From contig CAWBCT010000005.1 of NCBI GenBank assembly GCA_963787445.1, positions 128,001 through 192,000 on the forward strand: 64,000 nt of DNA, given 5' to 3'. The DNA is from an uncultured archaeon (lineage in GTDB: Archaea > Micrarchaeota > Micrarchaeia > Micrarchaeales > CABMGC01). This document shows positions 1 through 64,000 of this stretch, one piece after another. Made by a program: the position numbers and the translations under genes. Under the pieces are notes generated by a model. That model saw only the letters and a program-made list of their open reading frames with translations, had not been told where the DNA came from and searched no databases. Position 1 is the stretch's first letter. Each line of letters begins with the position of its first letter.

Positions 1-1321
1 CGAGTTCAAGGCAGACCTGCATGACACTCTTGCTTTCGTCGCGTGCCTTGTTCGCTATCTCTGCGGCCTTGGCGTATCCCACGTAGGGATTCAACGCAGT
101 TGCGAGCTCCATGTCCATCTCAAGGTTGCGCCCAATCCCCTTCTCATTCGCCTTTATTCCTTTGACGCAGAGCTTTGTGAAACTCTCAACAGCCTTCGAC
201 AGAAGCTCAATCGAAGAGATTAACTCAAAGGAGGTAACAGGAGTAAATACGTTCAGTTCAAGCTGCGCGGCTGCTGCAGATGTTCTTACTGCGTGGTTTG
301 AGCCCATGACATGCATGCAAACCATGCCAAGCATCTCCGCCATGCTGGGATTTATCTTGCCCGGCATTATCGATGAGCCCGGCTGCACCGCGGGCAGGAC
401 AAGCTCGTTGAGTCCGGCGCGCGGGCCGGAGCCCATCAACCTGAGATCGTTGCAGATTTTTGTGAGGCAGATTGCGCACATCTCCAGCACACCGGCCACG
501 TGAAGCTGGTCTGTGCGGAACGACATGTTTGTGAAGATATCCCTGTTGGTTATCCTCACCTTGAGCTCCTTGCTGAGCTCGCTTATCATCTGCTTTGTGT
601 AGGCATCTCCGGCGTTTATCCCGGTTCCGACCGCTGTCCCGCCGATTGGAACGTTAAGCAGATTCTGTGCGCTCCACTTTGCATCTTCGATGCAGCTCTT
701 AACTGCACCGGCGTAGGCCTCGAACTCCTCCCCAAGCCTTATGGGCACAGCATCCTGAAGATGCGTCCTGCCGACCTTGACTAGCGTGTGAAACTCTTTT
801 GTCTTCTTATTTAATTCCGTTTCAAGCGCTTTCAGTGCCGGGATGAGCTGCGTTGTGGTAAGCCACCAGAGGGTAAGGTTCACAGTTGTCGGATAGGTGT
901 CATTTGTCGACTGCGACATGTTGACATGGTCGTTAGGGTGGACGATCTTGTAGTTGCCCTTCTTCCCTCCGAGAATCTCTATGGCCCGGTTGGCTATTAC
1001 CTCATTAACATTCATGTTGATGCTCGTGCCTGCGCCTGACTGGAAGACGTCGATCTGGAACTGGTCGCGGAACTTTCCGTCCATTATCTCATCCGCGGCC
1101 TTCACGATTGCGTTTGCCCTTCTCTTGTCGAGCTTCCCGGCCTTCAGGTTCGCCATCGCTGCGCACTTCTTCACGATTGCGTAGCCGTAGATCAGGTACT
1201 GGCTTGTGGCGATGCCTGAGATCCTGTAATTGTCAAGCGAGCGCTTGGTCTCGGAGCCGTAGTAGGCCTCGCTCGGCACGTTTACATATCCTATTGCATC
1301 CTTTTCGCGTCTGGTTTTCAT
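1..1321 (-). CDS. fumC: Class II fumarate hydratase (fumarase/aspartase family), 3' end beyond window
   Basis: Manual translation (absent from ORF track): MKTRREKDAIG..HPNDHVNMSQSTND..GRTHLQDAVP..GSSIMPGKINP; SD GGTGT 4 nt before ATG; follows sdhB. Confidence 0.9.
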   Translation of the reverse strand, partial: MKTRREKDAIGYVNVPSEAYYGSETKRSLDNYRISGIATSQYLIYGYAIVKKCAAMANLKAGKLDKRRANAIVKAADEIMDGKFRDQFQIDVFQSGAGTSINMNVNEVIANRAIEILGGKKGNYKIVHPNDHVNMSQSTNDTYPTTVNLTLWWLTTTQLIPALKALETELNKKTKEFHTLVKVGRTHLQDAVPIRLGEEFEAYAGAVKSCIEDAKWSAQNLLNVPIGGTAVGTGINAGDAYTKQMISELSKELKVRITNRDIFTNMSFRTDQLHVAGVLEMCAICLTKICNDLRLMGSGPRAGLNELVLPAVQPGSSIMPGKINPSMAEMLGMVCMHVMGSNHAVRTSAAAAQLELNVFTPVTSFELISSIELLSKAVESFTKLCVKGIKANEKGIGRNLEMDMELATALNPYVGYAKAAEIANKARDESKSVMQVCLEL

Positions 1322-1329
1322 GGTGACAC

Positions 1330-2301
1330 CTATTCTTTATCCGAATTAAGATAACTCTTTGCGGTCTCCGCCTTAAGCAGCTGTATCGCTGTTGCAGGAT
1401 CGACTCCCTTCGGGCAGACGGCAGAGCATGCGCCCGCATACTCGCAGCCCCAGAGCCCGCTGAGCCTGTCGACCGCCTTTATTCTTTCAACTCCCTTCTG
1501 GTCGCGGTTGTCCTTGAGATATCTGTAGGTTTGGGCGAGCGCCTGGGGTCCTGTGAACTCGGCGTTGGTGTTGACCACGGGGCAGGCGTCATTGCAAAGC
1601 CCGCACATTATGCAGTATGAATAGGGGAGAAACTCGCTTATCTGGTCGGGCTTCTGGTCGTAGACGCTCTTCGCACTCAGCTGCTCCTTCTTGTCCTTCC
1701 TGTACAGCACCGGCTCCACCGAGCTGTGCTTGCCGAAGAACTCCCTGAAGTCGGTGACCAGGTCCTTGAGCATCGGGTGCGCCTTCATCGGCCCGACGGT
1801 TATCCTCCCGTTCTTTGAGCAGGCGAGCGCGCCCGACTCGCAGGCGAGCGCCGGCTTTCCGTTAATCACAACGCCGCAGGAGCCGCAGATTCCCATCCTG
1901 CAGCTGTACCTAACGGCGAGCGAGGCGTCCTTCGTGTGCTTCACCTCGATGAGCGCGTCAAGGACGGTTGTGAACCGGTCTGCCGGGACCTTGTAGGATG
2001 CGGCCTTCATCGTTTTTGTCGAGGCGTCGAACCGGTCTACAGCAACCTCCACGTAGCCCTGTGTGGGCTCTACGTTTTCTAGGTGCTTCTCATACCTTAT
2101 GCTTTCCCTGGAGGCAGGGCCTGCAAACACCTCCATGAAACCCAGGAGCCCAAAAACCACCAAGTCAAGGGCGATAAGGGAGAGTATTGGGATGGCGTAT
2201 GCCTGCGCGCCGAAGAGCGAGGAGAGAAGGAGGATGAAAAGCAGCAACGGCAGGGCTCCCATTGCGACGTATATGAGCACGTTGGGTTGGGGTGCGCGCA
2301 T
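1330..2301 (-). CDS. sdhB: Succinate dehydrogenase/fumarate reductase Fe-S subunit with N-terminal 2-TM extension
   Basis: CRMGICGSC..C, CIMCGLCNDACP and CEYAGACSAVCP motifs; start placed at the ATG overlapping the upstream stop (TGATG). Confidence 0.93.
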   Translation of the reverse strand: MRAPQPNVLIYVAMGALPLLLFILLLSSLFGAQAYAIPILSLIALDLVVFGLLGFMEVFAGPASRESIRYEKHLENVEPTQGYVEVAVDRFDASTKTMKAASYKVPADRFTTVLDALIEVKHTKDASLAVRYSCRMGICGSCGVVINGKPALACESGALACSKNGRITVGPMKAHPMLKDLVTDFREFFGKHSSVEPVLYRKDKKEQLSAKSVYDQKPDQISEFLPYSYCIMCGLCNDACPVVNTNAEFTGPQALAQTYRYLKDNRDQKGVERIKAVDRLSGLWGCEYAGACSAVCPKGVDPATAIQLLKAETAKSYLNSDKE

Positions 2302-2708
2302 CAGAACCACTTCCACAATGCGATTAGAAACAATATAAGCCATAGCGCAAGCGCCGCATAGGGCAATATACGGAACGCCATGCCCGGCCTCTCGCTCTTC
2401 TGGAGCGAGTTGAGGAACGACTCGTTCATGGTCTTTGAGCTGCGACCTTTCGTCATGACCAGCGCAAGGACCTTGACGATCGCATACAGCTGCGGCGCGA
2501 AGAGTATCCAGACGGCCAGCAGCAGCGCCTTGAGCACCAGATAGGAAAGGGGAGTTTGCAACACGATGTACGCAACTGCGGAAATTGCGGTGATGAACGA
2601 GACAAAGATAAGAATCCTGAAGAAGAGCATTTGCACCAGCGAGGGCTTGTCGAAGCCGTAGAGCCTGAAGATATTTTTCTGACTTCCTCTCAGGTCAACC
2701 GGCTCCAT
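2301..2708 (-). CDS. 3-TM membrane protein, probable atypical complex II anchor subunit
   Basis: GGTGATCCC-ATG start at 2708; 135 aa, three hydrophobic segments, no His; lies between sdhA and sdhB. Confidence 0.7.
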   Translation of the reverse strand: MEPVDLRGSQKNIFRLYGFDKPSLVQMLFFRILIFVSFITAISAVAYIVLQTPLSYLVLKALLLAVWILFAPQLYAIVKVLALVMTKGRSSKTMNESFLNSLQKSERPGMAFRILPYAALALWLILFLIALWKWF

Positions 2709-2716
2709 GGGATCAC

Positions 2717-4441
2717 CTAGTACTTCCTCTCCTCCGGCTGCCACTTGGTCACCCTGACCGGGAGATAACCTATGGCGCTGCCCTTGCTTCCTTCGCGGCT
2801 GATGAGCGTGTGCTTCATCCAATTCTTGTCATCCCTCTTCGGATGCTCGAGGACGTAGTGGGAGCCGCGGCTCTCCTGCCTGTTGAGCGCACACTTTGCG
2901 ACCGCCAGGGAGAGGTCCAGCAGGTGGCCTATCTCTATCACATCGCGCAGGTTGGTGTTGAAGGTGCTGCCCCTGTCCTGCAGGTAGATGTCGGCGAACT
3001 CCTTCTCCAGCTCGAGTATCTTCCTCATCCCCTCCTGCATCTGCCTGACCGATTTGTAAACGTAGAAGTGAGTGTCCATGATTAAGGAGAGCGCCTTCTG
3101 CAGGTCGTACGGGTTGTTCTTCCCGTCGCTTTCGAGCAGGCGGGCAATGCGCGCACGTTCGCCGTCGAACGGGTCCTTCTTTGCCTGGCCGGCGACCTTG
3201 GCTGCGTGCTCGGCGGCCTCGACTCCGGCGATTCTGCCCCAGACCGCGCACTGGCTCAGCGAGTTGCTGCCAAGCCTGTTTGCGCCGTGCACGCTCACGC
3301 AGCCGCACTCGCCTATCGCCCACACTCCAGGAAATGCGGATCCCCTGGAGGAGAGCACCCGGCCGTGTAGGTCGGTGTGTATGCCGCCCATGGTGAAGTG
3401 CGCCGCGGGCCTTACCGGTATCGGCTCCTCGGCGGGGTCTAGCCGCAGGCTCTTCATGCAAATCTCCTTGATCATCGGGAGCCGCTCGTCTATGGACTCG
3501 CCCTTGAGGTGCGTCAGGTCGAGCAGCACGTGTTTGATGCGCGAGTTCCTGTCAACAACGCCCCTGCCCTCATTTATCTCGGTCATTATCGACCTGGAGA
3601 TTATGTCCCTCGGCGCGAGCTCCATCTTTTCCTTCGCGTAGCGCTCCATGAAGCGCTCCCCTTTTGAGTTGAGCAGATGGCCGCCTTCGCCGCGCGCCGC
3701 CTCGGTTATGAGTATCCCGTTGGGCACAAGCGCCGTCGGGTGGTACTGCACGAACTCCATGTCCTTCAGGGCGAAGCCGGCATTGTAGGCCATCGCCGTG
3801 CCGTCCCCGGTGCTCGAGTAGGAGGTGGTGGTGAAGCCGTGGATTCGGGCGTACCCGCCCGTCGCTATTATCAGCGAGTTCGCCGTGAAGACGTGTTCGC
3901 TCCCGTCCTTGAGGTCCAGTGCGTAAACAGAGTTGGCCCCTTTTTGGTGGCTGATGGAGGTTGCCACGTGCTCGTGAAAGATCTCTATGCCGGGCATGCC
4001 CTGCGCCGTGTCGTAAAGCGCGCGCATCATGAAGAAGCCCGTCTTGTCGGCCGCGAAGGCGGTTCTTGGGATGCTCATCCCGCCGAACTTCCTCTCCACT
4101 ATCTCGCCTTTGCTGTTCCTGTTCCAGGGCACTCCGAGGTGCTCGAAGAAGCGGATCTCCTCGGGCGCATGCTTCACTAGAAGCTCCACCGCGTCCTGGT
4201 CGGCAAGGTAATCGGCGCCCTTGACCGTGTCGTAGGCGTGCAGGGCGTAGGAGTCGGCGTCGGTTTTGGGATAAAGGACACCGGAGATCCCTCCCTCGGC
4301 CGAGACCGAGTGGCTCCGCATGGCGTGGAGCTTCGAGACCACTGCTACTCGCGGCTTGCTCCTGGCGTTGGCGGCGTGAATAGCAGCGGTGAAGCCGGCT
4401 ATTCCGCTCCCAAGTACAACTATGTCATAATCGAGCCCCAT
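2717..4441 (-). CDS. sdhA: Succinate dehydrogenase/fumarate reductase flavoprotein subunit
   Basis: GSGIAG, covalent-FAD motif RSHSVSAEGGI, QYHPT, EAARGEGG, HFTMGG, VHGANRLGSNSL, ESRGSH. Confidence 0.96.
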   Translation of the reverse strand: MGLDYDIVVLGSGIAGFTAAIHAANARSKPRVAVVSKLHAMRSHSVSAEGGISGVLYPKTDADSYALHAYDTVKGADYLADQDAVELLVKHAPEEIRFFEHLGVPWNRNSKGEIVERKFGGMSIPRTAFAADKTGFFMMRALYDTAQGMPGIEIFHEHVATSISHQKGANSVYALDLKDGSEHVFTANSLIIATGGYARIHGFTTTSYSSTGDGTAMAYNAGFALKDMEFVQYHPTALVPNGILITEAARGEGGHLLNSKGERFMERYAKEKMELAPRDIISRSIMTEINEGRGVVDRNSRIKHVLLDLTHLKGESIDERLPMIKEICMKSLRLDPAEEPIPVRPAAHFTMGGIHTDLHGRVLSSRGSAFPGVWAIGECGCVSVHGANRLGSNSLSQCAVWGRIAGVEAAEHAAKVAGQAKKDPFDGERARIARLLESDGKNNPYDLQKALSLIMDTHFYVYKSVRQMQEGMRKILELEKEFADIYLQDRGSTFNTNLRDVIEIGHLLDLSLAVAKCALNRQESRGSHYVLEHPKRDDKNWMKHTLISREGSKGSAIGYLPVRVTKWQPEERKY

Positions 4442-4533
4442 ACAAACATTAACAGATAAATGACAAAGGCTAAAAATACTAACTCATCATATAGAATGTC
4501 AAGCCGGGAAATGCGCGCGCAGGCCAGGCGCGC

Positions 4534-5862
4534 ATGGCGACGTCAAAAGGCAATCCGATGGATGAAATAACCTTCTACAACTTTGAAGACGTTGTCCTAG
4601 ACCTCCTTGTCTCAAAGCTCGCCGGGGTGGCGAACGAGCAGGACAGGCAGGCCGCCATAGAGCGCGCGGCGAAGGCGGTTAATCCCGAGATAAGCCACGA
4701 GGATCTGGATCATCTGATTGCAGACCTGAACGACTTCCACCCGATCGAGAACTACATAAACAACGAGGAGGTTGAAGACGTAATGATAAACAACACGAAG
4801 AATATCTTCGTGTACCATGCGGAGAAGGGCAACATCAAGGCGCCCGAAGTGATCGACGACCGCAAGGACCTGGAGCGCCTGGTGAAGAAGTTCAAGATGT
4901 ACGCGACAACCATGGCCGCAAAGCAGAACATCTACGACGTTCACCTCCCAAACAAGTCGCGTGTCAACATAGTCGAGTCGCCGCTTGGCGCCGATATAAC
5001 CATTAGAAACTTCAGGAACAAGGCCATGAGCATAATAGACATGATCAACGGCGGCGAGTTCAGCTACAACATGGCCGGAAGGCTGTGGCTGTATGCAGAA
5101 GGATTGAAGGTGAGGCCGGCAAACCTTGTGATAGGGGGCATGCCAGCGGCAGGAAAGACAACGCTGCTCAACGCGATGTTCAGCTTCTTCAGGCCAGAAC
5201 AGAGGATAGTCACGATAGAGGAGACCTACGAGCTGAACACGGAGACGCAGGAGAACTGCGTCAGGCTTGAGACCAGCACCGACATCTCTTTGCAGGATCT
5301 TGTCCAGAACGCGCTGCGCATGAGGCCCGACCTGGTCATAATCGGGGAGGTGAGGGGTGAGGAGGCGAAGGACATGATGACGGCGATGAACATCGGGAAG
5401 ATCTCCATGACCACGATCCACGCGAGCACGGCGAGGGACGTGATAACGAGGCTCGAGCACACCCCGATGGACGTCGAGAAGGACATAATACCGCTCATAG
5501 ACGCGATAATAATGGTCTCGCAGATAAACAACAACGGGAAGATGCAGAGGAGGATAACCCAGGTGTCCGAGATCTCGGGCATAGAGACGCAGGTCCTGCT
5601 GTCGGACCTCTACCGCTATGACTACAAGACGAACAAGGGCTCGGACATACTTCCTAGCGTAACCTACAGGGACACGCTGGCCTCGCTGACGGGAATACCG
5701 CCCAGCAAGATAATACTTGAGGAGCAGAGGAGGGGCAGGATACTGGAGCAGCTCAACAAGGTGGGCATACGCGGGATGGAGGAGATAAACGAGTTCTGCA
5801 GGGAGTACTATGACAACCCGAACTATGCGATGAAGCGCATAGGGATGACCGAGACCGTCTGA
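4534..5862 (+). CDS. CpaF/VirB11-family type II/IV secretion ATPase (stand-alone)
   Basis: Walker A GMPAAGKTT, IVTIEETYEL, LRMRPDLVIIGEVRG, TTIHA. Confidence 0.88.
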   Translation: MATSKGNPMDEITFYNFEDVVLDLLVSKLAGVANEQDRQAAIERAAKAVNPEISHEDLDHLIADLNDFHPIENYINNEEVEDVMINNTKNIFVYHAEKGNIKAPEVIDDRKDLERLVKKFKMYATTMAAKQNIYDVHLPNKSRVNIVESPLGADITIRNFRNKAMSIIDMINGGEFSYNMAGRLWLYAEGLKVRPANLVIGGMPAAGKTTLLNAMFSFFRPEQRIVTIEETYELNTETQENCVRLETSTDISLQDLVQNALRMRPDLVIIGEVRGEEAKDMMTAMNIGKISMTTIHASTARDVITRLEHTPMDVEKDIIPLIDAIIMVSQINNNGKMQRRITQVSEISGIETQVLLSDLYRYDYKTNKGSDILPSVTYRDTLASLTGIPPSKIILEEQRRGRILEQLNKVGIRGMEEINEFCREYYDNPNYAMKRIGMTETV

Positions 5863-5919
5863 TGAACCTAAAACTTATTATGCGCTCAATCCTAGATAAT
5901 CAGAAGCTGGTGTGACCCT

Positions 5920-6657
5920 ATGCCGAATATCTCCTCGTTTGAAAGCAAGTACGCATCTACCCCGGCGGGCAGGATACACTATCTTGTCAACAAAGGGACT
6001 GGGAAGAAGCTGGTTCTGCTCCACGGCCTCGCCGCAACGGTCAGGAGCTGGACGCGGCTTGTCGCCTATCTGCCCGACGAGATGTACATCTGCATGATAG
6101 ACCTGTTGGGCCACGGTGACTCGGATGCGCCGGAGATTGACTACACGGTGGACCTGCAGAGGAAGTGCATAGATGTGGTCATCAGGGCCGAAGGCCTCTC
6201 GGATTTTTACATCCTGGGCCACTCCTACGGCGGCTGGCTGGCGGCCTCCTATGCAACGATAAATAAGGATGTGAGGGGCCTGATAGTGGAGGACTCGAAC
6301 GGGCTCTCCGCGTTTTTTGACGAGATAGTCGGGAGCGTGCAGCGCGAACAGTACAAGAAGGACCTCCTGAGAAAGGCGCTTGCGTTGGGGGCGAAGGAGC
6401 ACGTCACGAAAAGCATCCTGGCCGACGAGTTCAGCGAGCACATGCTCGATGAGGGGGATCTCCAGAAAATAAAGAGGCCGACGCTCATATTATGGGGAGA
6501 AAACGATGCGGTCATAGACCCAAAGTTCGGGCTGATGTTCAACAAATACATAAAGGGCAGCAAGCTGCAGTTCATAAAGGGCGCAAAGCATACGCCCCAT
6601 TACACAAACCCCGAGAAGGTCGCCGAATACCTGAAAGAGTTCGTGGATAGCACGTAA
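5920..6657 (+). CDS. Alpha/beta-fold hydrolase
   Basis: LLHG, DLLGHGDS, nucleophile elbow GHSYGG, WGENDAV, H-TPH. Confidence 0.9.
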   Translation: MPNISSFESKYASTPAGRIHYLVNKGTGKKLVLLHGLAATVRSWTRLVAYLPDEMYICMIDLLGHGDSDAPEIDYTVDLQRKCIDVVIRAEGLSDFYILGHSYGGWLAASYATINKDVRGLIVEDSNGLSAFFDEIVGSVQREQYKKDLLRKALALGAKEHVTKSILADEFSEHMLDEGDLQKIKRPTLILWGENDAVIDPKFGLMFNKYIKGSKLQFIKGAKHTPHYTNPEKVAEYLKEFVDST

Positions 6658-6724
6658 AAAGTTCGAAGATTTTTATATCTTTACACGCCAATAATTAGCA
6701 CACATACTTTGGTGAGTGTGTCTT

Positions 6725-7681
6725 ATGAGCAGCATAGAGCTTTCCTGGACAGAGAAGTACCGACCCGCCAGGTTAGACGAAGTCATAGGCCAGGAAGCGA
6801 TTGTTGACAAGCTCCACGCCTTCGTGAAGCTGAAGAGCTTCCCGAGCATGATCTTCTCCGGGCCAGCCGGGGTGGGAAAGACCACTTCGGCCATAGCGAT
6901 GGCTAACGAGCTCTACGGGGAGAGCATGAGGGACGCGTTCCTTGAACTTAATGCATCGGATAGCAGGGGAATAGAAGTAGTGAGAGGCAAGGTGAAGGAG
7001 TTCGCAAGGACTATTCCGCTTTCCGGAGGACTTGTAAAGATAATCTTCCTGGACGAGGCGGATGCGCTCACTCCGGAAGCGCAGCACGCGTTGAGAAGGA
7101 CCATGGAGAAGTACTCGGCCACCACGCGATTCATACTCAGCGCAAACTACTCGAGCAAGATCATCGACCCGATACAGAGCAGGTGCGTGGTCCTGCGGTT
7201 CAAGCCGCTCAGCACGGATGACACAAGGAAATATGTAGAAAGGATTGCGAAGGCGGAAAAGCTAAACATAGAGCCGAAGGCAATGGAGGCTCTTCTTTAC
7301 GTGAGCGAGGGCGATCTTAGAAAACTTACAAATATAATGCAAAGCGCTGCGGTTGCGGACGGGAAAATAACCGAGGTTGCAGTATATGATATCGCGGCAC
7401 GCGCACGACCCAAGGAGGTGATGTCGATGCTTCGCTATGCCGTGTCTGGAGATTTTGAAAAGGCCAGGGCTGAACTAAACACACTGGTTCTTGTTTACGG
7501 GATGAGTGGGGAGGACGTACTTATGCAGTGCTACAGGGAGGCACTCAACATGGAGATAGACCCCAAGAAGAAGCTAACCATAATCTCAAACATAGGAGAC
7601 TGCAATTTCAGGATCGTGGAAGGGGCAAACGACAGGATACAGCTTGAGGCAATGCTCGCCAAGATGGCGCTCAAGGGCTGA
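6725..7681 (+). CDS. rfcS: Replication factor C small subunit
   Basis: WTEKYRP, GPAGVGKTT, ELNASDSRG, DEAD, IQSRC; no intein. Confidence 0.95.
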   Translation: MSSIELSWTEKYRPARLDEVIGQEAIVDKLHAFVKLKSFPSMIFSGPAGVGKTTSAIAMANELYGESMRDAFLELNASDSRGIEVVRGKVKEFARTIPLSGGLVKIIFLDEADALTPEAQHALRRTMEKYSATTRFILSANYSSKIIDPIQSRCVVLRFKPLSTDDTRKYVERIAKAEKLNIEPKAMEALLYVSEGDLRKLTNIMQSAAVADGKITEVAVYDIAARARPKEVMSMLRYAVSGDFEKARAELNTLVLVYGMSGEDVLMQCYREALNMEIDPKKKLTIISNIGDCNFRIVEGANDRIQLEAMLAKMALKG

Positions 7682-8839
7682 CTATTTTTCTATAACCTTT
7701 GCGAGTTTTATCGTCCTTGCGACTATTCCCTTTATCTTGTAGGCTTTGTGCATCTGCTTTATGCTCTCAACCGGGACGTTGGTGCTGGGATTCTTCGCGT
7801 TTATCGAGCAGACGTCCTTGTAAGGTTTTATCGAGATGTCGTAGGTTCCTATCTTTCTGGCTATCTCGATTATCTCTGTCTTGTCGAAGCCGATCAGCGG
7901 GCGTAGTATTGGGTGTTCAACGCCGTATCCTTCTGCAAGGAGGTTTCGGGAGGTCTGCGAAGAGACCTGACCCAGGCAGTCCCCGGTGTAGAGGACCGGC
8001 GCATTATTCGCATCCGCGATCTTGTCTGCAACGTGCAGCATGAACGACTTCAGCAATACCGTCTCGCTGCTCCCTGACTTGAGTGCGGCAAGCTGGAACA
8101 GGTTTGCCGGGAAGAGATAGAGTTTGTAATGCTTGTGGTACTCTCCCAGTTTTTCTGCAAGCTCGTTTATCTTTGAGAGCTCCTTGGCGTTGTTGCTGCT
8201 GTAGCCGTGGAAGTGTATGTAAACAGGAAGTATGCCGCGCTTCATTGCATACCATGCGGCAACCGGTGAGTCGATCCCGCCAGACAAAAGAATGACAGCC
8301 TTGCTACCGGTTCCGACCGGCAGGCCGCCGGCCCCCTTGTTGCTCTTGGTGTTGATGAACGCCTTCTCCCTGGTTATGTTTACGTTTACCTCGTTTTCAA
8401 AGCCCTTGCTTCCCCTTATTATGAGCCCTTTCTTCTTCGCCAGGGAGGTCAGCGCCATGTAGACGTCGTTGGAATCGAACTCCAGCTTCTTGTAGGCCCG
8501 ATGCGACTGTATCTTTATCGTGGTCCCCTTCGGGAACTTTGAGATCAGCCTGAGCGAGAGGCTCTTTATCGCCTTTAGCTCGGGCTTCGTTATGTAGGAG
8601 AACTCGAACTTGCTGATCCCGAAGAGATGGGTTAGCTTCTGCATCACTCTTTCCTCGTTGAACCCCTTCTTCGGCGTTAGGATTATCCGGTCGTGCATCG
8701 TCGAGATGGAGACCGCCTCTCCCGATAGCAGCTCGGCAAGGTTCTTCAGGAGCATGGAGATGAAGTGGCCCCGGTTCTTTCCGCGGAGCCATAGCTCACC
8801 GTAATGAACAATAATTAGCCTCTCCGCGGTTTTAGGCAT
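7682..8839 (-). CDS. thiI: tRNA 4-thiouridine synthetase ThiI (THUMP + PP-loop)
   Basis: YGELWLRGKNR, GGLPVGT, LSGGIDSPVA, GQVSSQT, RPLIGFDK. Confidence 0.9.
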   Translation of the reverse strand: MPKTAERLIIVHYGELWLRGKNRGHFISMLLKNLAELLSGEAVSISTMHDRIILTPKKGFNEERVMQKLTHLFGISKFEFSYITKPELKAIKSLSLRLISKFPKGTTIKIQSHRAYKKLEFDSNDVYMALTSLAKKKGLIIRGSKGFENEVNVNITREKAFINTKSNKGAGGLPVGTGSKAVILLSGGIDSPVAAWYAMKRGILPVYIHFHGYSSNNAKELSKINELAEKLGEYHKHYKLYLFPANLFQLAALKSGSSETVLLKSFMLHVADKIADANNAPVLYTGDCLGQVSSQTSRNLLAEGYGVEHPILRPLIGFDKTEIIEIARKIGTYDISIKPYKDVCSINAKNPSTNVPVESIKQMHKAYKIKGIVARTIKLAKVIEK

Positions 8840-8917
8840 TTTAGCGACCTAATTTAGCATACATCTGTTGTAGGCAACGAATATATACCTGAATTGACCG
8901 TATCCTGTTAGGTTTGT

Positions 8918-9616
8918 ATGGCATTGTACAGGCAGAAAACAACCAGCCAAAAATGGGGCGACCGGCTCGCAGTGGGGATACACGAGGCGCGCGACGGGCT
9001 CGGGCTTCTCGTCTCCACCTATCAAAAGCGTTCGAACACGATATTTGAGGACTCGCTAGCAAACGGCAGGGCATTCGAGCCGGCCTCCGTGCTGAGAATA
9101 CTTCCGCGCCTTTACGACTACAACAGGATATTCGACGATGTGGCGGGATTCAGCGTGAAGGAGATGGACGCGGAGGCGAAGGGCTTCATCGAGCTTGCCG
9201 CGGATTCTAACCACCAGGAGATACTCGAGGCCATCGGCGTCGCAAACCTGGCGACCATAGAGATGTACGAGCACATGAGGGAGAAGGGGACGAAGATCTA
9301 CGCCGGCGGCAGGGGCAACGATGAGGAGGTTGAGATACTGGGGAGGATAGACAGCCACAAGCAGTCCCTCGCTCTTGGAGCTACCGAGATCAACTCTGCG
9401 ATGAACTTCCCGACCTTCTTCGAGTATGCCTACGTGTGCCTGAACGAGTCCTCAAGGATCCTGCGAGGCGAGGAGCAGATGGTGGGCAGGTTCGATGACC
9501 GCATCCTGGACGCGGGAATATTCGTGGACAGGTTTAACCCGGAGGCTGAGAAAGAGCTGATTAGGGACACGCTAAGGGCGAACCGGGACAGGCCCGGCGA
9601 GGATCTCCGCCTGTGA
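8918..9616 (+). CDS. Hypothetical protein
   Basis: 232-aa ORF filling the gap between thiI and rpl24e; TATA-like element upstream; no recognised motif. Confidence 0.7.
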   Translation: MALYRQKTTSQKWGDRLAVGIHEARDGLGLLVSTYQKRSNTIFEDSLANGRAFEPASVLRILPRLYDYNRIFDDVAGFSVKEMDAEAKGFIELAADSNHQEILEAIGVANLATIEMYEHMREKGTKIYAGGRGNDEEVEILGRIDSHKQSLALGATEINSAMNFPTFFEYAYVCLNESSRILRGEEQMVGRFDDRILDAGIFVDRFNPEAEKELIRDTLRANRDRPGEDLRL

Positions 9617-9622
9617 GGAGGG

Positions 9623-9769
9623 TTACTCCTTCTCGCGGTACTTCCTGTTGTGCACCTGGTTGAAGCGGTAGCAGCGCTTGCTGCAGTAGTACTTCGCTCC
9701 GCCAGCCTTCTTCACGTAGGCGAACCCGGTCCCGCGTTCAATTTCCTTTAGGCAGTATGCGCACTTCAT
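9623..9769 (-). CDS. rpl24e: 50S ribosomal protein L24e (48 aa)
   Basis: Manual translation MKCAYCLKEIERGTGFAYVKKAGGAKYYCSKRC..; conserved L7Ae-S28e-L24e order. Confidence 0.9.
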   Translation of the reverse strand: MKCAYCLKEIERGTGFAYVKKAGGAKYYCSKRCYRFNQVHNRKYREKE

Positions 9770-9770
9770 G

Positions 9771-10088
9771 TTACTTCGCCATTATTCGCTTGTCCTCTCG
9801 GCTCGTGTCCGGCAGGCGGATCATCTCGCCCTTCTTTATCTTCCCGGCCACGTTCCTTCGGATGACTCGGCCCTTGTCCTTGCCCTCCATGATCTTGCAC
9901 ATCGCCTGCTTTATCTCGCCGTAGATCCCGGTGCGGGCGTTGACCACGTCAACCACCTCGGCCAGGTAGCCCTCAAAGGGCTTGTCCTCCTTCGGCTTCA
10001 CGTCCTGTGAAACAGGCGGAGCGTTGGCAGGTGCGCCCATCCTGGGCCTTCTGACCTCTTGCGGTTGTTCTTCGGTTTTTTCTGGCAT
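9771..10088 (-). CDS. rps28e: 30S ribosomal protein S28e with N-terminal extension
   Basis: AEVVDVV..RTGIYGE..EGKDKGRVIRRNVAG. Confidence 0.9.
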   Translation of the reverse strand: MPEKTEEQPQEVRRPRMGAPANAPPVSQDVKPKEDKPFEGYLAEVVDVVNARTGIYGEIKQAMCKIMEGKDKGRVIRRNVAGKIKKGEMIRLPDTSREDKRIMAK

Positions 10089-10099
10089 TTGGATCACTA

Positions 10100-10573
10100 T
10101 TACTGCTTCGCTTCGGCGGGCTTGTGCTCTGCAGGCTTCTCAGTCTTCGGGGGCTTGGGCGCCTTCGGCTTCGCCTCGGCGGCTGCCGGCTTTGCCTCGG
10201 GTGCTCCGGAGCTCCTGCCCGTCGTCCTTGAGACCACGTCCTTGATCGCTGCGGCAGCCTCGCCCGGCTTCTCGATTGCGACCGAGGAGCACGGCACTGT
10301 CATTCCTAGCGCCTTGCCCAGGTCTAGCTTGGCAGGAACATAAACGTAGTTTATCTTCTTCTGCTCGCACAGGTTGGGTATGTGCATGACGATCTCTTCG
10401 GGCTCGACGTCCTCGGCGATGACCACCAGCGATGAGAGCCCTCGCTCCACGCTCTTGGTGACCTCGTTGACTCCCTTACGAATCGATCCGCTCTGCCTGG
10501 CTAGCCTTACAGCTTCCAGTGCCTTGTCTGCTACTTCCTTTGTTACTTCGAATTTCACGTACGATTTCGCCAT
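10100..10573 (-). CDS. rpl7ae: 50S ribosomal protein L7Ae with Pro/Ala/Lys-rich tail
   Basis: [36 protein letters not shown]. Confidence 0.95.
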
Positions 10574-10610
10574 ATACCTCATCTCATTGGTTTAGTATTA
10601 TCATAGGGAT
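10574..10610 (-). promoter_or_regulatory. Putative K-turn/K-loop in rpl7ae 5' leader overlapping the SD
   Basis: Minus strand ACC-AAU-GA-GAU-GA-GGU directly before AU-AUG; alternative register CCC-UAU-GA..UGA-GG. Confidence 0.5.
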
Positions 10611-10780
10611 CCGGTTGCATTCTTAGCCCATCCCTTGCTGCCTTCCTAAGTTCCTCGTCACCAGCCTTTCCCTGAAGCCTGACTCGCTCCTGGGTCACGC
10701 CGGTTCGAAACGCGGATAGCACATGCCCTCCGGTTGGATTCCTTCTCCAGTGGTCCATGGTCCCTTCCGAATGAATCTGT
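10605..10780 (-). ncRNA. Candidate structured RNA of unknown class
   Basis: GC-rich intergenic block after a TATA-like TTTAATAA; long-range pairings CCGG/CCGG, GCAU/AUGC, GCUAUCC/GGAUGGGC, GAUUC/GAAUC. Confidence 0.4.
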
Positions 10781-10816
10781 TTCAACATAATATCTCACTT
10801 CTAGATTATTAAACCT

Positions 10817-13045
10817 TTAATCGCCCAGGAACGACTGCGCCGTAGGCGGCTCCGGAGGCTGGCCCTTGCGCTTCCTTATCTCGCGCACCACCTGGCTCTG
10901 CAGCTCCTTGGGCAGCTTCTCATAGCCCGCATATTCGGGGTACCAGATCGCCTTTCCGCTCGTTATTCCTCGGATCTCGTTCGAGAAGCCCTTGATGACC
11001 TCTGCGACCGGCATCTTCGCGATGACCGTGGCCTGCTCGTTCTCCTGCTGTATGTCGAGAACCTGTCCGCGCTTGCCCTGGACGAAGCTGATGATCTCTG
11101 AAAGGTAATCCTGCGGGATGTTGATCGTGAACTTCTGCTTCGGCTCGAGCAGGCTTACCCCGGACATGAGCATACCCGCGTAGATCGGCCTTCTCATGGC
11201 CGGAATTATCTGTGAAGGTCCGCGGTGCGCCGAGTCTTCGTGGATCTTTGCGTCTATCAGGCAGACTTTTATTCCCGTGCAGCGCTCCCTTGCGAGAGGT
11301 CCGTCCTTCATCGCGTTCTCGAACGCCTGGGTCAGGAGCTCCATCACCTCGTTGAGGTACTGGACTCCCTTGGTCGAGTCTATAAGCACGCTGTTGTTGC
11401 TGACGTAGACGATCCCCTTCGCCTCCTCTCTCGCCATCCCTGCCTTGATGACCGGCTCGATGTGCAGCTTTCCTTTCGGCTTTCCTTCCTTGAGCTCGCC
11501 CTCCTCGATCATCTTGAGCACGCCCGGCTCGAGCGGCTTCACGTCCACGTAGAATCGGTTGTGCCTGTTCTGCGACTTGCCCTCCACGTTCTTGGTCTCC
11601 GACTCGATGGTCTCGCGGTAGACGACTATCGGTTCGCTGGTGGTTATGTCTATCTTGTAATTGTCCCTGATCTTTGTCTCGATTACTTCCAGGTGGAGCT
11701 CTCCCATCCCGCTGACCAGGTGCTCTCCGGTCTCCTGGTTTAGTTCGATTCGGATGGTCTGGTCCTCCTTTGAAAGCTCGCGCATCGCCTCTATGAGCTT
11801 CATCAGGTCGCGGTTGTCCTTCGCCTCTATCGCCTTGGTCACGACCGGCTGCGAGTAGTGCCTTATCAGCTCGAAAGGCTCGATGTTGTCCTCGCTTACA
11901 GTGTCTCCTATTGAAAAGTTCTTCATGCCCACCAAAGCCGCAATGTTCCCGGCGGAGATGTGCTCCACGGTCACGCGCTCCGGTCCCATGTATATTCCGA
12001 CCTGCTGGACGCGCTGCGGATCGTTCATCCCGGTGCAGTAGACGCTGCTTCCCTTGCGCACCGTTCCCGAGAAGACCCGGCCGATGGCGATCTCGCCGCT
12101 GTGCGGGTCGTTCGCTATCCCGAAGATTACCATGTTCACCTTTCCGTCCGGGTTCACGGTCATCATGTCCTTGCCGTCGGGGCTCTCTATGTCGCCGTGC
12201 CAAAGGTGCTTGATTCGGTAGGGCTGGGCAGTCTGCGGGTTGGGCAGGTGCTCAATCATCATGGAAAGGCAGGCCTCGTCGATGGGTGCGTCGGCCTGGA
12301 GCTTTGCCTCAAGCTTCGCCTTCTCGTCTGCCGACTTGGCGGCGTTTATCTCCTGCGTAAGCTTGAAGATGTCCTTGAACGTCACGTTGTGGGTCTGCAT
12401 GATGCGGGATGAGATCGCCCACTTCTTTACCGCTGAACCGAAGCAGATGCTTCCGTCCTCTACCTTCACCTGCCACTTGCCCTTGAACTCTTCCGGAGCG
12501 AAGCGTGTGATCAGCTTGTTTATGTCCAGGATCAGCTTTAGAAGCCGTTCGAACGCCTGTTCGGGTGTGAGCTTTAGCTCATTCAGCAGTCGGTCGGTCT
12601 TGTTTACAAATAGAACTGGCTTTGCGCGCTCCTGAAGCGCCTGCCTCAGAACGGTCTCTGTCTGGGGCATTATTCCCTCGACAGGGTCCACAACCAGGAC
12701 CACTCCGTCAACTGCGCGCATGGCGCGGGTGACGTGTCCGCCGAAGTCAACGTGGCCCGGCGTGTCGATCAGGTTGATTATGTGGTCCTTCCCGTTGTAG
12801 GGGAATGAAAGCGAGATATCTGCGGACTTGATGGTCATTCTGCGGTCCTTTTCTATCGCTTCGTAGTTTGTGTAAAGCGCGTCTCCAGCTACCGCTCTGG
12901 AGATTATTCCTGCGCGGGCCAGAAGCGAGTCAGTAAGAGTTGTCTTGCCGTGGTGAACGTGGGCTATGATCGCTACGTTGCGGATCCTGGCGGTATCCCT
13001 CATGATGCCGACCACTTCCTCCGCTACGAACTCTTTCCTTACCAT
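10817..13045 (-). CDS. fusA: Elongation factor 2 (aEF-2)
   Basis: AHVHHGKTT, DTPGHVDFGG, NKTD, GMGELHL, diphthamide loop HEDSAHRG. Confidence 0.97.
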   Translation of the reverse strand: MVRKEFVAEEVVGIMRDTARIRNVAIIAHVHHGKTTLTDSLLARAGIISRAVAGDALYTNYEAIEKDRRMTIKSADISLSFPYNGKDHIINLIDTPGHVDFGGHVTRAMRAVDGVVLVVDPVEGIMPQTETVLRQALQERAKPVLFVNKTDRLLNELKLTPEQAFERLLKLILDINKLITRFAPEEFKGKWQVKVEDGSICFGSAVKKWAISSRIMQTHNVTFKDIFKLTQEINAAKSADEKAKLEAKLQADAPIDEACLSMMIEHLPNPQTAQPYRIKHLWHGDIESPDGKDMMTVNPDGKVNMVIFGIANDPHSGEIAIGRVFSGTVRKGSSVYCTGMNDPQRVQQVGIYMGPERVTVEHISAGNIAALVGMKNFSIGDTVSEDNIEPFELIRHYSQPVVTKAIEAKDNRDLMKLIEAMRELSKEDQTIRIELNQETGEHLVSGMGELHLEVIETKIRDNYKIDITTSEPIVVYRETIESETKNVEGKSQNRHNRFYVDVKPLEPGVLKMIEEGELKEGKPKGKLHIEPVIKAGMAREEAKGIVYVSNNSVLIDSTKGVQYLNEVMELLTQAFENAMKDGPLARERCTGIKVCLIDAKIHEDSAHRGPSQIIPAMRRPIYAGMLMSGVSLLEPKQKFTINIPQDYLSEIISFVQGKRGQVLDIQQENEQATVIAKMPVAEVIKGFSNEIRGITSGKAIWYPEYAGYEKLPKELQSQVVREIRKRKGQPPEPPTAQSFLGD

Positions 13046-13057
13046 GTGTTAACACCA

Positions 13058-13849
13058 TTACCTTGCCCTTCGCGCGATGCGCTCTCCTTCTGTGCGCTTC
13101 TTGATCGCATAGCTGTCAGGCGCCTTTGTCGCCGCCAGAAGTATCTCGTCGGCAAGTGCCTGGGCGAGCGTCTTCTTCTTGTTGAATGCGTTGATGAGCG
13201 CTGAAAGTGCGATGTTCCTTAGTGCGACGTCCACTCTGCGGTTCGAGCTGATTCCGACCGCGACGTTGTAGGAGATTCCTCCGTACCTTACCCGGGTTGT
13301 GTCCTCAATCGGCGCGGCGTTCTGCATCGCGTCTACGAAAACCTGGACCGGATTCTTGCCGGTCTTCTGGTGTATGGACTCGAAGGCGTCCTCGACTATG
13401 TGCATGACCTTGAGCTTCTTGCCCTGCAGCCTGCCCTCGGTTCGAATCACCTTGCCGCCGACCTTCTTTCCGGTGCCGCCGCGCATGAGCTTGTTCATGA
13501 GCCTCTCGACTATGTTAATGTGAGAGTTGTAGTAGGCCTGGTTCTTCCTCCTTCCGAACAGGTTCGGGTAGGGCTGGCGCGTGAACTTTATGTAGTTTAC
13601 TATGCTCTGGTCGGTTACCTGGATTGAGGAAAGGTCGTACTTCCCGAAGAGCAGAAGGACGGTGTCGTCTGCCAGGTGCTTTGAAGGGTTAGAGGCCTTG
13701 GACTCGCCTGCCGGAGCATTCTCTGCGCTCTTTGGTGCGGCTCTTCGCCTAGGCTTGGGAGCCGGTGCGGCAGCTGGGATGACCACAGGTAGTGCAGGCT
13801 GCACTTTCTCGATTTCAGTTGACACGCTAGCTTCCTCTGCCATGAACAT
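13058..13849 (-). CDS. rps7: 30S ribosomal protein S7 with long N-terminal extension
   Basis: LFGKYD, IVERLMNKLM, NPVQVFVDA, RVRYGGISY, ERIARRAR. Confidence 0.95.
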   Translation of the reverse strand: MFMAEEASVSTEIEKVQPALPVVIPAAAPAPKPRRRAAPKSAENAPAGESKASNPSKHLADDTVLLLFGKYDLSSIQVTDQSIVNYIKFTRQPYPNLFGRRKNQAYYNSHINIVERLMNKLMRGGTGKKVGGKVIRTEGRLQGKKLKVMHIVEDAFESIHQKTGKNPVQVFVDAMQNAAPIEDTTRVRYGGISYNVAVGISSNRRVDVALRNIALSALINAFNKKKTLAQALADEILLAATKAPDSYAIKKRTEGERIARRAR

Positions 13850-14277
13850 TACCTCTTTGGCTTCTCCTTCTTGCCCTTGACTACCTGATAAATGTCTGCG
13901 CCGTTGACCGCGATAACCTTGTACTTCAGGCCGGGTATGCAGCCCATCTGGCCTCGCTGCGAGCCGCCGAGCCCTTGTATGGTTACCTCGTCGTGTTCCT
14001 CAATCATGTTTATCGAGCCGTCGTAGGGGACGAATGCTCCTACCACCTTTCCGTTCTTGGTTAGCTGCACTCGGACGCACTTGATTAGCCCCGAGTGGGG
14101 TTGCTTCTGCTGCAGCACGAACTTCTGGAGCACAAGCGCCTTTGCCATCGGAACGCATCCGACCGGGTCGTACTTCTGCTTCAGCTTGAAATATCTCCTC
14201 TTCCACCACTTCTTCAGTAGCCTTTGCTTCTTGCGCTTCCTTTGAAGTTCTTTTGCGGCGAATTCTCCTTTTGGCAA
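13849..14277 (-). CDS. rps12: 30S ribosomal protein S12 (uS12), TTG start
   Basis: KQPHSGLIKCVRVQL.KNGK, AFVPYDG, GKKEKPKR. Confidence 0.95.
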   Translation of the reverse strand: MPKGEFAAKELQRKRKKQRLLKKWWKRRYFKLKQKYDPVGCVPMAKALVLQKFVLQQKQPHSGLIKCVRVQLTKNGKVVGAFVPYDGSINMIEEHDEVTIQGLGGSQRGQMGCIPGLKYKVIAVNGADIYQVVKGKKEKPKR

Positions 14278-14285
14278 TTATACAC

Positions 14286-14597
14286 CTATGCGTATTCCTC
14301 TTTCAGTATGTTGGAGTTGCCCTCTGCGAGTATCGCGAGCGCGTTGACCGAGTGCGGCTTTCCGCACAGAGCACCAAGCTCGAGAGAGTTTCCATTAAAT
14401 GCGATTGTGCGGATTCCAGATACCTTGCACATGTGAAGTATGTCCTCGACAACCTCCTTCTTGCCCTTTGCTGCAACTACGACTGCGTGCGCCTTGGCAT
14501 TGCTGATGTACCTCATGACGTCGCGACTGCCAAACGTGACTTTGCCGGTGTCTATCACGAGTCTAAGGTCGTTGTTAAGGTCACTCACGTTAATCAT
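14286..14597 (-). CDS. rpl30e: 50S ribosomal protein L30e
   Basis: TGKVTFG, GNSLELGALCGKPH, GNSNIL; upstream of rps12. Confidence 0.93.
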   Translation of the reverse strand: MINVSDLNNDLRLVIDTGKVTFGSRDVMRYISNAKAHAVVVAAKGKKEVVEDILHMCKVSGIRTIAFNGNSLELGALCGKPHSVNALAILAEGNSNILKEEYA

Positions 14598-14660
14598 CTA
14601 TCTTTGGGTTCGGCCAACGGGCCTCATTACCAGAACGCCAACGAACGCAATTGCATTCGG
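14598..14660 (-). promoter_or_regulatory. Structured 5' leader of rpl30e with canonical K-turn (14607-14631) and hairpin (14642-14659)
   Basis: GGU-AAU-GA-GGCC-cguu-GGCC-GA-ACC; CGAAUGC-aauu-GCGUUCG; TATA-like TTTAAATA at about 14695-14702. Confidence 0.7.
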
Positions 14661-14799
14661 GAGTATAAGGTACTAGTAATTTGCACAAAAAGGTATTTAA
14701 ATGTTCATTAGTGGTTAGCGACTGCAATGTTGGCAGATTTTGGACGGACAAACATCTGCAGCTTTATATATCTGATTAAATGTCAACTATTCCGATGCT

Positions 14800-15426
14800 A
14801 TGGCCCAGACGAAGTACCGGATCCTTGAAAACGAGCATTTTCAGGGCAAGGACCGCACCCTTTATAGAATACAGGCAGTTCGCTCGTTCAAAGGCGTCAG
14901 GGAGGGCGATATGGGGGGATTTCTAGAGTCGGAGAGGAATCTTTCTCACGATGGAAACGCATGGGTTGGCGGGAATGCAAAGGCGTATGGAGAAACCTGT
15001 GTTTTCGAGAATGGCAGACTTCTTGATACGGCACATGCAATAAACGCCTGGATCGAGGGAAACTCTGTTGTTTTTCAGAATGCCAGACTGAAAGGGACAA
15101 GGGTGGAGGGAAGCGCGAAGGTAGGAGGAGAGGTCTTGGTTGACGGCTGGGCCTGGATAAAAGACAATGCACGGGTGCTGGGAAACACGGAAGTCAGGTA
15201 TGGATGGGTCGGAGGCAACGCTCTGCTCTTTGGAGGCATAATCGATGGAGGTGTGTTTGTAGAGGGTAATGTGAAGATATTTGGGGGGTATATCTCAACG
15301 CACACGAAATTAGGTGGCGTTATAGACAGTGGCGTTCTTCGTGGAGAAGAAAACCCGTTCAAGGCTCTTATCAGGACAGGGGCAGAAATAATAAGAGTTC
15401 CAGCGCGAACGTTCATACCGGCATGA
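14800..15426 (+). CDS. Phage-related left-handed beta-helix (hexapeptide repeat) protein
   Basis: N-terminal KY..RTLYRIQAVRSF..V..GDMGGFLESERNLSH.GNAWV followed by GNA.V hexapeptide repeats. Confidence 0.75.
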   Translation: MAQTKYRILENEHFQGKDRTLYRIQAVRSFKGVREGDMGGFLESERNLSHDGNAWVGGNAKAYGETCVFENGRLLDTAHAINAWIEGNSVVFQNARLKGTRVEGSAKVGGEVLVDGWAWIKDNARVLGNTEVRYGWVGGNALLFGGIIDGGVFVEGNVKIFGGYISTHTKLGGVIDSGVLRGEENPFKALIRTGAEIIRVPARTFIPA

Positions 15427-15488
15427 GTTGCAAACCAAAGAAACGAATAAGGCTTATATATTTAATTGACGTAATATAATTGATACTT

Positions 15489-15686
15489 ATGAGAATTAAG
15501 GAACTTAGACCCCTGTCAACCGATGCCCTGAAGGCCAAGCTCAAGGAGCTGAGCCTAGAGACGAGCATAGAGAAAAGGAAGGTGGTCTCCACAGGAGTCT
15601 CCAGCAAGAAGATAAAGCTTCGCGAGATGAGGAGGACGACAGCGAAGATACTAACCCTGCTTAACGAAAGAGGTGCGGCAGCCTAA
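15489..15686 (+). CDS. rpl29: 50S ribosomal protein L29
   Basis: MRIKELR.LS..L..KLKEL, LREMRRTTAKILT. Confidence 0.88.
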   Translation: MRIKELRPLSTDALKAKLKELSLETSIEKRKVVSTGVSSKKIKLREMRRTTAKILTLLNERGAAA

Positions 15687-15991
15687 TGCCTGATATCTGT
15701 CCAAAGTGCGGTCTCCCTAAGGAGATCTGCGTATGCGATGTACTTAACAAAGAGACAAACCGCCGCATAAAGGTCTACACCGAGAAGAAGAAGTTCAGAA
15801 AATACATGACCGTAGTGTCGGGTCTGTCTGGCGACGAGATGGAGAAAACCGCAAAGGAATTGAAGCATATCCTAGCCTGCGGCGGAACCTCAAAGAACGG
15901 GATGATCGAGCTTCAGGGCGAGCACAAGGATGCGGTGAAGAAGGCGCTTCTCGACCTGGGCTACCCTCAAGAAAGCATTGATGCGGCCTGA
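15686..15991 (+). CDS. sui1: Translation initiation factor aIF1 (SUI1)
   Basis: CPKCGLPKEICVC, ACGGT.K, IELQGEH. Confidence 0.95.
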   Translation: MPDICPKCGLPKEICVCDVLNKETNRRIKVYTEKKKFRKYMTVVSGLSGDEMEKTAKELKHILACGGTSKNGMIELQGEHKDAVKKALLDLGYPQESIDAA

Positions 15992-15996
15992 TTGGC

Positions 15997-16744
15997 ATGA
16001 GTTTTAGGTACAACTCAATTCAAATTATTTCTAAAAAAAACTTTCAGAAAGTTTTTTCCTGTTCCAAAATCTCCGTGGACCACAGGGTATGTTGAAGATA
16101 TATGCAGCGTGAACCTGGTTCCTCCGGATAAACTGAAATCATTTTTCGCTGAATGCATAAAGAAACTTCAGGATGTCAAAGGGAAGGAGATAGGGGATTA
16201 TCTTGAATTTGGCGTATTCAATGGTTCCTCGATGTCAAGCATGTATCTGACTGCAAAAAGTTTAGGCATCAATTCGACAAGATTCTTTGGTTTTGATGCA
16301 TTTCAGGGTCTCCCTGAAGGTGCAGAGAAGGAGGATGACGGGGTTTGGAAGAAAGGTTTCTACACCTGCTCTTTTGAAAAGATGCAGGACTGCTTAAGGA
16401 GAAAGGAGATTGACCCGAGCAAGATCAATTGGATAAAAGGATGGTACAACAAAACGCTTAACAAAGAAACAATTGGTAAATTCGGCATAAAGAAAATCGG
16501 GATCGCATTTATTGATTGTGACACTTACAGTTCATCAAAGGCTGTGCTTGATTTCATTGGGCCGTTGCTTACAGAACAGGCAATCCTCTGTTTTGACGAC
16601 TGGAAATTAAACGACCTTGATGTAAAGGGAATGGGAGAATACAAATCGTTTAACGAATTTTTAGAGAAAAACAAGCATCTGGAAGCGAAAGAGATAAAGT
16701 CGTACAATAGGAAATCGCGCTCATTTTTAATTAAGCCACGGTAA
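15997..16744 (+). CDS. TylF/MycF-like SAM-dependent O-methyltransferase, apparent +1 frameshift near the 5' end
   Basis: YLEFGVFNGSS, FGFDAFQGLP, IDCDTYSS, FDDW; frame open from 16001 but ATG at 15997 is one base out; AT-rich. Confidence 0.75.
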
Positions 16745-16749
16745 TTTAA

Positions 16750-17388
16750 TTACTTTTCTGTACTGCTAGGACAGATATTTTTTAGTACGCATCTTTCACA
16801 ATATTTTGTCCTAGCCGTACAAGTATCTCTACCTAACGCGATAAGTAGGTTGGAGGTAACCTTCCATCTCTCCTCGGGTATTATTTTAATCAAATCCTTC
16901 TCTATCTTGTCTGCAACCTTGTGACGAGTGAATCCTAGCCTCTGGGTTACGGTTATGCAGTGCGTGTCTATGGCTATTCCTTCTGAGATTCCGAAGCCCT
17001 CGTTGAGCATTACGTTCGCAACCTTCCTTCCCACGCCGGGCAGCTCCATCAATTCGGGGATGGTGCGGGGGACATCGCCGCCGTAAACGTCAATAATCAT
17101 CTTTGCAGCCCGCTTTACGTGGCGCGCCTTCGTCTTGTAGTAGTTCAGTCCACTTATATCTCTTGAGAGCTTGCGCAGGTCCGCATTCGCGTAGTCGGAG
17201 AAGGTCTTGTACTTCCTGAACAGCTCTGTCGTGACCACATTGACCTGCTTGTCCGTACACTGCGGCGAGAGCATTATGGCGACGAGAAGCTGGGTCCTGT
17301 TCCTGTGGCTAAGCTCGGTGTGGAGCTTGTCGCTGTAGCGCTCCAGGAGCAGGTCAAGGACCCTGTTTGCATACGCGGTTTTGTTCAG
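16750..17388 (-). CDS. nth: Endonuclease III (HhH-GPD, 4Fe-4S), probable CTG start
   Basis: LPGVGRKVAN, AIDTH, C-x6-C-x2-C-x5-C; frame extends upstream of the ORF-track ATG through TEL..QLLVAIMLSPQ. Confidence 0.9.
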   Translation of the reverse strand: MNKTAYANRVLDLLLERYSDKLHTELSHRNRTQLLVAIMLSPQCTDKQVNVVTTELFRKYKTFSDYANADLRKLSRDISGLNYYKTKARHVKRAAKMIIDVYGGDVPRTIPELMELPGVGRKVANVMLNEGFGISEGIAIDTHCITVTQRLGFTRHKVADKIEKDLIKIIPEERWKVTSNLLIALGRDTCTARTKYCERCVLKNICPSSTEK

Positions 17389-17456
17389 GCAATCACGGGA
17401 TTCGTTGAGATATGCTTATATTAATAATCGCCTTTAATAAAAAGTAGGATGTTTCG

Positions 17457-17987
17457 ATGAAAGCGCAGTTCTGGTCGTTCGATATGATCTTCGCCATCGT
17501 CATCTTCGTGGTCTCCATAATAATACTGTTGTATGCGTGGATAACCATAAGCGGCCAGTTCTCGCTCTCCTATGGCAGCAGCGTAAACATAATGCAGTGG
17601 CAGATGCAGAACCTGGGCGTTAGCCTGCTGCTTCCGGGCCAGCCGACAAACTGGGATGCCGCAATCAACACCACGAACACGATCACCTGGAGCAACGTGA
17701 CTGTGGGCTTCGGCAACCTGAGCAACAGCGGGCTCTCCTACAATAAGGTAATGACGTTCGCCTCGATGGCGAATGCAAATTACTCGGAGACCAAGGCGCT
17801 TCTCGGTGTTGGCTACGATTATTACATAAACATCGGGAGCAGCAGCTTCAACATCACGATTGGGAGGAACCCGGTGCTCTACAACCCCGTCTCCATCCAG
17901 GTCCTCAACGAGCCGGTGGTGATAGGCGGGATTCCCGCAACGATGACCATAAGGGTGTGGACAAATACCACTTTCGGCATAGGCTAA
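17457..17987 (+). CDS. Type IV pilin-like protein (class III signal peptide)
   Basis: MKAQ followed by hydrophobic FWSFDMIFAIVIFV; many N-x-S/T sites; next to the pilus locus. Confidence 0.75.
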   Translation: MKAQFWSFDMIFAIVIFVVSIIILLYAWITISGQFSLSYGSSVNIMQWQMQNLGVSLLLPGQPTNWDAAINTTNTITWSNVTVGFGNLSNSGLSYNKVMTFASMANANYSETKALLGVGYDYYINIGSSSFNITIGRNPVLYNPVSIQVLNEPVVIGGIPATMTIRVWTNTTFGIG

Positions 17988-18010
17988 CCGAACTTAAAGA
18001 ATAAGGTTAG

Positions 18011-18559
18011 TTACTTGTATCCTTTCTTCTTGTAAACATATTTTGTTAAATCGTAGGCTAATGTGTAGCTAAGAAACGCTCCGAATACAATCCAGTTTCC
18101 ATAAAACAGACAATAGATGAATGTCGGGACTGGATAATACAGCATTGACTCGGTTAGTAGGTTCACAATCTTTTTCTTTGTCTTTACGACGTCCCCAACG
18201 TAATCTTTTAATGAGCCAAAAATCAAAAATACAAAGTAGAATACTAAAAATAATATAGGGTTGAAGGTTTGTGAGAACAGAAAGGCGATTATAATTATCG
18301 AGGCTGCAACCTGATGATTCAGATAGTCAAGTCTGTTCCTTATGATAAATGCGAGGGTCATAGCGAGTAAAATGTTGGCAATCAAGGTGTTACTTAATAC
18401 AAGTAATACTGCCACCAGACCTTCAAGAAGACCAAAAAGCAGGGCGCTGCCTTTAAACCATTTCAATCCATGCTCGTCCAGAAGATCAGCAATCTTCATC
18501 GTTATTCCGAACAGCAATGCGTAAAGTATAATCATAGGAAAGGAGAACAAATCTATCAT
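18011..18559 (-). CDS. Multi-pass membrane protein
   Basis: About 6 hydrophobic segments, KIADLLDEHG motif; AT-rich; ATG 1 nt after the upstream stop. Confidence 0.7.
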   Translation of the reverse strand: MIDLFSFPMIILYALLFGITMKIADLLDEHGLKWFKGSALLFGLLEGLVAVLLVLSNTLIANILLAMTLAFIIRNRLDYLNHQVAASIIIIAFLFSQTFNPILFLVFYFVFLIFGSLKDYVGDVVKTKKKIVNLLTESMLYYPVPTFIYCLFYGNWIVFGAFLSYTLAYDLTKYVYKKKGYK

Positions 18560-18560
18560 T

Positions 18561-19568
18561 TTAGACTCCTCCAGTAACTGAGCCGAGTATCGAGCCGAAG
18601 ACCGCTGACACAACGTAGAAGATCACGAGGCTCAGCACGATGTAGAGCGGCACGAAGCGAAGCCCCTTGATAAGCGAGCCGGAGGAGATGGCTGACACTA
18701 TCAGTGAACTCATCCCGCTGACAATCACGATGGCGACGAGCGAGAAGAGGTTGTACTGGGCGGGCTGGACCGTCGGCGGGTGCGGCTTGAGGAACGAGAG
18801 CGAGGAGCTCTGGGTTATCGCGCCGAGGCCGCCGTTGCCCTGCTGGAGTATGTGGCCCCAGATCGTGTCCGTTATCGAAATCATCTTGTTGGTCAGGCCG
18901 AACAGCACCGGCGCGGCCACCACCGCCGCAAAGGTGATGAAGATCGTGTACATGAAGAGCTGGCCCGAGATCTCCTTCTGGATTGTGAGCTGGTTGCGGA
19001 GGTCCTTCGAGATCTGGTTGAGTATGTCCGCCATCCCGCCGCCGTAGCGGAGCGCCTCGGACATCATGCGCGTGGTCCTCTTGAGAGAGTTGCAGCGGTA
19101 TCGGGCGGAAAGGTTCGCGAGCGCGTTCTGCATCGTCTCGCCGGAGTAGAGCTGCTTGCCCATCAGGAGCACGTCATCCTTGAAGTACAGGAACTCGGGC
19201 CTTGCGGAGCCTATGAGCGCCTTGTCGAGCGAGACCCCGCTGCGGATGTTCGCCGCGGTGAGCTGCAGGTATTCCGGAAGGATGCTCTCGACGAAGGACC
19301 TCCTCTGGTCTATGCGGTACTCGAGTATGGCGTAGAGGGAGGTCTCGTAGAGCAGCGCCAGGAGTATGCCGAAGGCGACTGCGAGTATGTAGCTGAGGCC
19401 CAGGAACAGGAACGAGGCGAACGCAGCGCCCACGAAAATGATGAGGCCGAGGACGATGGCGATCCTGATGAAGGCGTTTACGCCCATCTTCACTCCCGAA
19501 AGGTCGAGCTCCTGCGAGATAAACCGCACCAGGCCCCTTGAAATCAGCTGTTCGAATGAGATTGCCAT
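18561..19568 (-). CDS. TadC-like type II secretion system F-domain platform protein
   Basis: LPEYLQLTAANIRSG, EALRYGGGMADIL; multiple TMs. Confidence 0.85.
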   Translation of the reverse strand: MAISFEQLISRGLVRFISQELDLSGVKMGVNAFIRIAIVLGLIIFVGAAFASFLFLGLSYILAVAFGILLALLYETSLYAILEYRIDQRRSFVESILPEYLQLTAANIRSGVSLDKALIGSARPEFLYFKDDVLLMGKQLYSGETMQNALANLSARYRCNSLKRTTRMMSEALRYGGGMADILNQISKDLRNQLTIQKEISGQLFMYTIFITFAAVVAAPVLFGLTNKMISITDTIWGHILQQGNGGLGAITQSSSLSFLKPHPPTVQPAQYNLFSLVAIVIVSGMSSLIVSAISSGSLIKGLRFVPLYIVLSLVIFYVVSAVFGSILGSVTGGV

Positions 19569-19572
19569 GGTA

Positions 19573-20649
19573 TCACGTGCTGAAGATGGGCCTCGAGTTC
19601 TTTATCAGGTTAAGGAAGACCGCCTGAAGGCCGACTATTCCGACTATGACAAAGATGAGGGTCGTGGCGTCGACGGTGAAGAGGCTGATGAACGTGGACA
19701 TGATGACTGCTATGGCAACGCCCATGCTCGGGAAGATTACTCCGAAAAGCATGTAGAACATCGCGAGCGCGTTCAGCTTCTGCCCGTACCGGCGGAGCTC
19801 GATCACGCGCTCCTGCATGATGTCGTCCACCACGCTCTGGAGCGAGCCGGTGACGTCCGCACCCACCCTTATGCTCAGGCTCGCCTGCTGCATGATCCTC
19901 TTGAACGTCTTTGAGTGGCTCTTCTCCGTGACCTCCTCTATCGCCTGCTCGATCGGGGAGCCGAGCTGGATGAGCGAGACTATCTTGACGAACTCCTGGC
20001 TCGCCGCGCCGTAGCCGGTGCTCACCGCGGTCATCGCGTTGAAGAGCGGCATTCCCGACCTCATGCTTATGACCAGGTCGCGGGTTGCAAACAGAATGTC
20101 GCGCTCTATCGCCTTGCCGATCTGGTTGCTGCGCGCGATCGGGTAGCTGATGAACTTGTTGAATAGGATGTTGTAGAATGCGAGGATGCAGACCAGTCCC
20201 AGGACCAGGCTGACTGCGAAGCTGAGGTTGAGGAGCGTGAACACGTAGGTGGTTATTATGCCGAGCGCTACGGCGAGTAGGACGGCGAACATCGCCATGC
20301 GCTTTACGAAGGCGTAGGGCTCGCTCTTCAGGTTTATCTCTCGGAGCGCATCATCAAGCCCCTTCTTGTTCGTGGCTATCCTCAGGAAATATTTTATCTT
20401 CCTGGGCGCAGGCCTCATGGCCTGTTGCCTTGGGGAAGGTGCTGGTGCGGCTGCGGCCTTTGGCACGGGCTGCGTCCTAAGCTTCGGCTCCGGTACGGGC
20501 TTTGAGGGCTTGAGCGGCTTCGCGTCTCCCGCATAGATCGGCTTGGATCGGATCTTGAAGCCAAGAAACTTCTTCGGCTTGGTGTAGCCCACCGGGCCAG
20601 ACTGCCCTGCCGAGGTTCCTGCAGCTTGTTGCGCGTCCAAAACTACCAC
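19573..20649 (-). CDS. TadB/TadC-like type II secretion system F-domain platform protein
   Basis: RSGMPLFNAM, YG.ASQEF, YGQKLNALAMFYML. Confidence 0.85.
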   Translation of the reverse strand: MVVLDAQQAAGTSAGQSGPVGYTKPKKFLGFKIRSKPIYAGDAKPLKPSKPVPEPKLRTQPVPKAAAAPAPSPRQQAMRPAPRKIKYFLRIATNKKGLDDALREINLKSEPYAFVKRMAMFAVLLAVALGIITTYVFTLLNLSFAVSLVLGLVCILAFYNILFNKFISYPIARSNQIGKAIERDILFATRDLVISMRSGMPLFNAMTAVSTGYGAASQEFVKIVSLIQLGSPIEQAIEEVTEKSHSKTFKRIMQQASLSIRVGADVTGSLQSVVDDIMQERVIELRRYGQKLNALAMFYMLFGVIFPSMGVAIAVIMSTFISLFTVDATTLIFVIVGIVGLQAVFLNLIKNSRPIFST

Positions 20650-20720
20650 ATTGAGCTGTTTGCGTCGGGCACTGAAAAAAGCGCCGATCGCATCGCCCTA
20701 TTACTATAAAAGAAAATACT

Positions 20721-21401
20721 TTATAAAGGGGTCGGTTGCTGATTTTGCTGAATCAGGACCGGACTCTGCCCGGCCATCAGCTCTATTTTCTGCTTCAGCT
20801 CCGTCAGGCGCTTGTCGCGCATCGCCACGAACTCGCTCGCTTCCGGCGGGGATTTTGCATGCTTTGAGATCCTGTAAAGTGTGAAGACCTCCTGCCTTAT
20901 TATCCGCATCTTCTCTTCGTCAAAGGCGTTCTCGTCCATGCCCAGGTTGATCTTCTCGAGCTCCGAGATCTGGTCCTGTAGCGAAAGCGATACCAGAACC
21001 GAGTCCTTCGCGGTGAAAACAAGCGCATCCTCCACAAGCGCCTCATACTCCCTGCGTGCGAGGGCGGAGAGCCGGCCGAACTCCTGCTTCGCCAGGGCCA
21101 GCTCCTTGGTGAATGCGGATGAGCTTGCGCTCCCAACCATCTGGCCCGCGCGGGCGACCTTCGCCTCCACCTGGGCAACCTTGGCCTCTTTCTGCTCCCT
21201 CTCCTTCTGCTCCTTCTGGACCTGCTCCATGCTCGTCAACTTTGCTATCGAGCGGAGCGCGTCGTCGTAGTTGTAGTCGGATGTCAGGACCTGTTCGCCT
21301 ATCGCACCGCTCGTGTCTATGAGCATCGACTCCTGCATCGAGGCGTCGGTCCTGTTGAGCGCATCAAGCATTTTTTGATAATCTGGTTCGAGCTCGGCCA
21401 A
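20721..21401 (-). CDS. Coiled-coil hypothetical protein in the pilus operon (TTG start)
   Basis: GGTGA-4nt-TTG; E/K/Q-rich helical composition. Confidence 0.75.
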   Translation of the reverse strand: MAELEPDYQKMLDALNRTDASMQESMLIDTSGAIGEQVLTSDYNYDDALRSIAKLTSMEQVQKEQKEREQKEAKVAQVEAKVARAGQMVGSASSSAFTKELALAKQEFGRLSALARREYEALVEDALVFTAKDSVLVSLSLQDQISELEKINLGMDENAFDEEKMRIIRQEVFTLYRISKHAKSPPEASEFVAMRDKRLTELKQKIELMAGQSPVLIQQNQQPTPL

Positions 21402-21411
21402 TTTTTCACCA

Positions 21412-22908
21412 TCACTTGAACAGGTCGGGGGTGAAGGCGACGTTGTTCTTCACTATGTCGAGCATCTTCGAGTTGTTGCGGTAGTACTGCGCAACGATGT
21501 TGCCGCAGATGTCCACGTTGACCACGTTGTTCTGCACCATCCAGTCGAGCACGGACTTCTTCTCCGCGAGGTCCTGCTTTATCTCCTCCGGGGTGTAGCC
21601 GCCGTAGAGCGAGATCGTCTGCGCCAGCCTGGACAGCTCAGACACGTCCGAGAAGGTGTCTGCGCGCATGTTCCATCTCTTTATTACCGAGACGTCGCCC
21701 GATGCGGTCACCTCGCCGAACTCAAACAGCCTGCGGATCCCGAGCCTGCGGTGCCTGAACAGGGAGACTATGCCTCCTATGGAGTTGAGCATGATCTTGG
21801 GCACGCCTATGGGCGGGTTCGTCATCCTGACCACGGTGTCCTGGGCGCTGTCCGCGTGGACTGTGCCGTACACCGCGTGGCCGGTGTGAATCGCCTCGAA
21901 CAGCGTCTCGGCGTCGGTCTTGACCCTTATCTCGCCGATGAGCATCAGGTCCGGCCTCTGCCGCAGCGCGTTGATCATGAGGTCGTACAGCTCCACCTTG
22001 CCCTTGCCCTCCGGGTTCGCCTGCCTCGTCTGCATCGGCACCCACTGGAGGAAGCTCGGCAGCGTGAGCTCTCTGGTCTCCTCTACGGAGACGATGCGCC
22101 GGTTCGGGGGCATAAAGATGCTCATCGCGTTTAGGAAGCTCGTCTTCCCGCTGGCCGTCCCACCCGAGATGAGCAGGCTGATCTCGTTCTGTATCGCAAG
22201 CCAGATGAGGCTCGCCATGCTGCTGGAGATGGTCTTGTTCGCGACGAGCGCGGTCATGCTCCACGGGTTCTTGGAGAACTTTCTTATGGTGATCGTGTTG
22301 CCCTTCGCCGAGATGGGATAAAGCGTTGCGTTTACCCTGGAGCCGTCAGGCAACTCGGCGTCCATCATCGGGACCAGGTTGCTTATCTCCCTGCCGACGC
22401 GCCTGCCGATCTGCTCCGAGATCTGGTAGATGTCCTCCTCGGTCCTTATCTGTATGTTGGTCTTGCACCAGCCGTAGGTGTTATGGAATATCCAGGCTGG
22501 CTCCTGCGCGGTGTTGACCACGACCTCTTCCAGGTCGAAGTCCGCAAGGAGGACCTCCATGTCGCCCAGGCCGAGCAGCATGTTTGTAAGGTATGAGATC
22601 AGCACCTTGCGCGAGGCCTCGGGGGTGCCGGGAAGGTACTTGTCTATCACCGGGACAGCTGCCTTGGCGTACTTTGAGCTGAGCTCGAGTATGTACTTCT
22701 GGTCCTCGACGCGGGTCTGGTCGATCGGCACGAGCGAGAGAAGTTCGGGACGCAGCGAGAGCAGCAGCAGCTTTGTGGCGTCGCCTATGCCCGGGAAGGT
22801 CACCGTGTACTGCGGCACGTAGTCCTCGCTCTTCGAGATCTCTACCTGCACCCTCATCCCGTTCGCATCGAGTTCGTACTTCTTGAGTATTTCGGTGTTT
22901 TCTGGCAT
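21412..22908 (-). CDS. Type IV pilus assembly ATPase (CpaF/VirB11 family)
   Basis: TITIRKF, GGTASGKTS, VEETREL, LRQRPD..IGEIR, TGHAVYGTVHA. Confidence 0.92.
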   Translation of the reverse strand: MPENTEILKKYELDANGMRVQVEISKSEDYVPQYTVTFPGIGDATKLLLLSLRPELLSLVPIDQTRVEDQKYILELSSKYAKAAVPVIDKYLPGTPEASRKVLISYLTNMLLGLGDMEVLLADFDLEEVVVNTAQEPAWIFHNTYGWCKTNIQIRTEEDIYQISEQIGRRVGREISNLVPMMDAELPDGSRVNATLYPISAKGNTITIRKFSKNPWSMTALVANKTISSSMASLIWLAIQNEISLLISGGTASGKTSFLNAMSIFMPPNRRIVSVEETRELTLPSFLQWVPMQTRQANPEGKGKVELYDLMINALRQRPDLMLIGEIRVKTDAETLFEAIHTGHAVYGTVHADSAQDTVVRMTNPPIGVPKIMLNSIGGIVSLFRHRRLGIRRLFEFGEVTASGDVSVIKRWNMRADTFSDVSELSRLAQTISLYGGYTPEEIKQDLAEKKSVLDWMVQNNVVNVDICGNIVAQYYRNNSKMLDIVKNNVAFTPDLFK

Positions 22909-22913
22909 TCAGC

Positions 22914-24200
22914 TCACTTCCTCGCTGGCGCCGGCGGAACGATGTCCGCAAGCTCTTCGCTGGTCACTCCGAGCTTGGCGTTGAGCTCCTTGAGCTTCTT
23001 TGCGTTCCCCTTGGTCTTCTCGTCTATCTCGCGCACTAGCCGGCCCTTGTCGGCTCCGGTCTTCTTCGACCTGCTGAGCTCCTGAAGCTGCTTGGAGAAG
23101 AGGTCCAGCTCCTTCTTGAGCTGCTCCTTCTGCTTCTCAATCTCATCGACGCCGCGGCGCATCTCATCGAGCTTCTGCTCCACGGAGCCTACCTTGTTGA
23201 GCTCCACCGCCTGGTTGGAGAGCATCAGGTCGAGGCTGTTGAACTTCTTTGAGGCGTTGCCGTAGAGCGCGTCTATGCTGCTCTGCGCCCTGGTGTAGCG
23301 GTCGATGAACGTCTCGCGGTCCTTGGACGCCCTGGAGAGGTACTTCTCGAAGCTCCTCTTGTACGCCTCGGCTTCCTTCTTGTAGGTCGAGAGCTGCTGC
23401 TCGGCGGTCTGCGAGAAGGCGTCCAGGCGCTTGCTCTCCTCCTTGACGCTCTCCGAGAACGCGATCAGCTTCTTCCTCTCCTCGCTGGTCTTCTGCTCAA
23501 ACTGCCGGATCATCTCGTCGGTGAAGCCGGACATGCCCGAGGCCTTGCTCCTGATGTCCTCTATGAGCGCCTCGGTGTTCTTCGAGATCGTGTCCAGGTT
23601 GTTCACTATGCTCTCCTGGCTCTGCGCCGTGCCCGGCACGATGTTAAGCTCTGAGACGAGCTTGTCCAGGCTCTGCCTGGAGCTGCCTATGCTCTCGAAG
23701 CTCTTGTTCGCCTCAGCGCGGAACGCGTTCAGCTCGGCGGTGTAGCTCTTGAACTCTGCGGACTTGTCCTTGAACTCCTTCTGCATCTGGGAGATGTAGT
23801 TTCGGAGCGCCTTTATCTGCGGTTCCAGCTGGTCTGCGGCGCGGTTCTGGATGACTATTGAATCGTTTAGGATGGAGCTCTTTACCTGGTTGAGCTTGTC
23901 GACCTCCTCGGCGGTAAGCTTCTCGTACCTTACCGGCTCTGCCGTGACAACGGTGGTGGTCTCGCCCGCCTTGACTTCGGACGCCCTTATCGACTCGGTG
24001 AGCGGCGAGACGTACATCTTCCCGAGCTTGTAGGTTATCTTCACCAGCCCGGACTTCTCGAGGACGGTGGACCAGCTCTGGATCGTCTGCTCGCTGGCGC
24101 CCAGGGCTCCCGCCAGTGCCGGGATGTCTGTTTCGCCCCTCTCATTTACGTACTTGAAGAGCGTGTCTATGCCAGTCACTACGTTTTCATCAGCAGCCAT
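22914..24200 (-). CDS. N-terminal winged-helix plus long coiled-coil protein
   Basis: TGIDTL..ALAGALGASEQTIQSW..VLEKSGLVKITY, then about 300 aa of heptad-rich sequence. Confidence 0.8.
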   Translation of the reverse strand: MAADENVVTGIDTLFKYVNERGETDIPALAGALGASEQTIQSWSTVLEKSGLVKITYKLGKMYVSPLTESIRASEVKAGETTTVVTAEPVRYEKLTAEEVDKLNQVKSSILNDSIVIQNRAADQLEPQIKALRNYISQMQKEFKDKSAEFKSYTAELNAFRAEANKSFESIGSSRQSLDKLVSELNIVPGTAQSQESIVNNLDTISKNTEALIEDIRSKASGMSGFTDEMIRQFEQKTSEERKKLIAFSESVKEESKRLDAFSQTAEQQLSTYKKEAEAYKRSFEKYLSRASKDRETFIDRYTRAQSSIDALYGNASKKFNSLDLMLSNQAVELNKVGSVEQKLDEMRRGVDEIEKQKEQLKKELDLFSKQLQELSRSKKTGADKGRLVREIDEKTKGNAKKLKELNAKLGVTSEELADIVPPAPARK

Positions 24201-24287
24201 CCGCACACACAACAGGACTATATAAATGGGAACTAATAAAAACATGACTAAATAGTTTAGTGTTGGAAAAGATTCTGTGTGAATTTG

Positions 24288-26060
24288 ATGCTGTTCGCCG
24301 ATACCGCAGCGTATTATGACAAGTTGGAGGCTGTCAGCTCAAGGCTTTCAATGATAGACCTGATGGCCGAGCTCCTCGCCAAGGCTGACAAGAAGGAGAT
24401 CCGCGCCCTGGTCTACACCACCCAGGGGATACTAGCGCCCCCTTTTGAGAGCGTCGAGATCGGGATAGCAGAAAAGCTGGCCGAGCAGGCGATTGGCATT
24501 GCAACCGGTTACACCGTGGACGAGGTCCACGCACTTTATAAGAAGAGCGGCGACCTGGGAAGCAGCGCAGAGGCATTGGTGGGAAAGACCAAGCTCAGGA
24601 GCATGGACAAAACGAGGCTGCACATCCAGGAAGTCTTCGACTCGATGCAGGAGATAGCAAAAATATCGGGAGAGGGAAGCAAAGACTCCAAGCTGAAGAA
24701 ACTGGCAGGGCTTCTTGCGCACTCAACCCCTGTAGAGGCCCGTTACATAACCCGTTTTGCTCTCGGAAAACTGCGACTTGGACTGGGAGATGCAACAATA
24801 CTTGAGGCGCTTGCAAAGGCGTTCACCGGAAGCAGGGAGGCAAAGGTAAAACTCGAGTCCGCTTACAATCTTTGCAGCGATTTGGGTCGGGTTGGCGAGG
24901 TACTTGCGACAAAAGGGATGCCAGGGATTGAAAAGTTCGGTGTTACCTTATTCAGCCCGATAAGGCCGGAGTTGGCCGAGCGCGCGAACACGTTTGAGGA
25001 GATAATGGAGCGCATGAAAGACCGGTGCTTTGTTGAACCCAAATATGATGGTTTGAGAGCACAAGTGCACATGGACGCCAAAGCAAAGAGAGTAGAGATT
25101 TTCTCAAGAAATCTTGAGAGGTTGACCATGATGTTTCCGGACATCGCAAAGGCGGCCTTAAAGGATCTTAGGATAGAAAATGCGATTCTTGAAGGAGAAA
25201 TTATCTCCTACGATGAAGTATCCGGAGAGTTCCACTCATTCCAGGAGACGATACAGAGAAGGCGAAAGTACGACGTAAAAGAGAAGAGCGAGGAGTTTCC
25301 CGTGCATCTTTTCTGCTTCGATCTGATGTATCTGAATGGGGAAAGCTACATTGAAAAAAGCTATGAGAAAAGGAGGGAGTCGCTTGAAAAAATATTGAAA
25401 GGCGACACGCTGCAGCAAACCGAGAGAACCCTTGTGACAAAACCAAAACAGATGGAGAGATACTTCGACAAGTACATCGGCAGCGGGCTTGAGGGACTGA
25501 TGGCAAAAGATCCCAATTCAAATTACATTGCTGGCGCAAGAAAGTTCAGCTGGATAAAGATGAAGAGGAGCTACAGGGGCGAGCTTTCCGATACGGTTGA
25601 CCTGGTAATCATTGGTTATTATTTAGGGAAGGGGGCGCGAACAGAATTTGGCTTTGGCGGGCTTCTTGCGGCAGTTTACAACGAAAAGCGAGATGTTTTC
25701 GAAAGCATAACCCGGATTGGGACTGGTTTCACTGAGGAGCAGATGAAATTTTTCCAGAACTCCCTTAAGGTGATAAAGTCAAAGACAAAACCAGCCAGAG
25801 TTGTCTCGACAATGGAGCCCGATGTCTGGGTTAATCCGGTCCATGTTGTCGAGGTCAGGGCGGACGAGATAACGCGTTCCCCGATGCACATGTGCGGAAA
25901 GGAAAATTATGATGACCAGGATGAGCCTGGCTACGCGCTCAGGTTCCCGAGAATCATCAGCGACGGCTTTAGGGACAAGAAAGCTGAGGATGCAACGAGC
26001 ACAAAGGAGATAAAGGAGATGTTTGCCGCCCAAAAGAAGAAAAAGCTTGAAGAAAAATAA
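24288..26060 (+). CDS. lig: ATP-dependent DNA ligase
   Basis: EPKYDG.R.Q, EGLMAK, WIKMK, DLVIIG, LRFPR. Confidence 0.96.
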   Translation: MLFADTAAYYDKLEAVSSRLSMIDLMAELLAKADKKEIRALVYTTQGILAPPFESVEIGIAEKLAEQAIGIATGYTVDEVHALYKKSGDLGSSAEALVGKTKLRSMDKTRLHIQEVFDSMQEIAKISGEGSKDSKLKKLAGLLAHSTPVEARYITRFALGKLRLGLGDATILEALAKAFTGSREAKVKLESAYNLCSDLGRVGEVLATKGMPGIEKFGVTLFSPIRPELAERANTFEEIMERMKDRCFVEPKYDGLRAQVHMDAKAKRVEIFSRNLERLTMMFPDIAKAALKDLRIENAILEGEIISYDEVSGEFHSFQETIQRRRKYDVKEKSEEFPVHLFCFDLMYLNGESYIEKSYEKRRESLEKILKGDTLQQTERTLVTKPKQMERYFDKYIGSGLEGLMAKDPNSNYIAGARKFSWIKMKRSYRGELSDTVDLVIIGYYLGKGARTEFGFGGLLAAVYNEKRDVFESITRIGTGFTEEQMKFFQNSLKVIKSKTKPARVVSTMEPDVWVNPVHVVEVRADEITRSPMHMCGKENYDDQDEPGYALRFPRIISDGFRDKKAEDATSTKEIKEMFAAQKKKKLEEK

Positions 26061-26366
26061 TTTTAGGCCCAAATTAATTTTATCAAAATGCATGTTTTTG
26101 TTGCTGCTTGAAAATATTTTTATAAATGATTTACGGTTTGCTTTTTCCATATTTTTCTGCAAAATTGTCAGAAAATCTCACAAACTCTAGTTTTACGTCG
26201 ACAATTTCACATTCTGAAAGTTCTAAAGCTAGATTTAGTATTTAAGCAAAGATTTTATTTTGGGCCAAACAAAATAATTTTTTTCTGAATTTGGAGAGTT
26301 CCACTACTATGCCCTGAGCATAAAGTATATAAATATATCAGCTATTATATTTTCACAGGCGATCAA
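26061..26366. promoter_or_regulatory. AT-rich intergenic region containing the ftsZ promoter
   Basis: About 300 nt very AT-rich; TATATAAATA at about 26326; 12-bp imperfect inverted repeat at 26066-26077 and 26255-26266. Confidence 0.5.
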
Positions 26367-27428
26367 ATGGTAGACTTTACGGCGGACCTATTGGGAAAAA
26401 GCAGTGGTAGTGTAGACAACAGCAGCGTCAACTTCTCTCCACAGATAAAGATAGTTACTGTGGGAGTGGGAGGCGGTGGAAACAACACGGTCAACAGACT
26501 GGTGAAGTTTGGTGTAAAGGGCACCGAGCTCGTTGCGATAAACACGGACGTACAGCACTTCAAGATGCTAGACGACCGGATCAAGAAGATACTTATCGGA
26601 AAGAGCTTGTCACGCGGACTCGGAGCTGGAGGCGACCCGAAAGTGGGCGCAAAGGCTGCCGAAATTGACAGGCAACAGATTGAGGAGGTCCTCTATGGGG
26701 CGCAACTCGTATTCCTGTGCGCAGGAATGGGAGGCGGAACCGGCACTGGGGCAATCCCCGTGGTAGCACAGATTGCAAAGGAGCAGGGCGCCATAGTAGT
26801 GGCCATGGTAACATACCCGTTCGACCTTGAGCGAGTCAGAAAGGTAAAGGCCGAAGAGGGAATCCAGGAGCTGAGGAAGCACTCGGACAGCGTCATCATC
26901 CTTGACAACAACAGGCTGGTAAAGCTGGTGCCTAACCTGCCGATGAACGAGGCGTTCGGAGTTGCAGACGACATACTTGCAAAGGCGATCGGCGGACTTG
27001 TCTGGACGATAACCCAGCCAAGCCTGATCAACATCGACTTCGCAGACGTACGCTCGATCATGGGCAGCGGAGACGTTGGATTCATCTCAGTGGGAATGGG
27101 CAAGGGCAACGACAAGGTTCAGTCCGCGGCAGAGGCCGTGGTCAAGAACAAGCTGCTCGACGTCGACTTCGAGAACGCAAAGGGCGCGCTGATACACATC
27201 TCGGGCGCATCGGACCTGTCACTGGGCGATGCAATCAAGGCCGGAGAGGTCATCACAGAGAAGATGGACCCTAAGGCGAACATCAAGTGGGGCGCAAGGA
27301 TCATCCCTGGCTATGAGGGCCAGCTCGAGATCGTCGCCATAGTCACCGGAGTAAGCGGCTCAAGCATCCTCGGAAAGTTCGAGGAGAAGAAGAAGGAGCT
27401 CACCTTTGGAAACATAGAGATGATCTGA
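26367..27428 (+). CDS. ftsZ: Cell division protein FtsZ (FtsZ2-type), copy A
   Basis: GVGGGGNN, GLGAGG, GGGTGTG, LERVR, DNNRL..VPNLP, T7 loop INIDFAD. Confidence 0.96.
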   Translation: MVDFTADLLGKSSGSVDNSSVNFSPQIKIVTVGVGGGGNNTVNRLVKFGVKGTELVAINTDVQHFKMLDDRIKKILIGKSLSRGLGAGGDPKVGAKAAEIDRQQIEEVLYGAQLVFLCAGMGGGTGTGAIPVVAQIAKEQGAIVVAMVTYPFDLERVRKVKAEEGIQELRKHSDSVIILDNNRLVKLVPNLPMNEAFGVADDILAKAIGGLVWTITQPSLINIDFADVRSIMGSGDVGFISVGMGKGNDKVQSAAEAVVKNKLLDVDFENAKGALIHISGASDLSLGDAIKAGEVITEKMDPKANIKWGARIIPGYEGQLEIVAIVTGVSGSSILGKFEEKKKELTFGNIEMI

Positions 27429-28438
27429 TGGCCCAAGAGTTCGACTACGACGCGTTCACCCCCCGGGTGGCGGTCGTGGGATGTGGGGGACAGGGAAGCA
27501 ACCTGATCAACAGGCTATTCACGAACGGCATCAAGAGCGCCGACACGATAGCCATGAACACGGACGTAGGCCACCTGAACATGATCAAGGCGCACAAGAA
27601 GATCCTGCTGGGAAAGGAGATAACCAATGGCCTCGGGGCTGGAGGATATCCTGAAGTGGGTCAGAAGTGCGCTGAGCTCAGCAAGGACGCCATCCAGGCA
27701 GCTCTTGAGGGCTACGACCTGGTCTTCATCGCAGCAGGCATGGGAGGGGGCTCAGGGACAGGGAGCGCACCAGTCGTAGCGAAGATCGCACGCGAGCTGG
27801 GCGCAACCACCATTGCAACCGTAACCTACCCGTTCGCGCTTGAAAGGAGCAGGAAGCTGAAGGCGGAGTGGGGCATAGAGCAGCTGAACAAGCAGGCAGA
27901 CTCGGTGATAGTCATTGAGAACGACCTGCTGTTGGGCTATGTGCCGAACCTACCGATCGAGAAGGCCTTCGAGCTAGTGGACAACGTGACCGGGAATGCC
28001 GTGAGGGGCATAGCGGACACGATAACGCTCCCGAGCCTGATCAACCTTGATTTCGCTGACCTGAGGAACATCGTCAGGAACACCGGCACCGCTGTCATAA
28101 GCATCGGCACAGGGCATGGTTCAGACCGAGTCGAAAAGGCCATAAAGTCGACCTTGGCACACCCTCTACTGACCGTGGACTACGAAGGGGCAAAGGGCGC
28201 GCTCATACACGTGACCGGCGGCACAGACCTCTCCATAAGCGAGGCTACCCGAATAGGCCAGGGCGTAACTTCAGCCATGGCGTCCGACGCGAACGTCATC
28301 TTCGGCGCAAGACTGCTTCCGGAGTTGGGAGACCAGGTGCAGGTCATGTCAGTGGTCACAGGAGTAAAGGCGAAGTTCGGCGAGTCAAGAAGGCAGGAAC
28401 GCGCTGAAGCCATGAGCATGGAGAACAGCCTGTTTTAA
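27428..28438 (+). CDS. ftsZ: Cell division protein FtsZ (FtsZ2-type), copy B
   Basis: GCGGQGSN, GLGAGGYPE, GGGSGTG, YVPNLP, INLDFAD; TGATG overlap with copy A. Confidence 0.94.
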   Translation: MAQEFDYDAFTPRVAVVGCGGQGSNLINRLFTNGIKSADTIAMNTDVGHLNMIKAHKKILLGKEITNGLGAGGYPEVGQKCAELSKDAIQAALEGYDLVFIAAGMGGGSGTGSAPVVAKIARELGATTIATVTYPFALERSRKLKAEWGIEQLNKQADSVIVIENDLLLGYVPNLPIEKAFELVDNVTGNAVRGIADTITLPSLINLDFADLRNIVRNTGTAVISIGTGHGSDRVEKAIKSTLAHPLLTVDYEGAKGALIHVTGGTDLSISEATRIGQGVTSAMASDANVIFGARLLPELGDQVQVMSVVTGVKAKFGESRRQERAEAMSMENSLF

Positions 28439-28452
28439 TTATAATGCAGTGG

Positions 28453-28490
28453 AGGGCAGGCTTCTGCCCTTTCACTTCTCTTTCTTTTTT
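28453..28490 (+). terminator. Hairpin plus pyrimidine tract after the ftsZ pair
   Basis: AGGGCAG-gctt-CTGCCCT followed by a T/C-rich run ending TTTTTT. Confidence 0.6.
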
Positions 28491-28545
28491 ATTTACCTAG
28501 TCCATTTATATATCTGGCTTGACTGATAAGTGCCTTAGTGAAAAG

Positions 28546-29067
28546 ATGCCAGTGTCAGTCATGAAGAACACCGATCAACGGAGAGCATTGGCACTCGCGT
28601 TAAGGTATCAAAAGCGTTTTCCAGGCATAGTTGAAGGGGAGAGAGTCGAAGGTAGGATAGCCCCTGAGAAGAGAGCTGATTTTATAAAAGAATTTGCGAG
28701 GATAATGATAGATGATTCACGTTTGAGGGAAATCCTATTTGATCCAGCAGAATCGGACGGGTCAAAGAAGATCATGATAGCTGCACACGTGGTGGGAAAG
28801 AATGAGTTCTCATTAACCAAGGCGGTCCGGGAGCTTAGGCAACTTGCCAGTCGCTTGTGCTTTGAGGGCGGAGGAGGTTACGAGGAACGGCAAGCTGACA
28901 TTTTAAGGCTCGCATCAATTAGAAAACTGAGCCCTGAGAAGAGTGAAATATTTCAACGTGAGATGCACCATGCTGTGAGTTGCTCTTCAGTTATTCTATG
29001 CGGCCCAATTGGGGGAGCTTCGTGGCATCTCGAAAAAGAGATCGAAGCCCACGAAGAACCTATTTAG
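28546..29067 (+). CDS. Hypothetical protein
   Basis: ORF with GTGA-ATG start and TATATATCTG upstream; no recognised motif. Confidence 0.6.
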   Translation: MPVSVMKNTDQRRALALALRYQKRFPGIVEGERVEGRIAPEKRADFIKEFARIMIDDSRLREILFDPAESDGSKKIMIAAHVVGKNEFSLTKAVRELRQLASRLCFEGGGGYEERQADILRLASIRKLSPEKSEIFQREMHHAVSCSSVILCGPIGGASWHLEKEIEAHEEPI

Positions 29068-29095
29068 TTCATTTCTGCCCTATTATAGTGTTTAG

Positions 29096-29875
29096 ATGGC
29101 AATAGTATCAGAGCTGAAGAAGTTCCACATGGTGCGCTTCGAATCCATCATAAAGCGCTGCCCGTTCTGCCTAAAGGACACCGAACAGGGCGCCTATTAC
29201 GTCCAGAAACCCGACCTTAGCGTCACGGTTGCAACAAATACCAATCCTCCAGTGACCATGAAAGTGCACCAGGAGATACCCCATCAGTACTCCTGGGACG
29301 TAATGGCCCTGTGCACAGAATGCAACATGATCTACCGGATCAGCGGCATCCCGATGATGAAGACACGAGAAATCCCTCCGGGAGCAAAGGATGAGACTGT
29401 TAAGCTGGGGCTCGCCTGCTGCGATATCTGCAACATGCTCTATGGCCGCTACAGGGTAGGTGAAACGTTCATAAGGGTAACTGGATTCGGGCACGTCTAC
29501 CTCTGCGAGGAGCACGCCAAAGAGGTTGAGGCCAAGAAAGGCAAGGATGAGGATTACAAAGAGCTTATCAAGCTGCTCAAGGAGTGGAGCAAAGACGGGG
29601 AGCTGCCGGACGCCCTGAAGATTAATGACCAGATAGTGATAGTGAGAGAGCTCGGAGGCGCTACAAAAGAGGTCCTGAACCTTCTGAAGAAGGATAAAGC
29701 CCAGAGCGGTGCTATTGAGAAAGCAATCGCAAAGACTAGCTCGAAGCACTCGCCAGAGTGGTGTATATTCTACTTGAAAGGAGCCGGACTGGTTGAAGAA
29801 AAGCAGGAGGGAATAATGCGGAAGAGGGTTCTTTCCGTAACCGACCAGGGTAGGGCTGTCGCTGAGAAACTTTAA
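29096..29875 (+). CDS. Zn-finger protein with C-terminal wHTH-like segment
   Basis: CPFC..CTEC, CDIC..CEEH; C-terminal YLKGAGLVEE..LSVTDQGR. Confidence 0.7.
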   Translation: MAIVSELKKFHMVRFESIIKRCPFCLKDTEQGAYYVQKPDLSVTVATNTNPPVTMKVHQEIPHQYSWDVMALCTECNMIYRISGIPMMKTREIPPGAKDETVKLGLACCDICNMLYGRYRVGETFIRVTGFGHVYLCEEHAKEVEAKKGKDEDYKELIKLLKEWSKDGELPDALKINDQIVIVRELGGATKEVLNLLKKDKAQSGAIEKAIAKTSSKHSPEWCIFYLKGAGLVEEKQEGIMRKRVLSVTDQGRAVAEKL

Positions 29876-29888
29876 TTTTCCAGCACAA

Positions 29889-30584
29889 TTATGCAGCCGG
29901 CTTGGGTGGAGCCCTGTGAATAGGTGCAGACAGGCCGTCCTGTGGAGGCCTGTTGCTGACGCTTGCAGCCGCGATGCTCTTAGGTATCGCCACCTGCTTG
30001 ACTACGCGGTCAGGGAACTTCGTTCCTGGCTGCACTATTCGGACAGTAATTCCGATTGCACCATACTTTGGATAGGCAGCTACCTTTGCCTCATCCACGA
30101 ACCTAGTTGAATTTCCAGACTTAGGAAGGTAACCCAATCTAACCTTCATCTTCTTTGCGCGTGCGCCCTTTGCGGCGAGCTTGCCCTTTGCAATTATCTC
30201 TGCGCCCAGTGCTCCGTTCTGCATTATCTCCTTGATTGCCGTGTGAATCAGCCTTCTCGGGTTTATTCCCCTCTCGAGGGAGTTGACGATCGACTTTGCG
30301 ACGAGCCTTGGCTCGAGCTTCGGGTTCGCGACATCGGCGACGCTGATCTGCGGGTTGTCGAGCTTGAACCTGGACTTCATCGTCGCCGTCAGGGAGTCAA
30401 TGGTCTCTCCGCCGCGTCCGATGACACGGCCCGGGTTCATTACATAGGGAGTGATACGTGTTATGACCGGCGTCTTCTGGATGTCGACTCTTGAGAAGCC
30501 CGCCTTCGTGAGCGCCTTTTCCATGTACTTTGAGATGCGTCTCTTGACTATTAGATCCTCTATGAATTTTCTTTCTACTACCAT
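29889..30584 (-). CDS. rps3: 30S ribosomal protein S3
   Basis: PGRVIGRGG KH motif, GALGAEI..GKL, GAIGITVRI. Confidence 0.96.
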   Translation of the reverse strand: MVVERKFIEDLIVKRRISKYMEKALTKAGFSRVDIQKTPVITRITPYVMNPGRVIGRGGETIDSLTATMKSRFKLDNPQISVADVANPKLEPRLVAKSIVNSLERGINPRRLIHTAIKEIMQNGALGAEIIAKGKLAAKGARAKKMKVRLGYLPKSGNSTRFVDEAKVAAYPKYGAIGITVRIVQPGTKFPDRVVKQVAIPKSIAAASVSNRPPQDGLSAPIHRAPPKPAA

Positions 30585-30588
30585 TGAC

Positions 30589-31251
30589 TCACGTTGTTGC
30601 TGTTGCCTCTATTACCTTTTTCTCTGCCGGCTTTGGAGCCTCCTTCTTGGGCGCTGCCTTCTTCTCTACCTTCTTCGGCTCTTTCTTCTTTGAAGCCTTC
30701 TCGATTGCGTCGGAGAAGTTCGTCTTCTTCTTTAGGAAGTGCTTCATGTTAACCGTCAATGCCTTGTCCGTCGGGTCCGCGAGTCCGATCTCTATCTTTG
30801 CGTACTCGATGTCGCTGTGCATCATCGCAGACTGCCCGTACATGCCGCGGCCCCAGGAGATTCCTCCCTTGGACGGCTGCCTTCTTACTATGTTTGTCTT
30901 GTTGGCGCTTGCATGGATTATGATCATCTCCTCCCCGCTCATCATCTTATTGTTGGCGTTTGCAATCGCGTTGACGAGGGTCGTGCGTACCTCTGCCGCG
31001 GCCTTTCTCGGATAGGATCCCTTCTTTCCTCCGAGCTCGTGCCTTGCGCCCATGTGCTTGCTGTGCCTCCTGAACTCTATGGGCCGCTCCATCTTTGTGA
31101 TCTGGTCAAGAAGAACGAGAGCAGCGCTTGCGCGCATGTAGCGAATCGCGGTGCAGACTGCGCCGAGCTGCTTGTAGCTCGCGTTGATGTCCTTGCGCAA
31201 TGCGAAGGCCATGCCCTGTTTGTCAGTCTTGAGGTTGAACGAATAATCCAT
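30589..31251 (-). CDS. rpl22: 50S ribosomal protein L22 with Lys-rich tail
   Basis: INASYK, GSYPRKAA, NAIANA; position in cluster. Confidence 0.93.
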   Translation of the reverse strand: MDYSFNLKTDKQGMAFALRKDINASYKQLGAVCTAIRYMRASAALVLLDQITKMERPIEFRRHSKHMGARHELGGKKGSYPRKAAAEVRTTLVNAIANANNKMMSGEEMIIIHASANKTNIVRRQPSKGGISWGRGMYGQSAMMHSDIEYAKIEIGLADPTDKALTVNMKHFLKKKTNFSDAIEKASKKKEPKKVEKKAAPKKEAPKPAEKKVIEATATT

Positions 31252-31643
31252 TACTTCACCGCTAGGAACTTGCTTCCGCGTGTAGCCCTGACTCCTGGAG
31301 CCGAGTGCTGTACGCGCTTCGTCGTGAATGAGAACTCGCCGAGCCTGTGCCCTAGCATCTCCTCAGTTATGACCATCTCCTTGAACTCCTTTCCGTTGTG
31401 AACTCCGAACTTCATGCCTAACCAGCTCGGCAGTATTACCGCTTCGCGCGTGTCTGTCTTGATTGTCTTCGTGCTGCCTTCCTTCTGCGCCGTGTTTACC
31501 TTCTCGACCAGGCGCTTGTAGCTCAGGCCCATCCGCTTGTAGGCCCGGCGCTGGCGTGAGGTGAGCATCTGGAGGTACTGATCCATCGTCAGCTTCTTTA
31601 CCTCCTCGCCCGTCTTGCCTCTAAATGTGTAGATACGTGCCAT
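31251..31643 (-). CDS. rps19: 30S ribosomal protein S19
   Basis: HNGKEF, MLGHRLGEFS.T, PGVRATRGSKF. Confidence 0.96.
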   Translation of the reverse strand: MARIYTFRGKTGEEVKKLTMDQYLQMLTSRQRRAYKRMGLSYKRLVEKVNTAQKEGSTKTIKTDTREAVILPSWLGMKFGVHNGKEFKEMVITEEMLGHRLGEFSFTTKRVQHSAPGVRATRGSKFLAVK

Positions 31644-31647
31644 AGCT

Positions 31648-32361
31648 TCATCTCTTCCTTCTTCCTACCCTGCTTGCCGCAATGTGCCCGACCTTTCCTC
31701 CAGGCGGCGTGTTTCTCGACATCATGCTCGAGGCACCCTTGTGGTGCTGCTTGCCTCCGAATGGGTGGTCCACCGGGTTCATCTTTACTCCCCTGTTGAC
31801 CGGCCAGGTCCTGTTGACCGCGTGCTTCATGTAGTGGGCCTTTCCCGCCTTCATGATTGGCTTGGTCCTTGCTCCGCCTCCTGCAACTGATCCGATCGCC
31901 GCCCGACACTCTCTGCTCAGGTCGATCGTCTGCTTGGAAGGCATTGAAAGCGTGACTGTGTTCTGCGTGTGCGCGATGACTGTTGAGTAGGATCCTGCTG
32001 CCCTTGTGAATTTGCCACCGTCGTTGGGCCTTGACTCAATATTGTAAACCGGCATTCCATCAGGTATGTCACCTAGCTGCAGTACGCTGCCGAGTGTTAT
32101 CTCTGCGCCCTTGCCCTCATGGACTCTGTCTCCTATCTTAATTCCTTCCGGAGCGAGCTGCACTGACTCTGTGAAATCATCATACCTTACCTTCATCAAC
32201 GGGGCGGTGTGGCCAGGGTCGTCAATGAACTCGATGACCTCTCCGGTTATCTTTCCGGTCCTGCGACTAACGTGCATGACGTCTGCCTTGAAGTAGTTTG
32301 GCGCCTTTGTGTACGCCAGGCTGCCCTTACCACGCCGCTGTTGTTTTAGTCGTTTTCCCAT
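31648..32361 (-). CDS. rpl2: 50S ribosomal protein L2
   Basis: MGKRLKQQRRGKG, DPGHTAP, MNPVDHPFGG. Confidence 0.96.
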   Translation of the reverse strand: MGKRLKQQRRGKGSLAYTKAPNYFKADVMHVSRRTGKITGEVIEFIDDPGHTAPLMKVRYDDFTESVQLAPEGIKIGDRVHEGKGAEITLGSVLQLGDIPDGMPVYNIESRPNDGGKFTRAAGSYSTVIAHTQNTVTLSMPSKQTIDLSRECRAAIGSVAGGGARTKPIMKAGKAHYMKHAVNRTWPVNRGVKMNPVDHPFGGKQHHKGASSMMSRNTPPGGKVGHIAASRVGRRKR

Positions 32362-32370
32362 TTTCTAACC

Positions 32371-32622
32371 TTATACCAATTTCAGCTTCTTCGCCACATC
32401 CGAGGCGAGAAACTCCTTCTTCAACTTTATGTAGGCGCGCTTGCTGTTCTTTGTGGAGACCATCGTGTTGACGCTCTGCACCTTCACGTTGAACATCTGC
32501 TCAAAGTCCCTCTTTATCGCCTTCTTGTCGGCAGCCAGGGAGACGACGTATATTATCGTGTTCTCCCTCTCCGCCAGGTTGAGCGCCTTTTCGGTTGCTA
32601 TTGGATATTGAAGTGCTTCCAT
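32371..32622 (-). CDS. rpl23: 50S ribosomal protein L23
   Basis: P..TEKA, FNVKVQSVNT, KRAYIKL. Confidence 0.95.
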   Translation of the reverse strand: MEALQYPIATEKALNLAERENTIIYVVSLAADKKAIKRDFEQMFNVKVQSVNTMVSTKNSKRAYIKLKKEFLASDVAKKLKLV

Positions 32623-32626
32623 CTGA

Positions 32627-33415
32627 TCATTCCTTCTTGAGCTGTTCCTCTATCGACTCTACTGCGGACTTGCTCCACAGCATTAGTCTTGGCTTTGCGC
32701 CTGGCGCAAGCTTGCTTATCTTAAGCGAGTTCAGGCTGACTACGTCGACGCCCGGGATGTTCCTTCCTGCTTTCTCGACCTTGCTCTCTCCCTTCGTAAC
32801 TATAAGCACGCTGTTCCTGAAGTGGCGCTTGTTCGCCTTTCTTGCAACTCCTTTTCTGAGCGTTGGCTTGTGTGAGCGCTCCAGGTCTGCTGAAAGTCCA
32901 AGCGAGTCGAGAACCTTTATAAGCTCTGAGGCCTTGGCGATGTGCTCGATCTTGTCGTCAATTACCAGGGGTGTCTTCTTGTCGAATGTGTGTCTCTGCG
33001 TTATAAGTGCCGTGTCTGCTGATCCCGCGACCGCGCATTGAATTGCCAGGTTGTACTCCTTCTTGTTTATCCTCTCCTCAAGCCTCTTCCAGACCTTGTG
33101 CGGGTGGGCTCTCCTTCCCTTTACTGAAGACGGGATACGCCTTACGTCTCCCATTGCCCCTCCTCCGAGCTTCTGGCGAGGCCTTATGGCGATACCCATG
33201 TGCCTTCCACGTCGGTATCCGCTGTACTTTCCTACGTAAATAGCAGTTGTGTGAAGTCCTGCAAGAGGGCTGTGTCCCTGAGGCTGGTACTCCATGGACT
33301 GCTCGCTGAGAAGAGCCCTCCTGACGAGGTCCTCTCGGAACTCGTGAGAGAAGACATGCGGCAAGGTAATCTTGCCCGAAACATGCCCGTCCAATCCGTA
33401 AATATCAGCTTCCAT
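32627..33415 (-). CDS. rpl4: 50S ribosomal protein L4
   Basis: LPHVF..FREDLV, GRRAHPHK, RNIPGVDV, LAPGAKPRL. Confidence 0.95.
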   Translation of the reverse strand: MEADIYGLDGHVSGKITLPHVFSHEFREDLVRRALLSEQSMEYQPQGHSPLAGLHTTAIYVGKYSGYRRGRHMGIAIRPRQKLGGGAMGDVRRIPSSVKGRRAHPHKVWKRLEERINKKEYNLAIQCAVAGSADTALITQRHTFDKKTPLVIDDKIEHIAKASELIKVLDSLGLSADLERSHKPTLRKGVARKANKRHFRNSVLIVTKGESKVEKAGRNIPGVDVVSLNSLKISKLAPGAKPRLMLWSKSAVESIEEQLKKE

Positions 33416-33421
33416 TTAATA

Positions 33422-34381
33422 TCACTGTTTTGATGCCAGGGAGATGTAGCTAACCACCGGCGGCTTTCCTCCTGCCGTCGGTCGAAGCGCCTTTCTCAAT
33501 CTAACGAGTCTCTTCGGAGAGCCAGGGATGGTTCCGTCGACGACCAGATAGTCGTTCTTTATCAGTCCATATCGGACATATCCGCCCTTCACGTTGATCG
33601 CTGCTGCTTCCTGCGGCGTTCCCACTTTGAGCACGCGCTTGTTTATCTCAGTGCGATAGTTGTAACCTTTGTGACCCGAGTGAGGGACTCCGAAGAGAAC
33701 CTTGGGCGGGTGCCAAGCTCCAAGAGTACCAACGTGGCGAACCTTTCCTGTCGCCTTGCGGTACTGCCTCGATACTCCGAACCTCTTTATGACTCCTGCC
33801 CAACCCTTGCCCTTGCTGATGCTTGAAACGTCAATGTAATCTCCTGCCTTGATGAAGTTCGCTACCTTGAGCTCCTTTCCGATGTGGCTCTCAATGAATC
33901 CGAACCTTTCTGTCGCGTTCTTGCCGCCGACGTGAATCTCGAAGCGCATTATCTTCTTGTTTGCAAAGCCGAGATTTTCTGGGTCCAAGTAAGCGAGCAT
34001 TGTGACATCAATCATGTTTGCCAAGTCGTTCTTGAACGCATTGATGTCATTCTTCTTCGCCTTCTTTATTCCGACGTTAGCTGCAAGCGCCATGTCGTAG
34101 GCCTCTCCCGCGACCGTCTTGTAAGATGAGTAGGAGTTCTTGTAGAATCGCGCCCCGTAGACGAAAATCCTCGGTATCTCAAGAACGGTTACTGCACGTG
34201 CAACCTCGGTTCCCTTTGCAGGAGACTCGCTGTCGTCAGTCATCATAACGTGGGTCATGCCCACCTTGAATGCCGCAAAGCTCAGCAGGCTTGCCTCGTT
34301 CACTACAGGCGTGCTGCGAACGCGCGGCATCTGCTTTATTGCGCGCCTATGCGGCCAATACTCCAGTGAACCTTTTCTCAT
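33422..34381 (-). CDS. rpl3: 50S ribosomal protein L3
   Basis: KGSLEYWPHRRA, KVGMTH, KGKGWAGVIKRFG, GYNYRTEINK. Confidence 0.96.
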   Translation of the reverse strand: MRKGSLEYWPHRRAIKQMPRVRSTPVVNEASLLSFAAFKVGMTHVMMTDDSESPAKGTEVARAVTVLEIPRIFVYGARFYKNSYSSYKTVAGEAYDMALAANVGIKKAKKNDINAFKNDLANMIDVTMLAYLDPENLGFANKKIMRFEIHVGGKNATERFGFIESHIGKELKVANFIKAGDYIDVSSISKGKGWAGVIKRFGVSRQYRKATGKVRHVGTLGAWHPPKVLFGVPHSGHKGYNYRTEINKRVLKVGTPQEAAAINVKGGYVRYGLIKNDYLVVDGTIPGSPKRLVRLRKALRPTAGGKPPVVSYISLASKQ

Positions 34382-34389
34382 CTACAGAC

Positions 34390-34656
34390 CTATTTGTGTG
34401 TTTTTGCGCTTAGCGCTTCCTTTTTCTGCTGCGCATCGAGCATCCTCACGACGCTGTCCACCACCGTGAGCTGGCGTATCACGCTGCCCATGGAGGTGAG
34501 AAGCGCCTTGTGGTCCGATGCGGTGAAGTGTGTGGTGAACCCGTTCTTTGAGTTCTGAATCTGAGCCTCAGCGTTCTGGTACTCGAGGTGCTTTCCGATG
34601 ACTCCTGAGTAGTCGAAGCCGCTGCCCAATTCAATTGTTATCGATGCTGATGGCAT
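34390..34656 (-). CDS. pcc1: Probable KEOPS complex subunit Pcc1
   Basis: 88 aa, F.ASD..AL..SM.SV.R.L pattern; lies next to rpl15e. Confidence 0.55.
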   Translation of the reverse strand: MPSASITIELGSGFDYSGVIGKHLEYQNAEAQIQNSKNGFTTHFTASDHKALLTSMGSVIRQLTVVDSVVRMLDAQQKKEALSAKTHK

Positions 34657-34664
34657 GTTGAAAC

Positions 34665-35243
34665 CTATACTACCTTTATGCCCCTGTGGGATGCGCGCAC
34701 GCTTGGCCTGTTTCCTTCAGTGCCCTTGCCCTTGATGCGCATTCCGCGGTGCTTCAGTCCGGCGCTGGTAAGGCCCCTGTAGGAACGGCCCTTCATGGAT
34801 GCGATGCCGGCATACTGCGGGTCCGCAAGCACTGCACCATGGGCCCTGTCCAATAGGATGACCTCGAAGTAGCGGAACTTTCCGTCCTCCCCGATATAAT
34901 ATGAATTTAATACTTCAGAATTAGTGTAAACGCGCGCAGCACGATCCTCAGCGATCGCCTGCAATGACTTCCTGTAGGAGAAGAAACGACCGCTCTTGGA
35001 CGGCTTCCTTCCTCCCGCCGCCTTTTCGCGCTTCGTCATTCCCTTGATTGTCCTTATCCTTGCTACGATGACTCCCTGCTTTGCCTTGTATCCGAGCTCC
35101 CTTGCGCGGGCGATATTCGTTGGCCCAGGCAGCCTTACTATGCTGTCCTGCTTCCTCCACTCCGCAACTCTGCCTCGAAGGGCCTCGCTGCGCTCGCTGT
35201 AGGAATGCTGGAAGTTTTCCTTTATGTATTTGTATGCGCCCAT
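34665..35243 (-). CDS. rpl15e: 50S ribosomal protein L15e
   Basis: MGAYKYI, RARELGYKAKQG, EVLNSY, RGLTSAG; GGTGT-4nt-ATG. Confidence 0.96.
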   Translation of the reverse strand: MGAYKYIKENFQHSYSERSEALRGRVAEWRKQDSIVRLPGPTNIARARELGYKAKQGVIVARIRTIKGMTKREKAAGGRKPSKSGRFFSYRKSLQAIAEDRAARVYTNSEVLNSYYIGEDGKFRYFEVILLDRAHGAVLADPQYAGIASMKGRSYRGLTSAGLKHRGMRIKGKGTEGNRPSVRASHRGIKVV

Positions 35244-35346
35244 CGGGACACCGAATGCTGATGCTAACGTTAATATTCTAAGAGCTTGTGCAGTCCGCCG
35301 CAAACGCGAATCAGGACGACTTACCTTAAGCCACGTCGAATGGCTT
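35244..35346 (-). promoter_or_regulatory. Structured 5' leader of the rpl15e operon
   Basis: Hairpins AAGCCA..UGGCUU and GUCC..CGC-guuu-GCG..GGAC, plus CAUC..GCA-uucg-GUGU..GAUG covering SD and AUG. Confidence 0.5.
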
Positions 35347-35433
35347 TAGAATGAGTTAAAATATACCTCAATTAATTTAAATACCTATCGCTTACGTATA
35401 TTCGTAATCAATGCGGGCTTAAAGTTGACTGAT

Positions 35434-35919
35434 ATGAGTGACAAGAAATTCATGAAAGCAGCCATAAAAGAGGCAATGAAGGCCTTCGCTAAGGGAGATT
35501 ATGGCATTGGTGCAGTGATAGTGAAGGATGGCAAGATAATAGCAAGGGCCGGAGAGACGCTGAAGTCCAAGCCAGATCCGGTCAACGGCCATGCGGAGAT
35601 AGGCGCCATACGAAAAGCCTGCAGGAAGTTGAAAAGAGGTTATGTTGAAGGAGGAACTATTTACTCAACACATGAGCCTTGTCCCATGTGCACAACGGCA
35701 GTTTACTGGGCAAAAATCGCAAAGATAGTTTATGGTGTGAGCAGACAGGATATGATTGAACACATGAAATCGAAAGGAAATCGGCAGTTTTCCTGGAGAC
35801 AAATAGACATCTCATGTAAGGAAATACTGGATAAGTCTACCCCCAACTTAAACATAGAAATTATGTCAGACTTCATGAAGGATGAGTGTCTGAAGCTTTT
35901 AGATTTGGAACAACATTAG
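35434..35919 (+). CDS. Zn-dependent nucleoside/tRNA deaminase (CDA/TadA-like)
   Basis: HAE and EPCPMC motifs. Confidence 0.88.
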   Translation: MSDKKFMKAAIKEAMKAFAKGDYGIGAVIVKDGKIIARAGETLKSKPDPVNGHAEIGAIRKACRKLKRGYVEGGTIYSTHEPCPMCTTAVYWAKIAKIVYGVSRQDMIEHMKSKGNRQFSWRQIDISCKEILDKSTPNLNIEIMSDFMKDECLKLLDLEQH

Positions 35920-37097
35920 TTTCCAGATTGAACTATTTTTGCAACTCCCTTTAGGTAAAGATAGAGTGCGGCGTACATCGGCAGCTCGACGGTGTAGTCC
36001 TGATATGGTCCGAAGGTCTCACCTTTCATAACCAGCGACTTTGGCGTGGTTGCCTTGACCTTCATCCTCTCACGGGAAAAGACTATTGCCCCGGAGAGGG
36101 GGTCAAAGGCGGTTAGCTCCGAGGCGCTTATCTGTTTCGCAAGAAGGCCGGTCTCGCCGTGTATGGTATTATGAAGCCTTATCAGGTGCATCGGGTCTCG
36201 GGTGACGTTCTTGTCGATTTTGTCGCTCTGGGCCACGGCGTGGGCCTTTATCAGCTCAGTCCAGAAGGCCTCCTTGTCCTTTATGTAGACCATGTCCCAG
36301 TTCCCGTTGTTTATGCCCATCTCGATAAGCGCGCGCTTTTTATAGAGGTTCCTTGCGGTCGCCTTGTTTATCCCCTGGGCAACAAGATGGTCTACCCCCA
36401 ATTCAAGATCTTTTATGACACCCTGCGCAATCTTTCCCGACCAGCCAGGGTCTGCAGGTTTTGGTCCCGAAAGCCTCTTTATTCGACTGCCGCTGCCTAT
36501 CTCCTCTTCCCTAAAGAACTGGTCAAAGGTGACACCGGTGCCTGCGATATAGTCGCTTATCTCCTTTCTGGCATTCGCATCGAGAGTCAGAACAGATTCC
36601 CGGTTAATGTGCACGTGGTAGCCGCGGTTGCCGCTGAAGTTTATCGCTATCTCCCCCTTGGAGAAGCCGAAGTCGGGGATAAGGAATTCCTCTATCAGCT
36701 TTATTGTCTCATTTTTCACGCTGTCGAGGCATATCCTGCAAACCCATGAGGTGCCGTGCTCCTTTTGGCAGGGGAGCTTCATATCTGTCGCATCAAGGTC
36801 AAAAACAAGTTCCGCGCCGGTCCAGATCTTGTTCTCCATGGGCCTGAAGCTCGGGTGTTTGTAATATCCGGCAGAGTACGAGATAAACGGAGGGGCCTTC
36901 TCAACAAGGTAGTTCTTAAGCTCGGCATGGGTCTTGAACTCTAAATGCCTGAACCGTATCTTGGTTTCGTAGTCTCCAACGCCAAACTCGCGCTGGTCTG
37001 ACCGGTCAGGCGCTATCGTGGCGGGATTCTGACGCACATAGTACTCGCTAATCATCTTCGTGACAAGTTGGTTGCCCTGCTCGCGAGTAAGCTCCAG
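35916..37097 (-). CDS. priS: DNA primase small (catalytic) subunit; start uncertain (CTG 37097, or an internal ATG)
   Basis: QREFG, ELVFDLDA, FSGNRGYHVH, IDKNVT.DP.HLIRL..TIHG.TG. Confidence 0.93.
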   Translation of the reverse strand: MELTREQGNQLVTKMISEYYVRQNPATIAPDRSDQREFGVGDYETKIRFRHLEFKTHAELKNYLVEKAPPFISYSAGYYKHPSFRPMENKIWTGAELVFDLDATDMKLPCQKEHGTSWVCRICLDSVKNETIKLIEEFLIPDFGFSKGEIAINFSGNRGYHVHINRESVLTLDANARKEISDYIAGTGVTFDQFFREEEIGSGSRIKRLSGPKPADPGWSGKIAQGVIKDLELGVDHLVAQGINKATARNLYKKRALIEMGINNGNWDMVYIKDKEAFWTELIKAHAVAQSDKIDKNVTRDPMHLIRLHNTIHGETGLLAKQISASELTAFDPLSGAIVFSRERMKVKATTPKSLVMKGETFGPYQDYTVELPMYAALYLYLKGVAKIVQSGN

Positions 37098-37209
37098 AAT
37101 TTCACCATATACCCTATCTCTTAGAGGGTTTTTATCCTTTCTCTTGAAAATCGAGATTTTCACACGGAAGTTTTAAATATCTAGGAAAAGAGCAATATCT
37201 TCTGATTAA

Positions 37210-38502
37210 ATGAACAAGCACAGCGATTTGTTTTTCAATAAGGCGCAGATAGAAAAATTGATAAGAACGCATCCGACGCCGTTTCACATCTATCATGAAC
37301 AACGGATACGCGACAACGCCAGAGCATTGAACAACACATTTTCATGGGCCCCGGGGTTCAGGAATTATTTTGCAGTAAAAAGTCTGCCGAATCCGTATAT
37401 TGTGGAGGTATTAAAGCAAGAGGGTTCTGGTGCCGATTGTAGTTCAGCTCCAGAACTTAAGATAGCCAGCGCAGTTGGTTTGGGGGGGCACGACATAATG
37501 TTCACATCTAACAACACCCCGGCAATCGAATACAAAAAAGCTATGGATCTCGGTGCAGTGATAAATCTTGACGACATAACACACATTCCGTTTCTTGAGT
37601 GGCACGCGGGAATTCCTAAGACTATTTGTTTCAGATATAACCCGGGCAACGTAATAGTTACAAGTGAGGGCAATACCATTGGAAAGCCTCCGGAACAGAA
37701 ATATGGGATGAAGAAAGAGCAGCTCTTTGAAGGTTATAAGATAATGAAGGAAAAGGGGGTTGAACATTTCGGTCTTCATATCATGATACAATCCAACGAA
37801 CGTAACCCAGCTGCATTCATTGCTATAGCAAAGCACGGTTATGAAACAATAGGAGAGTTGTCTAACGCGTTGAAGATACCGTTTGATTTTCTGAACATTG
37901 GGGGTGGATTCGGAATTGCGTACGAGCCGCAGCAGATTTCCGTGGACACAAAGGAAGTTTCTGAGGGGATGAAAATAGATTATGAAAGGTTGGTCGTAGC
38001 AAATGGCCTTGCACCGCTAAAAATCTTTATGGAGAATGGCAGATTTATGACAGGGCCTTTCGGTTATCTTGTTACGACTGCGATTCACGAGAAGCATACT
38101 TATCGGGATTACATCGGGGTTGATGCCTGCATGACCGATCTTCCAAGGCCGGGAATGTATGGAACATATCACCATATCACGGTAATGGGGAAGGAGTACG
38201 CGGTTGAGGACCATAAATACGACATAGTTGGATCGCTATGCGAGAACAACGACAAGTTTGCAATACAAAGAAGCTTCCCAGAGATAGTAGTGGGCGATAT
38301 ACCCGTCTTGCATAATGACGGTGCCCACACCTGGGCCATGGGTTCAAACTATAATGGAAAACTCCGTCATGGAGAACTGTTGTTTAAAGGATACGGACAC
38401 GGTCCAGACAGGGATTTGTTAGTCGAAATTATAAGAAGGGACGAAACCGAACATGATTATTTCGCCACCCTGCACTTCCCTGGATCCAAATTCCCGCTCT
38501 AG
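37210..38502 (+). CDS. lysA: Diaminopimelate decarboxylase
   Basis: PTPFHIY, FAVKSLPN, NIGGGFG, ENGRF, GSLCENND, MGSNYN. Confidence 0.9.
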   Translation: MNKHSDLFFNKAQIEKLIRTHPTPFHIYHEQRIRDNARALNNTFSWAPGFRNYFAVKSLPNPYIVEVLKQEGSGADCSSAPELKIASAVGLGGHDIMFTSNNTPAIEYKKAMDLGAVINLDDITHIPFLEWHAGIPKTICFRYNPGNVIVTSEGNTIGKPPEQKYGMKKEQLFEGYKIMKEKGVEHFGLHIMIQSNERNPAAFIAIAKHGYETIGELSNALKIPFDFLNIGGGFGIAYEPQQISVDTKEVSEGMKIDYERLVVANGLAPLKIFMENGRFMTGPFGYLVTTAIHEKHTYRDYIGVDACMTDLPRPGMYGTYHHITVMGKEYAVEDHKYDIVGSLCENNDKFAIQRSFPEIVVGDIPVLHNDGAHTWAMGSNYNGKLRHGELLFKGYGHGPDRDLLVEIIRRDETEHDYFATLHFPGSKFPL

Positions 38503-38546
38503 CAAAACATCAAGTTTGCTTTTTAGCTTTTTACTTCTCATATCCA

Positions 38547-38912
38547 GTGAACAAGATGGACGAGATCAAGCAGGCAATCATAGTCAGGAAGGACATCAAG
38601 ATGGGCACGGGTAAGCTTGCCGCCCAGGTCGGACACGCAGCAGTGATGGGGTATCTTGACGCAAAGAACAAGGACCCGAAGATAGCCGATGAGTGGATCA
38701 GAACAGGAGAGAAGAAGATAGTCCTGAAGGTTGAGGACGAGAAGGCCCTGAGGAAGCTTTTCACCGCGTTCCAGTACAAGGGGATACCCTCTGCGCTCGT
38801 CACCGACGCAGGCCTCACGCAGCTGCCCCCGGGAACAGTTACGGCGCTGGGGGTGGGGCCCTGGAACGCCAAGGAGATAGAGTTCTTCACCTCGGCACTC
38901 AAGCTCCTCTGA
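38547..38912 (+). CDS. pth2: Peptidyl-tRNA hydrolase Pth2
   Basis: KQAIIVRKD.KMG.GK.AAQV.HA, DAGLTQ, GVGP. Confidence 0.95.
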   Translation: MNKMDEIKQAIIVRKDIKMGTGKLAAQVGHAAVMGYLDAKNKDPKIADEWIRTGEKKIVLKVEDEKALRKLFTAFQYKGIPSALVTDAGLTQLPPGTVTALGVGPWNAKEIEFFTSALKLL

Positions 38913-38963
38913 AGAACAGCTACAATTATATTATAATACACAATATATGTAAACGATGATCTT

Positions 38964-39323
38964 ATGGCACAGCAGACTGCAGCGCAACCGGACGCCTCGG
39001 ACGTGGAGAAGCTATTGAGGGATTACCAGCTGATTCAGGAGCAGCTTCGCTCCGTCGCTATGCAGCTCGAGCAGCTTCAGGCCCAGAAGATGGAGGTGGA
39101 GCGTGCCAAGGATGAGCTCACCAAGTCAACCGGAAAAGTGTACTTCAGCGTAGGCAGTGTCATCGTCGAGACGACCAAGGAGAAGGCCCTCGCGGACGTT
39201 AATGAAAGACACGAGCTCACCACCACAAGGCTGACCTCGTTCAACAAGCAGTACACGGAGATCAGGGCGAAGGAGAAGGCCCTGAACGACAAGCTTACGC
39301 AGATGTACAAGCAAAACAAGTGA
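38964..39323 (+). CDS. pfdB: Prefoldin beta subunit
   Basis: Coiled coil, VYFSVGSVIV hairpin, coiled coil. Confidence 0.9.
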   Translation: MAQQTAAQPDASDVEKLLRDYQLIQEQLRSVAMQLEQLQAQKMEVERAKDELTKSTGKVYFSVGSVIVETTKEKALADVNERHELTTTRLTSFNKQYTEIRAKEKALNDKLTQMYKQNK

Positions 39324-39327
39324 GCTA

Positions 39328-40332
39328 GTGGACGCGTTCCTGGGCTTTTCTGATCTGGAATCTTTCCTTCTGAAAAACAAGGACGCGAAGACGGCGATAA
39401 CCTTCCATTCCATAGGCGACCGGGACGCGGTGGCATCCGCAATCTCATTGTCCCAGATCTTCAGCGACTCGCGGGTGATAATGCCCGACTTCATAACCAA
39501 CAATGCCAAGCACATGCTTGAGCACTCCGGCCATGGGGGCAGAATCGGCACCGCCCTCCCCGGCGGGATCGAACTGGTGGTGGTCGTAGATGCGAACAGG
39601 CTAGAGCTCCTGGGCAACCTGGAGCAGGAGCTCTTCGACTTTGACGGCGACATCCTTTTCATAGACCACCACAGCCTTCCAAGCAACACGGGCTACGGCG
39701 GCAGGATCTTCATCTTCAACGACGAGCAGTACAACTCGGCCTCAAGCATAGTGTACGAGGTCTTGAAAAGGAACTCGGTCAAGATACAGAAGCCGATAGC
39801 CTACATGCTGATCAACGGGATAGTCGCCGACTCGGCCGAGTTCCAGAACTCAAACCCTTTGGTGTTCAAGCAGATCTCGGAGCTTCTGGAGATCTCCGAC
39901 CTGCGCTACAGCGAGGTCGTTGAGACCTCCCACGGGCCCGCTGCCCCGGAGCTGCGCAACAAGATCCTCAGGGATGTCTTCGGGGCTTCCACCGAGGTGT
40001 GCGGGAAGTATCTCCTGGCCTATGGCAGCGCCGATTTCCAGGCGAACACGGCCGCCGAGACGGCGCTTCGCATCGGAGCAGACGCCTCGGTCTTCTGGTC
40101 GCTGCATGAGAAGGAGGTCTCGTTCGCGGGGCGCCTCAAGTCTCCGCTCGACAAGGAACTTGGGCTTCATCTTGGAAAGATTATGGAAGATGCCGGTAAG
40201 ATTATAGAGGGTACAGGAGGGGGACACCCGTGCGCGGCGGGAGCCTACGGGAAGAAGACAGGCGCAGCCGCGGCTGCGCGGGACCAGATCCTGAAGAGCG
40301 TGAGGGAGAGGCTTCGCGCGGGAACCGAGTGA
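39328..40332 (+). CDS. DHH/DHHA1-family phosphoesterase
   Basis: H..GD.DA, VVVD, IDHH, GGGHP.AAG. Confidence 0.9.
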   Translation: MDAFLGFSDLESFLLKNKDAKTAITFHSIGDRDAVASAISLSQIFSDSRVIMPDFITNNAKHMLEHSGHGGRIGTALPGGIELVVVVDANRLELLGNLEQELFDFDGDILFIDHHSLPSNTGYGGRIFIFNDEQYNSASSIVYEVLKRNSVKIQKPIAYMLINGIVADSAEFQNSNPLVFKQISELLEISDLRYSEVVETSHGPAAPELRNKILRDVFGASTEVCGKYLLAYGSADFQANTAAETALRIGADASVFWSLHEKEVSFAGRLKSPLDKELGLHLGKIMEDAGKIIEGTGGGHPCAAGAYGKKTGAAAAARDQILKSVRERLRAGTE

Positions 40333-40336
40333 ATCG

Positions 40337-40576
40337 ATGGGCTGCTCGAACAAAAAGAAGCGCAGGGCAAGTGAAGGAGACGACAAGCTAACGTCGGCAA
40401 TGAAGATACGCAGGCTGCAGAAAGGCTACGGCTCGGTCATAACAGAGCCCATATTCGTCAAGGTTGGAAACAGTTTGGACGATAGGGAAGGGGATGACGA
40501 CTCAACCGCTGCAAGAATACTCATAACGAGCACCATTAACAAATGGGAGATACGCAGAATGGCAAGGCGCGCCTAG
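40337..40576 (+). CDS. Small basic hypothetical protein
   Basis: GTGA-4nt-ATG 4 nt after the DHH stop; fills the gap. Confidence 0.45.
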   Translation: MGCSNKKKRRASEGDDKLTSAMKIRRLQKGYGSVITEPIFVKVGNSLDDREGDDDSTAARILITSTINKWEIRRMARRA

Positions 40577-40581
40577 GCTCG

Positions 40582-41490
40582 CTAGGACAGGCTTATGGTC
40601 ACTATTCCTAGGAAAAGCACGAATATTCCAACGATGAACTCAGGAACGACTATTGAGAGAAGGAATATTGAAAAGAGTGCAACGCCAATTATCTCCAGAC
40701 TCGTCAGTATCTCGGACAGATTAAGATATTTTGCACCCATTTTTCGGACAAGTCTGGTTGCCAAAAAACCAGAGTAGGAGGCTAGAAGAAGAGTTATGGC
40801 AACCCCGAAAGAAAGGAGCAACTCCGTACTCGTTACCTGGCCCATTGTGCTGAAACCGCCTAGGACTAGCCCTCCCAGGATTACAACGAGTAGTATGGTG
40901 AGAAAACTTTTTGTGTTTACAACAATCGGGTCCTCTCCTTTGTAAAGCGGGTAAAAAACAAGGTAGTAACCGGCTGTGAAGAACAGCATTGTGATTACTG
41001 ATGCTATTATTATTGGTATTGAAGCGCTAATGTTGTTGCCATAGAGCGCAAGTGCCTGCAATATTAAGCCCACAAATACAAGCGCCGTGCCTATGAAATA
41101 GAAAACTTTTAACTTCTCCTTCGTCGTTATTTTTATCAAAACCGCCATAAAGACGACGCTGCTGAAGAGCATCGATACTACAAAGGGGTAGTTTGTATTT
41201 CCAATCAGTGTTAGAAGGATTATGTTTCCTACGCCAAACCCGATTCCGGCAAGGATTGGTGAAATTCTTGTTAAAATTGGCCTGTTCTGGTGCTTTTGCT
41301 TTCGAATAAACAGGAACAGGAGTAGGGATAGCAGAACAGCCACCGAATAGGAGATAAGAAGGTATGAAAATATTGGCTTGTTGTTTATCGAAACTAAAAT
41401 GTCAGAGAGTATGGACCACGAAGCCCATGCAAAAGAGGATCCTAGAGCGAGGGCCATCGCCATGGTGATCTTGCTTTTATTCGTAGCCAT
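40582..41490 (-). CDS. EamA/DMT-like 10-TM transporter
   Basis: About 10 hydrophobic helices in two repeats; AT-rich. Confidence 0.7.
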   Translation of the reverse strand: MATNKSKITMAMALALGSSFAWASWSILSDILVSINNKPIFSYLLISYSVAVLLSLLLFLFIRKQKHQNRPILTRISPILAGIGFGVGNIILLTLIGNTNYPFVVSMLFSSVVFMAVLIKITTKEKLKVFYFIGTALVFVGLILQALALYGNNISASIPIIIASVITMLFFTAGYYLVFYPLYKGEDPIVVNTKSFLTILLVVILGGLVLGGFSTMGQVTSTELLLSFGVAITLLLASYSGFLATRLVRKMGAKYLNLSEILTSLEIIGVALFSIFLLSIVVPEFIVGIFVLFLGIVTISLS

Positions 41491-41549
41491 CGGATCAAAT
41501 ACTAGTTAATGGGGGCAAAGACTAAATAGATAAACAGGAATGTCCAACC

Positions 41550-43025
41550 ATGGCGCTTGATAAGAAGAGCTTGAGTGCAATCATACTGATTCTGCTAGTC
41601 GCCGTAGTGGCCGTGGCGTTCCTGTTCGGTGTTCAGAATGCAAAGGTCGGACAGAAAAGCCTGGAGAACGTTGCTGTTCAGATAACCGATCCCCTTTACG
41701 GCCCCAGCTCCGTGAGCTCGCTCAACGTGACCTACAGCTCGCTCGGGCTGGACGTCATGGCGGCCAATGGGAGCAGCTCCTGGTACTACTACAACGCGAG
41801 CGGGAACCTGGACCTACTGGAGCTGCAGAACTACAGCTACACCGTGGCCCAGTTCGGACTTCCGCTGAACTCCACCGTAGACGGGGCGAGGCTCTCCCTC
41901 ACTGGCGTAAACATCTCTATTTACGGCAACGCGGGGAAGGTCTTCCTGACCAACAGCTCGCTCTACGCGCGGCTCAACTCGGTGCCGATCAATGGCAGCG
42001 GCGAGGCCATCCTGCTGCAGCTAAACCCGTCGGTGCTCTCGGTGCAGAACCGGAGCGGCCTTTACTTTGCGGTAACCCCAAGACTTTCCGCGCATTCTGG
42101 AAAGGGAGGCCTCTCGTTCGCGGGCAGCTTTGAGCCGATAAACAGCTCTGTCGGAGCAGGACTCTCCTTCGGCTCTGGCAACCTCACGCTCCTATCCGCG
42201 CAGATAGTTCCCGAGGCGAATGCGACAAGCATCTCGGTCACGGTCAAGAACCAGGGGCTAACCCCGCAAAGGATTGGGCCGATAATGATTGTAGGAAACT
42301 TCAGCTCCCATGGGATCTCCAACTCCACGGCCCTTGCGGCGGTCCTGTCCAGCGTCATCAGCACCAATACGCTCAGCAGCATCTTTTCAGGCAACACACT
42401 TGGCAAATTGAACGCAACCGGCTCCGCCCTAGAGAACCTCAGCAGCTCGATAAACACGAGCGAGCTGACCAAGATAGAGCAGAACCTGCCGGCGGGGGTG
42501 CGCTCGAACCTGAGCGCCGCGGTGAGCAGCGGCGGCGCCGGGATCAGCAGCGCTATCGGCGGACTGCTGGGGCATCTGAACTCCAGTTCGCTGGGCAGCA
42601 TAACCTCCCAGCTCCACCTTGGCTCAAACTTCAGCCTCTCGTCTCTCGGCGGGCTCGCCGGAAGCATCGAGTCGGCGCTGGGCAGCTTCAGGAACAGCTC
42701 GCTGGAGGCGAGCGTGCTTTCCAACGCGGTGCAGAACCAGTACAACCAGTACGTGGCAAAGGCCAAGGTGCTGGGTGAGCAGGAGCGCGCGCTCAACGCA
42801 ATTACGCTGCTTACGCAGGCCAATGGGACCCTTGTTACAGCCTCAACGGCCTCGCAGCTCCTTCCGCAGAACTGGGATCTGCTGCAGCCGGGGCAGACCA
42901 CCACCCTCTCGTTCAACGGCCTCCTGACCAGCTCGGGCAATGGATTCTTCAGCGCGGCCCACAACAATACATATAAAATAATTCTGAGTGGAGATAATAG
43001 TACGTTGAATGTTACGACGCACTGA
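41550..43025 (+). CDS. N-anchored surface protein with DUF4382-like domain and Ser/Gly/Leu-rich insert
   Basis: N-terminal TM, VQITDP, LNVTYSS, LDLLEL; many N-glycosylation sequons. Confidence 0.7.
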   Translation: MALDKKSLSAIILILLVAVVAVAFLFGVQNAKVGQKSLENVAVQITDPLYGPSSVSSLNVTYSSLGLDVMAANGSSSWYYYNASGNLDLLELQNYSYTVAQFGLPLNSTVDGARLSLTGVNISIYGNAGKVFLTNSSLYARLNSVPINGSGEAILLQLNPSVLSVQNRSGLYFAVTPRLSAHSGKGGLSFAGSFEPINSSVGAGLSFGSGNLTLLSAQIVPEANATSISVTVKNQGLTPQRIGPIMIVGNFSSHGISNSTALAAVLSSVISTNTLSSIFSGNTLGKLNATGSALENLSSSINTSELTKIEQNLPAGVRSNLSAAVSSGGAGISSAIGGLLGHLNSSSLGSITSQLHLGSNFSLSSLGGLAGSIESALGSFRNSSLEASVLSNAVQNQYNQYVAKAKVLGEQERALNAITLLTQANGTLVTASTASQLLPQNWDLLQPGQTTTLSFNGLLTSSGNGFFSAAHNNTYKIILSGDNSTLNVTTH

Positions 43026-43033
43026 GTGATTGA

Positions 43034-43447
43034 ATGGGATTATTTGACTTATTCGGGAAGAAGGATGTTAATGCGGGGCTCTCAAAGCAGGTGCCGTACA
43101 TGCTGAAGACCGAGTTCGTCCCCTACCGGCTCAAGTCCAAGGAGAGAAGCTCGTCGGTTCTCTCCATCGGCCTGAAGAACATGACCGGAGAACCGGTCAT
43201 GGGTTCCGTGGTGGTCGAGGTCCCGAAGCAGCTCAGCTTTGACTCGATGGGCACCTCAAAGCAAAGGGAGGTCAAGTTCGGCACCATCGGGAAGGACGAG
43301 GAGAGGGTGACCTCCCTAGAGATCTACGGGGGCGTGGGAACCGACAAGGGCACCTACACGGTCACCATAACCGCGTTCGTGCACTACCGCGACTACGGCC
43401 ACGTGCTCAACGAGATGCGAAAGCGCACCGTCCTTGAAGCGGTCTAG
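43034..43447 (+). CDS. Beta-rich (Ig-like) hypothetical protein
   Basis: Alternating beta pattern; N-terminal MGLFDLFGKK amphipathic segment. Confidence 0.7.
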   Translation: MGLFDLFGKKDVNAGLSKQVPYMLKTEFVPYRLKSKERSSSVLSIGLKNMTGEPVMGSVVVEVPKQLSFDSMGTSKQREVKFGTIGKDEERVTSLEIYGGVGTDKGTYTVTITAFVHYRDYGHVLNEMRKRTVLEAV

Positions 43448-43776
43448 GCTGCCGGCGGCTGCTTGACTTCAGGCTCGACAGGCACCTTTCCAGACATTAT
43501 TTTGAGGACCTCATCAATTCCCGAGGCTATCTTCTTGCCCTTATCGGTGAGGAAGAGCCCCTTTTTCTTTCCGCGCTGCTCCGCGCGCACTAGTCCCTCC
43601 ACCTCACACTGGCTTATGAAGCGGCTAGCGTGGACGTAGGTGGCTCCCGCCTCCTTCGCAAGCTCAGACAGGCCGCGCTGCTTTGCTTCATCCAGTAAAA
43701 GGACTAGAATCTTTGCCTGTTTCTCTTTGAAAAGCAGCTTTGAGGGCTCCGGCTCTGCCATGACTCTCTTACTCAT
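43444..43776 (-). CDS. Winged-helix transcriptional regulator
   Basis: LSELAKEAGATYVHAS..GLV..RGKKK.LFLTDKG. Confidence 0.8.
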   Translation of the reverse strand: MSKRVMAEPEPSKLLFKEKQAKILVLLLDEAKQRGLSELAKEAGATYVHASRFISQCEVEGLVRAEQRGKKKGLFLTDKGKKIASGIDEVLKIMSGKVPVEPEVKQPPAA

Positions 43777-43932
43777 AGCGTATTTTTATCCTTTCTGATG
43801 CCCGGGATTTGCGGGAAAACAGCCCAGAAATCCTTAAAACAGGGTTAAGACGAGAGTAAACTACTCTGCTAATTTTTAAGATAGATATATAAATAATACG
43901 TCATCATATATTTTGAAACGCACGGTGTTTGA

Positions 43933-44185
43933 ATGGTAAAATATGTTATAGCGGAACAGCTTGTAGGCAAAGAGGTCGTGACTAGCGATGGATTCGATTT
44001 AGGCAAGTTTATCGATGCTGAAGTTAACGAAGTGAACGGGAAGCTTAACCTCTCTCATAGTCGAGCCGAACGTGGACAGCGATCTGGTCAGCAAGCTAAA
44101 CGTGAAGGGCGGGAAGCTAAGCGTGCCGTACTCAAACGTTCTTGCGGTTAACGACTTCATCGTTGTAGAGAGGAAGGGACTCTAA
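43933..44185 (+). CDS. PRC-barrel protein (CdpB-like) with a single +1 frameshift at about 44045
   Basis: LVGKEVVTSDG..LG...D.EVN...GKL continues in the +1 frame as TSLIVEP..VPYSNVLAVNDFIVV; 83 aa when joined. Confidence 0.8.
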
Positions 44186-44202
44186 AATAATAGGGTGATC
44201 TT

Positions 44203-44916
44203 ATAATCATCGCCGGCGGGGATGAAGCCGGAAGGGGCGCAGTGGTAGGCCCTCTAGTTGTTAGCACCGTAAGCGTGAGCAAGGGAAAGGAGGGCAAGTT
44301 CTCCAAGATCGGGGTAAGGGACTCAAAGCTCCTGACAAGCAGGAAGCGTCTTTTTCTTTATGATGAGATTTACTCCATAGCGGAGGAAGTCAAGGTATAC
44401 AAGATAGCCCCCCTTGAGATCAACGAGGCGATGCGAAACAAGATCTCGATTAACGAGCTTGAGGCGCTCAACTTCGCGCGCTTGATAGACTCCCTGGTGG
44501 TTATACCATCAAAAATCTTCCTGGACTCACCTGACGTGATATCCGAAAGGTTTGGGACAAGAGTTGGCTTCTTCTGCAAGAGCGCGCGTCTCGTAAGCAG
44601 TGGAACGCGCAGGTCAAAGGATGATAAAAGTTCGGCGCAGAGCATACAGGTGGTGTCGGAGCACAAGGCCGATGCGCGCTATCCGGTTGTTTCCGCAGCA
44701 AGCATCATAGCAAAAGTCGTAAGGGACAAGGAGATGGAGAGGATCTCGGACAAGACCGGGATAGAGATAGGCTCTGGTTATCCTTCAGACAGGTACACGG
44801 TGGATGCAATACGGAAACATCTGGGCACGAACAACCTTGAGCCGTACTTGAGGAGCTACTGGAAGACTCTCAAGAACATACGCCAGTTGAAAATTGAGGA
44901 GTTCCTCGCCAAATAG
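44203..44916 (+). CDS. rnhB: Ribonuclease HII, probable ATA start
   Basis: IIAGGDEAGRG.VVGPL, RDSK.L, EHKAD, SAASIIAKV.RD, GSGYPSD. Confidence 0.93.
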   Translation: MIIAGGDEAGRGAVVGPLVVSTVSVSKGKEGKFSKIGVRDSKLLTSRKRLFLYDEIYSIAEEVKVYKIAPLEINEAMRNKISINELEALNFARLIDSLVVIPSKIFLDSPDVISERFGTRVGFFCKSARLVSSGTRRSKDDKSSAQSIQVVSEHKADARYPVVSAASIIAKVVRDKEMERISDKTGIEIGSGYPSDRYTVDAIRKHLGTNNLEPYLRSYWKTLKNIRQLKIEEFLAK

Positions 44917-45031
44917 GACAAATTTGCAGCCTAATCCTTCTTGTAGGCAGAAAACCGAAATCAAAACCGAAAGAAAACCGAACTTGCACATAAGGTATTT
45001 AATAGCCAAGGCAAATGTCATACTGGTGTAG

Positions 45032-46537
45032 ATGAGCAGTTTCGGCAAAACCAAGAAGGAGATAATAGGCCTTCTCTCAAAGCGTCAGCAGACGCTTACG
45101 GATCTGAGCAAGGAGCTTGACCTTTCGCCATCTACTGTAAAGCAGCACCTCGAAGAGCTTGAGGCGGCTGGTGCGATACTGCCTGTTGAGAACGAGTTCA
45201 TCAGAAGGTGGAAGTACTACAAGCCCAATCCAGAATTTGGAATGGCGGCAGCGAACCAGGGACAAGGCGGGATTGGTCGCGTCTTCCCGTACGCAGTTGG
45301 CGCGGCAATAATAATTGGGATAGCTTACTTACTGGTGTTCGGATTCTCCGGGCACGGCCTGCTTAATTCAGCGGTAACAAATAATGGGACATCGGCTACC
45401 TCGCTGATGTCGGTGCGCCTTACAGACCCGCCGAGCGTACCACCCGGCACAGATGCGCTTTACATCAGGTACTCCTCGGTCGAACTCCACGTTGTGGGCA
45501 ACAACACCTGGGTAAGGACCAATGGTAATGGCACTCTGGACCTTATGTCATTGATCAACTCAAGCCAGGTGATAAGCAACGCCTATCTCGGCAGCAATGC
45601 GATGATAGACGGGGTGAGACTGAACGTCACGAACGCAACAATAAACATAAACAGCACGGATTACGGCGTAAGCGTGGCGAACCCGAACCTGAAGGCAACC
45701 TTCAGTCAGCCCGAGATGGTCGGGCTGAACCAGAGCGTCCTGCTGGACTTCTCACCCACGGTTGCAACAGTGTACGGCATAAATGGCACTTCCTTTGTTC
45801 TAGTTCCGGCACTTAAAGCCGTGTTCTCGTCTGGCGGGACTAGAGCTCCAGGAAAGATAGGCACGGTCACCTCTCTCGAGATAGGGGAGAGGACCGAGCT
45901 TTATGAGGAGCAGCCAAACCTTACGGTTCTGAACGCCTCACTCGTCTCTGTTCCATCTGGAGTGGAGCCAAGCAACCAGATGATAAGATTGACCTTAAGA
46001 AACAACGGAAATTCAACAGTCGATATTACACAGGTAATAATCCAGGGCAACTTGCAGTTCTACCTGAATGCAAAAATGCAGCAGCCCGCTGTGCCTCCTT
46101 CACTTTCAACAACATCAGTACATGGATGGAAAAGGGCGAACATGGGAACATTCAGCGGCGGACAAGAGTATGGGGATGGCAGGACCAACATAAGCATACC
46201 ATGGATGCCGACGCCGTTTCCTGTATCGCCGGTCGGGCCTGCGCTAAGAGTTGGACAGAACTTCAGCATCAACAACACCGCATTCCGCGGAGTGGGCGGG
46301 ATGCTGATGTTCGGCGTTGAGGCGAACGGCACGCTTAGTTTGCCAGGAAACAAGATGGCATTCATAAGTTCGGGCTACCAGCTGCAGCCAGGGCAGAGCG
46401 TCACGCTTACATTCAACGGCACGATAGGCTTCCCGGAGGGAGGGATTGAGATAGGGCTCGTTCCTAACGACACCTACCGTGCGGTGGTAGTCTCTTCACT
46501 GTGCCCTGTCGCTAACTTTAACCTGAAGGCGCAGTGA
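45032..46537 (+). CDS. ArsR-type wHTH - TM - DUF4382-like ectodomain (membrane one-component regulator)
   Basis: TLTDLSKELDLSPSTVKQHL.EL...G, then a TM at about aa 85-105, then VRLTDPP..LYIRYSSVELH..LDLMSL. Confidence 0.8.
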   Translation: MSSFGKTKKEIIGLLSKRQQTLTDLSKELDLSPSTVKQHLEELEAAGAILPVENEFIRRWKYYKPNPEFGMAAANQGQGGIGRVFPYAVGAAIIIGIAYLLVFGFSGHGLLNSAVTNNGTSATSLMSVRLTDPPSVPPGTDALYIRYSSVELHVVGNNTWVRTNGNGTLDLMSLINSSQVISNAYLGSNAMIDGVRLNVTNATININSTDYGVSVANPNLKATFSQPEMVGLNQSVLLDFSPTVATVYGINGTSFVLVPALKAVFSSGGTRAPGKIGTVTSLEIGERTELYEEQPNLTVLNASLVSVPSGVEPSNQMIRLTLRNNGNSTVDITQVIIQGNLQFYLNAKMQQPAVPPSLSTTSVHGWKRANMGTFSGGQEYGDGRTNISIPWMPTPFPVSPVGPALRVGQNFSINNTAFRGVGGMLMFGVEANGTLSLPGNKMAFISSGYQLQPGQSVTLTFNGTIGFPEGGIEIGLVPNDTYRAVVVSSLCPVANFNLKAQ

Positions 46538-46580
46538 AGGCATAGGAACAGATTTAAACACTGTAGTATTAACTTAATCC

Positions 46581-48428
46581 ATGGAAAACAAAAGCCTACT
46601 GTTGATAGCCGCACTTGCGCTCTTCGCGCTTCTGCCTACTTCAACCTATGCCTACACAACGCGGATACATGCCCCGGCAGTCCTTCAGAACCAGGACATG
46701 GGCGCGCTGACATTGATCTCCTTAAACCTGACCCGGGGCACCGGCACGACCAGGGTGATAGGCCCCAGCTATGTTGACAACAGCACTCTGGATTCTGCGC
46801 TGACCGCAAGCAGGTACGCGGCATCCTACCTGAACGTAAACTACTCAAAGTACAACTTCACCTACGCCATAGACGGAACCGAGAACGTCTCCGGACCCAG
46901 CGCCGGACTGGCGTTCACGCTCCTTGCGGATTACGCCCTAGGCGGAAAACAGCTGTACAACAACTTCTCCATCACGGGCACGCTCTCGCAGGATGGAAGC
47001 GTGGGCCCCGTGGGCGGCGTCTATGACAAGGTCTGGGCCGCAAGCCTCGGCGGGATAAAATACTTCGTTGCCCCGGTCGTTCCGGGCGGCACAAGCGAGC
47101 AGCTCATATACTACCTGGCGCAGCAGACGTTCAACATGCCCCTGGTGGAGGTCGGGAACTTCACCGGCGCCCTGCCCTACGCGGGCGGGATCAATCCCAG
47201 GGCGATAGCGCCGGTCGTGCCAAACGTTACCCATGGCTATGACATTTCAAGAATAACGAACGCTCCGCTCAACTGCACGAACTGCGATGAGAAGTACTTC
47301 GGGGAGCTGACGAACTTCACCTTCGGGCTGGTCAACGCCTCGCTGGCCGGGATAGAGAGCAACTACAGCGGGGTCTCGAGCCAGCTTGCAGGCCAGCTTT
47401 CGGAGTACAGGAACATCTCGGCCAGGGGTTACCTTTACACCGGAGCCGACCTCGCCTTCGAGTCCTACCCCTATGCGGTGACGCTGGACAACGCCCCCGC
47501 ATTCACCAACCAGAGCACGGGAAGCACGCTCCTTAACGACGTGAACAGTTACTGCTCCCAGATCTCCGTGCCCCAGATGACCGACAGGAACTATGAGTAC
47601 ATAGTGGGGGGTGAGGTCCGCCAGGCCTTCGCCGCAGTCAACCTGCAGAACGCCTACTCCCAACTGAACGCCTCCCAATCAACGGACGACGTGATCGACT
47701 CGGTCAGCACGGCTGCCCAGTCCTACGCCTGGTGCTCTGCGGCACAGGAGATGTACACCATCGCGGGCCAGCTGGGCGGGGCCCCGGTGGTCGAGTCCAC
47801 AAACCTGCAGCTTGCTGCGTCCGGCGCATTGCAGAACGCCACCAAGTATCCTGGAATCTATCTCCAGGCCGCCCAGCTGGCCTACAACAGCAGCGAGTAC
47901 TCGGCGGCGCTCTACGCGGCGGACTATGCGCAGACCTTGCAGAATCCGACCTACCTGGGCAGCGTCACAGGCTCTGAGATCTCGTCGATAACGGCGACGG
48001 CCTACAGCTCCACCTACGGCGTTTGGCCGACCCAGTTCTCCGACTCGGCGCTCTTCTGGCTCCAGGAGGCCCAGCTGGGCGGGCCGAACGCGGTCTCGTA
48101 CCTGAACTCGGCCTACAGCCTCTCCAATCTGGCCTCCGCCCTTTCGGCGCAGAACCGGTTCATCTCCGCCAACCTCGTCCCGCAGGCGAGCGACGTGAGC
48201 TCAAACCGGTTGATACTGAACATACTCATGAACCAGTCACAGCAGATCAGCAGTCTGAAGAGCAGCCTTGAGAACACGTACAACGCGATGGCGTTCTTCG
48301 TGGTGCTGATCGTCCTTGCCTGGGCGGTCATATTCTTCCTCTTCGCGAAGGAGCTGGGGCGGCTGCGCACGGCAAAAGCAAGGGCTGCGACTCCAAGGAG
48401 AAGGGCAAAACGAAGGGCGAGGAGGTAA
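46581..48428 (+). CDS. Secreted, C-terminally anchored Lon-type (S16) Ser-Lys protease without ATPase
   Basis: Signal peptide, SGPSAG, ITGT...DGSVGPVGGVYDK, C-terminal TM plus basic tail. Confidence 0.85.
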   Translation: MENKSLLLIAALALFALLPTSTYAYTTRIHAPAVLQNQDMGALTLISLNLTRGTGTTRVIGPSYVDNSTLDSALTASRYAASYLNVNYSKYNFTYAIDGTENVSGPSAGLAFTLLADYALGGKQLYNNFSITGTLSQDGSVGPVGGVYDKVWAASLGGIKYFVAPVVPGGTSEQLIYYLAQQTFNMPLVEVGNFTGALPYAGGINPRAIAPVVPNVTHGYDISRITNAPLNCTNCDEKYFGELTNFTFGLVNASLAGIESNYSGVSSQLAGQLSEYRNISARGYLYTGADLAFESYPYAVTLDNAPAFTNQSTGSTLLNDVNSYCSQISVPQMTDRNYEYIVGGEVRQAFAAVNLQNAYSQLNASQSTDDVIDSVSTAAQSYAWCSAAQEMYTIAGQLGGAPVVESTNLQLAASGALQNATKYPGIYLQAAQLAYNSSEYSAALYAADYAQTLQNPTYLGSVTGSEISSITATAYSSTYGVWPTQFSDSALFWLQEAQLGGPNAVSYLNSAYSLSNLASALSAQNRFISANLVPQASDVSSNRLILNILMNQSQQISSLKSSLENTYNAMAFFVVLIVLAWAVIFFLFAKELGRLRTAKARAATPRRRAKRRARR

Positions 48429-48432
48429 CTGA

Positions 48433-48873
48433 ATGAGAAGCGGCGATGCTTTCTGCAGCAGGAGGGTAGTGCGCCAGAGGTACCTTCTTACAAAGCACAT
48501 GATGGTCCTCTACAATATAGCGCCGGCGCTTCCGGGGCACTCACTGGTTGTGCCGAGGCGCCATGTTGAACAGCTTACAGAGCTGAAGCCTGTGGAATCG
48601 AAGGACCTGTTTGAAACCCTTCAGAGGGTTGTGCCGGTGCTTGACAGGCTTTACGCGGGCGGGTCTAGGTCCTACGAGCTCATCGCGCAGGTCGGGCCGT
48701 ACTCGAGCAGGACCGTCCCGCACGTACATATCCATGTAATACCGCGCAGGAAGCACGATAAGTACAGCAAGGTAGGGATTGTTGGAATTTTTAGCGAAGA
48801 GCCGAAGAAGCTGAGCAGTATTGGGATCTCGAAAGAGGTGAGCAGGCTCAGGAAGGAGTTCGCCACGAAGTAA
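48433..48873 (+). CDS. HIT-family hydrolase
   Basis: PGHSLVVPRRH, TVPHVHIHVIPR. Confidence 0.9.
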   Translation: MRSGDAFCSRRVVRQRYLLTKHMMVLYNIAPALPGHSLVVPRRHVEQLTELKPVESKDLFETLQRVVPVLDRLYAGGSRSYELIAQVGPYSSRTVPHVHIHVIPRRKHDKYSKVGIVGIFSEEPKKLSSIGISKEVSRLRKEFATK

Positions 48874-49728
48874 TCAAACGGCAACGCAGAGTATGGCCAG
48901 CAGCGCCAGCCCCATGGCGGCCAGGGAGATGTTCCTCGCCCTCCTGTAGAAGGTGTGGGTGTCGGTGACCAGGTAGCCTATCACGACATAGCTGAGCATC
49001 AGGTCAGAGACAGCGATAACCGCCAGGTAGACAAGGTTCCCGGCGAAGGGCGCCACACGGAGGAAGAGGTCCACGCTTATGGTCATCGCCGCGGCGTAGG
49101 CCAGCAGGGAGATGTAGGCGGAGACCCGCACTCCCAGCAGGGAGGGCAGGGAGCGCACCTTCCTGACCTTCGTGTCACCGGCCAGGTCCCGGATGGTGCC
49201 GTGTATCTCCCGGGCGACTCCGCTCAGGAAGATCATCAGGCTGACCAGCATAAGCGGCAGGGCGATGCTGTTCGTGACCACGTAGCTTCCGTAGATGAAC
49301 GGGATCGCCATGGAGAAGGCGATGTAGGCGCTGCCCACCAGCGGGATCTCCTTCAGCCGGTAGCTGTAGAGCATGGCCAGGGTCGCAAAGACCAGGGCGA
49401 TGACGAAGCAGTTGACGTTTATCAGCAGGCTTGCGCCGACCCCTATTACCACGCAGGCGATGGTGACGTACAGCGCCTCCTGGGAGGTGAGCTCGCCGGA
49501 CACAAGGGGCGCCTTCAGCTTGTGGTTTATCCTGTCCACCTCTATGTCGAAGTAGTCGTTGATCGCGAATGCGGACATGCTGATGAAGATGGGCGTGATC
49601 AGGCTTGCGGCAAGTATGAGCGGGCTGGGGAACCCGCCGGCTATCAGCTCTGCCGCTAGCACCGCTAGGACCAACATCAGGCTGTGCTCCGCGCGGGTCA
49701 GCCTTATTACTGCAGAGACCTTTCCCAT
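48874..49728 (-). CDS. UbiA-family prenyltransferase (DGGGP synthase-like)
   Basis: NDYFDIEVDRIN..PL.SG, YS..LK, REI...IRD..GD; multiple TMs. Confidence 0.85.
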   Translation of the reverse strand: MGKVSAVIRLTRAEHSLMLVLAVLAAELIAGGFPSPLILAASLITPIFISMSAFAINDYFDIEVDRINHKLKAPLVSGELTSQEALYVTIACVVIGVGASLLINVNCFVIALVFATLAMLYSYRLKEIPLVGSAYIAFSMAIPFIYGSYVVTNSIALPLMLVSLMIFLSGVAREIHGTIRDLAGDTKVRKVRSLPSLLGVRVSAYISLLAYAAAMTISVDLFLRVAPFAGNLVYLAVIAVSDLMLSYVVIGYLVTDTHTFYRRARNISLAAMGLALLAILCVAV

Positions 49729-49774
49729 CTTACCAATAGCTCTGCTATTCAAAGATATAAAAAGGCAACACCGA

Positions 49775-50338
49775 TCAGTCGGCGCGCAGGAGTTCCATCA
49801 GCGGACGCAGGGAGATTTTCTCAAAAAAGCCCGGCTGCTTCCTGAATACGTAGAGCTGCCCGTTGGACTCGCAGGCCAGGCCGTAGCCCTTGCGCCACAC
49901 CTCCCAGTGTGCCTGGGCGGTTTTGACATAGCCCCTGCTCTCCTCTTCGTCGTCGAAAAGAAGCGCTCTGACCATCAGCGAGGCGTCGCGGGCGAGGCAG
50001 GGCGGGGAAGTGCCTGGTGATCTCCAGGTGGCTCGATGAACTTCGTCGTTGGCGGAGAGCAGGATGGTGCGGAAACGCATCTCGTTGGGTATTGTGTGCG
50101 CCGGATCAGAGATTCCGTCAGGCGCGGCAGCTCGGGCCGCGCTCCAGGCACGCTCCTCGGCCTCTGCCCAGGTGGGCGCGGTAAAGACCAGCCAGGAGGG
50201 ATCAGGACGTCCGTCTGGTTCAAGAAACTTGACTGTTTTTATGGTTTTCATGAATGAGTAGGCAAGGCGCTCGGCTCGCTCCGAAGTCTGGATTTTGGTT
50301 GCCTCAGCTCGAGGCGGCACTTTTTGATTGACTGACAT
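49775..50338 (-). CDS. Hypothetical protein (Ala/Trp-rich)
   Basis: GGTGA-4nt-ATG; AWSAARAAA and WEVWRKGYGLACESNGQLYV segments. Confidence 0.7.
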   Translation of the reverse strand: MSVNQKVPPRAEATKIQTSERAERLAYSFMKTIKTVKFLEPDGRPDPSWLVFTAPTWAEAEERAWSAARAAAPDGISDPAHTIPNEMRFRTILLSANDEVHRATWRSPGTSPPCLARDASLMVRALLFDDEEESRGYVKTAQAHWEVWRKGYGLACESNGQLYVFRKQPGFFEKISLRPLMELLRAD

Positions 50339-50653
50339 TTAGTCACCGGACGCTCTGCTTACTTGTGTGGATTTTAGATATATAAGCGTGCCGTGTAAAC
50401 TCCGTGCTTCACGCTGATTGATTAGGATAAAAGAAGGGTCCAAAGAGCAACAAGGTGCTCTTAAAGAGTGAAAATAGTTTGAAATCTCAAAATGAATCTG
50501 ACTAAAAGTCTTTTATAAAAATTTTAGATTTACTACTTTGTTGCTTTAGGATAAGCTGTAATTACTGGAACTTATCTGTTACTCCTTCTTCACATTATAC
50601 TACGTAGTACAGATATAAATGTCTTTTGTTCACTAATTTTTTCCCGTAAAAGA

Positions 50654-51028
50654 TTAGTTGTGGTCGTGCTCCTTCAGGTTCTTCATCATCCTCTTGAACT
50701 GGGCCTCGTTTATCTCTCCTCTGGCGTATCTTCTCCTGATAATTCGGAGATCCTTCCTGCCGCCATGTCCGAACATGCGGAAGGGTATTCTCACGATCCA
50801 AAGGATGAGCCAAAATACAACAAGGAATGTTATGACGCCTACAATGACCCCCAAGGGCGAGTAGGTCCATGCGGCCAGCCCGAAAGCCACGCCCATCGCA
50901 GTCCGAACTAGCCAAAAAACTAGCGCCAGGACAACTATGAAAACTAGTATGCCTGCAAGCACCTTGCCCACATTGCAAAAGCAGAAGGAACCGTGGTCGC
51001 ATCCCTCGCATCCATCTTTAACCGCCAT
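50654..51028 (-). CDS. 2-TM membrane protein with C-terminal SHOCT domain
   Basis: IIRRRYARGEINEAQF.RM. Confidence 0.8.
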   Translation of the reverse strand: MAVKDGCEGCDHGSFCFCNVGKVLAGILVFIVVLALVFWLVRTAMGVAFGLAAWTYSPLGVIVGVITFLVVFWLILWIVRIPFRMFGHGGRKDLRIIRRRYARGEINEAQFKRMMKNLKEHDHN

Positions 51029-51142
51029 GAGCTTACCTTGGATAAACATCAACTGAAAGAAATATATAGATGGGCCAATTAAACTGCCGAGCCATGGCAA
51101 AGCTTAATTAATTTAGAGAGCCAGATATTAGCAGGGTATAGA

Positions 51143-51445
51143 ATGGCCAAAATTACGACGGAGGACGTCACAAAAGCGCTCAAAGGGACTGTCGACCCGG
51201 AGATCGGGCTCAACATAGTCGACCTCGGCCTGATCTACAATGTCAACGTGGATGAGAAGAACGACGTGGACCTGAAGATGACGATGACGAGCCCCATGTG
51301 TCCGGTCACGACGATAATACTTGCGGACGTCCAGCTGCGTTTAGAACAGATAAAAGAGATTGGTAAAGTAAACGTTGACCTGGTCTGGGACCCGGCCTGG
51401 ACTCCTGAAATGATAACGGAGGAGGCAAGGCTAGGCCTGCAGTGA
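51143..51445 (+). CDS. SufT/PaaD-like (DUF59) Fe-S assembly factor
   Basis: VDPEIGLNIVDLGLIY, TMTSPMCP, WDPAWTPEM. Confidence 0.92.
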   Translation: MAKITTEDVTKALKGTVDPEIGLNIVDLGLIYNVNVDEKNDVDLKMTMTSPMCPVTTIILADVQLRLEQIKEIGKVNVDLVWDPAWTPEMITEEARLGLQ

Positions 51446-51446
51446 A

Positions 51447-52010
51447 TCAGTAGAGAAACGCTTCGTCAGCCCTCCTGTAGCTCACTATCTCCTTCTCGCT
51501 GAACCAGATCTTTATCTCGCGTTCGGCAGCCTCCTTGTTTTCCGATACGTGGACCAGGTTTAGTATGGGCCTCTTTGCGGCATCGGCTGCAGGGTAGGTG
51601 TCCGGAGAGAACATGCCGCGAATGGTCGAAGGGTCGGCCTTCCTCGGCTCGGTGGCGCCCGCGATCTTCCGGCCTATGTCGTTTGCGGCGTTTCCTTCGA
51701 GGACCAGGGCTATCACCGGCTTGCCGGCGAGGTGCTTTATGAGCGCGGCGCGGATCCGCTCCCCTATCTGGATGGGCGTCTCGCTCATCTTTATCCCCTT
51801 CTCCAGGTTCGTCGCCTTGGTCTTTGTGCCGAGGGCGACCATCCACTGCTTGTCGTCAGCGTAGTGGTTGCCGGCGAGCTCGGAGGTCACCCTGACCAGC
51901 TTCATCGCGGTCACCTTGAGCCCCACCTCCTCAAACTTGGTTATTATGCGGCCTGTAAGCGCGCGCTGAAGGCCCTCGGGCTTTATCAATACCAGTGCTC
52001 TTTCTGCCAT
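51447..52010 (-). CDS. ndk: Nucleoside diphosphate kinase
   Basis: ERALVLIKPEG, GATEP..A.P.TIRG, NLVHVS. Confidence 0.92.
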   Translation of the reverse strand: MAERALVLIKPEGLQRALTGRIITKFEEVGLKVTAMKLVRVTSELAGNHYADDKQWMVALGTKTKATNLEKGIKMSETPIQIGERIRAALIKHLAGKPVIALVLEGNAANDIGRKIAGATEPRKADPSTIRGMFSPDTYPAADAAKRPILNLVHVSENKEAAEREIKIWFSEKEIVSYRRADEAFLY

Positions 52011-52086
52011 GCTCTCACGTCAATAGGATGAGCATATTTAAACCTTAAACCCTTATATATTTTTGTTTTAGCCATGGTGAAGCCCT

Positions 52087-53847
52087 ATGATACGCCAACC
52101 GATAATCGTAGTGATGGGTCACGTAGACCATGGCAAAACGAGCCTTCTTGACCGAATACGCAACACCACCATGGCCGCCAAGGAGGCGGGAGGGATAACC
52201 CAGCACATAGGCGCCAGCGAGGTCCCCCTCGACGTCATAAAGAAGACCTGCGGCGACCTGCTCACCAAGCTCAACATCAACATCACGATCCCGGGCCTTC
52301 TCTTCATAGACACGCCGGGCCACGAGGCCTTCACCAATCTAAGGAAGAGGGGCGGCTCGGTGGCCGACCTGGCCATCCTGGTGGTCGACGTCACCAAGAG
52401 CTTCGAGCCCCAGACCTACGAGGCCATAGAGATCCTCAAGGAGTACAAGACCCCTTTCATAATCGCGGCGAACAAGATAGACCTCATCACCGGCTGGAGG
52501 CCCTCCGGCGGCTCGAGCTTCCTTGACGCCATAGCCAAGCAGAACAAGAACGTCCAGGAGGTGCTCGAGTCGAAGATCTACGAACTGGTGGGCAAGCTGA
52601 GCGAGCTCGGCTTCAACGCCGAGCGGTTCGACCGGGTCAAGGACTTCAAGACCGAGCTCCTCATAGCACCCATAAGCGCGAAGACCGGGGAGGGCATCGC
52701 GGAGCTGCTGATCTATGCTGCGGGGCTGTCCCAGCGCTTCCTGGAGATGCGGCTGAACATAGAGGTAAAGGGACCGGGCATCGGCGGGATACTCGAGCGG
52801 AAGGAGGAGAAGGGGTTGGGCTCCACCATAGACGTCATAGTTTACAACGGGACCCTGAAGGTGAACGATACCATAGCTTTCGCGACCGTGGCAGGCATAG
52901 GCACTGCCAAGATAAAGGCGCTGCTGAAGCCGAAGCCGATGCAGGAGCTGAGGGAGTCCTCAAGCAAGTTCTACTACGTGGACTCGGTGAGCGCTGCCTC
53001 GGGAGTAAAGATAAGCGGGAGCGGGCTCGAGGAAGCGCTTCCGGGCTCTCTTGTAATCTCAACAGAGATGCCAAACTACGAGAACGAGATAAAATCTGAG
53101 ATTAGGGAGGTCTTTGAGGTGGATAAGTCCGGCCTGATACTCAAGGCGGACTCGATAGGAGGGATAGAGGCCCTCTCCAAGCTGCTCAAGGCGATAAATG
53201 TCAACATAGGTAAGAAGGGGATAGGCAGGATAACCAAGCGCGACATCATGGACGCGTTCGCGATGCGCGCGATAGACCCCTACAGCGCGGTGGTGATGGG
53301 CTTCAACGTGCAGATAGAGGAGGAGGCGGTGAGCGAGGCCTACGCGACGGGCGTCAAGATAATCAAGGGCAACATAATCTACAGCATGATAAAGGAGTAC
53401 GAGGAGTGGATGGCAGAGGAGAAGAAGCGCAGCAAGAGCATGCTCGAGAAGGCGCTCGTCTTTCCGGGCATGATTTACGTGCTGCCGGACCACTGCTTCC
53501 GGGTCTCCCATCCCGCAATCTTCGGCGTGGACGTTAAGAAGGGCAGGATAAAGCCCGGGGTTCAGCTGATGAACAAGGAGGGCGAGATAGTGGGCAGGCT
53601 CAAGGAGGTCCAGAACAACAGCAAGAGCGTCCAGGAGGCCAAGGCGGGCGACAGCGTGGCAGTTTCGGTGGATGGCGCGATCTACGGCCGCCAGATAAAC
53701 GAGAAGGATGAGCTCTATGTCTTCCTGAACGACGACGATGTGAGGGCGTTGAGGTACAAGTTTGCCGAGCTTCTTTCCGAGGACGAGCTGGGGGTCCTTG
53801 ACACGATAGCGCAGATAAAGGCGAAGAGGAAGGATAATCTCTCCTAA
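52087..53847 (+). CDS. infB: Translation initiation factor aIF5B (IF-2)
   Basis: IRQPII..GHVDHGKT, EAGGITQHIGA, DTPGHEAF, NKID; no intein. Confidence 0.97.
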   Translation: MIRQPIIVVMGHVDHGKTSLLDRIRNTTMAAKEAGGITQHIGASEVPLDVIKKTCGDLLTKLNINITIPGLLFIDTPGHEAFTNLRKRGGSVADLAILVVDVTKSFEPQTYEAIEILKEYKTPFIIAANKIDLITGWRPSGGSSFLDAIAKQNKNVQEVLESKIYELVGKLSELGFNAERFDRVKDFKTELLIAPISAKTGEGIAELLIYAAGLSQRFLEMRLNIEVKGPGIGGILERKEEKGLGSTIDVIVYNGTLKVNDTIAFATVAGIGTAKIKALLKPKPMQELRESSSKFYYVDSVSAASGVKISGSGLEEALPGSLVISTEMPNYENEIKSEIREVFEVDKSGLILKADSIGGIEALSKLLKAINVNIGKKGIGRITKRDIMDAFAMRAIDPYSAVVMGFNVQIEEEAVSEAYATGVKIIKGNIIYSMIKEYEEWMAEEKKRSKSMLEKALVFPGMIYVLPDHCFRVSHPAIFGVDVKKGRIKPGVQLMNKEGEIVGRLKEVQNNSKSVQEAKAGDSVAVSVDGAIYGRQINEKDELYVFLNDDDVRALRYKFAELLSEDELGVLDTIAQIKAKRKDNLS

Positions 53848-53893
53848 TCAGATGATCCCCTCAGCGGCCATATATATCTGAAAAGGCATAATC

Positions 53894-54577
53894 ATGGTTA
53901 TGGCATTTAAAGTTGATGGAACAGTTGAGACCAGCATCACAAGGGAGAGCATAGCTCTGGCAAGGAGAAACAGAGATCATCCGGTTATCGAGACGATGGA
54001 CCAGATGGGCACGCCCTATTGGAACATTTTAAGGGAGAGCCTTAGGAGCAGAACTAACCCAAAAGAAAAGCATGAAATACGGTGGAGGGCCATGGTGCCT
54101 TTCGCAGAGGCGCTGAGAGGAAGAGAGTTCACGCTTGGGCCGCTTGAAATCGTGTCCATCTGGTCTAAGGCCATGAAAACCTTTCAGGGCAATTCCTTGC
54201 CAAATGAATCAGTCAGTTTAAGACATTCCCTGGCCAGCGCCATTGTGTGGAGCTATGTGGAAGATGGGATGCCACAGGACTGGAGATCCTTATTCAAGAG
54301 GCTGAGGGAGAGAGAGGGGCTGAGTTACCTAAGATCGCTTGTGGAACAGGGCGGAAGTGATGCGGAAAGGTTCTTCGCGAGGCGAAACGAGATAGAGGCG
54401 AGCATTGGGGCTTTGAAGGCCTATGCGGACAAGCCAAGGACTAATAACAGGTTTATCTTCGGGGTCTTGGAGAACTGGAATAACGGGATGGTCGAGATGA
54501 GCCTAATCGCCCCTCCTGCAAAGATAAACGAAAATTCTACTCAACAACAGACCTCTCCAGCAGTCGTATATATCTGA
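53894..54577 (+). CDS. Hypothetical protein, tandem paralog A
   Basis: Shares G.P.WN.L..SLR and P.AEAL.G..F.LGPLE.VSIW and QDW..L with the next gene. Confidence 0.75.
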   Translation: MVMAFKVDGTVETSITRESIALARRNRDHPVIETMDQMGTPYWNILRESLRSRTNPKEKHEIRWRAMVPFAEALRGREFTLGPLEIVSIWSKAMKTFQGNSLPNESVSLRHSLASAIVWSYVEDGMPQDWRSLFKRLREREGLSYLRSLVEQGGSDAERFFARRNEIEASIGALKAYADKPRTNNRFIFGVLENWNNGMVEMSLIAPPAKINENSTQQQTSPAVVYI

Positions 54578-54592
54578 AAAGCGTAATTAGTA

Positions 54593-55270
54593 GTGAACAA
54601 AATGGATAATAATACACGTACAGCTCCAGCCAAGGAACCGTACAAACCCCTGACCAGGGCACAGGTAGAGAACGCCAAGAGGGACAGAAGCCATGTTGCC
54701 ATCACGGAGCTTGACCGGATCGGGCAGCCGCACTGGAACTCACTTGTTGACTCGTTGAGAGGTGCGGAAGACAACCGAGGCGGACAGATGCTTATAGAGA
54801 AGGCGTTCATCCCGCTGGCAGAGGCGCTTGAGGGAAAGCAGTTTTCATTGGGACCCCTTGAGTTTGTCTCCATATGGGTCAGGATGGACGAGCTACTGCC
54901 GTTAAATACAGATGTTAAGACTAGGGACGGGCTTGACGTGGGCCACCTTACGAACTTCACCTGCAGGTACGGGCTGGCGCAGAGCATATTGTGCCCCTAT
55001 GCCACGTTGACCATAGAATCCCAGGATTGGAAGCATCTCTACAAGAATTTTGTTGAAAGCCAAAAGGGAACCATGTATTTGCAGGATGTTGCAATCAAGA
55101 ATAGGGATGGTGCTCTTGTTTTCAGACAGCGCTTTGCTGAGATACGCAAAAACGTTGGCATGATTTCCAACTATGAGCACGAAGTGGAGTTTGACGCCAC
55201 GGTCAACAGGGTGGGCGAGAGCCTGGGAAACACCATGGTCTTTGACTCGATTGTCGAGCTTACTTTGTAG
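54593..55270 (+). CDS. Hypothetical protein, tandem paralog B
   Basis: Same shared blocks as paralog A; duplicated upstream TATATATCTGAAAA. Confidence 0.75.
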   Translation: MNKMDNNTRTAPAKEPYKPLTRAQVENAKRDRSHVAITELDRIGQPHWNSLVDSLRGAEDNRGGQMLIEKAFIPLAEALEGKQFSLGPLEFVSIWVRMDELLPLNTDVKTRDGLDVGHLTNFTCRYGLAQSILCPYATLTIESQDWKHLYKNFVESQKGTMYLQDVAIKNRDGALVFRQRFAEIRKNVGMISNYEHEVEFDATVNRVGESLGNTMVFDSIVELTL

Positions 55271-56429
55271 CGCTGACTATCTTTACGACATCGTTGTCCT
55301 TCAGCACCTGCTCCTTTGACATCCGGTTCTTGCTCCTTGCATCAACAGCGTAGAGCATGTGGTCCGCTATGTCGGTGTGGACGGAGCGCGCAAGGTCGAG
55401 GGCCGTAGAACCCTTGGTGAGTAGCAGGGCATCGGGCAGCACGTTTCCGTTTCCGTCCGTGTACTTGTGCTCATTTTCCACAGGGTAGACGACGATCTTG
55501 TTTGCCACGGTGAAGACCGCGGCGTTGACCAGCTCCTGGATCCCTGTGCCGTTCCTGCTTTCAACGTATTTCTTCATGTAATTTATCGCGGACTCCTGCT
55601 CCCGGGACAGTTTGCCCTTTATGGATAGCGTGTTGTCTCCGCTCTGATACTGAATCATGCCAGAATGCGCAGCCTTCCTCAACGCAAGATCAATCGCGCC
55701 CGAGCAGTCTACAACCACGTGGCCTTCAAGCTTATTCCGCAGCTCATCAAGCCTCTTTTTGTCGCAGAGGTCTGCCTTGTTCGCCGCGATTATCAGCGGC
55801 TTGTTGACTTTCAAAAAGGCATAGGCGAAGCGCAGCGTTGAAGAGGCGTCCCAGGCGATGGCAGCCAGGGACAGCTGCTCGGCGTCCGCCGACGACTTTA
55901 TCTGCTCGGGGGTTGCGTTGAAGCTTGAGAGAATCTCCTTGAGTGCAGTAATGCCGTCGCTTCTCTTGCGCAGCGTGGGGATATGGCGCTGGATTATCGC
56001 GGAAAGCCACTGGGCCATCTCGTCCCTGACCATCCTGACCTCTTCAGCAGGATCCTCGGACTGGGCAGGATTCCCGTTGATGTCGGTCTTGCCGCTCGCG
56101 TCTATGACCTGGATAAGCACGTCGGCGGCGACGAGGTCGTTGAGGAACTGGCTGCCCATCCCCTTCCCGAGATTTGCGCCGGGAACCAGGCCTGCGATGT
56201 CAACAAGACGCACCGGGAGCTGCCTTACGCCGTTCAGGCACAGCCCGTCGCGCGGCTTGCACCTGACCTTGAGCTCGGTCTCGACACAAACCCTGGTGGC
56301 GTAGGTGATGCCATGGTTCGGCTTTATGGTCGTGAAGGGGTAGTCCGCAATCGGGACGTCCAGAAGTGTCAGCGCGGAGAAGATGGTGCTCTTGCCCTTG
56401 TTTGGCGCGCCGACTAGGCCTATCAGCAT
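55260..56429 (-). CDS. ychF: Obg-family YchF-like GTPase/ATPase with TGS domain
   Basis: GAPNKGKST, YPFTTI.PN, DIAGLVPGA, NKAD, TALDLA..VHTDI. Confidence 0.9.
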   Translation of the reverse strand: MLIGLVGAPNKGKSTIFSALTLLDVPIADYPFTTIKPNHGITYATRVCVETELKVRCKPRDGLCLNGVRQLPVRLVDIAGLVPGANLGKGMGSQFLNDLVAADVLIQVIDASGKTDINGNPAQSEDPAEEVRMVRDEMAQWLSAIIQRHIPTLRKRSDGITALKEILSSFNATPEQIKSSADAEQLSLAAIAWDASSTLRFAYAFLKVNKPLIIAANKADLCDKKRLDELRNKLEGHVVVDCSGAIDLALRKAAHSGMIQYQSGDNTLSIKGKLSREQESAINYMKKYVESRNGTGIQELVNAAVFTVANKIVVYPVENEHKYTDGNGNVLPDALLLTKGSTALDLARSVHTDIADHMLYAVDARSKNRMSKEQVLKDNDVVKIVSATK

Positions 56430-56495
56430 TTATACACAAGTAAGATAGCCCGTGTGCGTAATAAATATCTTTCTGGTGAATATTCCTACTACAAT

Positions 56496-56581
56496 GCAGG
56501 GGTGGCAGAGCTTGGCCAAATGCGACAGGTTCAGGGCTTGTTTCCTTTGTGGATACGTGAGTTCAAATCTCACCCCCTGCA
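56496..56581 (+). tRNA. tRNA-Leu(CAG), CCA not encoded
   Basis: GCAGGGG/CCCCTGC acceptor stem, ACAGG-TTCAGGG-CTTGT anticodon arm, long variable arm, GTTCAAATC. Confidence 0.93.
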
Positions 56582-56604
56582 CTCATCAGAAGTAAACTTA
56601 CTGC

Positions 56605-56677
56605 GGGGAGTTCTGCTAGCTTGGTAGGCTGTTGCCATGGGGTGGCAACGACACGAGTTCAAATCTCGTACTCCCCA
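56605..56677 (+). tRNA. tRNA-Pro(GGG), CCA not encoded
   Basis: GGGGAGT/ACTCCCC acceptor stem, TTGCC-ATGGGGT-GGCAA anticodon arm, ACGAG-TTCAAAT-CTCGT. Confidence 0.88.
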
Positions 56678-56689
56678 ATTTATATTTGG

Positions 56690-56851
56690 TTATATTTGAG
56701 AGTTCGGTTTCTTGGGCATAGGGCCTCTGAAGAGCGCTCTTACCATCTCCTTCATTCTCTGGTCTTTTCGTAGATAAGCAGACATCATCCTTACGTGAAA
56801 TTGCTCATTTGTCTCTACAATCTCCTTTGTAGGCTTCCGCTTTTTCATCAT
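56690..56851 (-). CDS. Small basic hypothetical protein (53 aa)
   Basis: Manual translation MMKKRKPTKEIVETNEQFHVRMMSAYLRK..; TATA-like TTTAAG about 25 nt upstream. Confidence 0.4.
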   Translation of the reverse strand: MMKKRKPTKEIVETNEQFHVRMMSAYLRKDQRMKEMVRALFRGPMPKKPNSQI

Positions 56852-57119
56852 ATATATCAGCTTATTGGCATTCCTTAAATGTCTTACATTTTACTGCATG
56901 TCGGGTAAAATTCCCAAGCAAAGCGGCGCTCAACAATAATGATATGCTATCTTCGATACAGATATATTATTCTTTCGTATCCCCCTCCCCCTAGATTTCC
57001 CGCCCGGTGTTTATGAGGGTCACATATGCCTCAATTTATCTTGAAGTGTATGTGGGTCTGTGCTACAAGACCGTTAGCAAGGGATTTATAAGATGCAGCA
57101 CCTTCTTCCTAGTGGTAAG

Positions 57120-57674
57120 ATGAAATCTAGGACGAACCTTCTTATGCTGCTTCCGCTGTTCTTGATGATTGCGATGGCCGGGGCTTTGAATTCCACTCCT
57201 TCGTACAATAATACCTACAATGTTGCAATTAATCTGTCGGCTGAGATAAGCAATTCCAATGCCGCCGGTTTTAGCTTGGCACAGGGATCTCTCGCATCCC
57301 AGTCGGCTTCGGGCTGCATCCGCGTGCTGATTACCTCTTGCAACAACAATGTTCCTGACCAGTTCATTTGCATAAATAACTCCTACTATGGCGCATATGA
57401 AAGCCAGAACCAAAACATCAGCATGGAAAGAGGGCAGCAGGCATGTCCGATGTTCCTCCTAGAGGGAAGCGTCTCTTGCGGAGTGGTAAGCGGCTACTGC
57501 GTAGTCACATACAGCGGCTCTGCATCTCCTTTGAACCCTACAACAACCGTGAATGGCACCGCCATATCTTTACCTGCTTCGAACAGCACCATAACGCAGT
57601 ATGTGGAGAGTGCTTTGAGTAGCATATTGGGTAAAATAATTTCGTTCTTCAAGAACACGCTCCACCTGAACTGA
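57120..57674 (+). CDS. Secreted Cys-rich hypothetical protein
   Basis: Signal peptide, six Cys in the core, N-glycosylation sequons. Confidence 0.7.
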   Translation: MKSRTNLLMLLPLFLMIAMAGALNSTPSYNNTYNVAINLSAEISNSNAAGFSLAQGSLASQSASGCIRVLITSCNNNVPDQFICINNSYYGAYESQNQNISMERGQQACPMFLLEGSVSCGVVSGYCVVTYSGSASPLNPTTTVNGTAISLPASNSTITQYVESALSSILGKIISFFKNTLHLN

Positions 57675-57805
57675 CCTGTTCTTTGGGCTGCGCAAAACAG
57701 ATCATAAAAAATGTTCCAGGAAGATCACCGCAGCAGGATAATTTAGATAAAACCTAATTTTAGGCATATTATTTTAAACATGAACTACGATTACTCATTG
57801 ATTTT

Positions 57806-58492
57806 ATGCCAAACTATCCTAATACGACAGACCAGAGCGCACAGCAGAGCACGCCACAGCGGCCAGCCAAAAGCAGCGGGAAGAGCAACCAGAAGCTCTA
57901 CATAGTAGCAAGTGTCGCTATCGTGGTGATACTTGGCATTTTGGTCCTGTTTTACTCCGGCATAGGGGGAGCTCCTGCCCAGAATCTCACGCCGTTGAAC
58001 AATGCAACTCCGATTTACATGAGCATTCCGCAGGCCCAGACGCTCCTCGGATCGCAGATAATAAACTACACGGCGAACTACAGCGCTTCGACGCTCTACA
58101 ATTCGTCATCTCCGATAAACATAACGCTTCTTGAGGGCTTGGTCCCGCAAATTGCAGGGAATGCGACCAACGGATGGGTTACCTTCGCAGATGGTTCGGG
58201 GATAGAAAATGCAAGCCTGCAGTATATCGTTATACAGACTGCAGACGCATCAAACATCTCTGCCGCGCTTGCCGACCTGCAGGCCACCTCGTTCTCGCCT
58301 CTCCCGACCTTGGTAAACGGTCAGGCGAATGGGATGAGCTACACCTATGAGACGTTTAGCAACATAACGGGAAGCTTCCAGAGCCTGGTTGGATGGAAGA
58401 ACGGCTATGTCACTGTTATAGACTTGGCAGCCAACAATTTCACCACAAACCAGACAGAGATGGCGCAAATTGCATCGAGCAATATACAGTAA
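57806..58492 (+). CDS. N-anchored surface protein
   Basis: Single TM at about aa 31-50; Asn/Thr/Ser-rich ectodomain. Confidence 0.75.
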   Translation: MPNYPNTTDQSAQQSTPQRPAKSSGKSNQKLYIVASVAIVVILGILVLFYSGIGGAPAQNLTPLNNATPIYMSIPQAQTLLGSQIINYTANYSASTLYNSSSPINITLLEGLVPQIAGNATNGWVTFADGSGIENASLQYIVIQTADASNISAALADLQATSFSPLPTLVNGQANGMSYTYETFSNITGSFQSLVGWKNGYVTVIDLAANNFTTNQTEMAQIASSNIQ

Positions 58493-58568
58493 TCCGGTGC
58501 GGTTTTCCCTGCCGAAACGCACCGTAAGGCTTAAACTGTTGCGATGAGATTACTCTTGCAGTGGTCTG

Positions 58569-59788
58569 ATGTTCTTTGGGAAGGATAAGCCGGAGGAGAT
58601 TAGGCCAGACGCGCTGTACCAGCTGCTTAACTCCCTCTTTGAGAAAAAGCTGGGAGCCTTCCCCGGAAGGGCCGATGGGATAGCGCGCCAGATGCTGAAA
58701 TCCGGGGCGGGGTTCTCCGAGGCGTGCGACAAGTTGGAGAAACTCGATGCCGAGCCCTACGTGGAAAACATCTACTTCAAGACTGTCGGCTCGATAAAGA
58801 GCCAGAAGTATCCGTACGTCAAGGCGCTCAGGCAGATCATCAGCGAGAACGGCTTTGATGCCGGCGAGGCTCCGAACTCCTATGAGCGGTACACGGAGCT
58901 TCTCTCCAGGGCCGAGAAGATGACGGGCGAGGTGCTCAAAACGAACGCCGAATTCAAGCTCGTCCTTTACTGCTATGGCAACTACATGGGAACGTTCAGG
59001 AAGTCCTTCTCGGACATAGAAAGATGCAGGGAGAACCTGAGGCGCGAGATCGGCAGCAGGTCGAAGGAGCATGCGGAGTTCAGCTCGGTCAACGGCTGGG
59101 TCTCCAGGCTCGCGATGCTGCAGGAGGAGCAGGCGACCATGGGCAGAGAGCATAGGCTTGGCTCGGCGAGAGCCTCGGAGTGATAAACAAGAAGGTTCTT
59201 GAGAAGGACGAGGCGGTGCTGGTGAAGAAGCTTGATGGGATACGGTTTGAGCTCTCCGTGGTGGACGCGGAAGCCGACAGACTCTCCGACTAGGATAAGC
59301 CTGCTGACCACACCCCTCGAAAGGCAGGCAAGGAAGATGGACCACATCTCGCTCGGGAAGAGGCGGCTGTACCCAATGATGGCGGATCCAGTAGGTGAGA
59401 TGAAGAGCGAGGCAGAATACCAGGAATTCAAGGCACTGGTGAAAAAACTCAAGGAGGACGTTGAGAAGGAGAGCGTAGACGCAAAGAACAGGGTGGGGAC
59501 GCTTGAGTCCATCTCGCATGCTAATGAACTCAGATCTTTATGGCATGGTGACAGTCCCTGAAATCATTGCGGCAAAAGAAGTCCGAGATGGAGAACGAGG
59601 CCAGGATGGTAGAGGGAGTGCTTGGGGACGTGAAAGAGGGAAAGGGTTCTTCCGAGAAAACAGTCAGGGACATAGCCTCAATGGAAGAAAAGCTTAAGGA
59701 GACTGGGATATCGATCTCAGCGGCAAAACAGATGATAGAGAAGCTTTTCCTGGAGTACTACCGCAAGTCCATTTTGATAATATTGTAA
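58569..59788 (+). pseudogene. Coiled-coil protein (about 404 aa) interrupted by several frameshifts (pseudogene or sequence error)
   Basis: ORFs 58569, 59232, 59503 and 59567 join into one frame if single bases near 59145, 59155, 59288, 59517 and 59551 are removed (1215 nt). Confidence 0.65.
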
Positions 59789-59852
59789 GGCCCAGAAGTG
59801 GCTTACTCCATTGCCTTTTATACTTTTTTGACTACAATAAGCAAGTGCGATA

Positions 59853-61160
59853 ATGGCAAAAATTAGTACGTCCAAGGCCGTTGGCAGGCTTGGCAAGGAA
59901 GTTGAGGTCGCAGGGTGGGTGCACAGGAAGCGCGAGAGCGGTGGCATAATATTCGTCATAGTGAGGGACACGGAGGGCATACTTCAGGCCGCGATAAAGA
60001 AGGCCAGCGTTGACAGCAAGTCCTGGGAGGACGCAGTGAACTCCACCATAGAGTCAAGCGTTGTGCTGAAGGGCACTGTCAAAGAGGACAAACGCGCGCC
60101 CACGGGCTACGAACTTGATGCCAAGAGCTTCAGGAACGTCCATGTCTCAGAACCCTTTCCCATAACCGAATACCAGAGCACCGAGCTCCTGCTGGACAAG
60201 AGGCACCTCTGGCTCAGGAGCCAGAAGATGACCGCGATAATGCGCACGCGCTCCCATGTATTCAGGTACGCCCGCGAGTTCCTTGACAAGAAGGGCTTCT
60301 ACGAGATAACGCCTCCACTCATAACAAGCGCGGGAGGGGAGACCGGCGCAGACCTCTTCCAACTGGACTACTTCGGAGAGAAGATGTACCTTACCGAGTC
60401 CTCCCAACTCTACGCAGAGGCGATGGTGCCCACCCTGGGGCTGGTTTACTCGTTTGCCCCTTCCTACCGGGCGGAGAAGTCGCGAACTGTAAAGCACCTC
60501 GCCGAGTACTGGCACCTTGAGCCGGAGATGGCGCACTACAACCTCAGCATGAACATGAAGCTGCAGGAGAAACTTGTCAGTCATATAGCGAACAGGGTTG
60601 CCGATAGGGATGAAGTCACACTGAAGACGCTAAACCTGCAGAAGGAGGCGTTGTCAAAGATAAAACCGCCATTCAAGAGGATAACCTACGAGAAAGCGAT
60701 CGAGATACTCAACGGCAAGGGATCAGTGAAGAAGTGGGGCGACGACTTCGGAGTGGAGGACGAACGCCTGCTCACCGAAGAGGAGGAGAAGCCGATATTC
60801 GTCACGCACTTCCCGAAGGAGATCAAGCCGTTCTACATGCCGATAAATCCGAAGGACGAGCGGACGGTCATGGCCGCAGACATGCTGGCGCCGAAGGGAC
60901 ACGGGGAGATAATAGGGGGCAGCGAGCGCATCTGGAAGTACCAGGAGCTCATGGACCGCATAAGGGAGGTCGAGGTGGCGAAGAAGATGACCATGAACCT
61001 GAAGAACTACGAGTGGTGGATAGACCTGAGGCGCTACGGCTCTGTGCCGCACGCCGGCTTCGGCATGGGGATCGAGCGGGTGATAAAGTGGCTGCTGAGC
61101 CTTGACCACATACGCGATGCGATCCCGTTCCCGAGAATGGTAAACCGGATGCAGCCCTGA
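59853..61160 (+). CDS. asnS: Asparagine--tRNA ligase
   Basis: GWVHRKR, LLDKRHLWLRS, YRAEKSRT..HLAEYW, GEIIGGSER, PHAGFGMGIER. Confidence 0.93.
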   Translation: MAKISTSKAVGRLGKEVEVAGWVHRKRESGGIIFVIVRDTEGILQAAIKKASVDSKSWEDAVNSTIESSVVLKGTVKEDKRAPTGYELDAKSFRNVHVSEPFPITEYQSTELLLDKRHLWLRSQKMTAIMRTRSHVFRYAREFLDKKGFYEITPPLITSAGGETGADLFQLDYFGEKMYLTESSQLYAEAMVPTLGLVYSFAPSYRAEKSRTVKHLAEYWHLEPEMAHYNLSMNMKLQEKLVSHIANRVADRDEVTLKTLNLQKEALSKIKPPFKRITYEKAIEILNGKGSVKKWGDDFGVEDERLLTEEEEKPIFVTHFPKEIKPFYMPINPKDERTVMAADMLAPKGHGEIIGGSERIWKYQELMDRIREVEVAKKMTMNLKNYEWWIDLRRYGSVPHAGFGMGIERVIKWLLSLDHIRDAIPFPRMVNRMQP

Positions 61161-61166
61161 GCTGTA

Positions 61167-61238
61167 AGCCCCAAGAGGGAATTGAACCCCCGACTTCTAG
61201 TTTACGAAACTAGCGCTCTACCACTGAGCTACTGGGGC
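61167..61238 (-). tRNA. tRNA-Thr(CGT), CCA not encoded
   Basis: GCCCCAGTAGCTCAGTGGTAGAGC, CTAGT-TTCGTAA-ACTAG, GGTTCAATTCC. Confidence 0.95.
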
Positions 61239-61298
61239 AAGTAGGCTTATGGTTTAAATAGATATGAGCAGAGATATATTAAATTTACCTGTGGTTTG

Positions 61299-64000
61299 AT
61301 GGCTTCGGACGACGTTATTGACCCTTCCAAGATGGAGGCTCTGCCCGAAGAGGCGCTGGACGTCGTGGGGGAGCCGCCGACCACCGAGAACGCAGAACCC
61401 GGCACGGGCAGTGCACCGGCTCCTGAAGCGATCGGGCAGGAAAAACCGCACTCTAATGTAAAGATTATAATATATGCAGTCATTGCCCTGCTTGTGGTAG
61501 TGGCCGTCGTTGTGGTTGCGCTCAGCTACAGGACAAAGCCGGCGGGCGTGACCACGAGCAGCACCCTCCTGACCACGACCATAGGCCACAACGGCACGGT
61601 CGTGCTCGCTCCTGGCGCGGTCTCCTCCTGCGGAGTCATAAGGAAGCCGGGGACCTATTACCTTACCCAGGGCTTTAGCGTGGGCCTGAACTCGAGCCCC
61701 TGCCTGGCGGTCTACTCGAGCAACGTGAAGTTCGACGGGCACGGCTACAGCATAGAGGGCAGCGGTCCCTACATCATCACCGCAAACCCCACCTACGGGA
61801 TCTACGCAGCAAACCTCACCAACGTTACCATAGAGAACCTCTCGGTCTCCCAGTTCTCCTACGGGGTGTTCTTCTCGGGGATGTACGGCTCAAAGGCGCT
61901 CCGCGTCAAGGCGACAAACGCGACGGTTTCTGACTTCTACCTTTACAGGTCGACGAACAGCACGCTCGGCTATGACACTGCCTCGGGAGCGGAGAGCGCC
62001 TTCGGCGGGATCTACCTGAGCGGCGGGGGCTTCAACAACGTCTCGAACAGCGAGATCCAGTCCAACGCCTACTACGGGCTCTACCTCAACTCGAGCAACA
62101 ACACCTTCTTCAGGAACACCTTCGCGAGCAACCCGGTCGACCTGGTCTGCAGTGCCAACGCGAACGGGAGGAAGAGCAACGCCTTTGGCAACTCCAGCTG
62201 CCAGGTGAACCAGTACTGCAACTTCGCCAGCTGCAGCAGCCAGAACCTCCCCTACAGCGTGCAGAACACGCAGCTGCAGAAGGCCATAAACAGCTGCGGC
62301 TCGATAGTCTCCCACGGCGTCTACGAAGCGGGGTCGAGCCTCTCGCTCTCAAACTACGAGAACATCTCCAACCCCGCCTCGAAGAAAGACGCCTGTATAA
62401 CGATCGACTCGCCCGACGTCACGCTCAACTGCAACAACCGGACCATAGGCAACGCCTACTACGGGGTGCTGGAGCAGGGGCTTTACAACACGAGCATAGA
62501 GAACTGCGTGTTCGAGAATGACAGCTACGGCCTGTACCTGAAGAACACCATAGGCGCGAGCCTCACAAACCTCCAGGCGCAGGGCGGCATCTACGGCATT
62601 TACCTGAACAATGCGACCGGGACCGTGCTCACGAAGGTCCAGGCGCAGGACAACACCTTCGGGCTTTACCTCCAGGGCGCCTCGGGCAGCAGCATCTACA
62701 ACATGAACATGTACAACAACACCTACGGCGTCTACGTAAACGGGGCAGGGGCGAACGGGTACTACAGCGGAAGCACCAAAGGGAACCTGAAGGCCGACCT
62801 TTACTGCTCCGCAAACTCCTACAACTCCACGGGCAACTTCTACAAGCCGATCGCCTGCGGCTCCAGCGACTGCGCCTGGGCAACCTCGTGCACCAAGATT
62901 CTCAACCCGCCCATCCCGCTGACCCCGCTCTTCGGGTGCGGAACCATACAGGCTGCAGGGAACTACACCCTGAAGTCCAGCCTGCTGAACCCGACCAGAA
63001 CCGGCACATGCCTGACGATAAAGGCGAACAACGTCAGCATAAACTGCAACAATGAGATAATCCAGGGCGGCGGGCAGGCGGTCGGCACCGGGGTGAGCCT
63101 CCAGGGCGTCTCCAATTTCAGGCTCGACAACTGCAACCTGCGCGACTTCCAGTACGCAGTATCGGCCGCCAACGCCTCCTACCTGCAGCTGCAGAACCTG
63201 AACATAAGCACGGTTGGATCGGGCATCTACGCCAAGGGCGCGTTCTTCTCCACCGTCAGCAACGTCAGCGTGAACACGTTCAGCAACTACGGCTTCTACT
63301 TCAACAGGACAAACAGCACGGTGATTGCGAACGACTCGGTCCGGGACGGGATCAACGGCGCCTCCGCCTACTCGTTCTCCAACTTCTATAACAACATCGT
63401 GCTGAACAACAGCGTCGATAACGTGAACCCCTACGGGTTTGTCTTCCAATCGGCGAGGGGCAATAAGGTGTCGGGCAACAGCGCAACGGGCACGGCAGTC
63501 GCAGGCTACTCCTGCGACCCGGCGAGCTCCGGGCTCTTCTCCCAGGGAAGCTACGTGAACTACGGGGTGGGCAAGGTGGGCTGCGTCTGGATGATAGAGG
63601 TGAACCCCTCGGTGTCGCAGACCTGCGGCGCCATCTACAGCTCCGCCATAGTGCAGCTCAGCCAGGACATGCTGTACACGTTCGGCAACGCCTGCTACAC
63701 TGTCGGCACCACACAGACAGTGGTGAACGGCACGAGCAACAGGACCACAGTAAACAACACGATCATAAACTGCGGCGGGCACACGGTCGTCTCGGATTCC
63801 GGAGGAACCTTTGTGAGCGCCAGCACCAACGCGGGCGGGGTCGTGCTCGAGAACTGCTACATAAAGAACTTCACCACTGCGATGTACATCCAGGGTCCCG
63901 GGGCCACGGTCATTAACAACACGATCTCGAACGTGAAGAACGGGGTCTACATAAACGGCGGCAGCAACGCAAAGATACAGAACAACCAGATAACCAACTC
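61299..64000 (+). CDS. Large N-anchored surface protein with tandem right-handed beta-helix (NosD/CASH-like) modules; runs off the window
   Basis: Manual translation: acidic cytoplasmic N-terminus, TM, then at least four modules starting CG.I...G.Y.L..C..I...NV..(D/N)C; YG(I/L)YL repeats. Confidence 0.85.
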   Translation, partial: MASDDVIDPSKMEALPEEALDVVGEPPTTENAEPGTGSAPAPEAIGQEKPHSNVKIIIYAVIALLVVVAVVVVALSYRTKPAGVTTSSTLLTTTIGHNGTVVLAPGAVSSCGVIRKPGTYYLTQGFSVGLNSSPCLAVYSSNVKFDGHGYSIEGSGPYIITANPTYGIYAANLTNVTIENLSVSQFSYGVFFSGMYGSKALRVKATNATVSDFYLYRSTNSTLGYDTASGAESAFGGIYLSGGGFNNVSNSEIQSNAYYGLYLNSSNNTFFRNTFASNPVDLVCSANANGRKSNAFGNSSCQVNQYCNFASCSSQNLPYSVQNTQLQKAINSCGSIVSHGVYEAGSSLSLSNYENISNPASKKDACITIDSPDVTLNCNNRTIGNAYYGVLEQGLYNTSIENCVFENDSYGLYLKNTIGASLTNLQAQGGIYGIYLNNATGTVLTKVQAQDNTFGLYLQGASGSSIYNMNMYNNTYGVYVNGAGANGYYSGSTKGNLKADLYCSANSYNSTGNFYKPIACGSSDCAWATSCTKILNPPIPLTPLFGCGTIQAAGNYTLKSSLLNPTRTGTCLTIKANNVSINCNNEIIQGGGQAVGTGVSLQGVSNFRLDNCNLRDFQYAVSAANASYLQLQNLNISTVGSGIYAKGAFFSTVSNVSVNTFSNYGFYFNRTNSTVIANDSVRDGINGASAYSFSNFYNNIVLNNSVDNVNPYGFVFQSARGNKVSGNSATGTAVAGYSCDPASSGLFSQGSYVNYGVGKVGCVWMIEVNPSVSQTCGAIYSSAIVQLSQDMLYTFGNACYTVGTTQTVVNGTSNRTTVNNTIINCGGHTVVSDSGGTFVSASTNAGGVVLENCYIKNFTTAMYIQGPGATVINNTISNVKNGVYINGGSNAKIQNNQITN

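Follow-up and report, generated by a model that had tools for sequence, protein, structure and literature searches.

The question raised by this locus is why an archaeal gene for ribosomal protein L30e should be preceded by a short hairpin with the parts of a kink-turn (K-turn), and which protein, if any, would recognise it. The gene, rpl30e, lies in the window, i.e. the whole 64,000-nt stretch of DNA of an uncultured archaeon (Micrarchaeota) that was analysed, and it heads the cluster rpl30e-rps12-rps7-EF2. In the first-pass annotation the hairpin had been described as a textbook K-turn and proposed as a feedback switch of this cluster, operated by L30e or L7Ae. Our analysis confirmed the observation and partly supported the interpretation. 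The object under selection is most simply a K-turn, since the positions that are invariant among related genomes are those that define one, and a ribosomal protein probably uses it to hold down translation of the cluster. The reading that we prefer, with a probability of about 0.4, is that the rpl30e-rps12-rps7-EF2 mRNA carries, in its 5' leader, a protein-dependent K-turn operator bound by L7Ae. The features on which the argument relies are collected in Table 1.

Table 1. Features of the rpl30e cluster, its leader and the l7ae leader site (positions are those of the window).
Feature	Position	Strand	Remarks
TATA box TTTAAATA of the rpl30e promoter	14702..14709	-	read in the sequence
Hairpin 1, CGAAUGC-AAUU-GCGUUCG	14642..14659	-	7 bp; directly 5' of the K-turn
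K-turn hairpin	14607..14631	-	C stem, bulge, G.A + A.G, NC stem, loop
C stem, 5' strand, GGU	14631-14629	-	
Bulge, AAU	14628-14626	-	
G1b A2b	14625-14624	-	
NC stem, 5' strand, GGCC	14623-14620	-	
Loop, CGUU	14619-14616	-	
NC stem, 3' strand, GGCC	14615-14612	-	
G2n A1n	14611-14610	-	
C stem, 3' strand, ACC	14609-14607	-	
Shine-Dalgarno (SD)-like GAUGAU	14593..14598	-	matches part of the 16S anti-SD of this genome
rpl30e	14286..14588	-	GTG start by alignment; in-frame ATG at 14597 is an alternative start
rps12	13849..14277	-	Pfam PF00164; UUG start 8 nt past the rpl30e stop
rps7	13058..13849	-	Pfam PF00177; start overlaps the rps12 stop by 1 nt
EF2 gene	10817..13045	-	742 aa; named from its translation; starts 12 nt past the rps7 stop
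l7ae leader motif, ACC-AAU-GA-GAU-GA-GGU	10576..10591	-	3' strand GAGGU is the l7ae SD; ATG at 10573

The product of rpl30e is recognised by the NCBIfam equivalog model NF002172 (99.3 bits, with a cut-off of 77) and by Pfam PF01248, and its closest solved relatives are archaeal L30e proteins. With S12 and S7 assigned by Pfam and EF2 by reading of its translation, the gene order L30e-S12-S7-EF2 given in the first pass was verified. A GGUG (14286-14283) overlaps the rpl30e stop codon ahead of rps12, and the genes encoding L7Ae and S28e are located further downstream of the EF2 gene. The divergent neighbour of the rpl30e promoter (14800-15426, plus strand) encodes a protein of 208 aa without a Pfam match, for which the YdcK family was found only below threshold (53.7 bits versus a cut-off of 350).

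Direct reading of the minus strand from 14631 to 14607 gave GGU-AAU-GA-GGCC-CGUU-GGCC-GA-ACC (25 nt), and every part of the K-turn claimed for this strand was found in its place. Among contigs from four DNA runs two span the site, and these showed zero differences. The C helix consists of 3 Watson-Crick pairs in the window and of 3-5 pairs across the nine leaders of the genus that were compared, with GGU/ACC invariant; the NC helix keeps GGC/GCC throughout, followed by C-G, U-A or U.G as the fourth pair. At the sequence level the tandem G.A/A.G pairs of the window are given by GA/GA; position 2n is A in 8 of the 9 leaders, and in one genome (G004) position 2b is C, which should break the K-turn. 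The word 'textbook' thus suits the window copy, with its G at 2n, but not the relatives. When RNAalifold was applied to the leaders of the genus, the sole consensus structure consisted of two stems around a 5-nt/2-nt internal loop, a predicted fold that is compatible with a K-turn.

The identity of two base pairs in this element bears on how it would fold. As stated by Huang, Ashraf and Lilley 2019 (PMC6298567), a Watson-Crick pair at 3b:3n prevents ion-induced folding of a K-turn, C:G at -1b:-1n favours it, and addition of L7Ae folds every K-turn tested. In the rpl30e K-turn, 3b:3n is G:C and -1b:-1n is U:A. Because of these pairs and the short C stem, the published rules predict protein-dependent folding, and the rpl30e K-turn should fold stably only with protein, as a switch needs. 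The first-pass annotation had also pointed to a competing pairing for the 3' strand (UUGG-C-GUUC/GAAC-CCAA). This pairing does occur in the predicted minimum-energy fold of the window, but it rests on a duplication peculiar to the window, and the 8 relatives lack it. Another candidate, pairing of the predicted 5' end with the bulged strand, was rejected: the minimum-energy folds of 4-5 of the 9 leaders include it, yet it is no better than in shuffled controls, reaching only -7.2 to -7.6 kcal/mol in 5 of the 9 leaders, being equalled by 38-85 of 500 shuffles and falling below the mean strength of the shuffles in 4 of the 9.

Rfam searches over 10400-14800 gave nothing at the K-turn site at E-values up to 10 (U4, snoRNAs and ribosomal-protein leaders included), and over the window just three tRNAs reached the gathering score. 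A box C/D sRNA was also considered and rejected. Such RNAs carry C/D and C'/D' boxes with guide regions of about 10-12 nt between them; a 25-nt hairpin with a 4-nt loop, at which no snoRNA matched, has no space for guides.

A bare K-turn descriptor is weak evidence by itself. In the 1.05-Mb genome, both strands taken together, a descriptor of a K-turn hairpin (C stem of 3 bp, bulge of 3 nt, GA, NC stem of 4 bp or more, loop of 3-9 and GA) had 72 matches when G-U pairs were allowed and 12 when pairing was Watson-Crick only. The exact motif, by comparison, was found once per genome, and always before rpl30e, in 9 of the 11 genomes of the genus, which are all nine that could be assessed (rpl30e of G008 is cut by a contig end, and G010 is 59% complete, with L30e not found). 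The L30e proteins of these nine species are only 65-72% identical to the window protein. Of the 29 positions in the element, 19 do not vary across the nine genomes, among them those of the bulge, the G of the bulged strand, three G-C pairs on either side and A at 1n. The four-fold degenerate sites of rpl30e in the same genomes are saturated (0 of 16 invariant, pairwise identity of 0.37), 1 of its 99 third codon positions is invariant, and the rest of the leader gave no reliable alignment among the genomes of the genus. Set against saturated synonymous sites, 19 invariant positions are more than chance can explain, and the comparison indicates that the element is under strong nucleotide-level selection in same-genus relatives.

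The loops are variable (CGUU, UUCG, UUU, UUA, UUUU and UAUU) and the two conserved blocks differ in their spacing too; variation confined to loop, distal stem and spacing is what an RNA hairpin would show. A covariation check, recommended in the first pass, did not add to this, because the core is invariant: there was one compensatory pair, a result equalled by 233 of 500 shuffles and not significant. In the leader of G004 (L002) an AUG inside the K-turn is in frame into rpl30e without a stop codon, and an N-terminally extended L30e is formally possible in that genome.

The second hairpin and the TATA box that had been reported ahead of the K-turn were both found (Table 1). In all nine leaders of the genus a box reading TTTAAATA or TTTATATA precedes the K-turn by 50-61 nt, and similar TATA boxes are present in most relatives. 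The transcript would start about 23-24 nt downstream of the box, near 14678 in the window. Hairpin 1 belongs to the predicted minimum-energy fold of all nine leaders of the genus despite their differing sequence. Inspection by eye of leaders without the K-turn in other genera of the family (L011, L012, L013, L019 and L022) revealed similar hairpins of the form (G/A)AUGC-loop-GCAU(C/U), about 20-40 nt before rpl30e, and hairpin 1 may be an older element of this leader. In another genus (L009 of G014) the rpl30e leader contains the hairpin GAUGGAUU-CUUU-AAUUCAUC with GAGA on both flanks. Judged again by eye, these flanks could pair as tandem G.A without the 3-nt bulge, and this part of the leader might hold another kind of protein-binding site.

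Two statements on the translation start had to be amended. That rpl30e has no GGTG SD is literally true, but the 3' end of the genome's own 16S rRNA reads ...GAUCACCUCAA and GAUGAU matches 4-5 of the anti-SD bases, so this is a weak SD and not an absent one. The distance of 9 nt between the K-turn and rpl30e holds for the ATG, but the start codon of the relatives aligns with the GTG (also present at the aligned start in two other genera), and the K-turn therefore lies 18 nt from the likely start. In all nine leaders the end of the K-turn is 13-18 nt from the start codon and adjoins the SD-like bases, and in 6 of the 9 there is a TGAT 3-5 nt before the start codon. The SD-like element and the start codon are outside the K-turn, and there is no intron.

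Conservation in relatives, whose absence the first-pass annotation had named as refuting its proposal, was found in every assessable genome of the genus but not beyond it. None of the 20 rpl30e leaders that could be assessed in other genera of the order has the K-turn element. In 401 genomes of the phylum the exact pattern was found in the genus and at two stray places (G269 and G026), with 1 match for the reversed control. Further rpl30e loci were obtained by a profile search of genome contigs with the L30e alignment (the best 80 of 593 relatives, all of them Micrarchaeota); after removal of 4 loci shorter than 1000 nt, the element was absent in 72 of the remaining 76, and the 4 with it were of the genus type. 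A covariance model built from the nine copies and run against 91 genomes of the family recovered the window genome and 5 of 6 other genomes of the genus, and its sole further match in this set (G173, E-value of 0.056) was partial and away from L30e and L7Ae genes. One of the genomes counted as being without the motifs (G038) is unpublished. Confinement to one genus weakens the claim of a general circuit.

Several broader searches were rejected as sources of further sites. Matches resembling a K-turn were found in the sense orientation in 18 of the 76 rpl30e leaders versus 6 of 76 for the antisense control, and those before rpl30e outside the genus, mostly weak 3-bp, G-U-rich pairing of the SD (GAUGA) with GCUGAUUU codons, were judged spurious. 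Metagenome matches to a degenerate 18-base pattern (120 stretches) were put down to chance, an L30e gene lying beside 0 of the 80 retrieved. A genome-wide search for a regulon was abandoned, the loose descriptors being too common (820, 72-386 and 252 matches).

The second site of interest is located before l7ae, a gene identified by TIGR03677 (155.6 bits versus a cut-off of 134.6). The motif ACC-AAU-GA-(G/A)A(U/C)-GA-GGU precedes l7ae in all 11 genomes of the genus. Its core occurs once per genome in 18 of 41 relatives (reversed control: 0): the 11 of the genus all have it, against 7 of 14 others in the family and 0 of 16 from two other families; adjacency of the core pattern to l7ae is established within the genus alone. 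One look-alike of the site (C3:5957) falls within a coding frame. The word AAUGAG of the bulged strand is common to the l7ae leader site and the rpl30e K-turn, and in l7ae it pairs onto the SD. By analogy with other archaea, the l7ae leader site, which is K-turn- or K-loop-like, probably serves autoregulation by L7Ae. Because the core reaches other genomes of the family, the l7ae site predates its counterpart before rpl30e, which has the look of a subsequent recruitment to that consensus.

The surroundings of the l7ae site differ among genomes. In the window the SD of l7ae is 2 nt from the ATG, as against 6 nt in most relatives (leaders L250-L259). An insert of about 200 nt (10592-10816, minus strand) separates the EF2 stop codon from the l7ae leader in the window, and one is also found in G004 (L250), with no obvious likeness between the two; in other genomes of the genus the gap between EF2 and l7ae is only about 40-60 nt. 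A TATA-like GGTTTAATA is located just past the EF2 stop codon, at the insert. The insert of the window further includes an ORF (10579-10788, 69 aa) without a Pfam or NCBIfam match and a match to the K-turn descriptor, GUUUC-GA-ACCGGC...GCUGGU-GAC-GA-GGAAC (10706-10650).

L7Ae is the general and very tight K-turn binder of archaea, and it is the protein that we favour as the ligand of the rpl30e element. K-turns mediate repression by L7Ae of its own and of other mRNAs, as reported by Daume et al. 2017 (PMC5539422), and the A at 2n that prevails in the genus has a precedent in Kt-23 of Thelohania solenopsae, which is bound by L7Ae of A. fulgidus (Huang and Lilley 2014, PMC3985660). The reading as a translational operator worked by a protein follows from the prediction of a protein-dependent fold together with the placement of the K-turn 13-18 nt before the start, against the SD-like bases. 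In the free state the K-turn would not be stably folded by itself. L7Ae in excess of its rRNA and sRNA sites would bind and fold it, and the resulting protein-RNA knot, set against the weak SD-like element, would reduce loading of the 30S subunit on rpl30e. Expression of the downstream cistrons should fall too, because their spacing is close (gaps of 8 and 12 nt and an overlap of 1 nt). We infer from sequence the transcription of the element, its folding, the identity of its binder and the direction of its effect. Counting against L7Ae, the K-turn includes neither the SD nor the start codon, unlike the l7ae leader site, and a placement ahead of rpl30e is no less natural for autogenous control by L30e.

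Autogenous control by L30e is the alternative that survives best, although we regard it as doubtful. Here L30e beyond its 23S rRNA site would bind the same K-turn, with the same occlusion, and would govern the L30e-S12-S7-EF2 unit as the archaeal equivalent of the RPL30 circuit in yeast. As a rule, the protein that binds a ribosomal-protein leader is encoded in the same operon, and the K-turn stands in L30e's own leader as the sole copy per genome. L30e moreover belongs to the family of K-turn-binding proteins (PF01248, NF002172), and the 5+2 internal loop has the shape of the yeast site. L30e of S. acidocaldarius is reported to bind the yeast L30 mRNA and to regulate it in vivo (cited by Daume et al. 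2017, PMC5539422). On the other hand, an archaeal L30e-mRNA interaction was not found in the literature searched, L7Ae would compete for any well-formed K-turn, the AAUGAG word as in the l7ae leader points to a shared binder, and the element is confined to one genus. K-turn descriptors are present in the genome's own 23S rRNA; none of the 8-11-mers of the site was found in its own 23S or 16S rRNA, and mimicry of rRNA sequence is therefore not evident. Were L30e nevertheless the binder, this would be the first archaeal case of its autogenous control through a K-turn, arisen independently of yeast RPL30 in one genus, setting the whole L30e-S12-S7-EF2 unit by coupling and possibly competing with L7Ae, so that the operon would read both free pools; we hold this extended version to be equally tentative.

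It is unlikely that the element is a structured part of the leader with another role in RNA, such as mRNA stabilisation, a processing signal or a ribosome stand-by site, free of feedback by a K-turn protein and perhaps acting with hairpin 1. Such a role would agree with a K-turn that is clear of the SD and the start codon, with the C tolerated at 2b in G004 and with the lack of significant covariation, and also with the older and more widespread occurrence of hairpin 1, which suggests that the leader was structured before the K-turn arose. The invariant positions are nevertheless the K-turn-defining ones (bulge, GA/RA dinucleotides and flanking G-C pairs), at which a plain hairpin would allow compensatory change, as hairpin 1 does.

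Very unlikely is the absence of any RNA structure, with the motif being a DNA-level site for a regulator that binds downstream of the promoter, a conserved uORF or a chance resemblance: a conserved AUG (L2-L3-G1b) does open an ORF of 9-13 codons in 8 of the 9 leaders (the frame in G004 continues into rpl30e) and K-turn descriptors are common in the genome (12-72 matches, or 252 with a looser one), but the uORF is rejected because two different frames are used across GCCRAACCAA, the conserved block on the 3' side (PNQ in 6 leaders, SQT or RTQ in 3), so that the peptide is not what is conserved, the block spacing varies with self-complementary inserts, unlike that of a fixed-spacing DNA site, and the degree of invariance relative to synonymous sites cannot be due to chance.

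The L7Ae-bound operator that we prefer can be compared with several known systems. With the archaeal l7ae-type operators (PMC5539422, PMC6298567) it would share a K-turn in a predicted mRNA leader close to the ribosome-binding site, short stems, pairs at 3b:3n and -1b:-1n that predict folding only with protein, and a gene of the L7Ae/L30e family. It differs from them in the gene, which here is rpl30e, in the bulge (AAU, as against GAU in the six l7ae leaders of PMC6298567), in an SD that lies outside the K-turn and in its confinement to one genus. The 2n = A of 8 of the 9 copies in the genus, giving G.A and then A.A, is the rare departure also seen in Kt-23 of T. solenopsae (PMC3985660), which differs as an rRNA element, and the window copy has the standard G. 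The K-turn of the U4 snRNA 5' stem-loop likewise has an AAU bulge followed by GA and G and an NC stem closed by a loop, but it belongs to a eukaryotic snRNA bound by 15.5K/Snu13, and the U4 family of Rfam was unmatched here at E-values up to 10.

The yeast RPL30 element is also a K-turn (5+2 loop) in the L30 gene's own transcript and follows the logic of feedback by a K-turn protein. The yeast K-turn includes the 5' splice site and controls splicing and translation, whereas the element described here is intron-free, stands at the head of a four-gene operon of prokaryotic type and leaves the start region outside the K-turn. Given its restriction to one genus, a common origin with the yeast element is not supported. 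Among prokaryotes, S7 controls the bacterial str operon (S12-S7-EF-G), and control by L1 is known in Methanococcus. In these systems, too, one ribosomal protein sets the translation of a tightly coupled operon through an RNA site, either in a leader or between cistrons, and S12-S7-EF2 parallels the str operon; they differ in that the operator here would stand in front of an additional rpl30e cistron at the 5' end, with a K-turn in place of a mimic of an S7 or L1 rRNA site.

The first-pass statement that no archaeal analogue was known to be described stood up to full-text searches, which gave no archaeal rpl30e K-turn leader, though literature and supplements beyond these could bear on the point. 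Eckert and Weinberg describe 20 ribosomal leaders, which do not include this one, in a paper where the words L30, K-turn, kink and L7Ae do not occur, and the searched part of the supplements of Daume et al. contains neither 'L30' nor 'ribosomal protein'. The proposal is therefore one of a known kind of feedback at a new gene, rpl30e.

K-turn feedback is experimentally known for archaeal l7ae, for a few other mRNAs and for yeast RPL30, and a K-turn of archaeal rpl30e would link both lines. If L7Ae binds, its regulon would extend to a core operon of ribosomal proteins and an elongation factor; if L30e binds, autoregulation of L30 would have arisen twice, in archaea and in eukaryotes. A one-genus rpl30e element beside a family-wide AAUGAG site of l7ae would constitute a dated example of operator recruitment. 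The organisms are uncultured, yet the site is short (25-30 nt) and can be tested in vitro or in a published E. coli reporter, with the natural variants at 2n (A/G) and 2b (C) as ready-made controls.

Two remarks concern the assembly of the window genome (G000). Identical stretches occur on several of its small contigs (C3, C11, C16, C18 and C19), so that the assembly holds redundant or strain-variant contigs, which fits its contamination figure of 5.4%. Outside the window (G000:C5:105600-119000), evenly spaced recurrent matches to a K-turn descriptor revealed a long array whose units, almost identical, follow each other at about 303 nt; it is probably a repetitive coding region.
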